A stretch of DNA of 64,000 bases from Corallochytrium limacisporum Hawaii (GCA_002811645.1 PDIP01000007.1:1-64000); one strand, 5' to 3'. Positions 1 to 64,000 are shown, counted from the first letter of the stretch. The notes: a model not told the origin generated them from the letters alone. Made by a program: numbers and translations.

Positions 1-1759
1 CCCCCCCCCCCCCCCCCCTCCCTCCTTTCCTCCGGTCTGTGACGCACCAATTCTTAGGTGAAGAGAGTGAGAGTGAGAGGCGACAGTTCGGCTTCCGTGT
101 TGGTGTGCATGTGTGTGTGCGTGTGTATTTTGAATAACATTTGCTTTCCGGTCTGCCCAGGTGCTAATTAGAAGTTCCTTTGAAATTCTGTTTTCATTTT
201 CCTTCTTTTTTTTTTCTTTCTTCAGTGTTTTGCAACGGTAAGGTATTACAACTGATAGACGTTTTAGAAAACATGCGAAACACAAACACTCAAGCGGGAA
301 GATCGATCGTCGAATCTCTTGTGCCATGGCGGGCCAATCACTCCTTGGATCCGCCATCTGCGACTGCAATCGTTTTCCGTTTCGGTGGAATGCATGATCA
401 ATCGCGGGTCCCGCTGGTGCCTGTATGGTACGCGCATACGCGTATTGTTTCAGTGGTGAAATTGCCGCTTCAGGACATTGATGTTGGTGGACGATGCATT
501 CTGCTGCTGTGGTCCCCGCGACCGTGGTTGCAGTGAATGAGATTTTTTTCCCGTGCTTCTGCTCCGGTATTGTTATTGTTTGATTGATCAGAAACAGCAT
601 GATATTGCAATCACTTGGCCTGCCTGTGTGTGGTGCTGACAATGCCGGCCATGGCCGGTGATGCATACTGATGCGCCATAGACTGCAATTGCGAACGACT
701 GGATAAGAAAGTATTGAATAAGGCTCAGAGCATAGAATCAGCGACTCATCCACACTTGCTCATTCATCATTCATGCAACAGCCATCCAGGCATCCACCAC
801 ACCATCCCACCCATCATTCATCGTCCATGATGCTGCCTCATGCATGCCTATGTTTGCGGCAGCAAACTATAACAGGAAAGTAAGACCTGCGTTTCGAACC
901 AATGCCGTAGTGAGCCAATAACCAGCACCACTACCATGCACCACCTTCGGCGGCAGTGATGCTCAAGTTTCTCTGCTACCGCTGCCCTGTGCTTAGCGCT
1001 ACTCGCGCTTCTGTTCGAGCTGTGTCTTGCATCATCGTCTGAGGAGGAGAGATCGAGAATGCATCGAGATTTTCTTCTCCTTTTGTGCCTGTGCGGTAGG
1101 CCACGACCCACAGAGAAAGCGAATACAAAGAAAAAGAAAAGCAAAAGCAAATTTCAGCATCTCCCCCCTCTCCTTTTTCTTTTGTCAAGGCTTGGCGTTC
1201 TAACTCCTCCTCTCCGAAAGGAAAGACAAAAAGCAATAATTACCACTGGGACGCGCGCCAGGCGGACCGGGCAGAGGGAAAACAAGTACAAAAAAAAACA
1301 AATCCCTAGGAAAAAAAAAGGAAACGTTGGTGCCACACGGACTAGCACAAGCCAAAACGGGAGACGCAAACAAAGAGCACAAGCAAATACTCATCACGCG
1401 CCGTGAGGGTGGGGAGGGGACCCAGTGGCAGGCCACAAAACGAAAATAAATGAAAAAGCGAGGGGCTGCCGAGGCGAGCGCCACGGTTTTTTCTTTCTTT
1501 CTTTTTGTTTTCCAAGTGTTGTTGCTTTGTTCACCATCGTCCGACCACGGCGGTGGTGGGGGACCCAGTAAAATGTTCCCTCCTCCCCCCCTTCCCCTTC
1601 CACCGCGAGGTTAAATTTAGATCGTTATTCTGCCTCAGGTTCTTTTCACGTTGCTGCAACCTTTTCTTCTTTCTTCTTGTTTTTTTTCTTAATTTTGCAC
1701 CTGATCGGTACAGTAAGCATGAAGCGTTAAGTCACCCCACACCAATCTCACACTCCAAG

Positions 1760-1760
<1 letters not shown>

Positions 1761-1836
<76 letters not shown>

Positions 1837-1891
1837 GGGTCACACATGCACGCACATATACACACACACAGACAGACACACACACACACAC
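1761..1891. repeat. (CA)n microsatellite, perfect 1761-1834 then degenerate
   Basis: Directly visible dinucleotide run. Confidence 0.97.
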
Positions 1892-3488
1892 TTCAATGAT
1901 TTCAAACGGGCAGCAGCACACTCCCATCACACACCTGGCCACCCACGCAGACAAAGTTAAGAGCAAGTACCTTGTATTGCCGACATTGTGCTCGCGTTTG
2001 CTCTCTGTCCAGCAGCAAGCTGGGACTGTCAGGTCACTCAGTCGCAGCCACAAGCACCAGCCACCCAAAAGAAAACAGAAAGCGAAATGTATCGGATGCA
2101 TGTGCTGTTAGTGTGGCGGTAAAAACGGGGCGAAGTATGGGGATGGATCCAGGTTTTTCGTTATGCCTTCCGGCCTGCCTATTCCCGCTGGTGACAATGT
2201 GTGTCAGCCTCGGTGTGTGTGTGGTGTGGTGGAAGAGCGGCCCCTCCGGAAGGGGGGGGGGAGTAGTGGGGGCGGTGTTGGTGGATGACTGAGCTTGTGT
2301 TGTTGGTGTGAATCCGAACACAGACAAATCGTTTTTCCCATCACCGCGCGTTGTGTGCGTGAGTGTGTGTGTGTGTGTACGAGCCTGGTATTGTTTGCTT
2401 GCAAGCTGATGGCTGCTCATGCAATAGGGTTCAGAAGTATCAAAATTTGCCCTTGTGTTTGTCCTATGAATCACATATGGACAGTGCTCCGGCAGGTACC
2501 TCAGGAAGCGCCTTGAATCAGTCCAACACTGGGTCAACAACGTGTTTTTCTTGGTACCATACGAGCTTGCAATAAAGAAATTTCAGCTGCAAGTCTACGT
2601 CGCCATCTACTGTGAGCAGACCGAAAGAAATTTCTGTCGACGGTCGGTGGCCCACGAGGGTAAAACGATCCACGTTCGGGTTAACAGAGAACTCACGAAG
2701 CAACGGCAGACTTCGGGAACTGATCTGCTTGTCAGGCAGCGGTTCTGGAGTGAAGAAAGAACGGCTTTTGCGAGTTTGAATCGGGCAAGGCAGTCCCCTC
2801 GACTGTTTGGTTTGCAAGAAGGTAGTTGACATTTCATTTTGCTCACCAATCGTTTTCTATTTTTAGGTGTTTCCCCCCGTTTTTAGGTGAGAACTTCCTG
2901 TTGGTGCTTGTCCCAGAAAAGACAACTTCTTTGGTCAGCGTTTAGTGCAGATCGGAAAAAGTCTTGGTGAGTATAGCATTTCAGTTTGGTAACCTTTTTG
3001 GAAAGACGCAGTCGCTATCTTTTCCAATTCGTTTCGAAGTTGTACACTAGTCCAAACAAGGAACATCCGCACCGGTTCAGGTCAGATTGTTTTGGAACCT
3101 TATTGCAGAAGGGAAGGAAAGAAAGATCAGTCATCGGAGGGTAACCGCGGTCAGACAAATGCACGGAAAGTTTTTGAAATTTTAGCGGTTTCGGAACCTT
3201 CTCTGACATTGGAAAGCATATTCAACTTCTGATCTTGAAACATATTTAACTAGTAGCAACAACAACAGCAACAACCAGCAAACACAAGAACTCCCAAGAG
3301 GCGGTGAGAAACATTTGAAAGGAAGAAGCAAGAGAGTGCGAAGTATTCAAGAGGACTACTCCAGAAACTTTTTTGCTCCTGTTTTTCACCACAAACAACC
3401 AGTCAGCTTTTTCTTTGTTTTCACAAAACTTTAGTCATCAAAGCGAGCATAGACACGAGAACGCAGAATACGAAAACAGACTACCACC

Positions 3489-5195
3489 ATGAATGCAAAA
3501 GGAGGTCAAGGCAGTGACGAGGTTTACCAATTTCTCGTCCACGATGCCGAACTCGAAGAATCTGTGGCGGAATCAGTAGAACAAACATTCAGCGAACAGG
3601 CAATCGATACGCTAAAGGATGTCAAGCTTCTCAGCAAGGACGACCTCAAAGATCTTGGCCTGTCGATGGGTATTCGCAACCGCATCATCAAGGCCCTGCA
3701 GGCAGTAGAGTCGCGGCCGGAGCCCGTGGCTGCTGCCGCGGCTGCCCCAGCGGCCGCTGCGCCTGCCCCCGCCGCAGCTTCCAAGCGGGGACGCGGAGCC
3801 GCTGCTGCCCGTGCTGCCGCAGCTGTCCAGAACACCAGCCCGCCCACCGGCTCTCGTGGTAAGCGTGGCGCCGCCACCCGGACCGCTGCCGCCGCACCGA
3901 CGCGAGCCGGCCGCGGACGCGCAGGGAAGAACGCTGCCCCTGCCCTGCACGCGGGCGAAGACGACGACGACGAAGAGGCTGCTACCGCCGCCGCTGCAGA
4001 GGCCGCTGCCGCTGAAGAGAGTGCGCCCGCGGCTCCGGACGCGGTGCAGACCGGCTCCAAGCGCAAGACTGCACCTTCCGGCTCCGACAGTACACCTGGG
4101 CGCTCCGGTGGCGCTAGCACTTCGGCTACCCAGCAGCCATCATCCCGAAAGCAGCGCAAACGCGAGAAGGCACCCCCTCCGGACCCCCAAGAGATGCGCC
4201 AATTGCGTGACCAGCTCGCTGTCCTGGGGAAGCGCATTAATGTCTTCAACAAGTCACACAGCATCCGACAGAAGGTCTTTGGCCTAGCCGTCCTAAACAA
4301 GGGCAGCCAAGGCCACGTCAGCATGGTGCTGAGTGGTGGTCGGGAGGTCAAGAATCGCGACACACTGGTCAAGTATCTGGAAGCTTTGCAGAACTATGAT
4401 CTGATGAGCGATGATGCCCGGCTTGGCCTGTGTCAACAGGTGGCACAGCAGCTAGACAGCCAGGAGAGTGGTACTGCGGGTGGCACAGCTGGCCGCGCCA
4501 ACGGAGGCGGTGGCAGCAGTGTGGCCGCCGATGATTCGGCCAGCAATTCGCCGCGGCAGAACAACTCGAACACTGGCGCCTCCACTCCGCGCAACAAGCG
4601 CAACACGTACTCGCTCGATGAAAAGATTGTACTCGATTCTTTCTTCTGGCACAATCAAAAGCCTAACACTGCAATGCGGCAGGACATGGTCGCCAAGTAC
4701 AATGAGTATTTTGGCGATGCAGGCAACAAGATCACCCTACAGCAACTGCAAGTTTACTACTCCAACCGGCGCCGTCGTTTGACCCAAGAAGAGGCCAAAC
4801 ATCTGCAGCAGTTTAGCCCCAATTCCACGAAGCCGGTTCCGACGCCTCATGAAATACTGCATAGTGATTTCACACAGCACGGGGCCGACATGATGCGTGG
4901 TATTGGTCGTGGGCCGCATACGCCGCAGCCGAGTAGCTTGGCTAGCCACGCGCAGAACCTGGCCCAAGGTCTAGGCTCCCGCGGTAAGAAGCACTCGTAC
5001 AATACCGCATCCGGATCAGGAGCAGCGGCACCCGGCACGCCTACCACAGGTGGACAGCAACAGCAGACGGGCTCGAGGACGTCCGCGCGCAGCGCGGGAG
5101 CAGCCGCGAACGGACTAGCGGCGCCGACAAGCGGTCGCACGACACGCAGTGGTGCTTCCCCGACGCGCGGTCGGGAGGCGGCTGCTGCACTTTGA
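3489..5195 (+). CDS. SAM + CUT-like + atypical homeodomain transcription factor (568 aa)
   Basis: Kozak accaccATG. N-terminal SAM (…LLSKDDLKDLGLSMGIRNRIIKAL). CUT-like HSIRQKVFGLAVLNKGSQGHVSMVL. Homeodomain RNKRNTYSLDEKIVLDSFF…ITLQQLQVYYSNRRRR. Ala/Gly-rich linkers. Confidence 0.85.
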   Translation: MNAKGGQGSDEVYQFLVHDAELEESVAESVEQTFSEQAIDTLKDVKLLSKDDLKDLGLSMGIRNRIIKALQAVESRPEPVAAAAAAPAAAAPAPAAASKRGRGAAAARAAAAVQNTSPPTGSRGKRGAATRTAAAAPTRAGRGRAGKNAAPALHAGEDDDDEEAATAAAAEAAAAEESAPAAPDAVQTGSKRKTAPSGSDSTPGRSGGASTSATQQPSSRKQRKREKAPPPDPQEMRQLRDQLAVLGKRINVFNKSHSIRQKVFGLAVLNKGSQGHVSMVLSGGREVKNRDTLVKYLEALQNYDLMSDDARLGLCQQVAQQLDSQESGTAGGTAGRANGGGGSSVAADDSASNSPRQNNSNTGASTPRNKRNTYSLDEKIVLDSFFWHNQKPNTAMRQDMVAKYNEYFGDAGNKITLQQLQVYYSNRRRRLTQEEAKHLQQFSPNSTKPVPTPHEILHSDFTQHGADMMRGIGRGPHTPQPSSLASHAQNLAQGLGSRGKKHSYNTASGSGAAAPGTPTTGGQQQQTGSRTSARSAGAAANGLAAPTSGRTTRSGASPTRGREAAAAL

Positions 5196-6294
5196 GATGA
5201 ATTCCGCTGCGAGAGATAGATTTCATGACGTCGATGTGAGAGCAAACGAGTGAGTGAATGAGTAAGTCAGTGAATGACTGAGAAAGAGAGACAGACAGTC
5301 GGATATGAAAGGCGGATGAAGTGAGTGACCGAGTGATGGAGGGAAGGAACGATTGTAACAGTTTCATCCCCATTCTCACTTTTCTTGTGACCTTTCTTCT
5401 CAAGCTTGCTCCCTTGTGGATCCTGGCTTTACTCCCACGAAGTCTCCAAGGCAGCACAAAGGGTAAACATGTGTGGATGTTCTGAGCGGATTACCGTTTG
5501 TGGGCCTCTCTTTGCTCTTGGCGATGAAAAGGACGACGACGGACCACCACCACCGGCGATGTCGATGACGATGCCCGTTCGATCATGGCACGTTCGAGGA
5601 TCACTATTAGGGATTGATGGATGTGAGAGTGATAAGGTAACTTAATCCATATTTTATATTTGTTCGGAGAATTTATGGTGTGCTTTCCATGACATTCTCT
5701 TGCTTATCCATATTTATGGCGTATGGAACAAAGCTTTCAGGAATAGGATCAAGCGAGCCACCGCGCTTCCCGGGACGTTGGTCACATTTTGGGTAGCGTA
5801 GGTAGTGTCGATGGAATCAGAAGGAGAAAAAGCAGGAGTTCTCTGGTAGGATTTCTCTCTTTGTTCTTCCTAGCCCGAATCTCTCCTTGATAATTAGCTG
5901 ATCAAGGAGAGGTTTTTGCTGTAATTGGGGCGATTGGTCGCATCCAACCATGGTCATGAAATTGTCATCCTTAATCGGTGTCGTTCGTCACCCAGGCCCT
6001 CGGTTTCCTCATGCACAAACCGCCTCCCCCCTTATTTTGCCGCCAGTGGGATGGAGAGGCTTTCCTGTTTACGAGATCATATTTTTCAAGCGCACATTTG
6101 CAAACCTTACTAAACACCTTCGAGTTTCATTTTCTTGTCAAGCGGGTGAACTGTGATGATCGGGATCAAAGTGTAGCATGTTGTTTGGTACGCATCCTTT
6201 CCGTAAGTCTGTATTTTCCGAGCAGAGATATCTGTAGTGAGCGAGTGTGGCGATTCGCGTGCGCGATGGAAGCAGCCGAGATTTCTGTCGTGCT

Positions 6295-7419
6295 TCAGTC
6301 TCGCTTTTTCTGACTGCCAGATGGCTTAGATGCTCCGGCCGGCTTGATGATCACAGGCTGTATGTCTTCTTCATGCGAGGTCCCCGAGCGATGCAACGTC
6401 ACACAGTGACTCGCAAACGCACACGGCACTCCCGCAAACAGCGAAAATAGCACGAACTGGGGAATGTTGCCGCCGTCTGCGACCACCAGCAGTGCGGCGC
6501 CAGCAGCAGCGCCGACCAAGTCGACCACAAAGAATAGACGATGCCCATCGGTGAGCACGTCCCGGAAGCCATCCTCGCCACCTTGAATTATCAGTCCAAG
6601 ACTGGCTGTGTGAGACGCGGCGCCAATCAATGCCACCGTGGCGTACAGTGCACGAACACCGTCCCCTCCATTGCTCTTGTGGTGCCCCTGAGTGAGGAAG
6701 ATTGACCCCAGGAAGCGCAGGATGAAGAACATGAGGATCGGGGCCGGTTGAAACAGAGCGGCACATTGCTGCCAGAGTTCACTGGCAGGTTCTAGGAAGA
6801 CCAGACCGAGCATGGGCACGAGCGTGATCGCTGTGCCGAGGACAACGGTCAGGGCAACGTTGGCGGGCGCGAGTTCGTTGCGGTTCTCCGCTTTCACACG
6901 TTGCTGGTCCGGCAGAAGTGCGAGGTATTTGCCGTACAGCGGCAAATAGATCGCTGGGAACGCGACTCCTATGCCCAGGAGCTGGCACCAAAATGCCACA
7001 AAAGCACAATGCAAGAAGTGTGGCGCCATCATCAGTGGGGCGTACACTGACGGATCCCACATTCCCTTGAAGGTTTGTGGCTTCTTGGGCACCGTTACGC
7101 AGACTCCCTGCGCCATGACATCCGCCATACGGATGAAGAGCACCACACACATCATGCCCAAAGGTAGAAACACAGCAAGAGCAGTGGGCCCCTGTACGCC
7201 CCGTTGGAAGAAGCTCACAATGAAGCACAGGAACTGGTCAAAGTACTCGATGCCGGTGTGGGCGTAAATCTCACGCTGAAAGGCCGTGCACCCTTGCGGA
7301 CTATTGGGACCTTGCTTTTCCAGCATGGGGAAGACAATGTATTGGAACAGACCAAAGATGCAGAGCCCTGTCAGGGGGCCTCCCCAAGCTACAATGGTTC
7401 GTTCTTTCGGTGCGCCCAT
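6295..7419 (-). CDS. Multi-pass membrane protein, possibly CtvD/AurD/PaxA-like (374 aa)
   Basis: Long ORF with about 8 hydrophobic segments. TGIEYFDQFLCFIVSFF, QLLGIGVAFP and LFQPAP recall fungal CtvD/AurD-type proteins; family call tentative. Confidence 0.65.
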   Translation of the reverse strand: MGAPKERTIVAWGGPLTGLCIFGLFQYIVFPMLEKQGPNSPQGCTAFQREIYAHTGIEYFDQFLCFIVSFFQRGVQGPTALAVFLPLGMMCVVLFIRMADVMAQGVCVTVPKKPQTFKGMWDPSVYAPLMMAPHFLHCAFVAFWCQLLGIGVAFPAIYLPLYGKYLALLPDQQRVKAENRNELAPANVALTVVLGTAITLVPMLGLVFLEPASELWQQCAALFQPAPILMFFILRFLGSIFLTQGHHKSNGGDGVRALYATVALIGAASHTASLGLIIQGGEDGFRDVLTDGHRLFFVVDLVGAAAGAALLVVADGGNIPQFVLFSLFAGVPCAFASHCVTLHRSGTSHEEDIQPVIIKPAGASKPSGSQKKRD

Positions 7420-7974
7420 GGTTCTTCGACTCTTTGATAGTGTCCGTACAGTTTTGAAATACTTACTCTAACGGTGATCCTGGAAAGACACTTCCTCCAA
7501 ATACCCAGGAATCCTTTCATCATCTGTGAAATGCGCTGTTCGGTCGTTCTCGAGAAGCCCGTTCGCCGACAATCTCATCAGTCCAGTTGGCAGTGCTGAA
7601 TGACTGACAGGTGCCGATCGATGGGGGGTTCGTTCGAAATGGTTCGCGCTCACTTAGCTATCTGCCCGGTGTCCTTCCCCTCTCCCTTCCCGGGGGACTA
7701 GAAGAAGGGGAAGAGTTTTGGGAGAGGTGGGCCACCGCCGCACTGCCCGCCACCGGTGTCATGAGAGAGGTGGGGGGGACCGGCGGGACGGGGGAGAATG
7801 CGGGAGGGAGAGAGGGGCCACCGCATAAAAAGGGAGGGGTTGGCCTTTCGGTCATTGTGTACAAGCGTTGCGATAGGTGGTGAGTTGTATGTCAAAGACG
7901 CTAACGCAGTTTCTTATGAGTTATATTGGATGTATGAGCAGGCTAGTGAGCGACCGCGGACACGGTTCCTTTGA

Positions 7975-9183
7975 TTACGCGCTCATGTTCTCAATGATTG
8001 TGGCCGTGGCCTGACCGTGACCAATGCACATTGTCTGCAGGCCGTACCGCTTGCCGGAACGCTCCAGTTCGTTAACCAACTTAGTCATCAAAATGGATCC
8101 GGTGGCACCAAGTGGGTGACCCAGGGCGCAGGCACCACCGTTTACATTGACTCGGTCCAAGTTGGGAATCTTCATCTGCTTAGCCCAGCCCAGGACGACA
8201 CAGGCAAATGCTTCGTTGACCTCAAACAGATCAATGTCATCCATGGTCATACCGGCCTTCTCCAAGGCCTTCTGTGTAGCAGGAATCACACCGTCTAGCA
8301 TGACCACGGGGTCGGACGCGACGACGGCACGGGAGAGGATACGTGCGCGGGGCTTCAGACCGGCAGCCTTGGCACCCTCCTCACTGGCGAGAAGGACGGC
8401 TGCCGCACCGTCACTGATCTGGCTTGCGTTACCGGCCGTGACCACACCGCCTTCCTTGAAGACGGTCTTGAGCTTGGCCAGGTTCTCCAAAGACGCGTCA
8501 GGCCGGAATCCTTCGTCCTTCTTCAGGACAGAGCCATCCGCAAGCGTCAGAGGAACGATCTGGGAATCGAAGCGACCCTCAGCCCAGGCCTTGGCAGCCT
8601 TGTGGTGGGACTCCACAGCAAATTCATCACATTCGGCCCGTGTTACTCCATACTTTTCCGCCAGCAGTTCAGCACTCACGCCCTGGTGGATCAAAGGGTA
8701 GGGGAACTCCTTGACAAACTTAGTCTTTTCCTTGCCAAAGATGTCAGTGTCAGAGCCCATCGGTACAGTGCTCATCCATTCTGTGCCGGCACCAATGGCC
8801 ATATCCATATCCCCGGCACTGATCGCCTGTGACGCGAAGTGAATCGCCTGTTGCCCACTGCCACACATACGGTTGATCTGAATGCCAGGGACCTCAATGG
8901 GCAGGCCAGCACTCAGGGCAGCGAGACGTCCGACATTGGCACCTTGCTCTTTCAGGGGGGTCACGCACCCAGCCACCACATCTTCGACCTTACCCGTGGC
9001 GTTGTCTGGCACCAGCTTGTTCAAGACCGCAGCCAGTGCGTTAACAGGGTGGATGCCACCGCCAGTCTTGGACTTGGGGCCCATGGCGGTAGTACCGTCG
9101 GGTCGACCCTTGGCTACTGCGGTACGCAGAGCGTTGACAATGTACGTGGGCCGGGAGGCCTGCGCGAGAGGTTGTGCAGACAT
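7975..9183 (-). CDS. Acetyl-CoA C-acyltransferase (thiolase), bacterial-like
   Basis: Catalytic motifs NRMCGSG, NEAF, GHPLGATG, MCIGHG. Confidence 0.95.
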   Translation of the reverse strand: MSAQPLAQASRPTYIVNALRTAVAKGRPDGTTAMGPKSKTGGGIHPVNALAAVLNKLVPDNATGKVEDVVAGCVTPLKEQGANVGRLAALSAGLPIEVPGIQINRMCGSGQQAIHFASQAISAGDMDMAIGAGTEWMSTVPMGSDTDIFGKEKTKFVKEFPYPLIHQGVSAELLAEKYGVTRAECDEFAVESHHKAAKAWAEGRFDSQIVPLTLADGSVLKKDEGFRPDASLENLAKLKTVFKEGGVVTAGNASQISDGAAAVLLASEEGAKAAGLKPRARILSRAVVASDPVVMLDGVIPATQKALEKAGMTMDDIDLFEVNEAFACVVLGWAKQMKIPNLDRVNVNGGACALGHPLGATGSILMTKLVNELERSGKRYGLQTMCIGHGQATATIIENMSA

Positions 9184-10908
9184 AGTTGTTGCGCTTTCTT
9201 CGATTCAAACTATCCTCAGACTGAGAATAGATCACCATTCATTGACTGCGGCTATTGCAGAGTTCAGAAGAGGAAGGTAGGTTGCCCCAAATACTAGGTC
9301 TGCTGTGCGTTTGTTCCGGTATGTCCCCCCAATTGCTTCCGACACCACCACCCCTTCCCGTTTGGACCCCAAGGAACCCCATGGCAAGTGATTAATGGAT
9401 GCCAAACCCCTTGGGGGTGTGAAGTGAACCCCAGGGGGGGGAGGGTGGGGGGTGGTGTGACACGGCTCTGTTCCATTGGTGGTGGGGCACCCTCCGCCCT
9501 ACCCAGCCACTCGCCCTGTTTTGTGTTAGGGTTCCCTGCCGCTAAAGATAGAATTGTGCCATTCGTGGGCAAAGGCCATGGTTTCATTATAGAGCGGACA
9601 GGAAAAAGGAAAGAATGCGTGTCATGACACAGCTGCCAGCGCATACGCACGCGAACAATAAACCCTCGCACCGCGGCACGGTGTTGGAGAGGTTTGGCAA
9701 GGGAGAAAGGGGGGGGGTTTTGCAGAATCAGAAGAATCAACAAACCCACAGAGAACTACTTTTGTGCCTCGCGCACACCCAAAGAACCCGAGTTTCCATT
9801 GCGCATACAAAAACCAACTCCCCCTTCTTTTATCTCTGATAGCTGTGAATGGAGAGTGTGTTGCGATCGGATGGGGGAGCGGGCGCACATACACACACTC
9901 ACACACACACACACTCTCTCTCTACTCTCGCTCGCTACTCTCTACTCTCTCTCTACTCTCGCTCAGTCTTTGGTGTGTGTAAGTTTGTTTCATTCTTTCT
10001 CCTGGCCGCCCCGCTGCGCACAGAAACAGGGACACGACGACGACAGACACACTTTTGGTGGGGGGGGGGACGAGGAGGAATGAAATACAGCACTGGCCTT
10101 GCGGCCCTGGCCCGTCCTCGCCACGGAGAGAGTGGGAGAGGAGGAGAGGGTGTCTCTTCTGCCCTTTGGTTCTATTTCTTTATACACATACATTTTTGGG
10201 TTGTTTCAATTTATGCTGATTCTGTGTAGTGACCTCTCGTCGCACACTTCCACAATTTCCCTTTTTCCTTCGAGCCGCAGCAGAGCAAAATAAGAAAACC
10301 TGGACTCCCCACCCCACCCCCCTTCCACAACACGCGTCCGCCCCTACCGCCTCCCCCTCTCTCCTCTGGAAAAAGCCGAAACCTCCACCGCCGGGGTGTG
10401 TGCGTGGCTGGAGCAGAGGAAGCAATGGTGTCCACCTTTTCATATCTTTTTTATATATTTTACTGGACTTTCCGAAATTGGGAAATTTGCCGTCCGTACC
10501 AGGAGAAGGCCCCTGCCCCGGGGTAGGGGAACAAAAATTTGTCCGCCGTTTGCTAGCCAAATGAACTGACTTTTTTCTTTTCTTTCCTGAGTCTTGTTTT
10601 AGTTTTTCATTTCAGTACTTGTAGTAGGCCAAAGGGGATTAAAAAAAGAAAGGGGCGAGATGGGAGGAGGGAGGGACAACAACAAATCTCTTTGCTATTT
10701 TCTTTCTTTCCCTTGGCGATGCACACCCCACAGCGGACCATCAGTAGGTCAGATCAAACAGGGGCCAATTCGTTTATTTGTCCATGGGGACACCCCCACT
10801 ACGAAAGACGCCCGTTAGTTTCGGCGGCACCTTTCGTTAGACAGATCCAATCAAAGAAAAGGGAAAATTAAAAGACTTTGGGTTACCAAACCCCCACAAC
10901 CCCCCCCC

Positions 10909-10927
10909 NNNNNNNNNNNNNNNNNNN
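10909..10927. other. Assembly gap (N run) next to a poly-C tract
   Basis: 19 Ns after a C-run. Confidence 0.99.
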
Positions 10928-11629
10928 GGCTGACCCCCCAACCAACCCAGGAAACCCCGAGCCTCCTATCAGGCCGTAGTAGTGGTAAGTACAAAATTTC
11001 CAAAGCCGGCAAGACAAAGTCAGAGGGGGGGGGGTTCCTGGGAGGTGGGCCTTGTGGGAAAAGTCAGAAGGTGGGCCAACCGCACTGTATTCATTCAGTA
11101 CGGGAGGCAAGGGGAAACGGGAATTGAACCATGAGAACGCGGTAGGGAAGGGGGGGGGGAACCCCCGTTAATGAGCGGGACCTGAGATTCACGGTTCAAA
11201 ACCAATCGTGGGGTTGAGGGTTCAGCCGGCCATCCACGTCCGAAACTGGTTTGGCGCGGTTCACTCATTCTTCTTCAGCCATAGATCATCATTGCATCTT
11301 TTGGATCGTGACGATTTAGACATATAATAGTGACCTTGTACACAGAGAAGAATTTGAATGGACGCAAGTTAATGGATCACATTCATCAGGCACGACAATG
11401 TAGGTATGAGCAGACAAGGTCCGTCTCTATTTCGAGTTTTCAGGTACTTTACAATGTGTGAAACCACGACAGCGGGGTCTGTACAAAGGCATTACAGGAC
11501 TCTTCATTGTCGTCGATTGCACGGGTTAAGTCAGCAATCCAAGAAGTGGCGACGACTTCATAGTGATATTTTACTGCCATTGGGACGGAAGCGGACCCCA
11601 AGACCCTCAGGAGCCTATGAGCCTTCTCA

Positions 11630-13150
11630 ATGAAACGAAACTCTGTTCAGAGTTTCGGGCGCTTCATTGGCTTTGATATGAATTATCGCACTGTGGTCAA
11701 AGTGCTGCTCATATGGGCACTTGTTGCGCTGTTGGTGTACTCAGGCGCGAGGTCTCAGAAGGAAAAGATAACTTACGAACAGACTGAAGCAAATTCATAC
11801 GATGGGATCTTGGAAGACTTCGGGTCGAGCAATAATGACGGAAACAACGGACACCAGAACCCATCAGTGATCTGCGCTGTATCGCTTGAAAGGTTGTACG
11901 ATGTCGGCCAATTTCACAAACGGTTTCTTGACCTGGCCGTCGGGAAATGGTCAAAAGGTCACACGTTTTTAAACAGAATTGAATTCTCCGAGTCTCAGAA
12001 CTTGATCATCGCCGGACACAACCGAGATGGAATGTCTTTGTTCAAGCACATTGAGGCCTGGGTTTTGGGTCCACAGGCACAGCAGTCTTCGGTGTCAGCG
12101 AACTGTACTATGAGGAGCTGTTTTGATTTTTCACGGTGTCGAAATGGGAATCGTGCCGTGTTCATATATCCTCGCACAGACGGTGATGAGAGACGATCTC
12201 CAGTTGATGAATTGGACGGGGACGACTGGCGAATGCAGCAGGTTTTAAAGGCTCTTCGTGCGGGTAGTAAACGCATTACCATCACTGAGAATCCCGACGA
12301 GGCCTGTCTCTTCATTCCGCACATCACACAGAACCACCGTCCGTGGCATGAATTGGATCATTGGCATTCGAATGGACGGAACCATGTCTTCTTCACATGG
12401 CATGACGAGGCGGGACTTTTCCTCGAGCGAATTGGAGATATTGGTGATGCCATAGTGGCTAAAACATCATTTCCCATCGTGAACACGCACACTTGGCTGA
12501 AGAAGAATCGTGTCTATCGCCCACATTTTGATGTCAATCTGGGACTCGAATATAAGAAGAGCTACTTTAAGGAAAACTTGGCGCCAATCAATGAGCGAAA
12601 GTTTCTCCTCAGTTTCAAAGGAAAGCGTTACACGGAGAAGGGAGGCACTTCGCGATCGTCACTTTACCGAATTACGGAAGGAGACTCAGGAGACGACATT
12701 CGATTGTGCATGTCGTGTCAACACTATAACCAGCCTCGGGATGAAAGGTGCGATGCAGATGACAAGATGTATCAAGACAAAGAGCTCTGTGACTTTGATC
12801 TTTTGATGAGAGAGTCAAAATTCGGCCTTGTGCCAGAAGGAAAGCAATTCTCCAGTTATCGCCTTGCTGAAGTTTTGAGCGCAGGGTCCATTCCAGTCTT
12901 CGTCGGTGAAGCGTCGCATTTGCCGTTTGCAGAGGTCATCGACTGGCCTTCATTCTCATTCTACTTCCATCCAGACGACATTCATGACATGGGCACAATG
13001 TTGCGATCCTTGCCTCCCGCTGCTCTGGAGGCGAAGTCACAAGCCGCCAGATACGTGTTTGAACGATACTGGGATGGTGGCTACTCTGCTCCTTTGGAAT
13101 CGGCGGTAGAGATCATTTTGCAAAGAGTAGAAGAACTTGACAATAACTAA
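11630..13150 (+). CDS. Exostosin-family (GT47) glycosyltransferase, EXT1-like, type II membrane protein
   Basis: N-terminal TM helix; CTMRSCFDFSRC, NGRNHVFF, FKGKRY, DERCD, FGLVPEG…SYRLAEVLSAGSIPV, LPFAEVIDW. Start may be the ATG at 11678. Confidence 0.9.
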   Translation: MKRNSVQSFGRFIGFDMNYRTVVKVLLIWALVALLVYSGARSQKEKITYEQTEANSYDGILEDFGSSNNDGNNGHQNPSVICAVSLERLYDVGQFHKRFLDLAVGKWSKGHTFLNRIEFSESQNLIIAGHNRDGMSLFKHIEAWVLGPQAQQSSVSANCTMRSCFDFSRCRNGNRAVFIYPRTDGDERRSPVDELDGDDWRMQQVLKALRAGSKRITITENPDEACLFIPHITQNHRPWHELDHWHSNGRNHVFFTWHDEAGLFLERIGDIGDAIVAKTSFPIVNTHTWLKKNRVYRPHFDVNLGLEYKKSYFKENLAPINERKFLLSFKGKRYTEKGGTSRSSLYRITEGDSGDDIRLCMSCQHYNQPRDERCDADDKMYQDKELCDFDLLMRESKFGLVPEGKQFSSYRLAEVLSAGSIPVFVGEASHLPFAEVIDWPSFSFYFHPDDIHDMGTMLRSLPPAALEAKSQAARYVFERYWDGGYSAPLESAVEIILQRVEELDNN

Positions 13151-13412
13151 TAGACGTGCCGCCGCGGTGGAGCAATGTAATTTTTAAAGACTATTCCTTG
13201 CCCATGTTTATGCCTTTATAGAATGCCATCTTGACTATCTATCGAAGACCTTTTTGGTGTGATGTGCGTAAACGATTTCGTGGGTTGGTGACCGCGGCAG
13301 CACTTTGTCATATGGACATCATCAACAATGTTGACTACTCGTTTCGGTACCAATCACAACGTCCTAAGTTATCAGCATTTTCTGAATCGGTGCTGGGATC
13401 CATTCTCATTGG

Positions 13413-15299
13413 TCATGCACTCGGCATGACAAAGTTGAGCAATTTTTTGGTTGTCGGCGACAGTTTCGTCCGACGATACGCATCGCCAGTCTGCCGGATC
13501 GCCTCCGCCACCGTTGGGTACGGATGTATCACACTGGCCAGAGTGCCTAGGCCCATGTTACTGCGCATTGCCACACTTATCTCCGAGATAAGATTACCTG
13601 CATCATTGCTAACAATGGTCGCACCCAGAATCTTGTCACCGCCTTTGGCAACATGGATCTTCACAAAACCCGCGATGTCTCCCTCGAGGATGGCGCGGTC
13701 GACATCTTTTAATTCACGCGTATACGTATCAATTTCAATGCCCTTCTCCTCAGCGTCCTTCGCGTACAGGCCCACATGCGCGATTTCCGGTTCAGTATAT
13801 GTGCACCAAGGGAGAAGCAGGCCTTTGACCTTGGAGCCAAGCGGGAACAATGCATTCCGAATAACCGCCCGCGCCATGAAATCGGCATGGTGGGTGAATT
13901 TTAACGCCGTTGCGCAATCTCCAGCGGCGTAGATGTCCGGATTCGTGGTCTGCAAGTAGTCATTGACCGTCACACCACTCTTAGAGTACTCTACTCCGAC
14001 CGTTTCCAGTCCAAGTGGCTCTAAATTCACGGCACGGCCCACTCCGAGCAGCAGTGCCTCGCATTCGCACTGTTTCGATTCTGTGGATTCGTCTCCTACA
14101 GTATACTTAACTATAGCAGCCGGGGTCTTTCCACTGATCTCCGAGATCTTGCAGCTGGTCACCACGTCAATACCGTCCGCCACCAGCTGGTCGTGAATCA
14201 CGGCGGCGGCGTCTGGATCTTCACGGATCAAAATCTGCGGTGCAACCTCGAGCAACGTGACCTTCGTTCCGAACCGCGCAAAGCTCTGCGCCATTTCGCA
14301 CCCAATTGGACCAGCTCCAATGATGACCATTGACTTTGGCAAGGAGGTTAGAGTAAATATTGTTTCGTTGGTGTAGTACCCGCTCGTATCCAGGCCCTTG
14401 ATCGGCAGTGCAACAGCGCTAGAACCCACCGCAATACACGCCTTACGGAATTTGAGATCTTTGCCGTTTACACTTACGGTATTCGGGCCCGTGAACTTGG
14501 CCTCGCCCATGAATACATCAACCCCGACGTCTCGAGTGAATCGCTTGACAGAATCGTTTGCACTAATCTCCGCACGGATCCGTCGCAGACGTTCCATTAC
14601 CACGCCGAAATCTACGCCGCAGCCCTCACCACCGGTCAGTCCGAACTCTTTGCCCTCCACACGCGCGGCGTGGACAGCACGAGCAGACCTGATTAGCGCC
14701 TTGGACGGAACACAACCAGTATTCAGACAATCTCCTCCCATCAGTCCTTTCTCTACGATCGCGACCTTGGCACCAACTCCGGCACCGCCAGCTGCCGTGA
14801 CCAAACCAGCGGCACCAGCACCAATCACCACCATGGTGTACATATCGCGCGGTTCGGGATTTTTGTAGTCTTGGGGGTGTACGTTAGCCCCTAGTGCTTT
14901 GTTGTACTTGTCCTCGTACGGCTCCAGGGACTCTGCAGCCGGGTGGTTTGGCTTACCGCTTGTTTGATCAGAGCCGGAGCCGAGAAGGAAGAACTCCGGG
15001 TTCGCGCCAATCGATGGTGACTTTTCATAGAAAAAGTAGCCATCCTTAAAGTCATGGTCCTTGGTCACATGGCGAATGATTCCTTCCCTCAAGAATGGCT
15101 CTCCAAACCGGGTCACAGCATCCTCTCGTGAGGTGGCCAGCTCCTGATCAATTAGTTTGTCCACCAACTCAGAGCCCACAAAGCACGATTTGTAGGTTCG
15201 AAACCGGTAGGATCGGTCCGTGATCTCCACAGTATTTTCGCCATCCAGAACCTTGCGGTAGGCAGCAAGTAGCTCGTTCCCTTCTGCAGCTTCTGGCAT
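13413..15299 (-). CDS. DEP domain fused to pyridine nucleotide-disulfide oxidoreductase (MerA/Lpd-like)
   Basis: DEP: DRSYRFRTYKSCFVGSELVD…HVTKDHDFKDGYFFY. Reductase: GAGAAG, GGDCLNTGCVPSK, GAGPIG, YAAGD, HPYPTVAE. Confidence 0.9.
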   Translation of the reverse strand: MPEAAEGNELLAAYRKVLDGENTVEITDRSYRFRTYKSCFVGSELVDKLIDQELATSREDAVTRFGEPFLREGIIRHVTKDHDFKDGYFFYEKSPSIGANPEFFLLGSGSDQTSGKPNHPAAESLEPYEDKYNKALGANVHPQDYKNPEPRDMYTMVVIGAGAAGLVTAAGGAGVGAKVAIVEKGLMGGDCLNTGCVPSKALIRSARAVHAARVEGKEFGLTGGEGCGVDFGVVMERLRRIRAEISANDSVKRFTRDVGVDVFMGEAKFTGPNTVSVNGKDLKFRKACIAVGSSAVALPIKGLDTSGYYTNETIFTLTSLPKSMVIIGAGPIGCEMAQSFARFGTKVTLLEVAPQILIREDPDAAAVIHDQLVADGIDVVTSCKISEISGKTPAAIVKYTVGDESTESKQCECEALLLGVGRAVNLEPLGLETVGVEYSKSGVTVNDYLQTTNPDIYAAGDCATALKFTHHADFMARAVIRNALFPLGSKVKGLLLPWCTYTEPEIAHVGLYAKDAEEKGIEIDTYTRELKDVDRAILEGDIAGFVKIHVAKGGDKILGATIVSNDAGNLISEISVAMRSNMGLGTLASVIHPYPTVAEAIRQTGDAYRRTKLSPTTKKLLNFVMPSA

Positions 15300-16154
15300 G
15301 TTTCGTGAATTCCTTTAATCTAAACAGATTGACTAGTGCAAGAGTTAGAAAAACCTACTGTCTTGGTCATACGCAGCCCCATGATCTGCCCAACGATAAA
15401 AGTACCTATAAAGGTTCCATCGGAACGCGTGCTGATAGGCCCCTAGACCGTCAGAAGATAGGAACAGTGAGGGCAAACCCACAAACTTCGAAGTAAACAA
15501 CAGTTGAAGCAAATAGTAAGATGCTCGGTGCACCAGGAGAGACAACGCGACATGAAACTCCGCTGCCCCGGCCCCACCCCAGGGCCTCTCCATCGAGGCG
15601 CGCCAAACCCCCTTCGCCCGGGGCGGGAGAGTGGCGGCCTTGCGGAGGGAGACAGGGGGAGGCCGGTAGTGGACTCACTGTGACGGGCTGCGGCTAGAGG
15701 AGTGTGTGTGTACGTGTTATTGTTACACCGCCCCCCCCTCTTACCCCCCGACCGAACAGTTGGGAGGGGGTGGAGTAAGTTGAAAACGGGACCCCGGTCC
15801 GTCCGAACGGGCACACACCCCAGGGAAGAAAACCCCCCTCCCCCCGGAGGGGGAGGGGAGGGGAGACGGTGGGTGGGGGTATGTGCGAGTGCGTATTCAA
15901 GGCAGCACCGGATGGAAGCCTGTTGGACTCGGGAGGCCGGCAGGAATGGGGTTGCGGACCTGCTGGCCGGAGTCGATCTTGAATGGGAAGCAATGGTAAC
16001 GGTAAGGCGACCAGTAAATGTAGTCCGTGCCTGTAGACTAAGTGATTCATGACATGTATTTCTTTAACAAGTGAGAGTTATGTTCGGATCTCTATGCTGT
16101 CCTTGGCGGAAACTTAGTACCTCCTGGGGACGCTAACTGTGGTCTTAGAGTAGC

Positions 16155-16913
16155 TTATCGTGACGATGACGATGCCCTAACTTTTGAATTCGCCGGTTCT
16201 GATGCAGGCGATGGTTCTAGATACGATCGCACATCCCGCACGTCCACAAACTTGACGCCCCTTCGAAGGCTGCTATTACCGTATCGGCGCTCCAGTTCTG
16301 TGGCGAATGCCTCTATCTGGCTTGCTGCAATATGGTCGAATATATTGCTGGCAGTTGCCTGGTGGAAGGCAGATCGGAAATTATAGCTAATATCAAAGTG
16401 CACGAGGGTAGTCGACCTCCCGCCGGAGGCCGGGCCCGGTGCAAATGTCCACTCCGAGTCCAAGTACTGAAAAATCGATTTTGGGTCAGCCTTACCACCC
16501 GACAGGGCCTTAATGCTCGAGTACGGCGTGGCCTTGATCCGTGAAGTGTATGATTCCTGGAATGGACCATAGCCGACGCTCAACTCTGCCTTGGTGGCGT
16601 AACCTGTCTTTGGATCTGTTGCGAGAACCCGCGACCCCTGTGTGTAGGGTACGAACTTTTCGTAGTTCTTAGTGTCCACCACGACGCTGAAGACATGTTC
16701 AGGACTCCATCCAAAGACACGCTTGCTCCGGTAGTGGGACAGGTGGGCCTGGTCCGATGTGTTGCCCGCAATCGCGTTGGCCACCTTGCCAACCGCAGCG
16801 AAAGGATTTCCCAGGAACGAGCGAATAGTCAAAACTGGCAGTACATTGGTGCGAACCAATCCTGAGACCTGCCTCCCATATGGAAACACCGATGATCTTC
16901 TGAAAGCAAACAT
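16155..16913 (-). CDS. COQ10: Coenzyme Q-binding START-domain protein
   Basis: Mitochondrial-type N-terminus; VFSVVVDTKNYEKFVPY, ELSVGYGPFQESYTS, IFQYLDSEWTF. Confidence 0.85.
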   Translation of the reverse strand: MFAFRRSSVFPYGRQVSGLVRTNVLPVLTIRSFLGNPFAAVGKVANAIAGNTSDQAHLSHYRSKRVFGWSPEHVFSVVVDTKNYEKFVPYTQGSRVLATDPKTGYATKAELSVGYGPFQESYTSRIKATPYSSIKALSGGKADPKSIFQYLDSEWTFAPGPASGGRSTTLVHFDISYNFRSAFHQATASNIFDHIAASQIEAFATELERRYGNSSLRRGVKFVDVRDVRSYLEPSPASEPANSKVRASSSSR

Positions 16914-17891
16914 TTTTAGGTTTGCAGGTTATCAACAACGCAGAAGTGATACAATGTCCTCAAGTCCATGATCTGTCGCTTGTGCCTCAGCTGCCTGTCT
17001 AGATCCGTATTCCGCCTATTCCTAAGCATGCCCCCGTGCTACCTTCCCTGGGCCTGCAGTATCATGTACCTGAATTGTGTCATGAATGAAGGAACGGAAT
17101 CTTGTTCGTGTGTGCGACACGGAAATTGCGTTGGTGGCAGCAATCCTCAGCGTAAACATCAGGCTGCCAGCGGACCAGGGACCCACCGGCGGGACCGCAC
17201 CGGACCCATCCGCCTTGCCTTCTCCAAGGCGCGCTTCCAATTTAAAAATTTACCGTATATACAATTAGCTCAACTTTAACCCGTCCAAGTGGCCACCAGG
17301 AGGGGTCTGACTTACGTACTGAATTAATGAAAAGCCAACCCCACTTCCGGAACAAACTCCGACCCTGGTGCCCGCAGTAAACTTGCGCTATTCAGGAAAG
17401 TCCACCTCATGTGGGCGAAAAATCTATAAAAAAATCATTACTTCATAATGTGATATACGTATGTTGACCAAGGGATGCCCCCCCCTCCCCAACCCCACAT
17501 CACTGGCGTCACTCGTTTCCCTCAGTTTGCCCCCCCCCCTCCGGGCCTTGTTACCCCGTGGGGGCCCGCCGTGTTTCGGGGAGTTCGAGAAGGATCCATT
17601 CCCGCAACAACACTGCCCGGCCACACAGTGTGCCAGGTGTGCGTGGCTCTCGCGGGGAACAAAGAGGCCTAATGTGGTCGACAAACTTGGGCAAAACAGT
17701 TAGCGTTCGTCTCAGATCGCTGAGCTGTCGCTATGTGTCCCCCGTGTGTGTCTTGAGCGTTGATTTCCTCTCATACTTATCACGGTTAACGAAAGGTACC
17801 TAATGGTTTAGGGTGAAGTGCGGTGAGAGGCACAAAGATCGCCCACGTGTAAAGAAATAAAGCGTACACTTAGCTTTCTTGCGTAGATCAA

Positions 17892-18578
17892 ATGCCCAGC
17901 GAGATGTCGACATCACTGCACCCCAAGGTTTTGTGGGCCCAGCGCCGGGATAAGCTGTTCCTGACGGTCGAGATTCCCGAAGCAAAGGACGTCAAGTTCA
18001 ACTTCACTGCCACCAACTTCACTTTCAAGGCTGACCGTGGTGACAAGCACTACGAAGTTGAGATCGAGTTCTTTGATGAAATTAATCCCGAAGAGGTCAA
18101 GCTCAATCAGACGGGACAGAAGGTTGCCTTCGGAATCCCCAAGAAGGAAGAGAAGGAATACTGGCCACGCCTGATGAAGGAGAAGACCAAGGTCAACTGG
18201 CTGAAGACAGACTTCGACAAGTGGCGTGACGAGGACGAGGAGGACGAAGAAGAGGAGGATCCTATGGCCGGTATGGGTGGCATGGACATGGCCTCCATGA
18301 TGGGCGGTATGGGTGGTATGGGCGGTATGGGCGGTATGCCCGGAATGGGCGGTATGCCCGGAATGGGAGGTATGCCCGGAATGGGAGGTATGCCCGGAAT
18401 GGGAGGTGCCGGTGGTCAGCCCGACTTCAGCAAGTTGATGTCTCAGCTCGGAGATCAGGGTGGCATGGATATGGAAGCTCTGAAGGCTATGGGTATGCCT
18501 GGTGGTGCTGAGGGTGCTGAGGGTGCTGATGCTGGTGCTCCCGACAGTGACGATGAAGAGATGCCGGAGCTTGAGTAA
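17892..18578 (+). CDS. PTGES3: Hsp90 co-chaperone p23 (Sba1) with GGM-rich tail
   Basis: HPKVLWAQR, YWPRLMKEK, WLKTDFDKWRDEDE. Confidence 0.95.
   Translation: MPSEMSTSLHPKVLWAQRRDKLFLTVEIPEAKDVKFNFTATNFTFKADRGDKHYEVEIEFFDEINPEEVKLNQTGQKVAFGIPKKEEKEYWPRLMKEKTKVNWLKTDFDKWRDEDEEDEEEEDPMAGMGGMDMASMMGGMGGMGGMGGMPGMGGMPGMGGMPGMGGMPGMGGAGGQPDFSKLMSQLGDQGGMDMEALKAMGMPGGAEGAEGADAGAPDSDDEEMPELE
18300..18408 (+). repeat. Coding tandem repeat: 9-nt MGG units then 18-nt GGMPGM units
   Basis: Repeated ggyggtatg and ggmggtatgcccggaatg units. Confidence 0.9.
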
Positions 18579-18871
18579 CTAGTGATTCCAACGGCCTCAA
18601 AGCTCTATCTCCTTTTGCAATTTACACATGCTCTTGAAAAGAAACAGTATACAACACATGACTTACAATGTATTATACATCACAACACCAAGATCACCTG
18701 AGACAAAAAGCAGAGATGTTGTCATATGTTGGTGACGATGCTCAACAGGGGTTCTCCGTTGAGGCTTCGTCCGGCACCAACCACCTGTCCCCTCATCCTC
18801 CTCCTCCCCAGCCCCAGGGGCCCAACGTTTTCTGCGATTAGGCGGCCCGGTGGTTCCCCCCCCCCCCCCCC

Positions 18872-18932
18872 NNNNNNNNNNNNNNNNNNNNNNNNNNNNN
18901 NNNNNNNNNNNNNNNNNNNNNNNNNNNNNNNN
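18872..18932. other. Assembly gap between a poly-C tract and a C4G8 tract
   Basis: 61 Ns. Confidence 0.99.
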
Positions 18933-19047
18933 CCCCGGGGGGGGCGTTCCCGTTCATTCTACTGCCGCTTTGCCACCGTTGTTGTTCCAGCCTAAAAGGT
19001 GTGGGCTGGGGAAGTGCCTGCGGTGTTGTGCAATGCTGGCTGATTGC

Positions 19048-19049
<2 letters not shown>

Positions 19050-19102
<53 letters not shown>

Positions 19103-19109
19103 TGTGTGT
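19050..19109. repeat. (GA)n followed by (TG)n microsatellite
   Basis: Directly visible. Confidence 0.97.
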
Positions 19110-19380
19110 ACCCCATCAATACTTTGCAATAAAAAAATTCCATTTCCGTTCCATCAGGGTCCCGTGTGTCCGGCTGTTTTATGTGAAACCGGTACGTTTC
19201 AGTGACGGGTCTACGGTTCGGTGAATTGGTTTCTGGCTAAGACAAGCAGGGATGGTCGCATTGTTCGAGAAGGTATATCAATGCACAGGGACACATCTCA
19301 AACTGTGAAAGGAAAAGCTCACGATCTCTTGGACAGTTTGTTTGCTACTGTGGAGAATACATTAATACCACTTAAGAACA

Positions 19381-20058
19381 ATGGGCAAGAAAGGAAAGTC
19401 ATCGAAGCCGCCGCCTAAGCCACCGAAGCCAAAATTGGAGACAAGCTTCCCCTGCCCTTTCTGTAATCATGAGGGTGCGGTGAGCTGCAAGCTTGACTAC
19501 GCCAAAATGGTCGGCTATGCCACCTGCAAGGTGTGCGGTGAGGAGTACCAGTGCCGGATCCGCAAACTTGACGCCCCCGTTGACGTCTACAGCAGTTGGA
19601 TCGACGCTTGCGAGGAGGAAAAGGAACGGCACCTGGAACGGGAAGCCCGAGGAGAAACCGCCGACGACTATGACGATCATCATGGTCACCACCACCACCG
19701 GGAGCCAGCCCCGCAGCACAACAGTCGCAACGGTTCGGGCCGTGATGAGTACAGAGAAAGAGCGCAGAGGCCATCAAGGCCGTCAGAATTTGATCGCAAA
19801 CGCCAGCGTGCGCAGCGTGTCGCCACCTACGGTGATGACTATGACGACGACGACGATTTCATAGATAATGGTCCTGTCAAACAAATTGCTGACGATGATG
19901 AGGACTCGGAGGACGAATTTGGCGCATCTGACGACGATTTTGACGAGAAGAAGGCAATGAAGGCGCGGGCGGATTTGGACCTTTCTGATGAGGACGAAGA
20001 AGAAGCCATTAAACCGGCACGAAAGCGGGTGGCCATTGCATCTGACGACGATGACTGA
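19381..20058 (+). CDS. ELOF1: Transcription elongation factor Elf1 with long acidic C-terminal extension
   Basis: MGKKGKSSK…FPCPFCNHE…CKVC…PVDVYSSWIDACE zinc ribbon. Confidence 0.93.
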   Translation: MGKKGKSSKPPPKPPKPKLETSFPCPFCNHEGAVSCKLDYAKMVGYATCKVCGEEYQCRIRKLDAPVDVYSSWIDACEEEKERHLEREARGETADDYDDHHGHHHHREPAPQHNSRNGSGRDEYRERAQRPSRPSEFDRKRQRAQRVATYGDDYDDDDDFIDNGPVKQIADDDEDSEDEFGASDDDFDEKKAMKARADLDLSDEDEEEAIKPARKRVAIASDDDD

Positions 20059-20265
20059 GGCTTAAACCACGACCTTTCAAACAGCGATTTGCACACATAA
20101 CACACTGCGAACAAAGTAGACGACTATATACATGTCAAGCCTATTAAATATATATTACTCGAATGCTTATGGTATATGGCTTGATTTGATTCATGTGATG
20201 ACATATGGTGAATGTCTTTCGAGCACTGGTCACTTTTGATGTCCTGACGTGTTTCTGCACGCGCT

Positions 20266-22746
20266 CTATGATAGAGACAACAATGTTGTGGTCAGATCAT
20301 GGTTTATGTTCCTGAGCCAGACCCTCTGGTCCCGGAGGCGGTCAATGTGTGCCTGGCGTCGTAGAGACGGTGTCTGTCTTACGTTGGCTCCAGCCGACGC
20401 AGGTCGCTGATGACTGCGGTATCGCGCCACGCCACCGATTGATACCGGTTCTGGTATCGTCGTTGGTGGCCCAGGGACAGTTGGCCGTGGTACGGCTCCG
20501 TTGACAGCGTGGAAACGTCCCATCGAAAAGCGCAGAGATTCCATTGCCGTTTCGAGGGGATCGAGAAGATCGTCGTCGCTTTCATCCCTGTGTCCGTTCG
20601 TGGCCGTGTCCCAGTACCGCGAGTACAATGGCCGTTCCCTGGACGGTACGTAACCCGCCGCAGTAAAGGCCTGTAGGTCGCCATAGCCCCGTTCAGAGTG
20701 TAGTGGAACCCAGGGTTCCTTGCGTGGGTCAGACCACAACGGATGCCCGGGCCTTTGTCTTCCATCGGGGTCCACGGCTCTGGGAAGGGCAGTGTTGGGC
20801 CTCTGATCACCTTGCAATGACTCTCCAACAGGGACAGGCCCCTCACCGCGCAAGAACGCTTTGGTTTGCTCTAAAAAATCATCAATCTCTCCGGACGCCG
20901 TGTACTCTTTGAAAGAAAGGCCGGGATCGGAGCCGTTGGCCAGGCGCGAGGCGTTCATGGCCTTGAGCACTGTAGGGTGGTCGATGGAATCGAGGATCTT
21001 AGCCTCTTCAAGACCGTGCAGAATGTCTGCTATGGCATCGTAGGCCGGGTGTTGGGTTGCACTAATCTGACGGATTTGGGGTTGAACGTGATGTGCTCCG
21101 CTCTGATGCATGGACGGAACAGTCGTGTCTTGTCCGACTCCGCCTCCGCCTCCAACAATGTACTGCGGGGAGGTTTGGTGTTTGTGCCGCTCATATGCCT
21201 GACTGTCGCTCAGGGCCTGTTTCATGCTCATCTCTATAATCCCGCTAATTTCCTTCATATTAGGTTGCTGATGGATGCTTGACAGAGAGTCATTGGCTGA
21301 GTTTTGGTAGTCAGTGCCTAGCATGCGCCTGACCACACGGTCGACGTCGGAGAGCGATTGCTGGTGGTCATGAGGCGACGATCCCGCCGCCCCCCCCGTG
21401 GCGGAGACGGGGAGCGCGGATGTCGGACTGCCCTGATGCACTCCTGGGAGTGGACTGCGTATGTCATGTGGTGGTTTAGGTGGAATCATGTGCTGCGGCA
21501 CATGGCTAAGATCGCTTCGTTTAGGCGCCTCCTTGGCCTCTGAAGCCCAGGGGTAGACTTTGTCAAAGTCTGAGGAATCGGATGCGATCGAAGTGAGCGT
21601 GAAATTGAGTGGATTATCTGGGGACTCACCACGGGCGGCTGCGTCAGCAGGTGTCAGCTCGCGGTACTGCAAATATTCCGGTCGTGATTGAAAGTACTCA
21701 TCGTCATTTTCGCTGGCCGATACGGATTGCTGTAGCAGTGCATCGGTGGTGCCTGAGCTGGGTTTTGGAGTTGGGCCACGCTGTGTTGTCGTTTCGATTG
21801 TGCCTTCGTCAACCTCAGCCTTTGTTGTCCGTGTTTGCAGCTGACGCATTTCCTCGCCCTTCTGCGCATTGAATGCTGCAAACGGTGACATACGCGTGGT
21901 GGTTGAGCCTACAAGGCCAGCCCCTGACCCCTGTAGTGACGTGGATGTCGCACTGCCGCCAAAATTGAACGATCCGGAGCCAGCTAGAGACTGCTGAGCG
22001 AGGCTTTGGGTCGGTTGCGAGCCGTCCAGCTGGGTGCTTGGTACTTTGTTGTGGGTGTTGAAGCGGTCGTATGTGTTTGTCCGTTGCCTTTCCGTTGGAC
22101 CTCCTGGATTCTCCGGCAGGTCCTCGACCTCACTGTCGCCCGCATAGTCGTTACCACCTTCGAGAAAATCAAGGCCAAGATCGGCGGCAGTATTGTCGTT
22201 CAGTGTTTCTACGACGTCCCGTGGGGTCTTGCTGACGGGAATGGATGCTAAAGGCAGATCTGATTGTTTTATGAACTTCACGGCAGTGTCGGCCAGGATG
22301 TCACCAACGATGTTTTCGTTGCTCTGTCTTAGTCCTCCAGCTTGCATTAAACGGTCCCGGGGCGTCGATCCGGCTGGGTTGTGACTCGCACCTTGTCTGA
22401 CGTGCCTTCGTCGTTCCTTCTCTGCCAGGTACATTTGTTTATACTCCTCGTCGCACGGGTGGTCCCATGTGGATTCACCCGTTTCCATGTTGAAGTAGAA
22501 AATTTCTTCCTCCTTGCCTTTCCGACAAGCTGCCCGCCAGGGTTGAGGCAATTTGGCCTTCAAACCATCCCGAGCGATCCACATCAAGTCCGCATCTTCT
22601 GCTGGGTCCATCCCAATGACCAGGGCATACTCCTCCAGTTCTTCTGGCTCGGGTTCGTAGTCCTCATCAAATTGTTCTTCAAGAAAAAGGCATTCCTCGT
22701 CCTCATCCTCGGGGGACGGAGAATGTAGACTACGAGAATCATCCAT
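20266..22746 (-). CDS. CEP164: CEP164-like WW-domain protein
   Basis: N-terminal LEEQFDEDYEP…EYALVIGMDP…LMWIARDGLKAKLPQPW…IFYFNMETGESTWDHPCDEEY signature. Confidence 0.8.
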   Translation of the reverse strand: MDDSRSLHSPSPEDEDEECLFLEEQFDEDYEPEPEELEEYALVIGMDPAEDADLMWIARDGLKAKLPQPWRAACRKGKEEEIFYFNMETGESTWDHPCDEEYKQMYLAEKERRRHVRQGASHNPAGSTPRDRLMQAGGLRQSNENIVGDILADTAVKFIKQSDLPLASIPVSKTPRDVVETLNDNTAADLGLDFLEGGNDYAGDSEVEDLPENPGGPTERQRTNTYDRFNTHNKVPSTQLDGSQPTQSLAQQSLAGSGSFNFGGSATSTSLQGSGAGLVGSTTTRMSPFAAFNAQKGEEMRQLQTRTTKAEVDEGTIETTTQRGPTPKPSSGTTDALLQQSVSASENDDEYFQSRPEYLQYRELTPADAAARGESPDNPLNFTLTSIASDSSDFDKVYPWASEAKEAPKRSDLSHVPQHMIPPKPPHDIRSPLPGVHQGSPTSALPVSATGGAAGSSPHDHQQSLSDVDRVVRRMLGTDYQNSANDSLSSIHQQPNMKEISGIIEMSMKQALSDSQAYERHKHQTSPQYIVGGGGGVGQDTTVPSMHQSGAHHVQPQIRQISATQHPAYDAIADILHGLEEAKILDSIDHPTVLKAMNASRLANGSDPGLSFKEYTASGEIDDFLEQTKAFLRGEGPVPVGESLQGDQRPNTALPRAVDPDGRQRPGHPLWSDPRKEPWVPLHSERGYGDLQAFTAAGYVPSRERPLYSRYWDTATNGHRDESDDDLLDPLETAMESLRFSMGRFHAVNGAVPRPTVPGPPTTIPEPVSIGGVARYRSHQRPASAGANVRQTPSLRRQAHIDRLRDQRVWLRNINHDLTTTLLSLS

Positions 22747-24413
22747 ACCTTCGGTGAATGGTAGTATACACGACTTGTGCTAGTGATCCACGAAGCGCTA
22801 CCGCGTTAGGTCGCCATGGCTGTGTGTGGTTCTTGTCTTTCCCGGTGCCGCGTTTTGGTTTGTTTCGCGAACCTCCGCTTAACCCATGTACAATCGTATG
22901 TCTCACTGTTCTTTCTGAGCCATTGGAAATACCACCGCACACTGCCAAAGGACCGCACTGCCTCTCAACCGCGGACCGGCTGTTCAGCGGTGGTTACAGT
23001 GGGGTGGTGGTGGGGGTGGAAGTGGGGTCGGCGGTGGGTTGGTTGTTCGCAGTGAGGCCGCCCTCTCCCCCTCCCCCCCTCCTCTCTACCCCCGGGGCTT
23101 GCCTCCGTGGCCTCGGCTTTCTCTGGGCATTTTGGCCTCTTGCGCGGCGCTGTGTTTTCTTTGGCCCCCCGGGGGGGGGGGGCGGGTCTCAGCCGAGCGG
23201 TGCAGCAGCAGCACACTGCAAGTCAGTGTCACCGACCACCGAGGAAGGAAAACATCCGCAGAGTCCCGACTGACTCTCTCACTCTCTCTCTCCCCCCCCT
23301 CCTCAACCCCTCTCCTCGCTCACTGCGGTCAAAATGCCACAAAACTTTTTCCCCTACACCCCCACTTCTCTCCTTGGCGTATTTCTCAGACCGCGGGGCC
23401 GAAGAATGAGCAGAGAGACTGCAAAAAAAAGGAAAAGGAAAAAAGGAAAAAATGGTAGAAAAGAGGGGTTTGCCCCCCCTCGGAACTGTTTTCGTGGGCT
23501 AGACTCACACACCTCCGAGGGTCTCTGTGTCTCGCTCACCCGTGTCCACCCTCTCCCACCGTCTCTCTGTCTCTCCCCTGTAATAAACCCTGGGGAGCGG
23601 GGGTCTATTTTCTTTGGCGCGCTTTTTTTTTTATTTCACCCTTGGGTGCCCCGTTCGGGCCCGTTTCATTTTGCTGGGGTTTGGGAGGGAGCTCCACGAT
23701 TTTTTGGGCCATCGCTCCAGTGGCAGGCATTCCCCCACCCCCCGCGGGGGGGCCTTGTGTTCGGACGCTGCGGAGTGGGCACCGCGGGCGGTCGGGGGCC
23801 AAAGAAAAAGGAAAAAAAAAAGGGGGGGGACGAAGTGGAAAAGAAAACCAGGCGAAAGGTTCAGCCCTAACGAAACCACTACACTTGGGCCCGGGCAAGG
23901 AGGAGGGGGGGTGGGGGGCGAGGAGAAGAGAGACCGGGGCTCCATTTTTACTTCTTTGCCTTTGGCCCCATTTTCCCCGGCCTGCCCCTTTTTTTTCTTT
24001 CCTCGAAGGGCGGTCTCAAACCTGCAAACCCTCCCCTGCTCCCCCAGCTCTCGCCGTGTTGCCACCGGTGCCCTTTGGTGCCTTTCCCGCCCCGCTTCCC
24101 GCCGGTTGTTGAGGGGAGCGGGCCGGGGTCCCCCGAGGGGGGGGTTTCAGTCATCGCGGCCCGCGCCTCGGTTGGAGGGAGCGCCAGTGTGCGCAAGTGT
24201 CGCGAAAGTCTGCTTTTACTTTATTGGGATTCTTCTCAAACGTTCATATGAAGCGAGAGATTAAGATTTAGCCAAGGTAGAAAAAGAAAGGTGCCACTAA
24301 GAAAACTGAAGGACTTCTAGCCTGTGCGATGAAAAACGGAGTACCGTACAGACCAGATATGAATGTGACGTAAGCGGTGCGGAAGATTCTCTACCTTGTG
24401 CTCCTTTTTGAGG

Positions 24414-27002
24414 ATGAATCTTTCGTCAAATGAGGCACGGTCAGCCGTGGGTGGCGTTCTGTCCAATTCAATGAAAGGCAGTTCGCAAGGATCAGATTCG
24501 GCAGAGGACCAGCCGCAGAACAGCAAAGGCCAAAGTGGCTTTAGTGTCGCCGACAGCGAAGAGAAGCGCTCTTTGACGCCCACGAGTAGTGCCAATAGAA
24601 TAGTTTCAGCAACAGGGATCACGTCAGGAGATCCCATGTCTTCAGTAGATTCCCTGCTTAAGACTGAAAAAGTACGAGAGGCAGAACAGCCTTCACAGGT
24701 AGGAGGGTCGACCGAGGACAAGCACCTTGCACCCCTGAAGGACAGCAAGGTAAAGAGCGGTCCAACCTCCCTCAGTGCAGTCGATCTCAGTGAGGACCTT
24801 GATGATCACTTTGCAGCCATGGATGAGAAGGCGGACAACGAACCCTATGAGGGGATAGTAAGGGTTGGAGAAGAAGACCATGGAGAAGCGGCAGAAGATC
24901 TGAACAGGAGCGGCCATACACTTGGGTCGACACCACGCACACCAGCGGCGCAAACTTGGTTCAAAGGCAATGCCGGGAGAGATGACGAGGATTTGCAGGC
25001 AGCTGAAGAGGACGAGGACAACATTTACTCAGACGACTTTGAGGAAGATGACGAGTTTGCTGAAGACGTGGATAATGGGAGCGAAGGTGCAGTCATATTC
25101 GTGAACGAAGGACGAGTAGTGACACCGCGAGAGACAGAAGATCTGCGAGACATGGGACAGAAGGCCAAGTCCGCCAATCTGTTTGCACCCGAGGAGTCTG
25201 AGGATGAGTACATTTACCAGAACAGGGGCGCCAGGGAAGGGTACGCGAATGACTTCGAAATCGAGGAATCTGACGACATCGAATTTGTAGACGAGGAAGA
25301 AGTGATTGTCGAGGATTCGCCTTTGACTGATGAAGCCGAAGGAGAAGGAAATGAGGGAGAAGAGGATGTATGTGAGGATACTGAGAACGACAACGAAGGA
25401 GACATGTACAACTACGAGCCGGAGGAGGCAGCTGAATCGGTTTCGTTGATCCAGAGTCAGCACCTCAAGGCGTCACCTGCGATGTCCGGATCGTCAATGC
25501 TACAGACACCCCGCCTTGAAGAAACTGACACCAGCGTCACCGGCCAAGAAGTCGTGGCCATCGACTCCTCTTCCGCGTCTGTGACCATTGGCGACCTGAC
25601 CTCCCGCCGTTTGGAGCTCGCGCATCAGCGGGAGGAATCGCAACGCCTCATCGAGCGGGTCCAACGCAAAGTGGACGAAAACATCGCAGCCAATTTTAGT
25701 CCTGAAATTGATCCGCGGGCCCGGGACCGTCCCCTGCCAGAGCGCCCTTCAGCGCCGATCCGCACGGATCTTTTGCCAGAGGACGAAGTACAAGAGTTCC
25801 TGAAACGGTCACAAACAAGCTTCGCGTCCGGGCGCTATGGCACCTCACTCAATGCTTCGGGGGCATCTCTTGGATCTGCGCTACAGTACCCCGTGGCCAC
25901 AACACGGAGCCGAGGAGCTTTTGCGGATGAACGGGGCAGTGAGCGAGAGGGTAACATGGAGGCCCCCTCCATTTCGCATACGGGAATATCACCGCAGCGT
26001 GGCGGTAATGACATTGCCCCCGCGGGGATCATCATTGAAGCTGCCAAATTAGCGGCCGAAGCTGCGGCGAAGAGCGCGGTCGAAGCGGTGCTAGCGGTCC
26101 AGAGGCCTTCTTTGGCGGACCTCCAGCGCAGCAGCGCATCTGGACCGATCGTCATGGCCGAGAAGGGCACGGCGATGAGCCCAACGGCCAGCGAAGTTGC
26201 CGCTGCCGGCCGCAATAGCCCTGGCGTTGAAAGTGTCTCCTTAATCGTTGCCGAAGCCAACACAAAGGCAGTGATGGCAGAAGAAGCAGCTGCGCCGATT
26301 GCAGAACCATCTAGTATCTCGGCGACTACCGAAGACCTTTCGGACGACGGGTCGCTTTTGCCTCCTCGCACACACAAAACCAAAACAATCGCCGACGATG
26401 ACGACATTGACGACGATGAAGACTTGGTCGGTGGAGCGAAGACAGGCCGCCCGATGACCAACGACCAAACGGTACATGCAGTCCAAACCGCGGCTGAATC
26501 TGCGATGAAGGCAGCGGAGGCTATACTGCGGGCGTGTGAAGATATGCGGCACACAATCACCGCGACAGTCACGGCCGAATCGCACGCCCGAACCATGCCG
26601 GAACCCTTATCAATAGCCCGAGCAAGCGATGCACTAACTCCCGGAGAGCTGCGTACTTTGGAGGATCGAATGGCACCACATGAGCTCTTTTTGAAGGACA
26701 TGGAGCGTCAGCAGCTGCATGCCATCGAGAACATGCACACCGCGCACGCGGATATTGCGGAGTCGCGCCGACGAATGTTCCGAGACGTCACCAACGTGCC
26801 CGGACGCTACAGTGGCCCCTCACACCCGAGCAAGGGGGACCTTAGCCTCGATGGTGACTTCAGCAACCTTCGGACTGGTCCTCCATTCCAGACGACCCTG
26901 CGGGACACCCTCGCCTACATTGACGCCGAGATGGCGAGCAGGCGGCACCGCAGGCAACAGCGGCGGCTAGCACGGGAGACTGCGAAGGGTAATGCCACCT
27001 AA
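24414..27002 (+). CDS. Acidic disordered protein with possible C-terminal DUF4614 (C19orf44-like)
   Basis: 862-codon ORF from the first ATG; LKDMERQQL…TTLRDTLAYI near the C-terminus. Confidence 0.65.
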   Translation: MNLSSNEARSAVGGVLSNSMKGSSQGSDSAEDQPQNSKGQSGFSVADSEEKRSLTPTSSANRIVSATGITSGDPMSSVDSLLKTEKVREAEQPSQVGGSTEDKHLAPLKDSKVKSGPTSLSAVDLSEDLDDHFAAMDEKADNEPYEGIVRVGEEDHGEAAEDLNRSGHTLGSTPRTPAAQTWFKGNAGRDDEDLQAAEEDEDNIYSDDFEEDDEFAEDVDNGSEGAVIFVNEGRVVTPRETEDLRDMGQKAKSANLFAPEESEDEYIYQNRGAREGYANDFEIEESDDIEFVDEEEVIVEDSPLTDEAEGEGNEGEEDVCEDTENDNEGDMYNYEPEEAAESVSLIQSQHLKASPAMSGSSMLQTPRLEETDTSVTGQEVVAIDSSSASVTIGDLTSRRLELAHQREESQRLIERVQRKVDENIAANFSPEIDPRARDRPLPERPSAPIRTDLLPEDEVQEFLKRSQTSFASGRYGTSLNASGASLGSALQYPVATTRSRGAFADERGSEREGNMEAPSISHTGISPQRGGNDIAPAGIIIEAAKLAAEAAAKSAVEAVLAVQRPSLADLQRSSASGPIVMAEKGTAMSPTASEVAAAGRNSPGVESVSLIVAEANTKAVMAEEAAAPIAEPSSISATTEDLSDDGSLLPPRTHKTKTIADDDDIDDDEDLVGGAKTGRPMTNDQTVHAVQTAAESAMKAAEAILRACEDMRHTITATVTAESHARTMPEPLSIARASDALTPGELRTLEDRMAPHELFLKDMERQQLHAIENMHTAHADIAESRRRMFRDVTNVPGRYSGPSHPSKGDLSLDGDFSNLRTGPPFQTTLRDTLAYIDAEMASRRHRRQQRRLARETAKGNAT

Positions 27003-27125
27003 AGACTACGGACAGCTCCTGTACAGTACAGACCAAATAAAGAAACAAGGAAGACCTAAATTTTGAATCTGTTTAATTTTCAACCACGCTCAAACTTGGT
27101 GGTAACCTTACTGTTTGATGACTGT

Positions 27126-29438
27126 TTACACCTTCGTTTGATGTTTGACCAAGTCTGCATAGAGACCCTTTCGCTTCATCAGTTCGAAATGTGTACCTGA
27201 CTCCGCCACACGTCCTCCCTTTAGTACAATGATGCGATCTGCATTCTGGATTGTGGACAGTCTATGAGCAATGACAATAACCGTCCGCCCCTTCATAAGG
27301 CGCTCCAATGCTTCCTGCACCACACTCTCAGACTCGGCATCCAGGGCACTGGTGGCTTCGTCAAGGATGAGTACCTTGGGATCCTTGAGGATGGCTCGGG
27401 CAATCGCTATGCGTTGGCGCTGACCCCCGCTCACGCTCTGTCCACGCTCCCCAACAACAGTGTTGTAGCCATTCGGGAAGCGCGAGATAAAACCGTGCGC
27501 ATTGGCTTGACGTGCCGCTTCCATAACCTCCTCGTCGCTCGCCTCAGGTCGCCCGTAGCGAATATTTTCCATTACAGTGGTATGGAAGAGGGTGGGCTCC
27601 TGGTTGATGAAACCAAGCACTTTCCGTCTCATCCAGCTCGGATCCAGATCGCGGATGTCTGTGCCATCCATGAGAACCCGACCGGTACCAGCGAAGCTCT
27701 CGAGCCTTTCGCCTGTAGCGCTGAAGCCGTGCTGGTCATCCGGGTCGTAGAAACGCTCGAGGAGTCCAGCAATTGTCGATTTACCGCCACCGGACGGACC
27801 GCACAGGGCCGTCACCTTGCCGGCTTCAAACGTGACGGAGAGCTGGTGGAAGACCTGATGATCCGGACGTGTTGGATATGTAAAGCTCACGTCTTTAAGC
27901 TCGAGCTCGCCAAGAACCGAGTTTACGTCCTTGGTGAGGCCACCTGTGGTTGGAATCTGCGGCTTACGGTCCATGAATTCAAAGACCCGCGACCCGGCCG
28001 CCGTGCCCCGTACCATTGATCCAAATAGAATCGAAAGATTTGCAAACGACCGCTGCAGTCCCTGGGCAAGGACCAGGAAACTCATCAAATCCCCTCCCTC
28101 GATTGTGCCCTGGACAACCAAACTGCCACCCAGGCCGAGCACCCCAAGGGTAATACCATTGATGGCCAAATTGCTCATTCCCTGGAACAGACCAATGCCC
28201 CAACCGAGGCGCTTGGCCGCCTGATTAGCCCGTAGCGCCTGACTGAAGTATTCATCCTTTTCGGTGTCTTCCATGGCAAACGCGCGGACAGTGCGGACAT
28301 TGCCAACGGCCTCGGCCGCGACGGCAGTGGCCCTAGCCATCTCTTCATTCGATCGTGCGCTCATGCGGCGTAATCCGGCACCAAGTAACGACCCGACGCC
28401 AAAGATCAATGGCATCCCGGTAACCATAACGAGCGTCATCATTTTGCTAACCCGCCACAGACTAAAAACTGCGCCAATTAGTTGTGCGACAGAACGTAGT
28501 CCTTGGGAGACCACCTGCTTAAACGCTGACTTGAAGTCCTGAACATCCGAAGTCAGGCGATCAACCAGCTCTCCGCTGCGGTGTGAGTCAAAGAAGGCCA
28601 TCTCTTGCACAATAATGGCACTGAATAGTTCATGACGCAATCGAAGGGCCATATTTTCACCGACGTACGCCAAAAGCACAATATATGTTGACGTCAGAAA
28701 CGATTGCACAAGGTAGAGACCAAGGAGCGCGAGGGCGGGCTCCTTGAGCTGCTCAGCAGCTGATCCGAGTGCGTCCGCACCACTGCCACCACTGCCTGAA
28801 CCTTCACGCAGGGCAGCGGTGACGACATTGATGAGTTTACCGAGACGGGTCGGAATTTCAATGTTGATAAACGCCACGGCCAGCGCAGTGAGTACGGCTG
28901 CAACTAGCAGCAGCGCATCATCCTTCAGACAGCGCCAGAGAGTGCCCCAACTAATTTCCGGCCTTTTTGATTTCTCTCTGTTCTTTGGATCCAATTGATC
29001 GGTGGATACGTCTCCGCCGTCATCTTTCTTGCCATAGTGTGCAAAGGGATCACCCCGGATCGACGCCTTCCCGCTCTTTGCCCTTTCACAAATCACCGAT
29101 CGCAGCAGCAATGATGACGAAGTCCCATTGCTACCAAAATAGGTGGTCCGCATGAGGTCATATATGCCAAGGCACGATATGCCTACGGTGCCAATGCTGG
29201 CCGGTTTGGTGACAGATGCAGAGGCCATAGATATGAGCGGGTTCGCAGTCACAAGGCGATGGCTGGTCCCCACGTATGTTGACAGCGACGCTCGAACGAA
29301 ACTGACTGGTGTTGCTGACTTCTGCAACTGTGTCGTGAGCTGGATAATGGGACTGCTGCTGCTGTTGATGCTGCTTGCGGCCGCCAGAGATCTGCCCGCG
29401 CCCTTGAGCAGGGCAGAGCGGATCGCAAAGAACGACAT
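27126..29438 (-). CDS. ABCB8: Mitochondrial ABCB half-transporter, ABCB8-like
   Basis: Presequence; RLTSDVQDFKSAFKQVVSQGLR; Walker A GPSGGGKS; SGGQRQR; ILDEATSALD. Confidence 0.88.
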   Translation of the reverse strand: MSFFAIRSALLKGAGRSLAAASSINSSSSPIIQLTTQLQKSATPVSFVRASLSTYVGTSHRLVTANPLISMASASVTKPASIGTVGISCLGIYDLMRTTYFGSNGTSSSLLLRSVICERAKSGKASIRGDPFAHYGKKDDGGDVSTDQLDPKNREKSKRPEISWGTLWRCLKDDALLLVAAVLTALAVAFINIEIPTRLGKLINVVTAALREGSGSGGSGADALGSAAEQLKEPALALLGLYLVQSFLTSTYIVLLAYVGENMALRLRHELFSAIIVQEMAFFDSHRSGELVDRLTSDVQDFKSAFKQVVSQGLRSVAQLIGAVFSLWRVSKMMTLVMVTGMPLIFGVGSLLGAGLRRMSARSNEEMARATAVAAEAVGNVRTVRAFAMEDTEKDEYFSQALRANQAAKRLGWGIGLFQGMSNLAINGITLGVLGLGGSLVVQGTIEGGDLMSFLVLAQGLQRSFANLSILFGSMVRGTAAGSRVFEFMDRKPQIPTTGGLTKDVNSVLGELELKDVSFTYPTRPDHQVFHQLSVTFEAGKVTALCGPSGGGKSTIAGLLERFYDPDDQHGFSATGERLESFAGTGRVLMDGTDIRDLDPSWMRRKVLGFINQEPTLFHTTVMENIRYGRPEASDEEVMEAARQANAHGFISRFPNGYNTVVGERGQSVSGGQRQRIAIARAILKDPKVLILDEATSALDAESESVVQEALERLMKGRTVIVIAHRLSTIQNADRIIVLKGGRVAESGTHFELMKRKGLYADLVKHQTKV

Positions 29439-30158
29439 GGCAAGTAGACGATGACTGCCTGTTCACCCAGATCTTCGCTCAGATGCATGTGCCTGATGTT
29501 ACTCCTGTCCAAGTGTGATAACGTGGCAAGCTTTCCTGAAATAGAGCAGTGCCAAGGTCGGGCTCTGGAAGATGGTCTCGAGATGCTTGAACGACGGGCT
29601 CACAGATGGAACCGAAATCTGCGCCTTGGCCACAGGCACTTTCCCAACCCCGGGGGAGAGGCCTGTTTTGTGTTTTGGGCGAGTGGGGCCTAAAATTTTG
29701 CATAAGTCGATTTCTCACCCATTCGCCTCGCTTGTCCGGCCCGTCTTGGCACCTCCGCTCCCTTTCCCCGCCCCGCCGGGAGACCCGTCGTTGAGCATAG
29801 AGCAGCCGCAGAGGAAGTAAAATTAGGCCCCGCGAGACACTGGAGGTCCCCTCCCCCGCGGGGAGGGGGGGGAGCTGGGCAGTCGCGCATAGAACCCTCG
29901 TGCCCACTGTGGCAAGTCACAAGGAACACATCGGGGTCCTTAAGGTGTGACTATGAATAGCATAGCTTTCATTGGTTTAATATATCGTACATATTTAATC
30001 TGTTCTAGATCAGGGTAGTTGTAAAGGAAGACAGTCAATATAGTTCGTACAAGCCGTTGACGTAGTACTGACCATGTGAACTGAGCAAAAGCAGACGAGT
30101 CCTTTTGGTGACATATCACAAAACAAACACATAGCAAAGAATTAGTCCGCTAAGAATT

Positions 30159-31028
30159 ATGGGATCAATTGCAGCAGACTTTGGCGCTCTGACGCAGCGG
30201 TATCTGCAGTCACGGTTTAGAAATGCGGGTCCTGCGTCTGAACGGATCTTCCCTGTGCGGCAGAAAGATGACACTAGCGCCAGCGCTACCAGCACAGACG
30301 GGGCCAAGCGCCCGGATGGTCGCGGGCCGACCGATATGCGCCCGATTTTCTTGGGGATCGGTGTCCTCAGCCGCAGCAGCGGGTCCTGCTACGCGGAACT
30401 TGGTTCCACAAAGGTCGCTGTCTCCGTGCACGGTCCAAAGCCCGAGCGCGCCGGCGTGGAGTTTAGCGCGCAGGGAAAACTCGCAGTGCAGTACCGACTC
30501 GCACAGTTTGCTCGCAGAGACGAACGAGGCGACATATTTGCCTCGGACGCTGAGGTGGACGCGAGCGTGACCGTCAGGCAAGCTTTGGAACCAAGCATTC
30601 TTCTGTCCAAGCTGCCGAAGAGCGTGGTAGAGGTGCAGATCATGGTTCTCGAGGACGACGGCAGTGCACTAGGACTTGCCATTACTGCCGCCAGCGCAGC
30701 ATTGGCAAGCGCAGGGATCGAAATGATTGATCTCGTCGCGGCGTCAACCTGTTCAACCCTCCCCAAGGTTGGGTCTGATCAGGTTCAGCTCACTGTGGAT
30801 CCGACGGGCGAGGAACGCAAATATGAGCTTGGGCATACCCTCTTGGCCTACATGCCTTCAATGAATCAGGTCACGGCACTGAAACAACAAGGTACGCTAA
30901 ACTACGACGACACCATTCAAGCACTGGAGGCGAATCTGACTGCTACCTCCCGGACGTACCTCGCCATGCAAAGTCGATTGAAGGACTTTGTCGATGAGCA
31001 CGCTTCGCAGCCTGCGCCAAGAGAGTAA
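30159..31028 (+). CDS. EXOSC6: Exosome RNase PH-like subunit Mtr3
   Basis: RPDGRGPTDMRPIF, SGSCYAELGSTKV, LEDDGSAL, AGIEMIDLV. Confidence 0.8.
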   Translation: MGSIAADFGALTQRYLQSRFRNAGPASERIFPVRQKDDTSASATSTDGAKRPDGRGPTDMRPIFLGIGVLSRSSGSCYAELGSTKVAVSVHGPKPERAGVEFSAQGKLAVQYRLAQFARRDERGDIFASDAEVDASVTVRQALEPSILLSKLPKSVVEVQIMVLEDDGSALGLAITAASAALASAGIEMIDLVAASTCSTLPKVGSDQVQLTVDPTGEERKYELGHTLLAYMPSMNQVTALKQQGTLNYDDTIQALEANLTATSRTYLAMQSRLKDFVDEHASQPAPRE

Positions 31029-31438
31029 AGTGAATCACGATCCGAGGTTGAAACCCATGTAGCGTCAATTACAGCGTTATATATCAGCTGAAGAACATGC
31101 ATTCTGAGAATTTAAAGAAATGGTAAAATCTCTTGTTTATCACGTTTTGATTCCTTGTCCTTTTGGGACCGGCTCCCTCGGCATTATCGTTTGGGTACCG
31201 GCGTTGAACTCGTCGGGGACGGGGCGCCACCGGATGTTCCGATTTCGTCTAGCCGACGAGAGATTGTTTGGTAAGCTCCACGCCAGGGAATAAGTCATCT
31301 TGTTATGCTCCCTAGCACAACGTACCCGCATAGTGTACCATCCCATTCTCTTTCTTTCGTTGCCGCTTCAACCAGTAGTTTCTCAGGACTTCCCCTCCAC
31401 ACATGATTGTTTTCCGTTTTGAATTGATTTCCATATTT

Positions 31439-32536
31439 TTAGAACTCCTTGAAGAGATGCTCGTAAGGGTCCTTGACCGCTGGTAATCCCTTGATCTGCT
31501 CCTCCGGGTAGCGGTCAAAGTTGGAGTGATCACCGTCACCACTGACCCTGGGCTTGACGGGAGGTGCAATCTTGCGGTCCAGTAGGTCCTGGAAGAACTC
31601 TGGTCCACCAAACCAGGGATGGCCCTTGATCACAGCAACCCCGCCCTTGATGTTACCATAACGCAGCGTTAGATCCGCAACGCAGAGCTTGGAAATTAGG
31701 TGCTTGGCCTCGTCATCCATGAACGACGGGTACCGAATCTTTCCCTTGAGAATCTTCTCGTAAATTCCGAGCGGGTTTTGGTCCACGAAAGGTGCACCCC
31801 CACACATCAGCTCGTAGGTGAGAATGCCCACGGCCCACCAATCGACGGCCGTACCGTATCCCTTGGACAGAATGATTTCCGGTGCCAAGTATTCCGGCGT
31901 TCCACACAGAGTCCATGTGCGGTTGGTCACACGCTTGGCAAAACCGAAATCGACCACACGCAAGTATCCAGAGCTGTCTAGGAGCAGGTTCTCCGGTTTC
32001 AGGTCTCTGTAGACAATGTCCAGGGAGTGGAGGTACTCAAAGGCCAGCACTACTTGGCCGACGTAGAAAGCTGCTGTCTTGGAATTGAAACGACCCTGGC
32101 GGTGGAGATGCGTGAACAGCTCACCACCGTTGACGTACTCTAGCACAATATAGAGGTTCCGTGTATCCTGCCAACAAGTGAAGTACTGAATGATGAAGGG
32201 GTGCTGGACTGCGGCAAGCATTGACTTCTCGCTCAGCGTATGTTCGACTTGCTTTGTCTTGACCACCCGATCCTTGCGGAGAATCTTGAGCGCAAAGTAA
32301 CTGGCTTTGTTCTCCGGGCGGCGGGCCAGCATGACCCTTCCGAAAGATCCCGTACCGAGCGTCCGCACCAAGTCCCAATTTTCAATGGACTCCTGCTTGT
32401 CGCTGAGAGTCATATTGAAGAAACGGTCCTCAAACTCCTCACGGCGCTTGAGTACTGAACTGTCTACATTGGAGTTGGCATAGGTCAAGGACGCAACCTT
32501 AGCGCCGGCACCCGCGGTTGCTACTGCGGCCGCCAT
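31439..32536 (-). CDS. cAMP-dependent protein kinase catalytic subunit
   Basis: LGTGSFGRV, YRDLKPEN, DFGFAK, RTWTLCGTPEYLAPE, NFDRYPEE, C-terminal FKEF. Reading frame stays open 51 codons upstream of the first ATG. Confidence 0.95.
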   Translation of the reverse strand: MAAAVATAGAGAKVASLTYANSNVDSSVLKRREEFEDRFFNMTLSDKQESIENWDLVRTLGTGSFGRVMLARRPENKASYFALKILRKDRVVKTKQVEHTLSEKSMLAAVQHPFIIQYFTCWQDTRNLYIVLEYVNGGELFTHLHRQGRFNSKTAAFYVGQVVLAFEYLHSLDIVYRDLKPENLLLDSSGYLRVVDFGFAKRVTNRTWTLCGTPEYLAPEIILSKGYGTAVDWWAVGILTYELMCGGAPFVDQNPLGIYEKILKGKIRYPSFMDDEAKHLISKLCVADLTLRYGNIKGGVAVIKGHPWFGGPEFFQDLLDRKIAPPVKPRVSGDGDHSNFDRYPEEQIKGLPAVKDPYEHLFKEF

Positions 32537-32797
32537 GTCTGTTGCACACTTCTTCAAGTCCTCTTTACTGGATTTGACGGATTCCGCGGATCCCTTGCCT
32601 TTGAATTTGTTCTTGAGGGCCTGAATGGTTACAGAGCCGTAGGGCTTTTTTCTAATGGATAACCTGGTACTACACCGGGTACGATGGGTCTAACTTGATT
32701 TGCAGCAGCACAGAGCAACAAATAGTTTTCCTTTGGTTGAGGACGGTCTAGGTGAGATCACTAGGTCCGTACCAAACAAAGGAAAAGATTTATAACC

Positions 32798-32989
32798 CTG
32801 TGGATACAAAGAAGAGAGACTCGTTAGAACCGAGAGTCACCTGGAGGTTATTCCCCTTAGGAAGGTCCGTTCTGCCTTCCCTAACAGAAACGTAGTACAG
32901 ATTGCCGAGCAAGGGAGCAGCTGTCTCTCCTCTCTTGCCCAGATCCGAACGGTTGTTGTTCTATCCCTTTTGGAACAAAGAAACCGTAC
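32798..32989 (-). other. Candidate spliceosomal intron in the PKA 5' leader
   Basis: AG|GTACGG donor; TTCTAAC branch point, pyrimidine tract GTCTCTCTTCTTTGTATCC and CAG|G acceptor. Confidence 0.55.
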
Positions 32990-35577
32990 CTAGTGCCAAT
33001 CGCTATTGATCACCTCTTCCGTCGTCTCCGGGTATGTACATGTGTCGCAGTAAAGCACGCCCCGAATTCGTTCTTCTCTTAGATGCAAGGAACTCCCGAC
33101 TGCGAGCGTATCCTTGTGATGTCTCTGGCCCATGTTTACTACCTGTCCTTCCGTAACATGTCCGACGGTGTCGGCTTCTGGGCCCTCATTAATTGCCTCC
33201 AGATAACACCAAAGACGACACACAAAGCCTAGCTGTTCAGTCAGCACAAATGAACCCAAAAAAAAATCCAAACATTTTTAGCAAAAACACCCAGAGCGAG
33301 ACCCTAACCAACGAAGTGTGTCATCGACGAAGGACCCGGGGGAGGGGGTGGGGGCTGTAAAGGAAAAGGGGAAGAAGGGGGGGAGAGAGAGACAGAGAGA
33401 GCGAGAGAGAGAGAGGAAGGAGGAAGCAGCAGGTAACAACTCAACCCCCCTTTTCGATTCTTCTCCACACACACACACACACACACAAAGCCCTCCCTCT
33501 TTCCTGCTGTTCTGCCCTCTACACACTCGCAAAATAATGAAGGGGAAATCGTAATTAGCGAACGAAGACAAAACCAAGGACACAAACATCTCCCTTGCAG
33601 TATCGGTTCACAATGTATATAGATTCATACCGCTTGCCGGGCTGGGACCTTTACCTTACCCCCGTCCCTTCCCCCCCTTCCCCCCGGGGGGAGGGCTTCG
33701 TTCTCCACCCGCGGCTCGCTACGCTCCCTCTCCCTTCCCGGATCCCCGGGTTGATGAGATGCCAGGCAGAATTTGAGGTCTCTCGGAAACTAACCACCGA
33801 GCAAATTGCCCAAAGCGGGAGAGAAAGAGAGATACAGAGCGCGACGGTCCCCCCCGGGGGGAGGGGGGAAGTCGCGGAAGGGGTTGCCACCCCCCCACGG
33901 GTCCGCCCGGGGGAGGGAACACAATGGAATCACTCCTGGAACACAAGAGAGAGAGAGAGAGACGGACCTCTGAATGGACAGGCCGACAAAGAGACACAAG
34001 AGAGAGGGAGAGAGAGAATGTGTATGTTGCATGCACACAAGGGAAAGTGAAGAAGACTAGTACGTACCACGCGGCTCCCAACCAACCAAAAGAAATTAAA
34101 GAAAAAATGAATGAGAGGAAAAGAGAGTGAGCGTTCGGTGTTCCAGAGACCCCGATGGAGATTTAAAGATAATACCTACCCCTCTCCCTTAGTGAAGGGA
34201 AGGAAGAAGCAAACAAATCAGCAAGCAAGGGTTAAAATAGCTGACGAAGTAATTACCGATTCCCGTTCCTTTTGTTTCGCGCTTTGTGTTCTTCGTATAT
34301 GCCCCCTAATCACTACGCCGCCCGGCCCACGTTTCGCCGCTCTGTCTCTCTCTCTCTCTAGACCCTTTCTTTTTGCTTTTCTAATTTTTTCATTTCCTTT
34401 CGTGAGCCCGTTCGGGCGAAAGGAGCGCCAGGAAGATATCACGAAAGAGAGGGCGGCGGGCGCGGGACAGGCAGCACTAATAAAGGCCACTTTGCTCTTA
34501 TACTTAATCCATTCATCATTTTTGTGCTCTTCCCGGCTTCTGGTTCTGGTGGTGGTGGTGGGGTGGGGGAGGCGGGACAAGCCAGCCGCCCAGACTTTTT
34601 GACTTTGCTTTTTAAGGCCCCAAAACACCCCAGCACAGCAAGCGCACGCAGCCCGCCCTCCCTCCCTTCCTCATTCTTCCGCTGTGCTCGCAGCGCGGCA
34701 CTTGGGGTGTTCTCTCAATTACCGCTGGCTGGGTGTGTCTGCGTTTGTCGCTGAGAAAACACTCTATTTTTTCCTTTACCAGTTCTTTTCTATTTTTTCC
34801 TTTCTTTATATTGACCACCCCCCCTTTTCACCGGAGTTTTTGTATTTTATTAGGAAGGTGGGGGGCTCTTGAGCTCGTCTCTCGATAATACCTTCTTCCC
34901 CTACTCTATGTATGGAGAAGGAGAGGAGGACAGGGGAAGGTAGAGGGAAGGCCCGAGGGGGGGAGAGAGAGAACCAAAAGAAACAAAAGGAATATTTAAA
35001 ACTAAAAAATGAAATAGAAAAAAGGAGAGAGAAACTCCGTCCGTACCTTAATTTGTCTTCCCGGCCGTTCTCATCGCCGCTGCCCTTTTACCGGGTCAAG
35101 GAGAGAGAGAGAGAGAGAGGTTTTTTATGAGAGGGAGTGGGTGTAGAGACCGTTCTGATCCTGGCGCCCATTACTCATTCATTCATTTCTTCTTCCCCCC
35201 TCCTTTTTTTTTTCTTATTTGGTTCATTCGTTCGTTATGAGAATTAGTTTCCCTTGCCCGCCCCAGGGTTATGGGCACATTCTTCACGGGTTACGTTCCG
35301 CGGCACAGGCCAAAGGACCCCAGGGAGATGATTGTACGATCGAATCACAAATGAAAAAAAGGAAATGCAAGAATATATACAATACAAGAAAAAACAAACA
35401 AATAAAGGAAAAAAAAGACCGTCAGGACGGAGGCGTTCCATCACACACACACTCCCCTTTTGATCCAAATCTGTCGCTGCTGCTGATAATCAGTGGTAGG
35501 TGACTAAGTTACACAAAACGCAACGAACCGCGATAAAACTTTCGTTCCCCTTCCCTGCCCTTCCCCTCCTGCCGTGT

Positions 35578-35608
<31 letters not shown>

Positions 35609-38600
35609 GTCTTCCTTAGTTTTTCCTTTTTTTCGTTTTTTTCCCGGAGGTACTCTTTGCATTCATTTTCTCCTTTTTTTACTTTTTGCTTCCTTCCTTG
35701 TTATTTGGTAGGCCGCGCTATTCGTGATCAGATCAGAGCGGGGCTTTCCACCATCCATCAATCAGCGCCAGGCACGTACACGCACACACGCACACACACG
35801 CACGCACTCAGCCGGGGAAGGGGGGGGAGCAGAACCATGCCCGGCTTTGCACAGCGCGCTGGTGGTGGGTGGTCAAGTGCTCTCCAGAAGTTGGGGAGGG
35901 GGGGGGGCGGTTGTCATAATGGAACCATTGGTACAGAGCCGCGCCCCATGCGCCCCCCCCCCCTTCCCCCTTCCCCCTTCCTGCCGACTACGCACAATCT
36001 CTCTCTGGTTTCTCTTGTGCGCCGGTGTCGTGTTTCGCTTGGGTGTGCGTGGGTGGGTGTGTCTCAGTATCGAATGTATGGATATCTTACGAACACTGGA
36101 CAAAGGAAAACAAACACACGGCCGGTGGCAGAAACGTTCGAAATGGAGAGCGCGAAGAGGGGTGGCAGGTAGAGGCACCCCGAACGAAGGTGAGCGCCCG
36201 GTAATATTAAATATACTGAGAAATTTGCGGTTTTCGGAGTCTCCGGAGCACTCCCTCCCACCCTTCGGCGGCTTCGCAAGGTCGTGTGATCAACCATTGC
36301 CTCATACTAAATGTATAGAAATAAGTCCCCACTCGGCGGCAAATGCGTCCGTATTCGAAAGCGATTGGGATATGTGGCCCATGCAGTGACATGCTGGCTG
36401 CGTATGAACCCGCTTGGCCAAACTTTTCTTCCTTCTCATTCCGTGTTTGGGGGACCACCCTTTTCTCTTCCGGTTGTTCTTTCGTGGTGTGGTGCCGCGA
36501 GCGGCCCGCCACCGAAAGGGACATCACCGAAAAAGGTTGGCAGTGATTTTTAGAGTTGAAACCCAAGTCGCCGATCTGCCCGCGCACGCACACAACAAAG
36601 GACACCAACGGTATGAAACAGAAAGGGACCAAAAGGAAGGAATGGAAGAGGAAGGGAGGGGGTGGAATGGAAGAGGAAGGACCCGGGAGGGGGGGGGGAG
36701 GGGAAGGAGCAAAGGAGGTGTTCAAGAACAACAAAGGAAAACCATAGGGAAATTGGAGAGTTGGATAGTAGAGGTAAGGGGGTGAAGCAGCAAAATTCCA
36801 ATTTTTTTGTTTCCTTATTTTTTTTTGGCATTTTTCTTGCCCGAGCTTTCAGTTATCTTTCAAGGCATTTTCCTCTTTCCCCGCTGGCTACCGTAGAGCC
36901 CATGCTTCGACACTGGTGCTTCCGTCTCTCTTTATTTCTCTCCCCTCTTTTTTTTCGCTCGCTACCGCGCCCGCTTACGGTGACCGGCGAGAGATTTTAG
37001 TTTGTTTGACTGTCCATTATACACACACCACTACCACTACTACCACCCCCTCCGGCTCTCCCCCACCCCGCCCCCGGGGAAGGGGGCTCCCGCTGAAGGA
37101 TAGCCGGGGGGGGGGTTGGGGGGGGGAAGGGGGGAGGGCCTGTTCCCCCCCCCCCTGGGTCCACTTCGTCCCTTCCTCCTTCTCCCCAGGGAACACAGAA
37201 TACACACGCTGGGATCAAATAGTGCCCAGTTGGGATGGGTTCCTGTGCGACACAGTTCCCGTTGCCGATGAACTTATACTATTGGTGTGTGGGAGGCCGG
37301 TTTATCTTTGTCTTGCCCCCGGTTTCCCTATATGTTCTGCCTGGAATTCTTGATATGGTGGTGCGTACAATAATGCGCTGAACGGGGCCTTGACCTGCCC
37401 AGTGAATATCGGTCCCCCATACAAGACACACCTCAGGGATTCGTACCGTGCTGGTTGGGTCCCGAAGGTCACACCAGAGTCAGCAGGTTGGCTTCGAACA
37501 CAACAAGTGGCGTAAACAGAACAATCCCGTTGGCCACTCCCGTACACATAGGCAATACCGCTCACACGTAAGCATTTTCCTTGCTATATGTGTGTGTGTG
37601 TGTGGGGATTGCAGGGACCCCTCGTTTGCCCCGTACACCAGTGGGCTGGCGAGGTTCTACAATCACCCAGACATTGAGGTGAAATTTCCGTAGGCGTAGA
37701 AGCGCATACTAGCGCATTCATTCCTAAATTGTCTGGCATGGTCAACACAACGTCATCCTGCTGAGTTACAATCGTCGGAAAGAAGCAGATGTGCTCACCT
37801 GAGGACTGATTTTGATCGCCAAGCTCGAGAGTTGATGCTTAGCTGGATCATCGTTCGTCGGAGTGTTCCTGTTCTGCTCGTGCTCGTCGTCCACCACGAT
37901 TAACCGAGGACACTCACGATGAGGTACAACCAGTGAAGCAAATGTCCCCTCCTGTCCGTGTTGTCCAGAGGACTTTGGAATGGGTACCGTTCGGCGACAC
38001 TGTCCTCGGTCATAGCACTAAGGATCACTGTGACTTGCGTTTGAGGACTGTGAGAGTGCTAGGGTGCGTGACTGATTGTTCATGGGTTGAGACTGCACCC
38101 CAACATGGCAGCATGAAGGCCGTGTGCAACAGATTGGTCATGCTCGGTAGAGCCCGACTGCAAAAGATGCGAAACGTCCATTCAGGCCACGGTCTCTTTC
38201 GGCTGCGCGATGGTACGTCTTACGCTGTGCGCAATGGATGAAGACATCGGGGAGGAGCCGGACGTGTGGCATCGCTCTGCCCGGCCACTGGGCCGCACTC
38301 TTGCCACTGTGGTTGGTGGTGGTGGTGGATGGGCCCCTGAGGGAACCGGGACCCCCGGCGTTTGGAACGCGACCCCGGCGAGCGGGGGAGAGCTTTCTGA
38401 GTTGCCCTGTAACTCAGAACGAGGAGGGCAGGGAAAGAAGAGTATGAGCTTCAGCTAGGAGGAAGGAACCCGTGTCGGGTTGTCGATTGAGAATCGCGCG
38501 AGGGCTGGCTTGGGTCCGGCTCCGGTAGTTAAATATAGACACGGAACGGGAAAGGGATCAATATATTCTAGTGATTGGACGACATGCGTGAACTTCATAG

Positions 38601-39044
38601 TCCGTACATTGAATCATATTCGCAATCGTCTAGTTGGGGGTCTAATTATTAGACAGCCCAAGCGGAAAGATTGGTCCCGTCCGCCGGTCTCCCCAGAGTT
38701 GGAAAGAAACAGAGACGGGGGAGGGGAAGCGGGCACTATTTTTAGGCGGGGGGTGGCACTTGCAACACTTGGCCGGTGTCGAGGCCATCAGTCAATGGTA
38801 GGGTGATGACAAACGTGGAGTGGCTGACGATTAGCTGAACCGCCCTGACTATGGTTCCCTGTACTGGGCTGAGTAAATGTGTGCATGCGACAGGGAGCGA
38901 GTGGCCTCTGGCAGGCAGAGAGCGACCGTCAGACCTACTTCAAACCAGAGGGAACAATACCATGGTACACCACAACGATCTGGGTCCCCAGGAGAAAGAA
39001 ACAGGACTATTTCTACAGATTGCTAGCTCAAAAACCGTCAAACA

Positions 39045-39797
39045 ATGAGGGGCATTAAGGGAAAGACTGCCGTTGTTACCGCAGGAACAGATGGCATTGG
39101 GTTTGCCGCTGCTGAGCGCCTGGCTGAACTCGGCGCCAAGGTCTTTGTGAGCAGTCGCAAGCAGAAGAACGTCGACCGGGCCGTGAAAGAGCTCAAGGAC
39201 AAAGGCTACGAAGCGGACGGTATTGTCTGCCATGTCGGCAAGTCGGACCACCGCAAGGCCATGATCGAAGCCTGCGTGAATAAGTATGGCAAGATCGATT
39301 TCCTGATCCTGAACGCCGGCGTAAACCCCGGTGTGATTCCTTTCATGGAAACTAGCGAGGAAATGTGGGACAAGATTTTTGACATCAACGTCAAGGCCCA
39401 GTTCCTGCTCGCCCGTGAAGCTCTGCCAGAGATGAACGATGGTGGTGCCATGGTCACTGTGAGCAGCACCAGCGGTTATATGTTGAGCCCCGCAATCGGA
39501 GCATACTCTGTGTCTAAAATGACCTTCGTGGGTCTGACCCGCATGCTAGCAATGTCTTGCGCAGACCGTCAAATCCGTGTCAACGGTGTAGCCCCTGGCG
39601 TGATCCGCACTCGCATGAGCAGTGTCTTCTGGAAGGATCCTGAAGCCGAGAAGGCCAGCGGGTCCCAAGCCTTCCTGCAGCGCATTGGTGAGCCGCACGA
39701 GATGGGTGGCACCATCGCATTCCTCTGCTCCGATGACGCCGGCTACATCAACGGTGAGACTATTGTGGCTAGCGGCGGTAGCCCTTCTCGCATGTGA
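39045..39797 (+). CDS. DHRS4: Peroxisomal short-chain dehydrogenase/reductase, DHRS4-like
   Basis: TAGTDGIG, VSSRKQKNVDRAV, CHVGK, YSVSK, C-terminal PTS1 SRM. Confidence 0.88.
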   Translation: MRGIKGKTAVVTAGTDGIGFAAAERLAELGAKVFVSSRKQKNVDRAVKELKDKGYEADGIVCHVGKSDHRKAMIEACVNKYGKIDFLILNAGVNPGVIPFMETSEEMWDKIFDINVKAQFLLAREALPEMNDGGAMVTVSSTSGYMLSPAIGAYSVSKMTFVGLTRMLAMSCADRQIRVNGVAPGVIRTRMSSVFWKDPEAEKASGSQAFLQRIGEPHEMGGTIAFLCSDDAGYINGETIVASGGSPSRM

Positions 39798-40410
39798 AGA
39801 GTTCTCTTACATCTATGGCGTAAAAGTTCATCAAACTCACTTACTCCATGTACTATTGGATTTTTTTGCATATGTATGAATACACAACACGTGCCTTACG
39901 TGATCCTCGATGGCATCGGTGGACTTCACTCAGGCGTGCGGACTCTCCACACCCGGAGATTTGGTGGGGGGGGTTGGGCCGGTACTTCCACCCAAGCCCA
40001 AGCCCCTCTCTACCTCCGGTGGTTTGGCTTCCCTTCCTCCTGCTCTCACTCTCTCTCTCTCTCCCCTCCCTCCCCTTTCTCTTGTTCACTGCATCGTTCG
40101 GGCTGCCACCCCGGGGACACCCTGAGACCCGCCGGACCCCCCCCCCGGTACACTCGCACTCCACGTGAGAGACAATTGGGTCAAGCCAGCTAAAGCTTTG
40201 GCGTTGAGCAGCTATTGAAAGATGCCTAGTCGGCAATTCAGAATCATTTTCACTAGGTTGTTTTATGTGGATATAAAGTGTGGATACAGGTATGAAGTTT
40301 CGGCAAGGTCATTGTCAAACATAGAGTTGAGGGATCTGTTCATTTGTGTGGCGTCCGCAATGTAAGCAACTTAGGAAGCAATTTCAGGCACACTGCATAG
40401 ACGAGCAGCC

Positions 40411-42036
40411 ATGGGAGAAGGCCAAGAGGACCAATGGCCGTTATACTGCTTTGTGTTTGCGGTGCATTTGTCACTGTCGACATTCCGTCTGCCGGAGTTC
40501 GTGTCGGTCTGCAAAGTCTACGGCATTGACTACGACTACGACAAGCGGTGTGTGGCCGATCTGGACCATTTGCCTGAGTACCATGATGAAAGGCCGTGTT
40601 TGTTCGTCAGACTTCCATCAGACGAGATTGCCAAAACAATCGGGGATAGAATCGTACTGTGTCGCTTCGTTATTCGAGTGTGGGGCCAGGGGCCTGACCT
40701 GTCAACAATGATCGCGGATCTGAAACGAACCGCAGATTCAGGGGTGCTGGAGGAGTTCCGTCAATCAAAGTTTAAGTTTCAGATCGGATTTCACAACAGC
40801 AAGGCGGGAAATACGGTCAAGAAGCAGCTTTTCAGCGATCTGACCTCTGTCCTGCCCCTGGAAGGCAAGATCTCTCTCACTGATCCCGACCTGCAGGTGG
40901 ACGTCTTCGTTGAGTTTCGGGATCCAAACAAGGAGCTCGACCCTGAAAAGCGGAAGATGCCCCTCCATGCCGTCTGCGGGCGTTGGCTGGTTGCAGGACG
41001 ACGTGATATTGGCGATCAGTTTAGTCTCAAGAAGCGTGCGTACATTCACACAACGTCTATGGATGCCGAAATCGCGGCTGTAATGGCTAACATGGGGTGC
41101 GTCAAGAACGGTGACCTCTGTTACGATCCCTACGTTGGGACCGCTGGCCTGCTGGTGGCCTGCGCCTATTTTGGTGGCAATGTCTTCGGCTCAGACATAG
41201 ATCCACGCGTTTTGCGCGGTGGCGAGAAGGATGACCCGGAGATCACCAAGCACCCCGACCGCAATGTCCTTGGCAACTTCCGCCAGTACGGCCTCACAGA
41301 TCGTGTTATTGATCTCTTTGTCTGTGATGGAGCGCAAGATCCCTTCCGGTCACAGGGACAGTCTTTAGATACTAGCAAAGCGCCACTTCTGCTTGATGCT
41401 ATTGTCACGGATCCACCGTATGGCATCCGCGAGGGCGCGCGCAAGATCGGGTTGCGACCTGGCAAGGAGTATGACTCGACCTGGTTCCGCAAGGAGGATC
41501 ACATTCCTATGACAGTACCATACCACTGGCGTGACATCCTTGAAGATCTGCTCCGGCTGGCAGTTAGGCATTTGGTTGTCGGGGGTCGTCTGGTCTACTT
41601 CCTACCCTACGATGTCGAGAACTTCAACCCGGCCCATGACATTCCGGGCCACGTCTCGCTGCGCCTCCTGCACACGTCTGTTCAGAAGCTAGCAGGTCAA
41701 TTTGCTCGCATGCTTGTGACCATGGAGAAGTTAGACGAAGCGGAGACGGAGAAGCACAGAAGCGCAATTGCTGCTGAGGAGGCTCCGCGCGTCGTTGCCA
41801 GCGATGGTATTGTCTGGGGCACAGACAGCGCCGCGTACGCCGTCGAGGATGAACACAAGCGCCATAGTCACGTCCGCAATGCCAAATTCTGGCACCCGGG
41901 CAAAGAAAGCCGCAAGGAAAAGAAGCAGAAGGCTCGTGAACGTCTGCTGCGACTCAGGGAAGAGATTGGCCATGACAAGGTTGACGTCGCTCGCTACGAC
42001 GCCAAGAACGAGGGCAAGAAGAAGTCGCAGACATGA
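40411..42036 (+). CDS. TRMT11: tRNA (guanine-10-N2)-methyltransferase
   Basis: FRLPEF, SLKKRAYIHTTSMDAE, YDPYVGT, GSDID, DAIVTDPPYGIRE. Confidence 0.93.
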   Translation: MGEGQEDQWPLYCFVFAVHLSLSTFRLPEFVSVCKVYGIDYDYDKRCVADLDHLPEYHDERPCLFVRLPSDEIAKTIGDRIVLCRFVIRVWGQGPDLSTMIADLKRTADSGVLEEFRQSKFKFQIGFHNSKAGNTVKKQLFSDLTSVLPLEGKISLTDPDLQVDVFVEFRDPNKELDPEKRKMPLHAVCGRWLVAGRRDIGDQFSLKKRAYIHTTSMDAEIAAVMANMGCVKNGDLCYDPYVGTAGLLVACAYFGGNVFGSDIDPRVLRGGEKDDPEITKHPDRNVLGNFRQYGLTDRVIDLFVCDGAQDPFRSQGQSLDTSKAPLLLDAIVTDPPYGIREGARKIGLRPGKEYDSTWFRKEDHIPMTVPYHWRDILEDLLRLAVRHLVVGGRLVYFLPYDVENFNPAHDIPGHVSLRLLHTSVQKLAGQFARMLVTMEKLDEAETEKHRSAIAAEEAPRVVASDGIVWGTDSAAYAVEDEHKRHSHVRNAKFWHPGKESRKEKKQKARERLLRLREEIGHDKVDVARYDAKNEGKKKSQT

Positions 42037-42109
42037 AAACTTGGCGATACATTTAACAACATAGGAACAACCACCACATTAAAAACTTCAGAATATTTAT
42101 TCCACGACT

Positions 42110-43015
42110 TTATGCACCCCACCTCAGGACGTCGTAATGTCCCGGACGGTACAACAAAAAGACATAGTCTTCGACCGACCGTGACCCTGAGGATCCTGAA
42201 CCGCCATCTCCGTTACTCTCGCTCCCTCCTAGCCCAAAGCGGTGGAACATGCGGTGCTCCTGCGGTGTCTTCTTCTCCCGTAGCGCAGAAATGGCACTGG
42301 GGTCGCCTAAATTGTTGCGACCGTCCAAGTAGCCCACAGCCAAAGGGACGCCGAGGCCCTGACTTAGGCTCAGCACCTGATACTCATCCGCGTCCACGCC
42401 CATCGGTTCCACCTCGGTCCCAACAAACGAGTCGATCGTCTGTGCGCCCAAGTAGCCCAGAAACATCTCCGCGTTGCTGCGCATGTACTCACTGACGAGC
42501 AGTCGAAGGAAAACGACGAGGTAATCGCTGTTGTCCTGGTCCTTCCACTGGGGATCGATTACTGTCGATCGCTCTGGGGACCGTGGCGCAGATCCTGAGC
42601 TGATTACGGCATCAAGAGAGCCATCAAATTCTTCCCAGAAATCAACGGTTGTGAACTCCGGGAAGTTGTGCACAGAGATCATCCGATCCTTTGCATCAGC
42701 TACCTTCTGCCTTAGGGTCGTCAACGACTCGACTGAGGCTGTGTAGAAGATTTCGTAACCGAACGCCCGGTAAAAGCAATTGCCATCACCGCGCACCTGA
42801 ACCCACGATTCGAAACCTAGACCGGTCAGTTCTTCCAACTGAAACGTGACGTCATCTTTACGTTCGTGGTCAGCAAAGTTGGCAATCAGAGATCCGGGGA
42901 ACGGCTGCACGACGCTCAGCAAGGCTTGGGACTCCCGTATCTCCTGCTCGATCTTCTCCTTTTGTTTAATTATATCTTCGTCAGTTGGTGGCTGTTCACC
43001 AGCTGCAGCTGTCAT
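42110..43015 (-). CDS. OTUB1: Otubain-family deubiquitinase (peptidase C65)
   Basis: VRGDGNCFYRAF, EVEPMG, LLYRPGHYDVL. Confidence 0.9.
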   Translation of the reverse strand: MTAAAGEQPPTDEDIIKQKEKIEQEIRESQALLSVVQPFPGSLIANFADHERKDDVTFQLEELTGLGFESWVQVRGDGNCFYRAFGYEIFYTASVESLTTLRQKVADAKDRMISVHNFPEFTTVDFWEEFDGSLDAVISSGSAPRSPERSTVIDPQWKDQDNSDYLVVFLRLLVSEYMRSNAEMFLGYLGAQTIDSFVGTEVEPMGVDADEYQVLSLSQGLGVPLAVGYLDGRNNLGDPSAISALREKKTPQEHRMFHRFGLGGSESNGDGGSGSSGSRSVEDYVFLLYRPGHYDVLRWGA

Positions 43016-43444
43016 GGTTGTCCTGTTTATAGATTCTTCCAGTTGCGTCCCTACGCAGAGTTCTCAGAGCATGGTATCCAATTTGCCCGCTTACCACAGC
43101 ACACCAATAGCTATACTAGTTGGGATTAAATTGCAACTTACTAAATGTGTCACGGGCACGCGTAGATGTGTATTTAGTACCATAATGTTGTCCCAAAGTA
43201 CTCACCGTCCGTACACCTGGATTTGTGTACCTTATCTGTGTTCGGATGATTCCCCGAAGGGGCGGAATCTATCAAATTTGCTTGGGCAGTGTGGCGCAGA
43301 GGGGAAGAGAGAAAAAAAAAAAGCCACTTCGGGAGGAGAGGCGCGGACTGGCTGGTGAGGGAGACGAGTTTGGGAACGACGGTGCATATGGATGCGTGAG
43401 CTCTGCTTGTCTGTATGTGTAATGGTGTTCCTATTCTTACATGT

Positions 43445-44467
43445 TCACTGTTTAAAGTTGATAGAGTATCCTCCGCCTTCGCCTTGTTGCATCTCAAAAT
43501 TGTCAGTAGATAGACCAAACATACCGAGGAACTTGTTGCCAATGTCCTTCAGCTGACCCATCATCTCTGTCTTCAGTCGCTCCTCCTCAGCAGCGGCAGC
43601 GGGAGCGATTGACCGGATTTTGGCGTCAATGCCTGGATAGGTCGGTTGATACTCCTTAACGGCCTTGTAGTCGCCAAGAGCATCAATGTACTTCTCTTGC
43701 CGTTCCTTGATGGCAGCGCGGCGCATTCGTGCCTTGACATGCTTCGGATCGTAGTGGATACATTGATCACAATCTTTCAAACAGCTCTCATCATCCTCCA
43801 GTCGGGCATGACAAGCGGCGCGGTTACCTAGATATATCGCAGCCTCCTTTTCGTAGAGCGTTGGTTCATGTCGCTTCGGAGGTTTACGATTCCCGGAGTT
43901 CGCCTTCTTCGGCATCTCAACGCCGTTGAAAGTGTCCTTCTTTGGGTCCTCATCGGATGTCGTCGATGTGGGTCCCGCATTGTGGCCACGTTCCTTCATC
44001 ATTTCCGCAAGTTCCTTGTCTAATTCTTCCATGTTTTCGGGTATTTTGTCCTTGGCAGCTTTTTCGTCTCCTTCCTCAATCTCTGCTGCAGCTGCAGATC
44101 CTGAGTCTGGTGCCTCGTCCTCATGCACATCTTTCGCCCTTGTGTCTTCTTCCTCTTTGGCCTTCTTCTCCTCTTCCTCCTCACGCTTGGCCTCTTCCGC
44201 GTCACGCTTCATGCGCTCTTCCCGTTCCTTGGCGAGAACGTCCTTCAACCCGTTCAAAGCTTGGGAATACAGATCTACGGCTTCCTCATAATCTCCTGCT
44301 TTGAAAGCTTCGTTACCTTTCACCTTGAGCGGTCGTGTCCGCTGCAGTAGAGGATCATCCGTGTCGTCCTCTGGCTTGACGTTCTTCTCTTCTTTAGCTT
44401 GGGGTTGCGGGACTGGTTCCGGCTGCGGCTCAACCCAGTCGTCCGGTAGCTCTTCGATCTCGGGCAT
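43445..44467 (-). CDS. TTC1: Tetratricopeptide repeat protein 1
   Basis: KGNEAFKAGDY, NRAACH, and C-terminal EMMGQLKDIGNKFLGMFGLSTDNFEMQQ…YSINF. Confidence 0.9.
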   Translation of the reverse strand: MPEIEELPDDWVEPQPEPVPQPQAKEEKNVKPEDDTDDPLLQRTRPLKVKGNEAFKAGDYEEAVDLYSQALNGLKDVLAKEREERMKRDAEEAKREEEEEKKAKEEEDTRAKDVHEDEAPDSGSAAAAEIEEGDEKAAKDKIPENMEELDKELAEMMKERGHNAGPTSTTSDEDPKKDTFNGVEMPKKANSGNRKPPKRHEPTLYEKEAAIYLGNRAACHARLEDDESCLKDCDQCIHYDPKHVKARMRRAAIKERQEKYIDALGDYKAVKEYQPTYPGIDAKIRSIAPAAAAEEERLKTEMMGQLKDIGNKFLGMFGLSTDNFEMQQGEGGGYSINFKQ

Positions 44468-45248
44468 GGTGCTTCTCCAGTTTCTTTAGGTTTTGACCAC
44501 TCAGCGATCCAATTCTCTGTACTTTGCTGGTATGTACTAATTTGTCTAATTTCTTTAAGTACGTATGCCCCTATGATGAATCACACTTTCAACGAACAAC
44601 AGGCAAACTCCATTGTACTCTGTTGTGTGTCCCTGCGCGTCAAATACCTCGAGTCTCCGGAGGTCTCCAAACTTCTCGGGCTGCCCACCGGGGCCAGGGG
44701 GTGCAGTCGAGCTGGCAGATTCAGCAGAGGATTAGGCGCCGACCCTTGGAAGGTCGAGAAAGTTGGGGGGGAGGGGGGAAGGGGACCCCTCCTTGCTGCA
44801 CAATTTTCCCTCTTGGCACAACTCCTGTGCAGTATTCTTGCTATGGAGCGAGGCCAGACCGTTTCGGTTCGAATGACGACCATGCTACCTCTTTGTGTTT
44901 TCATTGCGACACTTCGCACAAGGCTAAACGGCCAGTTGGGACTTGGTTGGAAACGCTTGGCTGTTGCGGCGCCATGTCGTTGCTCGTAGTGTGCCTTAGT
45001 CAGCTGACGTGTCTGATCGCAGAAGGTACATTAGAGGATAACTGTCGCCGGGATCACTGCTAGCAGTAGAATGGTGTATGCTACAAGAATACGATAGTAA
45101 CGCATCAACCCTTTCCTGCGATCACATGCGGATGTTGAGTCCAAACGGGATAAGAAGCCATCATGCTGTGTACGTGAGTGTGTTGAAGTAGGCTCAGGGC
45201 CACCTGATTTAATATTTATACTAGTGTATTGGTAACAAATAAAGTACC

Positions 45249-45980
45249 ATGGCATTCCCAGTCGGCAAGTTGGCGTATCTCATGGTACGCCAGCTAAGCA
45301 AGCCAGTGGCCAATACGATCAAGCAACAGGCCACACAACATCCCAGTTTCCGGCGCTTCTGCGTGGCTTTCGCCCAGCGCTACCATCGCTTGGAAATGAA
45401 CGTGAAGATCCGGTTCTTGGGACACTCACCGCGGGAGATTCCGGATCTGAGTGAGACTCGTGCTATCCAAGTCGGTGCGGAAGCAATTGGTGAACTAGTC
45501 GTATTCACTGTGGCGGGTGCAACAGTTATTTTAGAGTACAACAGAGGCAAATATAACGAACGCAAAAAGGAGAACGCAGAGCAGGAACGGATCGAAACGC
45601 TGGAAGAAACGATACGGCAGCAAGGGAACTCGATCCACCAGCTAGAGACGGTAGTGTTCGACTACAAGGAACTGCACGCCCAGCTACTGCATCAGTTGAA
45701 GATACAGCAGGCACAAGGGAAGATGCTCGACGTCCAAATGAGCGACCGATGGGACACAACGGCGGACATTGAGAACCAGGCACGACAGCACACAGTTCCT
45801 TCCACAACACATCCGAAAGGTAGCCAACACCATGATGGGTCGACATCTTCGAGCTCATCGTGGTGGTGGCCGTTCAGTCAACCGTTGATCAAAATGAGCA
45901 CACACACACCGCCGGTTGACGATGGCACAAGAGAGGGCAAGAAACCTGCTCCGGTGTCGGAGCGGGCACCGAAGAAGTAG
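45249..45980 (+). CDS. OPA3: OPA3-like mitochondrial protein
   Basis: AFPVGKLAYLMVRQLSKPVAN, GAEAIGELVVFTVAG…EY, followed by coiled coil. Confidence 0.9.
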   Translation: MAFPVGKLAYLMVRQLSKPVANTIKQQATQHPSFRRFCVAFAQRYHRLEMNVKIRFLGHSPREIPDLSETRAIQVGAEAIGELVVFTVAGATVILEYNRGKYNERKKENAEQERIETLEETIRQQGNSIHQLETVVFDYKELHAQLLHQLKIQQAQGKMLDVQMSDRWDTTADIENQARQHTVPSTTHPKGSQHHDGSTSSSSSWWWPFSQPLIKMSTHTPPVDDGTREGKKPAPVSERAPKK

Positions 45981-46127
45981 AACAGCTTTGCTCCCGTCTG
46001 TGCCATAGGGTCACATGTAAAAGATTTCGAATCACATATTAAATAAGATGGTTCCATGAATGTGTGTTTTCGTTTTATAACGATGCATGTGTTCTTCCAT
46101 GTTTCTTCTTGGAAATACCCCGATCTT

Positions 46128-46457
46128 CTAGTCCTTGGGAGGATCTTTTCCGTCCACAATATCCATTGCGGTGCCACCAACGGCATCCTTGTTATGCAGG
46201 AGAAACATTCCTAGCCACTCCACAGGATTAGGTGGCCGTTCCTTACCAACTCTTGATATTCCTTCAAGCAGGATCGGTACAACTGTACGGTCCAGGTACT
46301 GGCGAAGGGGCAAGGCGTTAAGGGGCACCTCGCCACCGGCGGTTTCCGCTGCTCCCTCTTCCTTCGCTGCAGCAACGGCTGCGTTCACAGTTGCCTCGTT
46401 GACGACATCTGTTGGGCCTTCCTTCTCAGCGGCACTGGGAGCACGACTATCTGGCAT
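46128..46457 (-). CDS. DPY30: Dpy-30 (COMPASS subunit)
   Basis: [18 protein letters not shown]…[10 protein letters not shown]. Confidence 0.9.
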
Positions 46458-47642
46458 GTTTTACCCTATCTTTCTGTAGGCTAACTTGTGCTAAGCTGGC
46501 CCGTGTTTGCCATTCGCAGTTTTCACCAAGTCCAGCAGTCAAGTTGACAGCTGATTAGTACACCCATCCAATTACCTCAGCAATGGGTGGCGAGGACTGG
46601 TTCTCAAGTGACACAACTATCGTTGACTGTGTGAGCTGTTGAACTGCCCAAGGAAAACTCCGGACGACAGAAACTGTACCTACTGGGACACTTGTGGCTC
46701 CGGTACGTCCCTACGCGGGCCGGTGACCGTTCCACCCTTCAAGTTGCAAAGGGGCCCCCCTCACACAGTGAGAATTCCAGGGTACCACCCACACCTCTGA
46801 AGCCCCCTGGATTGGGGGGGGGGTTCATTGAGACTCCCGTGTGCAAATAAGGGTTTCAGTTTTAACGTGGGCGAAAGTAGCCGCACAATATGGACGAGGC
46901 GATCCCAAGCTGGCACGAACGGGCAAGAGTCGCTCACTCAATTCGGTGAAACAAAAACTTCAATGGGACGGATTTAGGAAACACACCTGGAAAAGCGACG
47001 CGGTATATTTATTATAGAATGCGTAGCACGATCGGAGGTCAGGCCCCCCCTCCCCCACCGTTTATTGAGCCAGTGCCAAGAAACGCAATGTGAAGAGACC
47101 ACTAAGCACACCACCTGAATAAATGTGGTACATTCAGTACTGAACCTTGCGGGTGAAGGATTTGACACAAGAGCCTCTCCCTCCGGTCCCTATCGCGGTT
47201 TCCACATGCCCCGGAGAGGGGGAGGGAAGAGGGAGTGGACCAGTTGTTACATTTTGGTCGCCCGAGCGCGTGGGGGGGGGGAGGGAGGCGGCCCAGTGGC
47301 TGTGGCTGTTGTGAAGGGGGAGGGCAGGGGCCAGAGGTCTCAAAGGTCGCGCACCAAACAGCCACGGAAGATTGGGAAGGAAGGGCCTGAGTGTTGAATC
47401 CCCAAAGAATGAGCATCCCGTGTAAAGGTGTTGTTTATGATCCAGGTGGGCTTTAGATTGTGTAACTTCCTTGAATGGGTTTGGCTGATTGACTGCTGTG
47501 ATTGAAGTTATTATCGTAGATGTAAGACAATGATAGTGTACTTAAAGGAAAGTGTGTTATGGATCGCTATGAGCCAAACGATGTCTACGTACAGACTGAT
47601 TCACACTATACATAGGGCTCGTAGACATAGTAGACGCCTACA

Positions 47643-50600
47643 ATGGTGGGAGTAAAAGCGTCCACGGCCGAGGATCTGGCCGTCGCATTGGCAGCAGCCA
47701 TCGTGACAGGAGACTCTGCGTCTGCGGTCACGGCCACTGTCACGGGAAACGGTTCTTACGCCGTCAACGGCGTAGCTGATCTCTCGTTTGCGACTGCAAT
47801 TCGGGCCATTGCTCGCACAAACTACCAGAAACTCTACGGAGAGGGTCCTACTCAGGCCTCTGAAACAGACACGTGGATCACCAAAGGTCCCCTGCTGGCA
47901 AAGCCTGGTAAGGACTACCAGACCGCACTCAAAGAACTTGAGACTCACCTGGAGATGCGCAACTTCCTTGTGAACATGGCGAGGCCTACCGTCGCAGATG
48001 TGGTCGTTTGGTGTGCTCTACGTACAAATCCTAGCTTTGCACGGGCCGTGGAATCTGCGGGATTCCAGAAGGGACAGCCAGCGGTCGCCCGGTGGTACCT
48101 TCATTGCAAGGCCCTGGAGCATTTCAGCACGGTGGAAGTGGTTTCTGCCGCGGCCGCCCCAGGTGCGGGTAAGGAAGGCAAAAAGACGAAGGGTGGCAAA
48201 GGTGACGCTGCAGCCGCTACGGCTGGTAGTACCGTGGGTGGAAGTGATCTAGAGAGGTACGCGGAACTCCCCGACGCGGAGATGGGCAAGGTTGTCGTGC
48301 GCTTCCCGCCAGAGGCGTCCGGTTACCTGCACATTGGTCACGCCAAGGCAGCACTGCTCAATGCCATGTACGCACGTCGCTATAAGGGCAAGTTAATCCT
48401 GCGTTTCGATGATACAAACCCCGTGAAGGAGAAAGAAGAGTTTGAGAATGCCATTTTGCATGATCTGAAGCTGTTGAAGATCACACCAGACGTTCATAAC
48501 CACACCAGTGATGTTTTCGATCTGCTGGCTGAGCTCTGTACTCGCATGATCAAGGAAGGCAATGCCTACGTTGATAACACTGACGTGGACACCATGCGTC
48601 AAGAACGAATGGACGGTATCGATTCAAAGAACCGCAATCTGTCCGTGGACGAGAACATGCGCCTTTGGGGTGAGATGCAGAAGGGCTCTGATGAGGGGTT
48701 GTCCTGCTGTGTGCGTGCTAAGATTGACATGCAGGCAAAGAACAAGGCAATGCGGGACCCTGTGTTGTACCGCTGCTCGCTCGAGCCTCATGTCCGCACC
48801 GGCACCAAGTACAAAGCGTACCCCACTTACGATCTAGCGTGCCCTATCACCGACTCCATTGATGGTGTCACACATGCCCTGAGAACTTCCGAGTACAATG
48901 ATCGAAACGATCAGTATTGGTGGATCCTTGATGCGCTCGGCATGCGTAAGCCTCTCATCGTGGACTACGCCCGTCTCAACATGGTCTACACTCTGCTCTC
49001 CAAGCGTAAATTGACATGGTTCGTTGAAAACGGTGTGGTCACGGGCTGGGACGATCCGCGCTTCCCTACGGTACGTGGTATCCGGCGCCGCGGTCTGACA
49101 GTTGAGGGTCTGACCGAGTTCATCGTCCAACAGGGCGCCAGCCGTTCTACCGTCCTCATGGAATGGGACAAGATCTGGGCTGTGAACAAGAAGGTCATAG
49201 ACCCAACGGCTCCTCGCTACAATGCCGTCCTCGGCAGAACTGTTCTCAATATTGTAGACGCCAAGGCTGAGACCGTTGAAGTCCCGCTACACAAGAAGTT
49301 CCCCGAGATGGGCACAAAGATGATGGCCCGCGGTCCCAACGTGCTTCTGGAGGCCGAGGATGCCAAGGATATTATGAACGGCGAAGAAATCACACTCCTA
49401 GACTGGGGTAACGTAGTAGTAGACAAGGTAGAGAAGGACACTGACGGTACTGTGAGCTCGCTGCAGGCCCATCTGAATCTCAGCGGTGATGTCAAGAAGA
49501 CCAAGAAGAAACTGCACTGGGTACTAGCCGATGAAGCCAACGAGACCCCCATGATTTTGCAAGAATTTGATCTTCTGATTACTAAGCCTAAAATTGAGGA
49601 GGGGGATGAGTTTTTGGACTACGTCAATGAGAACTCCAAACATGAGACTCCCATTATCGGCGAGCGTGCTCTAGGTTCCGTGAAGGAAGGCACCATTCTA
49701 CAGCTGCAGCGCCGCGGGTTCGTCATTGTGGATCGTGCCTACAATGCCAAATCCAAGGAGCCCATGGTGGTAATTCTCATCCCAGATGGCAAGACCAAGG
49801 GAATGAGCACCCTCAGCACCAAGGTACAGCCTATTGGTGGCCGTACTAAGGACAAGACCATCCATGCCCCTCCAGTGAAGGCCGAGAACAAGAATGAGGC
49901 TGTGCAGGCCAACGGTGGCGCAGTGGACTCCGACATGGAGGCCAAGATCGCTGCTCAGGGCAACAAGGTGCGCGAACTGAAGGCGGCGAAGGCTGATCCT
50001 GCCACCATCAAGGCAGAGGTGGCCAAACTGCTGGAGCTCAAGGCCTTGGCCGGTGTGAGCACTGGTGGCCGAGAGTCCAAAAAGAAGGGCAATAAGGATC
50101 AGGCTGCTGCCAACGGTGGCGCCGAAAAGCCCAAGGAGATTGACTTCAATTCACTGTCCCCTGAGGCCAAATCAGTTGCGGATGCTATTGCCGCAGACGC
50201 GGAAAAGGTTAAGAATTTACAGATCTCTGGCGGTGCCCAGGAAGAGGTCATGGCCCTGGTGAAAGAAATGAACACCAAGAAGGATAAGTTTAAGCAGATC
50301 ACTGGTATTGCCTACAAGGCTCCCAAGAAGAAGAAGGACAATGATGCCAACCTTACAGAGGAGGAGAAGGAGAAGCGTAAAGCGGAGAAGGAGGCCATTA
50401 AGAAGGCTCGTATGGAGGCGCAGAAAGCTGCAGAGAAGGAGCGGAAGAAGGAGAAGAAGGCCCAACAGAAGACAGTGTCCAAGGCCGCGTCAGGTGCTGC
50501 AGGTGCCTCTGGTGGTGAGACTGGCAACCAGGACGGCATCCAAAACCTGAAAGAGGGCGAGTTTGCGGAATGGTACCAGGAAGTCCTGACGAAGGCTGAG

Positions 50601-52082
50601 ATGCTTGAGTACTACGATATTTCGGGCTGCTACATCCTGCGTCCGTGGTCATACGAAATGTGGGAGATTGTCAAGACCTGGTTCGATGCCCGCATCAAGA
50701 CCATAGGTGTGAAAAACTGCTACTTCCCAATGTTTGTGAGCAAGGCTGCCTTGGAGAAGGAAAAGGATCACATCGACGACTTCTCTCCGGAGGTGGCCTG
50801 GGTGACACATAGTGGTCAGTCCCAGATGGAGGTGCCCATTGCTATCCGTCCCACCTCGGAGACCGTTATGTATCCCGTCTACAGCAAGTGGATCCGTTCT
50901 CACCGTGATCTGCCGTTGTTATTGAATCAGTGGAACAACGTCGTCCGTTGGGAGTTCAAGCATCCGCAGCCTTTCCTGCGTACTCGCGAGTTCCTGTGGC
51001 AGGAGGGCCATACTGCTCACCCAACATGGCAGTCCGCGGAAGCGGAAGTTTTGGTAATCCTTGACTGGTACCGCGGCATCTACGAGCAGCTTATGGCCGT
51101 CCCCGTCGTGCCCGGTCGCAAAACGGAGAAAGAGAAGTTTGCCGGTGGCCACCACACGACAACCGTCGAAGCCTACATCCCAGCCTCCGGCCGAGCAATC
51201 CAAGGTGGCACCTCCCACTGTCTCGGTGAGAACTTTAGCCGCATGTTCGACATTCGCTACGCGGACCCCACCAAGGCTGGCCAAGAAGACACCATGACCT
51301 ACGTTGTTCAGAACTCATGGGGTATTACGACTCGCACCATCGGTGTGATGGTCATGGTTCACGGTGACAACAAGGGCCTTGTGCTGCCTCCTCGGATGGC
51401 CTCTGTACAGGCCGTGATCATACCCTGTGGTATCACCGCAGCCATGTCCGAAGAAGACAAGAACAAGCTCCTAGACAAGTGCCACAGCCTGGCTAAGGAG
51501 CTCGCACCCGTAGCCAACAACGGCAACCCTGCTGCCGTGCCGAAAATTACCCGTGACTACCTCCGCGTCATCACGGACACCGCGGAACACGTCAGCCCCG
51601 GATGGAAGTTCAACCATTACGAAGTCAAAGGCGTGCCCGTCCGACTCGAGCTCGGTCCCCGTGACTTGGCAGCCAATCAAGTTTTGGCTGTGCGCCGTGA
51701 CACTGGAGAGAAGGTTGCGTTGAGCATGGATGGCCTTGCAGACTCCCTGGCCGAGCTTCTGGAAACGATGCAGGCCGACATGTTGGCACGTGCCACCAAG
51801 GAACGGGACGAGCGCGTGCTGGTGGTCGAAACCTGGCCCGAATTCATCAAAGCCCTGGAGCGCGGCTGTCTGTGCATAGTGCCCTGGTGCCGCCGCACAG
51901 AGTGTGAAGACGACATCAAGGATTCCTCCAAAGGTGCCGATGAGACTCCTGGCGCTCCATCTATGGGCGCCAAGTCCCTGTGTATTCCCTTCAAGCAACC
52001 CAAGGAGATCACGGCCGATTCCAAGTGTGTTAAGTGTGGTCAGAAGGCTTTAGTGTACTGCATGTTTGGGCGTAGCTATTGA
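47643..52082 (+). CDS. EPRS1: Bifunctional glutamyl-prolyl-tRNA synthetase
   Basis: GST-like N-terminus; GluRS RFPPEASGYLHIGH and LSKRKL; WHEP linker; ProRS IRPTSET, FLRTREFLWQEGH, C-terminal FGRSY. Confidence 0.97.
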   Translation: MVGVKASTAEDLAVALAAAIVTGDSASAVTATVTGNGSYAVNGVADLSFATAIRAIARTNYQKLYGEGPTQASETDTWITKGPLLAKPGKDYQTALKELETHLEMRNFLVNMARPTVADVVVWCALRTNPSFARAVESAGFQKGQPAVARWYLHCKALEHFSTVEVVSAAAAPGAGKEGKKTKGGKGDAAAATAGSTVGGSDLERYAELPDAEMGKVVVRFPPEASGYLHIGHAKAALLNAMYARRYKGKLILRFDDTNPVKEKEEFENAILHDLKLLKITPDVHNHTSDVFDLLAELCTRMIKEGNAYVDNTDVDTMRQERMDGIDSKNRNLSVDENMRLWGEMQKGSDEGLSCCVRAKIDMQAKNKAMRDPVLYRCSLEPHVRTGTKYKAYPTYDLACPITDSIDGVTHALRTSEYNDRNDQYWWILDALGMRKPLIVDYARLNMVYTLLSKRKLTWFVENGVVTGWDDPRFPTVRGIRRRGLTVEGLTEFIVQQGASRSTVLMEWDKIWAVNKKVIDPTAPRYNAVLGRTVLNIVDAKAETVEVPLHKKFPEMGTKMMARGPNVLLEAEDAKDIMNGEEITLLDWGNVVVDKVEKDTDGTVSSLQAHLNLSGDVKKTKKKLHWVLADEANETPMILQEFDLLITKPKIEEGDEFLDYVNENSKHETPIIGERALGSVKEGTILQLQRRGFVIVDRAYNAKSKEPMVVILIPDGKTKGMSTLSTKVQPIGGRTKDKTIHAPPVKAENKNEAVQANGGAVDSDMEAKIAAQGNKVRELKAAKADPATIKAEVAKLLELKALAGVSTGGRESKKKGNKDQAAANGGAEKPKEIDFNSLSPEAKSVADAIAADAEKVKNLQISGGAQEEVMALVKEMNTKKDKFKQITGIAYKAPKKKKDNDANLTEEEKEKRKAEKEAIKKARMEAQKAAEKERKKEKKAQQKTVSKAASGAAGASGGETGNQDGIQNLKEGEFAEWYQEVLTKAEMLEYYDISGCYILRPWSYEMWEIVKTWFDARIKTIGVKNCYFPMFVSKAALEKEKDHIDDFSPEVAWVTHSGQSQMEVPIAIRPTSETVMYPVYSKWIRSHRDLPLLLNQWNNVVRWEFKHPQPFLRTREFLWQEGHTAHPTWQSAEAEVLVILDWYRGIYEQLMAVPVVPGRKTEKEKFAGGHHTTTVEAYIPASGRAIQGGTSHCLGENFSRMFDIRYADPTKAGQEDTMTYVVQNSWGITTRTIGVMVMVHGDNKGLVLPPRMASVQAVIIPCGITAAMSEEDKNKLLDKCHSLAKELAPVANNGNPAAVPKITRDYLRVITDTAEHVSPGWKFNHYEVKGVPVRLELGPRDLAANQVLAVRRDTGEKVALSMDGLADSLAELLETMQADMLARATKERDERVLVVETWPEFIKALERGCLCIVPWCRRTECEDDIKDSSKGADETPGAPSMGAKSLCIPFKQPKEITADSKCVKCGQKALVYCMFGRSY

Positions 52083-52195
52083 GTCAGCAAGACTCAAGGA
52101 GTCCGACACGGTTCCCTTGTAGGCATAAGAAAGGGAACTTAATATACATTCCACTAGATCATCTATGTATCAATTTGTACTGTGAGCACGCATTC

Positions 52196-53413
52196 TCAGC
52201 TGAAGCGGTGCACATGGGTATCTACGAAAGCCCGCGCTGGACCGACTGCCTCGCTGGCCGACGGACCTCCGGGCAGGAGTGGACCATAGTCCATGACGTA
52301 CCCGGAGCGCACCATGGACGTGACGCAGGGCAAGAACAGGTCCATACCACTTGCACTGTCTTCAGGTTCTGTTCCGGCACGCGATCCTGATGCCGCTGGG
52401 GATGACCGCGACGCGAGATCGCACAGCGAGTTGCCAATAATGATCATATAGTCTTGTTTCCTGTTTCCTGTGCATGATGACGATGATGGTGATGACGAGG
52501 AAGGACCATTGCCCTGCTGTTCGTCCCAATTCACCGCCATCAACCGATCGTACAGCCGTGCCGGACAGTGGGGCATGTAGAAAACCGTCAACTCCTGCCG
52601 CTCCTTGCAGCATCGCTCGCCGCCCTCGTTGTGTGGAATGAAGGAAAGCCGGTCTCTACCACCATCCGCACTGTTACGCAGCTCGGTGTCGAGAAGCTCA
52701 AGCGCAGATAGTTCGCCCGCGGTTTGCATGGGATCGAAGAGTTCGATATCTATGCTTGGTTCGGTGGGACGTTCGGTCGGCGATGGTCCCTGGTTGGTAC
52801 CCCCACCATCTGGTTCGAGTTCGCACAGTACCTTCCTCAGTAAGGGTCGCAAGCAATCCACAAGAAAGGCCAGCTGCAGCGCCGGGAGTTCGGCCTTTGA
52901 AAAGCAACCAATTCCGTAGCCAACGATAACGATCCTGTGGCCGTCAATGATTTTCGACCGCCAGTCCGCAAGAGGCGCCCAAACTCCGCTTTGGTTGTTG
53001 CTTGCACCGTGTACTGCCCTGCGCAGGGCAATATCCACCCGTTTCCGCACCGAAAATAATGGATCCTCTCGAATATCGATCTGTGGAGTTGTCTCGTCCG
53101 TCGCCACACGTTGCCACCGACGGCGAGCACATCCGAGCGACTCCAAAGCATGCCGTGCCTCAGCACCGGTCGCTGGCAACGTCGACCGCGGATCCGTCCA
53201 TGCACTTCGCAGCAGTTCATCTGTCTGTCCAAGCGCGAGGCTCAAATTCAGACTCTGCGCAACGGAACGGATTGCCGTATTTGTGTCCGTGGTGTCAGAT
53301 TTCTGTGGTACCTGCTTCTGCTGGCTTTCATAGGCTTTACGGAACCGTTGCTTTTGTTTGCGACTAAGCACAAACTCAAAACCATCTGAATCTATCGGTC
53401 CTTTGTTACCCAT
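52196..53413 (-). CDS. SRRD: SRR1-domain protein (SRRD/Ber1-like)
   Basis: YGIGCFS…LQLAFL, FDP, VFYMPHCPARLYDRL…NW, IIGNS. First ATG at 53413. Confidence 0.8.
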   Translation of the reverse strand: MGNKGPIDSDGFEFVLSRKQKQRFRKAYESQQKQVPQKSDTTDTNTAIRSVAQSLNLSLALGQTDELLRSAWTDPRSTLPATGAEARHALESLGCARRRWQRVATDETTPQIDIREDPLFSVRKRVDIALRRAVHGASNNQSGVWAPLADWRSKIIDGHRIVIVGYGIGCFSKAELPALQLAFLVDCLRPLLRKVLCELEPDGGGTNQGPSPTERPTEPSIDIELFDPMQTAGELSALELLDTELRNSADGGRDRLSFIPHNEGGERCCKERQELTVFYMPHCPARLYDRLMAVNWDEQQGNGPSSSSPSSSSCTGNRKQDYMIIIGNSLCDLASRSSPAASGSRAGTEPEDSASGMDLFLPCVTSMVRSGYVMDYGPLLPGGPSASEAVGPARAFVDTHVHRFS

Positions 53414-53960
53414 GGCTTTCACTTTTAGTTTCTCGTTCCCTAAACCGATCTTGTTTGTGAACTACAAACCGAGTACGCTACCCAGGCTCGTGCACTTTCA
53501 TGCTGTTGATATCAGTGGTGTGAGCCATCGTTATCAAATTTCGTCTCCGTTTCGTTGATGCTATAGTTCTTCACACAAAGTCTCGATTCTTTACATCCTG
53601 GTCGCAAACTGCCAAAGTCATGATAAAAACGGTGGCGTCATTTCAACTGATGGCTCTGAAGTACCCAGAGCAGCCCTATCACCCGCCACGCGGGGAACGG
53701 AGGGAGGGACGGAAGGGAAGCTGCGAAAGGGAGGACTGGGGGAGGGGAAGAGGTGCACTGCCATGGGAGCGAGTGTCCGGCCAGGACAGTCTCTGTCGTC
53801 TCCGTTCGGACGGGTACTTTTTCGCGAGCACTGGCCAGAGCAGATTAGCGGTCTAAATAGTCTTTGTCCTTCGCATCTCAATATGTAACTGGTCAATTCC
53901 AATATGAAGTCATAAAGCACTGTTCTGAGGGAGAACAAAGCGCTATATTTACAGCCGGAT

Positions 53961-54539
53961 ATGGAGATCAAATCCATTGCAGACCTGGACCGCGATCCTT
54001 GGTGGGGCCGGGCAGCGGATCTGCTGAACTCGGAGTGGCCACGCTCCAAGAGCACTCGAATAGCTTCATTGGAGCGCATAGTTTCTGGGAATGGTGCGGA
54101 TCATGGCCTACCGGCTGCCTGGGTTGGTATCATAGAAGGAGAGGTGGTTGCATTTACGCAACTTTCGCCTACCACTGGCACTGCAGGTGATGGTGAGGTG
54201 AAGATCACCACATGTGCCATCATGGAAAACCTGGTCGTGTCCAAGTCTAAGCGTGGCCAGAAATTGGGAAAAGGTATGCTAGAATTTGCAGAGGATCACT
54301 GTCGACGTCACGCAGTTGGCCGCTTACAGCTCTCCACAACGACTGCGGAAGACTTCTACCGCCGCTGCGGCTATATCGACGGTGCGCGGGATGTGCAGCC
54401 ACGGAACAAAGTATTAGCACGCTTTGGGCGCGGAGATGGAGGGACTGGTGACGCCGTACCCGCATTTTTGCAGCAGGGCACCGAGAGCTCTGGATTGACT
54501 AACGAGAACAGAGCGTGGCTAATGAAAGATCTCTTATGA
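53961..54539 (+). CDS. NAA80: GNAT N-acetyltransferase, NAA80 (actin N-terminal acetyltransferase)-like
   Basis: AADLLNSEWPRSKSTRIASL, VVSKSKRGQKLGK, LST…FYRRCGY, C-terminal WLMKDL. Confidence 0.75.
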   Translation: MEIKSIADLDRDPWWGRAADLLNSEWPRSKSTRIASLERIVSGNGADHGLPAAWVGIIEGEVVAFTQLSPTTGTAGDGEVKITTCAIMENLVVSKSKRGQKLGKGMLEFAEDHCRRHAVGRLQLSTTTAEDFYRRCGYIDGARDVQPRNKVLARFGRGDGGTGDAVPAFLQQGTESSGLTNENRAWLMKDLL

Positions 54540-56596
54540 TTGTCAGTTTGCAATATCCCAACAGTACATCAAGTGTGAATAAACTGTTAAAGAATGAAAG
54601 CAGATGCTCTGTGTTTCGAGACATTTGATTGTTGCCATTCCGTTCCAGACGATCATCGCTAAGCACAGCACACCGTGGGGTGTCCGTGTCCGCACCTCAC
54701 AATTACTTTAATGATATATTAGGTTTTTCAGTTATGATTTCGGATGAGAAAACGGCGGGTGAGGGGAAGGACTGCAGGAGCTCGGATGCGGGGAGGAATG
54801 CCCGGAGCAAGCACACACGGCGGTGGTCCTCCTCCTCTGCCCGCACCGGGAGACGCGAGGGGCTCCCCACCCGCGTCACAGTCGTTCCGCGCTAGGTGCA
54901 GGCCGCCGGCTGAGAACGGCAGGGGAGGGGAGGGAGAGAGGAAACGAAAAAATATTGATCTGACCGTGATATTGAGGGTGGCGGGGAAGGAGAGGGGGAG
55001 AGTGAGGGAAGCGGGGAGGAAATCGGCCCCCGATTGGGCCCGCCAGCCAGCCCAGCACAGCCAGCCACGGAAGACGGGCCAAAAAATCGGCACTCGCCCG
55101 CCCGGCTTTTTTGGTCTTCCTTGTCTGCCTTTGGGTACACAAAATCAACGATTCCCTGCTTCGCTGGTGAGACGAAGCGGCCAAGAACAAAGAACACGTC
55201 CCTCTGCCTCTGCCCTTTTTCACCGTCGTCGCCGCCCTTTTTTATTTCCTTGCTGCGTACGTTGGCGCTGCCGGCCGATAGCGATAACAAGGCAATGAGG
55301 GAGGACGAAGAAAAGTTATATTCAATTCTTATCTCTCCCCTCGTCTCTCTCTCTCTCTCTGTGACTCTCCCTCTCTCTCTCCTTCTCTCTCTGTCTCCAC
55401 TTCCCCGGGGCCCCCCGGGGGCAGGGGTCTCGCGATTTATTTCCTTAATTTTTTTCATTCCTTGGCCGAGGCCAAGCGAAGGGAGCCCCCCGGGGGGGGG
55501 GTCAGTGTGGCCCGTTTACCCAATCGCAGCGCCGCTTTCTCAGCAGAAACACAAGTTAGCAGCGCGTCTTAGCCCCTGCCTGTTCGGGTCGGGTCGGTTT
55601 GACAGGAGAACCCCCCCCCCCGGGTTGCGGTGGCAGGTGGTGGTGAATCCGTCTAATACTACACACGGTCCGGTCCGTCAGTTGGCTGGTTTCGCCTCGT
55701 TCTTTCTGTCTGTCTCGCTCTCTCTCTGCTACATTTTGGTTGCTCTCAGTTTGCGGTAGAGTGGCAACCTAAACACACCCCCCCTTTCTTTTGACCCAAA
55801 GCAAAGTTGGTATCCCAGTTTTTTATTAAGTCCTTGTTGTCCCCCCCCGGGTGTGATCGATCTTCGTACCCTCAACGGGGGGGGGGAGATGGGTTGTTAT
55901 ACACTTACAGTAATACCTACGAACCCATTCGGATCAAAAGTTAATAAAAAGAAAGGAACTTGGGGTGGGGGGGAGGGGACGCGACAGGAGGGGAGGGCCC
56001 GAAGGGAAGAGGGAACCCCCCGGGGAGAGGGGGACCCATGGTCCAGCCATTTTCTTGCTGCGCGCGATGGAATCTTCCTTTTTTTCTGGACACACCAAGG
56101 CACACACATGCTCAGTAATGACAAGCCAAGGGGGCACAAGAAAAAGGGAGAGAGGGGGGGGAGAGACGAGGCTGCAAGACAAAATGAAACATAATCGAGA
56201 GAGGCATGAGATAGAAAAGAAAACGAAAGGACCAAAAAAAAAAGAACGGAAGCATACACCCACCCACCCAACATTGGTAGACTTTGAAGGAATAGTGGAG
56301 GAAGGGGGGAGGGTATTCCATTTGGGCCCGTCTGCTGGTTGGTAACGGGCGGCGGGGAAGGGGGGGGGGCGCACGCCCGCGACTGGGTGGTTCTGCACGG
56401 GGCCTTCTTGGACGCGCCCGGTTTTTTTTTTGGTTTCAATGTTTGATTTCGTGGACCATGGAATGGCTGGTATTTGATGCTGTGATAGATTTAGAGAGAA
56501 TGATGAAGATTATGTGTAATGTCCACTGTGTATGCGTGCATTGATTTAGTTGTATCAAAGTAGCCAAAGTAAGACGCACCCTTACCACCCAGCACG

Positions 56597-57841
56597 ATGG
56601 GTAACGGATCAGCAACTGCTGCAAAGGCGGGGCGCCGCTCCTTTAAGGAAGACACAAAGAACTTCTTTAAGCATCTCAATTGGGGTCTTGCAATAAGTGC
56701 GATCATCCTTGCGATTTGTAATTTGGTGGCATCAGCCGTCATGGATCTGAGTCCTCGGTGGCTGTCAAGGATCGACTATCCGCGATATTCCGGACAACCC
56801 ACTTCGGAACAGGTAACGAATGTGATGCTCTATTTTTACGACATTTTTTGTGCCATTATCTTCATTGTACCGATGGAGATGATGTTTGTTGTATCAGAGC
56901 CCATGCTTTGGCGAGTGGTTCGCGGTTTTAACTTTTGGATTGCATCGGGCTATGCGGTACTGGCTGCGAGTTTTATGGTCGACGTACTCAAGATTTACGT
57001 CTCCGAGCCTCGGCCTGATTTCATCGCACGTTGCTTTGGCAATCCCTATGCGGTAGCGTTTCCAATTGATGATTTGAGCGCATGTACAGCGGACACGGAT
57101 GATAAGGACCTTCGGGCCGGCCTGAAGTCCTATCCTAGTGGCCATGCCACTGGCGGCGTGTCAGTCGCGTTCTTTGTAGGCCTGTACTACGTGTGGATGC
57201 CGTTTTACAGTCAGCTACGCCGAGACGGTATGCAACACCGGATGCATCAACTCTTTCGTATCACAAACGGTGTATACAATGAGTGGATTAAGCAATGTCT
57301 ACTGACTCTGCTAGCGGTGGGAATCTTTTTAACTGGTTTCATGATCGGCGCGTCACGCATTGTGGATTTCCGGCACCATCCCTGGGATGTGAATGCTGGC
57401 GCAATATTGGGAATGGTGGGTGCCATCTTTGGGTTCTCAGCCGCTGTGGCGTACGACTACCGACTTAATGACGCAGTCATCGCTGTGGAAAGGCCAACCA
57501 CGAGTGCTACATCAATTGGCAAGGTAGAGAGTGGCGCGAACGGTATGGACAATCGCCAGTCAGAGCACATTTACAGCGCCCCAGTCTTCCCGAATGGCCG
57601 CGTGGATGCAAGCTCCAGCTATGGAGGATACTCCTCCACACACAGTGGGAATGACCGCAGCTCCGCTGGCGGCATTTCGTCTGTCTATGACCAGGTCCAC
57701 AAGCCGGGTGAGCGCCTCCCAGAGACGCCCGGCTCCGGCACCAGCAGCAACTATGTTCCGCCGAGTGTCAACGGAAGAAGGATCAACAAGAAGAGCCACA
57801 GCCAACAGCAGTTGGAAACCGTGCACAGTCAAGATGAATAA
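56597..57841 (+). CDS. PAP2-family lipid phosphate phosphatase
   Basis: KIYVSEPRPDF, SYPSGH, SRIVDFRHHPWDV; about 6 TM segments. Confidence 0.92.
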   Translation: MGNGSATAAKAGRRSFKEDTKNFFKHLNWGLAISAIILAICNLVASAVMDLSPRWLSRIDYPRYSGQPTSEQVTNVMLYFYDIFCAIIFIVPMEMMFVVSEPMLWRVVRGFNFWIASGYAVLAASFMVDVLKIYVSEPRPDFIARCFGNPYAVAFPIDDLSACTADTDDKDLRAGLKSYPSGHATGGVSVAFFVGLYYVWMPFYSQLRRDGMQHRMHQLFRITNGVYNEWIKQCLLTLLAVGIFLTGFMIGASRIVDFRHHPWDVNAGAILGMVGAIFGFSAAVAYDYRLNDAVIAVERPTTSATSIGKVESGANGMDNRQSEHIYSAPVFPNGRVDASSSYGGYSSTHSGNDRSSAGGISSVYDQVHKPGERLPETPGSGTSSNYVPPSVNGRRINKKSHSQQQLETVHSQDE

Positions 57842-57919
57842 ATACACACAAAATGTATATAACGTAGTACATGTGTCAAGAGTTATATGACACCCTCGTA
57901 TGGCTATAGTACATCTCCT

Positions 57920-59671
57920 CTACGTAGGCGGAACAAAGTCTGCACAAAGCTCGTACGTAAGTTCACGGAGAAGGAAGCGGAGGCGGACTTCGCTCCCAGT
58001 AAATAGGTAGCTCAAGCTGGCATGTTCACGGTTTTTGCGTTTTCGGTGGTCCATGGGCCGGCACACAGCTTTGCGTTCGTTGACGAACCGCTCTACTTTG
58101 AAATGGTTTGCTTTGTGCAGGTTGCGAATGAACAACCACAGATCATCAGTGTTGCCACGAACAGCACACAAAACAGCACCGAACTGTCCATCTGGTGTGC
58201 TGCACAGTGCCCATGGCTCCGGGTAAGAATGTACATCGAATTCATTAAGACAGCCCATGTGATGAAGCTCATTGAGCTGAAGACAACGGAAGGTCAGTGA
58301 GGTAGCGAGCTGAGGGACTTCGTGGATCGCCGGAGATGGACTCTCGGCCGCATCCATGTGTTCTGAGTCGGGTTGTAGCAGCAGACCAAAGCGCACCTGC
58401 GGGTGTTCAAGATCAAGGCTCATGCTATTCCAGCAATAATCACTGCCTTCCGGATTCAAGGGAAACATATACTGGCACATGCCCTGCCGCACATCAATGT
58501 CTGATACACGATAATCAGAAAATTCCCACACAGGGTTGAAAGTGATTTTGCCGTCCTTGACTTCAAGTTGGAAGATGATCTGTCCCAAAGCGCCTCCCAT
58601 ACCATCTTTGTAGACGAATACAACCGAGTTGATATACTTGCAGGCGATTCCGGTCTCCGTGTCCGTGCGATCCCATCGCCTAGGGAGGACCATCCACTTT
58701 TCGATGCGCCGATCCAGCTCAAAACGACATAGTAGCCGTTCTTCTTCACCAGGACCTTTGTCAACGTACATGACACGCAAGTGTGAGTGATGAGCGCCAC
58801 GTTCTTCAACAAAGATTAAAGGTCCAGAGTGCTCAATGGCCCAAATCTGCGAGAGACATTGAAACTGATACTGATGCAGCTTAGGCTCCGGGAGCATCGT
58901 ATTTGAGATCACCTGGAAGCAACCCACGTGGCCCATGCGGGTACCGTAGAAGATGAAGTCCTCGTAACCATCTCCACCGGCACAGAGAGTCACAATGCTG
59001 CGCGGACTGATACCAATGCGCAGCGGCCAGTACGTATGCAGTGAGAATGGCATACCAGCCGCCCGTACGCTGCCCGGGGTCACGCGTTGCACTTCTAGAG
59101 CTGGGCCGTCGGCATGGAGACGGGCTGCCACAGTTCCGTTGAATACATCTGACAAAGGCAAACGCACGTTATTCCGGATGGAAAGCTGAAGCTTTTGCGA
59201 ATGGGGATGAACCATACATCTCGATAGATTACCCGCCAACGATAGGTATAGTTGCAAATTCCGGACGCTCTCCTCTGCGGGTTTTCCAGCACCCAACATG
59301 TTTTGCCAAATCCAAGTTTGCTGGTGAGGCTTTTTCATATATGCATCTGCGTACCGTGTATAGAACATTAGGCTCTCGTCTGTCTCCATCAAGAGCTCCA
59401 GGAAATACCGGCTCACGTATTGTAGTTCTTCAATATCTCTAGGTTCCAGGTGCATCAAGATCATGTACATCACTTCCCGTGGCAGTAGCTGCAGCATGTT
59501 GCACGTCGACTTGTTTCCAAGGTGTGCCCATAACCGGAACTGCTCTTCAACACCTAAGCTGTCCAATACCCCGATTAACTGAGCCATATTGGGTTTGCTA
59601 TGCATCTTCTCTAGCGAAGGCCCGTCTACGGCAGCGGCAGCTGCCGCGGCGGTTCCTTCTTCCCGCACCAT
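57920..59671 (-). CDS. F-box protein with unassigned beta-rich C-terminus
   Basis: LLPREVMYMILMHLEPRDIEELQYVSRYF F-box motif. First ATG at 59671. Confidence 0.75.
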   Translation of the reverse strand: MVREEGTAAAAAAAVDGPSLEKMHSKPNMAQLIGVLDSLGVEEQFRLWAHLGNKSTCNMLQLLPREVMYMILMHLEPRDIEELQYVSRYFLELLMETDESLMFYTRYADAYMKKPHQQTWIWQNMLGAGKPAEESVRNLQLYLSLAGNLSRCMVHPHSQKLQLSIRNNVRLPLSDVFNGTVAARLHADGPALEVQRVTPGSVRAAGMPFSLHTYWPLRIGISPRSIVTLCAGGDGYEDFIFYGTRMGHVGCFQVISNTMLPEPKLHQYQFQCLSQIWAIEHSGPLIFVEERGAHHSHLRVMYVDKGPGEEERLLCRFELDRRIEKWMVLPRRWDRTDTETGIACKYINSVVFVYKDGMGGALGQIIFQLEVKDGKITFNPVWEFSDYRVSDIDVRQGMCQYMFPLNPEGSDYCWNSMSLDLEHPQVRFGLLLQPDSEHMDAAESPSPAIHEVPQLATSLTFRCLQLNELHHMGCLNEFDVHSYPEPWALCSTPDGQFGAVLCAVRGNTDDLWLFIRNLHKANHFKVERFVNERKAVCRPMDHRKRKNREHASLSYLFTGSEVRLRFLLRELTYELCADFVPPT

Positions 59672-59683
59672 TGATGTGGACAA

Positions 59684-59715
59684 CTAAGTGCATGACATCT
59701 TTCAGCATCACATAC
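59684..59715 (-). other. Candidate 32-nt 5' UTR intron of the F-box gene
   Basis: G|GTATGT…CACTTAG| ends 12 nt before the ATG and contains 4 upstream ATGs. Confidence 0.45.
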
Positions 59716-60072
59716 CGCAATGGAAAAGTGTGCTAGGACTTGATCAAGTAAAATAGGTCTCAGAAACGTGGAGAAGCTGACCGATATCTGCAATCTTGGT
59801 CAGGTGTGCCCAAGGCTTCCCGCCAGAGCGCTCTGCGGCGAAGATGGGGCCCGGGGGAGGGGGATAGGGCGGGTGAAGAGCAAAGTGACCCACTCTCGCC
59901 TGAAGCAACGACCGACCGGCTTGGGGGCCTAGCCATCGCAAACTTCTTGGAAGTAACCGGACTCCCCTCCCAACCTATTATTGTCAGTACTTTATATAAT
60001 GATTTTTTGCACCCTCCTCTCAGCTAGGAGACGGCGCGAGCCGCCCTGCCTGGTTTTTAGCAATAGTAAACT

Positions 60073-60155
60073 GGTGAGATGGCCGAGTTGGTCTAAGGCG
60101 CTGCGTTCAGGTCGCAGTCTCTCCGGAGGCGTGGGTTCGAATCCCACTCTCACCA
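60073..60155 (+). tRNA. tRNA-Leu(CAG), no intron
   Basis: Acceptor stem GGTGAGA/TCTCACC, A-box TGGCCGAGTTGG, anticodon arm CTGCG-TTCAGGT-CGCAG, long variable arm, B-box GGTTCGAATCC. Confidence 0.97.
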
Positions 60156-60165
60156 CACTTTGCCC

Positions 60166-60176
60166 TTTTTTTTTTT
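60166..60176 (+). terminator. Pol III oligo-T terminator of tRNA-Leu
   Basis: T11 run about 10 nt downstream of the tRNA. Confidence 0.8.
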
Positions 60177-60644
60177 CCCCTCTTTTTTTTTTTCCACATC
60201 GTTGGCGATCCTCCACTGCCTTTTTTTTTTGGTACTTTTCGTATAGCGAGACATTCCCGCAATTTCCTTTACGCTGACAAAAATTCCTGCGCATCTCCTG
60301 TTGTCCCCTTCGCTCTTGACTTTCCTCCGGCAGTACAGTCAGTACGTAACCGAGGGAGAGCGCGAAAACCAAGCGGTGGCTATTTTGGATCAGATCAATA
60401 CCGGTCTGTGCTCACTGTAAATTGGGTTAGACTCCGGTAGGTATTGATGTGCACACTCCAAACACAGTGGCCCTTCCTGGTGTTACACAGCCGCGAAAGA
60501 TCTGTGCTCAGGGACGGGAGTGAGACCCCTTGTGCCTTCCTTTGTCTTGCGACGGCTATGTGAATGGGAATGGCACATGATCTGGTCTTGGATCATGGTG
60601 TGAAGTATGTGATTCTGTTGCATTCAATACAATGATCTGCCACG

Positions 60645-62957
60645 ATGAGCAAAGAATGTACAGTGCTGCTGATTGACGTCGGTCGGCATATGGGTGCACC
60701 GGCAGATTCCTCTACTCAACCTGAGGATCCTGCAGCAGAAAGTACAACAACTAAGCTGGACTTTGTAAAAAAGGTTGCACTACACTACCTGAAGCAGAAG
60801 TTGCAGGCCGGTTCCAAAATCGATGAGTTTGGGCTGGTAACCTTCGGATCACGGAAGACCAACAATGAAGTTGCAGATTCCCTCGGTGGCTACCTCCACA
60901 TTAATACACTTCACCACCTTGGAAAAGGTACCGTGGCGCTGGCACGCACAACTGATGGACTGGATTGCGAAGATGAACAGGCGGACCTGCTTGAAGCGCT
61001 GATGGTGGCCGTGCGCCAGGTCCGCGACAAGAAGGGAAAATGGGCAGCACGCCGGATTGTGTGCTTTTCCGACCCTGCATGCCCCGCTGATGGGCAGGGA
61101 TTGTTCTGGGAAGTCCTAAAAAAGTTTCAGTCAGTGGAGGGCCTGAGCCTCATTTTCGTCGGCATTCCAGCTTTGGAACGCTTTGCACCAGAACATGAAG
61201 GAGACGAGCCAGTGAATGCAGTGGAGATGGTGACATGCTTCTGCGAGAATCTCTCGGATGCAGTCACCTTGCCCTACGAAGATATGGTGGCAGCACTGAG
61301 CGGTGTGCATGCCAAGACGTTCCGCCAGAATACCACATTCCGTGGCACGCTGAACCTTGGAACCAAACTGAGGGTTCCCGTGTGGACCTATAGCAAGGTC
61401 AATGAGCGCAAGCTCGACACAATGAGCCGGATTTCCACGCGGCATGAACAAGAACAAGGAGGCGTAGAAGAACATGGTTCAACTTCAGTTACGCCTCCGC
61501 CACCTGTAGAAGCAGTACGGGATCGTCAATACGTCGTGGAGGATGACGTTGAGGTGCAGCATACCCAAGACGATCTAGCTAAGGGATATAAATATGGAAC
61601 AACTTTTGTGCCGCAATCGGGCGTTGACGAGGACAATATGAAATTGAAGTGTGCTAAGGGTTTAGACATTGTGGGCTTCCTCAAACGGAATCGCATCCCT
61701 CGTTTCCATCTAGTGGGTACAGCAGTTGCATTGTCGGCACCTCCGGGGGAACAAGAGGCTGCAGTGGCACTAGAGGCTCTTGCCCGTGCCCTGGAGGAAG
61801 AAGAGTGTGTCGCGTTGGCACGCTATGTGGCACGAAACAATAGTTCGCCCTCGCTCATGATGCTTTACCCGGAGCGCGAACGGGATGAACAGCATGCCCT
61901 CTACATGATGCATCTGCCGTTTGCTGACAATATCCGACCTTACACGTTTTCATCCTTTGACCGGAGCAAACAGAAACCGAATCCGGAGCAGGAAGCCCTC
62001 ATGGACGACATTATTGATGTGATGGACCTGACGAAGAATCGACCAGAACATCAATTTGATCCGTTGCACACGTTTAATCCCCTAATCCAGTACGCCTTCC
62101 AGTGCATGCATCACCGTGTAATGCATCCAAACGAACCCCTTCCGGATCTCGATTCAGACATTTCACGGAGCATTGAGCCGGACAAAGCAATGTTCGAACG
62201 CGCAGGGCCTTTCCTTTCTAAGATGGTTCAGACATTCCAAGTCCGTCCACGGCCCACCAAGGACGAAGAGGACGACGCTGCTGCCAATGGTGGGGTGAAT
62301 GGTGTAGCTGGTACCGCCCGACCCTGGTACCTCGTAGATGCCGATGAAGATGGCAATAGCAGATCCGTCAAGCCACGTCTTGATGCCACTGCTCTTGGCC
62401 TCCAAGAGGGTGAGGAGTCGAACAGGAGAACTGGGAATGCGGATGGCTACGCACTGAGTTTTGCACCCAAAGTGTCGGCGCTTGATCCCATTCGCACGTT
62501 CCACGAAATGATTGATGGTTCATCGTCATCAAGTAGGGCATCCTTGTGGCAGTCGGCAAAGCAACAGATGCGTGCCATAATTGAAAAGTACTTGGACCCA
62601 GCCGAAGGCAATTTCAAGTTCAAAGTCGCCCGCGATGCACTCAAGGCACTACGGGATGCTGCTGTGACTCAAGACGATGCGTCGGCCTACAATGACCTTT
62701 TGCAGACCCTCAAGAAAAAGATTGGCACAGAGGTGGTCTCGGAACTGAATCCCGGTGAAGGCACTAATTTTTGGAACGATTATGTCGTCAAGCAGGCTCA
62801 GCTAGCTCCCATTTCCGACGCGGAGGCCTCTACGGGCATGACCACTGCCACCGCCTCCACACTTGGTTCCAAGACAATCCTTGCTTCCGACACTTTACCA
62901 CAAGCCAGCACCACCGGCGCTGATGACATTGAGGACCTCCTAGATGAGCTGGAGTAG
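60645..62957 (+). CDS. XRCC5: Ku80 (NHEJ DNA end-binding subunit)
   Basis: vWA KECTVLLIDVG; core KGYKYGTTFVP, LPFADNIRPYTF, TFNPLIQ; C-terminal DDIEDLLDELE. Confidence 0.93.
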   Translation: MSKECTVLLIDVGRHMGAPADSSTQPEDPAAESTTTKLDFVKKVALHYLKQKLQAGSKIDEFGLVTFGSRKTNNEVADSLGGYLHINTLHHLGKGTVALARTTDGLDCEDEQADLLEALMVAVRQVRDKKGKWAARRIVCFSDPACPADGQGLFWEVLKKFQSVEGLSLIFVGIPALERFAPEHEGDEPVNAVEMVTCFCENLSDAVTLPYEDMVAALSGVHAKTFRQNTTFRGTLNLGTKLRVPVWTYSKVNERKLDTMSRISTRHEQEQGGVEEHGSTSVTPPPPVEAVRDRQYVVEDDVEVQHTQDDLAKGYKYGTTFVPQSGVDEDNMKLKCAKGLDIVGFLKRNRIPRFHLVGTAVALSAPPGEQEAAVALEALARALEEEECVALARYVARNNSSPSLMMLYPERERDEQHALYMMHLPFADNIRPYTFSSFDRSKQKPNPEQEALMDDIIDVMDLTKNRPEHQFDPLHTFNPLIQYAFQCMHHRVMHPNEPLPDLDSDISRSIEPDKAMFERAGPFLSKMVQTFQVRPRPTKDEEDDAAANGGVNGVAGTARPWYLVDADEDGNSRSVKPRLDATALGLQEGEESNRRTGNADGYALSFAPKVSALDPIRTFHEMIDGSSSSSRASLWQSAKQQMRAIIEKYLDPAEGNFKFKVARDALKALRDAAVTQDDASAYNDLLQTLKKKIGTEVVSELNPGEGTNFWNDYVVKQAQLAPISDAEASTGMTTATASTLGSKTILASDTLPQASTTGADDIEDLLDELE

Positions 62958-63400
62958 ACAACTCGAAACTCTATTTGAAATGCTACCTCCTCTTTCGAGT
63001 TGGCCTGAGATGTCCGGCGCGGAGGCCCCTCCGCAGGGTGGCGGTTTGTTTCTGCTGCCCTACTGAGAGGGGATGAGCGCCGCCACGTATTGCTCCCCGC
63101 AAACATCCCCATTTCCCTCCCGCGGGGGCCTTTGGTTTCACCGCTGTACCAAGGGCTTAGTTGCCCCCCGGTTAGACGTGAATCCAAAGGAAACCCACAA
63201 CACGGACGGGCTGGTATTTGTGTTGGAGAGTTTAAAATATAATAGAAAAGGACGTATATGTCGCGAATGACTGTGATTAAAGAATGTTAGAGAGACTGTG
63301 TGATGTTGTAAAGAAGTCGGCTCTTGGTAAATACCAGAATGTAATGGAGATTGTAAGACGAAAAGACACGTAATTCGGAATACGTTGCCAAACTAGAACC

Positions 63401-63853
63401 ATGCCAAAGTTTAGACAGACTGCATGGGATCCAGCGCTGATCGTCAGTCAAATTGCAGCCACACAGTCATGTTATTACTTCACGTTTGGGCTATTGGTCC
63501 TCATTTGTGCAGCAATCACAAGGGCTGAAGTTTCAGTAGCAACTATCTTCGTGACAGACTTGAATAAGAGCCCGCTGGGCGTGTACACACAGGGCGCCCT
63601 TATTATCACCAATGGATTACTGAATGCAGTTGCACTGTTGTTCTTGATACGACGTGCAAAGCAGTGCCTGGATTTTTCAGCAACAGTACACTTGGTTCAT
63701 TTCATCCTCTCCTTGCTGTTGTCCGGTTTCCCAACCCTGTTTTGGTTCATTTCCTTTGCAGTGTCGGTGATATGCATGGCTGTGGTGGGCGAATTGCTGT
63801 GTATGCGGTATGAAATGAACAGCATTCCACTCATGGGCGCTCGTATGATCTGA
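63401..63853 (+). CDS. SYS1: Golgi trafficking membrane protein Sys1
   Basis: FRQTAWDPALIVSQI, RAKQCLDF, GELLCMRYEMNSIPL. Confidence 0.92.
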   Translation: MPKFRQTAWDPALIVSQIAATQSCYYFTFGLLVLICAAITRAEVSVATIFVTDLNKSPLGVYTQGALIITNGLLNAVALLFLIRRAKQCLDFSATVHLVHFILSLLLSGFPTLFWFISFAVSVICMAVVGELLCMRYEMNSIPLMGARMI

Positions 63854-64000
63854 TTGACCCTGCGCATAGAAAGGAAACACACTTGGTCAACACAACGCAC
63901 AGTATTGCCACGGTCTCGCTCTTTCCGCGCCCAAGCGAATTACTGGGCGAGGCGGGCGGGGAAATGAGGAGGGTCTCCTCGGCTGGCTATTTCAGAATAG

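Follow-up and report, generated by a model that had tools for sequence, protein, structure and literature searches.

The window analysed here comprises bases 1-64000 of contig C264 (PDIP01000007.1) of Corallochytrium limacisporum Hawaii, and the genome searched was the corresponding assembly (GCA_002811645.1; 24,109,830 bases in 286 contigs). On the plus strand, positions 3489-5195 hold an intronless open reading frame (ORF) of 568 amino acids with the start codon context CCACC-ATG. It encodes a SAM domain, a low-complexity linker, a CUT-like domain, a further linker, an atypical homeodomain and a low-complexity tail. The ORF is preceded by a probable long unspliced 5' leader of at least 830-930 nt (2553-3488, plus strand), drawn from the contigs of two probable RNA runs, which start at 2553 and 2662 without a splice joint; such contig ends are not transcript starts. 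A single ATG is found in the 936 nt of the leader (position 3159), where it opens an upstream ORF of 8 codons in the frame of the main ORF.

The SAM-CUT-like-homeodomain gene is native and real, and it is apparently under constraint. Coverage of the ORF is unbroken in DNA-run contigs and in the two probable RNA runs, which belong to separate studies. A second isolate differs by seven substitutions within the ORF; six are synonymous, and the remaining one, A150V, falls in the linker. The third-position GC content (GC3) of the ORF is 0.64, and the genes of the window span 0.53-0.68. The ORF starts at base 3489 of a contig of more than 150 kb with intron-poor genes and matching GC3, and the protein is present in EukProt. 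The first-pass annotation had supposed a non-animal contig, and this is confirmed: the contig is that of C. limacisporum, whose assembly also carries a LIM-LIM-homeodomain gene of the published type and a gene held in EukProt as Clim_evm20s235. Only the prior expectation that CUT is animal-specific speaks for animal contamination, an assembly chimera or a spurious ORF. Set against this are the contiguity in runs from different studies, the mostly synonymous strain differences, the setting of the contig and a protein unlike any animal protein, so that contamination is ruled out for practical purposes.

Other genes of the window deserve brief mention. An intronless ORF of 1479 amino acids (47643-52082, plus strand) presumably encodes a fused glutamyl-prolyl tRNA synthetase with WHEP-like linkers, as read by eye. 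Positions 11630-13150 (plus strand) encode a GT47 glycosyltransferase of the Exostosin family (Pfam E 3e-33), for which no GT64 match is seen. On the minus strand lie an intronless, Pfam-confirmed thiolase (7975-9183), which by eye we take to be bacterial-like, and an ORF that resembles flavin disulphide reductases and has an additional N-terminal domain (13413-15299).

The N-terminal SAM domain (aa 9-76; 3513-3716, plus strand) is a putative self-association module. The first-pass annotation had placed it at about 3513-3705, and it is recovered by Pfam SAM_2 at aa 29-73 with 27-31.5 bits (E 2e-7), above the cut-off of 20.5. Its matches in the PDB (the SAM domains of ARAP2, ANKS3, EphA4 and Bicc1) are weak, and no close SAM relative was found in the Corallochytrium genome or in the database searched. 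SAM domains are attached to DNA-binding domains in the ETS proteins TEL/Yan, in plant LEAFY and in p63/p73, and in TEL/Yan and LEAFY they drive oligomerisation and cooperative binding. These proteins share with the Corallochytrium protein the combination of a SAM and a DNA-binding domain, whereas their DNA-binding domains are of other kinds. By analogy with TEL/Yan and LEAFY, SAM-mediated self-association of the Corallochytrium protein is plausible. The SAM domain is followed by a low-complexity linker (3717-4181, plus strand), rich in Ala, Pro, Arg and Gly and then acidic, which bears RG-type motifs and, at 4146-4169, a basic stretch resembling an NLS; any function of the linker could be ascribed only by inference. 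The C-terminal tail (4794-5195, plus strand) is of low complexity and rich in A, G, S, T and Q; no Pfam family matches it, and it is possibly an effector region.

The middle of the protein contains a CUT-like domain of five helices and lambda-repressor type (aa 233-327; 4185-4469, plus strand). The first-pass annotation had correctly recognised a CUT core, although its range of about 4215-4390 was too short for the modelled helices. Helix 2 begins with Q261, and the recognition helix carries S273-Q274-G275 and S278. The Pfam CUT family (PF02376) matches aa 248-282 with 17.3 bits when the whole protein is searched and with 21.7 bits (E 2e-4) when the domain is excised. This match covers model positions 12-45 of 79 and stays below the curated cut-off of 24.4 bits, so that the Pfam check proposed earlier gave a CUT match of sub-threshold score. 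CUT nevertheless ranks top among 24,736 Pfam families for this domain, and the domain is the sole PF02376 match of the 24-Mb genome (E 0.013). Searches of the genome with the HNF-1_N, Pou, DUF7726 and CUTL profiles gave no match, nor did a direct comparison of the domain with HNF-1_N (E<=10), and the protein has no Pfam match to Pou (PF00157), HTH_3 or ULD.

For closer comparison, 37 invertebrate Onecut/Cux CUT repeats were taken from metagenomes; five vertebrate-looking and possibly human metagenome contigs (L009, L013, L054, L082 and L107) were left out of all alignments, profiles, models and trees. Seven of the nine residues that are invariant in helices 1-3 of these repeats are kept (Q, F, S, Q, G, S and L). 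The alignment of the Corallochytrium domain to the 37 repeats by hhalign has a probability of 92% (E 6e-7), and a purpose-built CUT profile gives 19.9 bits, compared with 11.9 bits for the best of 20,000 shuffles. The core of the Corallochytrium domain is 32-43% identical to animal CUT repeats, most so to Cux repeat 3 (43%), and 14-17% identical to the canonical HTH_3 domains of the genome; for scale, Onecut and Cux cores are 37-44% identical to each other. The two glutamines are separated by 13 residues, as against 12 in CUT and 11 in HTH_3, which corresponds to a longer turn between helices 2 and 3. From the helix-3 glutamine to R5 of the homeodomain there are 97 amino acids in frame, within the 72-129 found in animal Cut and Onecut, and only about 3e-5 of six-frame positions fall within 200 amino acids upstream of any of the roughly seven homeodomains. 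At C143:36305-36379, the C-terminal half of the CUT profile finds a match of 17 bits. This second match is probably due to chance, since it lies in an unrelated ORF of 1712 amino acids with a weak match to the SET-domain group, and helices 1-3 are missing. It also sets a genome-wide noise floor close to the score of the CUT-like domain; the case for CUT-likeness is therefore carried by position and invariant residues.

The first-pass annotation had noted that the PKPW motif is absent, which is correct, and the loop between helices 3 and 4 is short. The CUT domains of SATB are likewise not known to have PKPW. The C-terminal half of the domain does not rise above shuffles with Onecut/Cux profiles and, used alone, retrieves nothing relevant from the PDB. 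It can be aligned to CUT given a short deletion, and a possible resemblance to SATB is a lead only.

A proximity of scores to the noise floor could also be expected if a helix-turn-helix (HTH) domain other than CUT, either bacterial XRE/Cro or DUF7726-like and eukaryotic, had been recruited independently beside a homeodomain, in which case the likeness to CUT would reflect shared HTH chemistry. The two glutamines are common to phage repressors, and DUF7726 is the top feature match of the domain in the ESM Atlas (0.83, a score that, being below 0.9, counts as a lead only). Nevertheless, this explanation is very improbable, given the CUT-specific F and G, the longer helix 2-3 turn, the first rank of CUT in Pfam and the lack of DUF7726 and HTH_3 matches or of a phage Cro/cI match, which another HTH-homeodomain gene of the genome does have. 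As a separate observation, language-model features place DUF7726 (PF24852; its top cluster is mostly oomycete) level with CUT, HNF-1_N and Pou, and it is possibly a non-animal relative of these domains.

The fold was approached by modelling. AlphaFold without an alignment gave an unusable model (pLDDT 56), and the model used was seeded with CUT rows over aa 246-282. It contains five helices with a mean pLDDT of 91, and helices 4-5, which lie outside the seeded stretch, are placed at pLDDT 91-95. The top six Foldseek matches are all CUT domains, the first being Cux2 CUT1, and the top four of the Atlas structure ranking are CUT domains as well (TM 0.63-0.69). With VIA, CUT domains reach Z 8.2-9.9 over 75-88 residues, values that are modest for a helical domain, where the level for caution is about 13; the best is SATB1 CUT1 (Z 9.9, 83 residues), along with Onecut (9.2-9.4) and Cux2 CUT1 (9.2). 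POU-specific domains reach Z 5.2-6.2, and HNF1A reaches 5.1 over 64 residues. Since CUT sequences seeded the model, the ranking is in part circular, and it speaks for the compatibility of the domain with the CUT fold rather than proving it. The lambda-repressor-like fold expected from the first-pass annotation is thus present in a partly CUT-guided model whose best matches are CUT.

The homeodomain (aa 367-435; 4587-4793, plus strand) is atypical. Pfam Homeodomain matches aa 368-430 with 20 bits in the whole protein and 24.3 bits in the excised domain (cut-off 22.9), and the numbering bears out the R5, Y8, L16, F20, R31, N51 and R53 of the earlier annotation. It also has Y48, Y49, S50, R54 and R55; four arginines follow Y48-Y49-S50-N51. 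Nine extra residues lie between helices 2 and 3 (loop 2). Its best match in the PDB is HMBOX1 of the HNF class (E 0.0096), and Oct-1 comes next in a search with both domains. The Onecut and Cux homeodomain profiles give 3.4 bits each, less than for the other homeodomains of the genome, in a comparison that did not include the SATB and CMP homeodomains. CUT-class homeodomains often fail to form one group in trees (PMC2211742). Within the class, ONECUT and SATB have F48, a non-W48 residue, and CMP has a loop-2 insertion of 10 amino acids. Such insertions arose repeatedly and are poor markers of class.

These features raise the question of class. In a tree of 37 columns, built without HNF, SATB, CMP or animal POU sequences, the Corallochytrium domain joins CUT (support 97/94), two HTH_3 domains serving as outgroups. 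No HNF or dve reference gene turned up in the pattern scans, of which the one over all loci took in the five vertebrate-looking contigs as well. With one CUT profile, the Corallochytrium domain reaches 18.1 bits, little above the HNF domain of HNF1A (14.9), while SATB2 CUT2 scores 27 and SATB1 CUT1 35-37. By Atlas features, again leads only below 0.9, HNF-1_N and CUT tie for the middle domain (0.83 each), and the HNF cluster comes first when both domains are taken together (0.79 vs 0.78 for CUT). The protein might accordingly be a stem member of the lambda-HTH and homeodomain group, sister to CUT plus HNF or an early HNF, with the same bipartite binding and without being specifically CUT. The homeodomain relatives HMBOX1 and Oct-1, the insertion at the HNF position, the short helix 3-4 loop and the missing PKPW would fit such a placement. 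We regard it as unlikely. The insertion measures 9 amino acids against 15-21 in HNF, HNF-1_N itself does not match, the CUT-invariant F and SQG are present, and HNF1A falls well short of CUT in VIA.

Because the class signals are mixed, the protein is filed here as CUT-like. On its sequence and modelled fold, it appears to work like a CUT-homeodomain factor, and it is at most a putative member of the CUT class. The claim of a CUT-class factor is supported as regards the core and the spacing and is compatible with the partly CUT-guided fold model; it lacks support as regards class membership, where the missed Pfam cut-off, the silent C-terminal half, the 3.4-bit homeodomain and the proximity to HMBOX1 weigh against it. 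The wider claim of a CUT-like domain and homeodomain in a unicellular holozoan is supported, since the contig is non-animal and the modelled fold best matches CUT.

The genome of Corallochytrium contains two different genes that combine a lambda-type HTH with a homeodomain. The other one, Clim_evm20s235 (contig C267, about 59300-59700, minus strand), encodes a POU-type homeodomain with Q50, immediately preceded by an HTH of the Cro/XRE type (aa about 250-310). Oct-1 and Pit-1 align to it over both their POU-specific domain and their homeodomain (E 6e-11 to 8e-10). Its HTH is 47% identical to phage Cro/cI domains, lacks the six-residue POU insertion and scores with HTH_3/HTH_31, not with Pou; it is possibly a transitional form on the way from a phage-type HTH to the POU-specific domain. 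According to Gao et al. (PMC11564870), a survey that included Corallochytrium, the POU-specific domain occurs only in two choanoflagellates, and a figure also marks POU-like homeoboxes without it. The remaining homeobox genes include the LIM-LIM-homeodomain gene (C250:28197-28367), already published for Corallochytrium (PMC5560861), a gene with an N-terminal non-TALE homeodomain, R50 and a long acidic tract (C264:151113-151253), a TALE gene (C181:190511-190681) and a divergent homeodomain (C205:16399-16575).

Relatives of the SAM-CUT-like-homeodomain protein in other organisms were also sought. No homologue was found by word search with aa 225-440 or the SAM domain, by phmmer over 1.84 billion representatives or in the metagenome contigs searched, and an exact contig look-up had no match. 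A marine metagenome run with a 7% share yielded repeats only, plus one read-sized piece of 151 bases. Because the searched collections hold no homologue, vertical descent requires many losses, the claim rests on a single species and there is still room for an old transfer from an animal. In such a transfer, a piece of Cux with repeat 3 and homeodomain, or an Onecut gene, would have been acquired, later fused to SAM and strongly diverged. Cux repeat 3 is the homeodomain-adjacent repeat, and in the best tree the Corallochytrium domain sits on a long branch within the Cux repeats. Coral-reef lagoons are the habitat from which the species was described, and CUT is reported absent in sponges, placozoans and ctenophores (PMC6125248). 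However, the tree does not reject placement outside all animal CUTs (p-AU 0.14; 37 columns are too few to resolve the matter), the homeodomain lacks a Cux or Onecut signature, GC3 is ordinary, and the genome has LIM- and POU-like homeobox genes as well. Patchy retention is moreover documented for Sox and POU (PMC11564870). Transfer is therefore rated improbable, and the "pre-metazoan", vertical origin is likely, on one species.

In the paper on the Corallochytrium genome, CUT is counted among the homeobox families that are new in animals (PMC5560861); a survey published later places the origin of the class in the common ancestor of cnidarians and bilaterians (PMC6125248). An old proposal holds that CUT and POU arose in an early animal through the capture of a phage-repressor-like domain (PMC1976457). 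In the literature covered, which did not extend to subscription papers, reports were found neither of a CUT outside animals nor of a gene of the Clim_evm20s235 type, and another SAM-CUT-homeodomain architecture appeared neither there nor in the database searches, in agreement with the novelty first suggested for it. On sequence and model evidence, what appears to be new is that a unicellular holozoan has a SAM-bearing, CUT-like homeodomain factor. Domain surveys may have missed the gene because its CUT score and, for the whole protein, its homeodomain score stay below the Pfam cut-offs.

The reading we favour, at a probability of about 0.55, is that the gene encodes a native transcription factor whose bipartite DNA-binding module is homologous to that of animal CUT-homeodomain proteins, came down from a unicellular holozoan ancestor and received an N-terminal SAM domain. 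The contact residues of SATB1 have equivalents in the Corallochytrium protein (Q390 = Q261, T401 = S273, Q402 = Q274, G403 = G275 and S406 = S278), with the exception of E407 and R410, in whose places stand M279 and S282. In SATB1, Q402A and G403A lower binding about 50-fold and about 10-fold, respectively, and a purine-A-T core is common to CUT domains (PMC1976457). ONECUT2 uses the same S/Q, the homeodomain N51 and an arginine pair at 54-55 (PMC11490551); N426, R429 and R430 correspond to this N51 and arginine pair. As in CUT-DNA structures (PMC1976457, PMC11490551), helix 3 of the CUT-like domain would enter the major groove, where Q261 would position Q274 (ONECUT2 Q365) for the reading of adenine, and S273, G275 and S278 would make the same base and backbone contacts as in SATB1. 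A purine-A-T core is expected because the SATB1 contact residues have these equivalents. The homeodomain would bind a neighbouring half-site via R5, N51, R53 and the R54/R55 pair, similarly to the ONECUT2 RR motif. M279 in the place of the CUT D/E, together with S50, would shift specificity off the Onecut ATCGAT/ATCAAT site; since the acidic residue and the arginine of helix 3 are replaced, the exact binding site probably differs. By analogy, the protein is taken to be a bipartite binder that reads AT-rich DNA in the major groove. The SAM domain may link molecules head to tail and thus give cooperative binding at clustered AT-rich sites. It would do the job of the ubiquitin-like CMP/ULD, which serves the SATB tetramer and Compass, by means of an unrelated fold.

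A broader proposal takes in both genes and is put forward tentatively, at somewhat less than even odds. The lambda-HTH and homeodomain group may already have split into CUT-type and POU-type members in the still unicellular ancestor of Holozoa. Corallochytrium would have kept both, namely the SAM-CUT-homeodomain gene and Clim_evm20s235 with its unexpanded Cro/XRE-like HTH, and SAM would be an independent solution to SATB-style oligomerisation. If this is true, the origin of CUT shifts to the holozoan root from the stem of animals or of cnidarians and bilaterians, and that of POU shifts there from Choanozoa. If the inheritance was vertical, CUT-type DNA recognition predates multicellularity, and if the kinship holds, the CUT-homeobox regulator family is older than animals. 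The finding also bears on the proposed capture of a phage-repressor-like domain by CUT and POU (PMC1976457). Stable transfection works in Corallochytrium, as cited in PMC8061703, so that direct tests of the ancestral function and of the binding site are feasible.

Several known systems invite comparison. In choanoflagellate POU factors (Gao et al. 2024, PMC11564870), a class of lambda-HTH and homeodomain proteins once taken to be animal-specific is likewise patchy in unicellular holozoans. They belong to another class and have been biochemically tested, whereas the Corallochytrium protein is known from sequence and its lineage is deeper. The POU class in general differs by C50 instead of S50 and by PF00157, which does not match. 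The HNF class (HNF1A/B and HMBOX1) shares a lambda-type domain and a homeodomain in which extra residues separate helices 2 and 3. It differs in the length of the insertion (15-21 vs 9 amino acids), in A50 instead of S50, in the lack of an HNF-1_N match and in the VIA score (Z 5.1). CUX/cut proteins provide the repeat with the highest core identity (43%) and, with Cux2 CUT1, the first Foldseek match. They have three CUT repeats, a coiled-coil N-terminus and H50, whereas the Corallochytrium protein has one CUT-like domain, neither of the other two features and 3.4 bits on the Cux profile.

The ONECUT proteins (HNF6/ONECUT1 and ONECUT2) have, like the Corallochytrium protein, a single CUT-type domain at similar spacing before the homeodomain. 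The S-Q-G recognition helix, non-W48 and the R54/R55 pair are common to both, and VIA gives Z 9.2-9.4. The differences are the missing PKPW loop, M instead of D370, the 9-residue insertion in the homeodomain, S50 instead of the Onecut M50, 3.4 bits on the Onecut profile and the N-terminal SAM domain. SATB/COMPASS proteins (CMP, dve) do not match in number of domains, as the Corallochytrium protein has one CUT-like domain and one homeodomain, and its homeodomain has S50, not K50 (as in COMPASS) or Q50. The ubiquitin-like CMP/ULD is replaced by SAM, and no ULD or CUTL match is present. CMP homeodomains, going by their description and not by direct sequence comparison, have a loop-2 insertion of 10 residues, close to the 9 seen here, and SATB1 CUT1 is the best structural match of the CUT-seeded model. 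The order is also the same: an N-terminal self-association domain, a role that is putative for SAM, is followed by a CUT-type domain and then by an atypical homeodomain.
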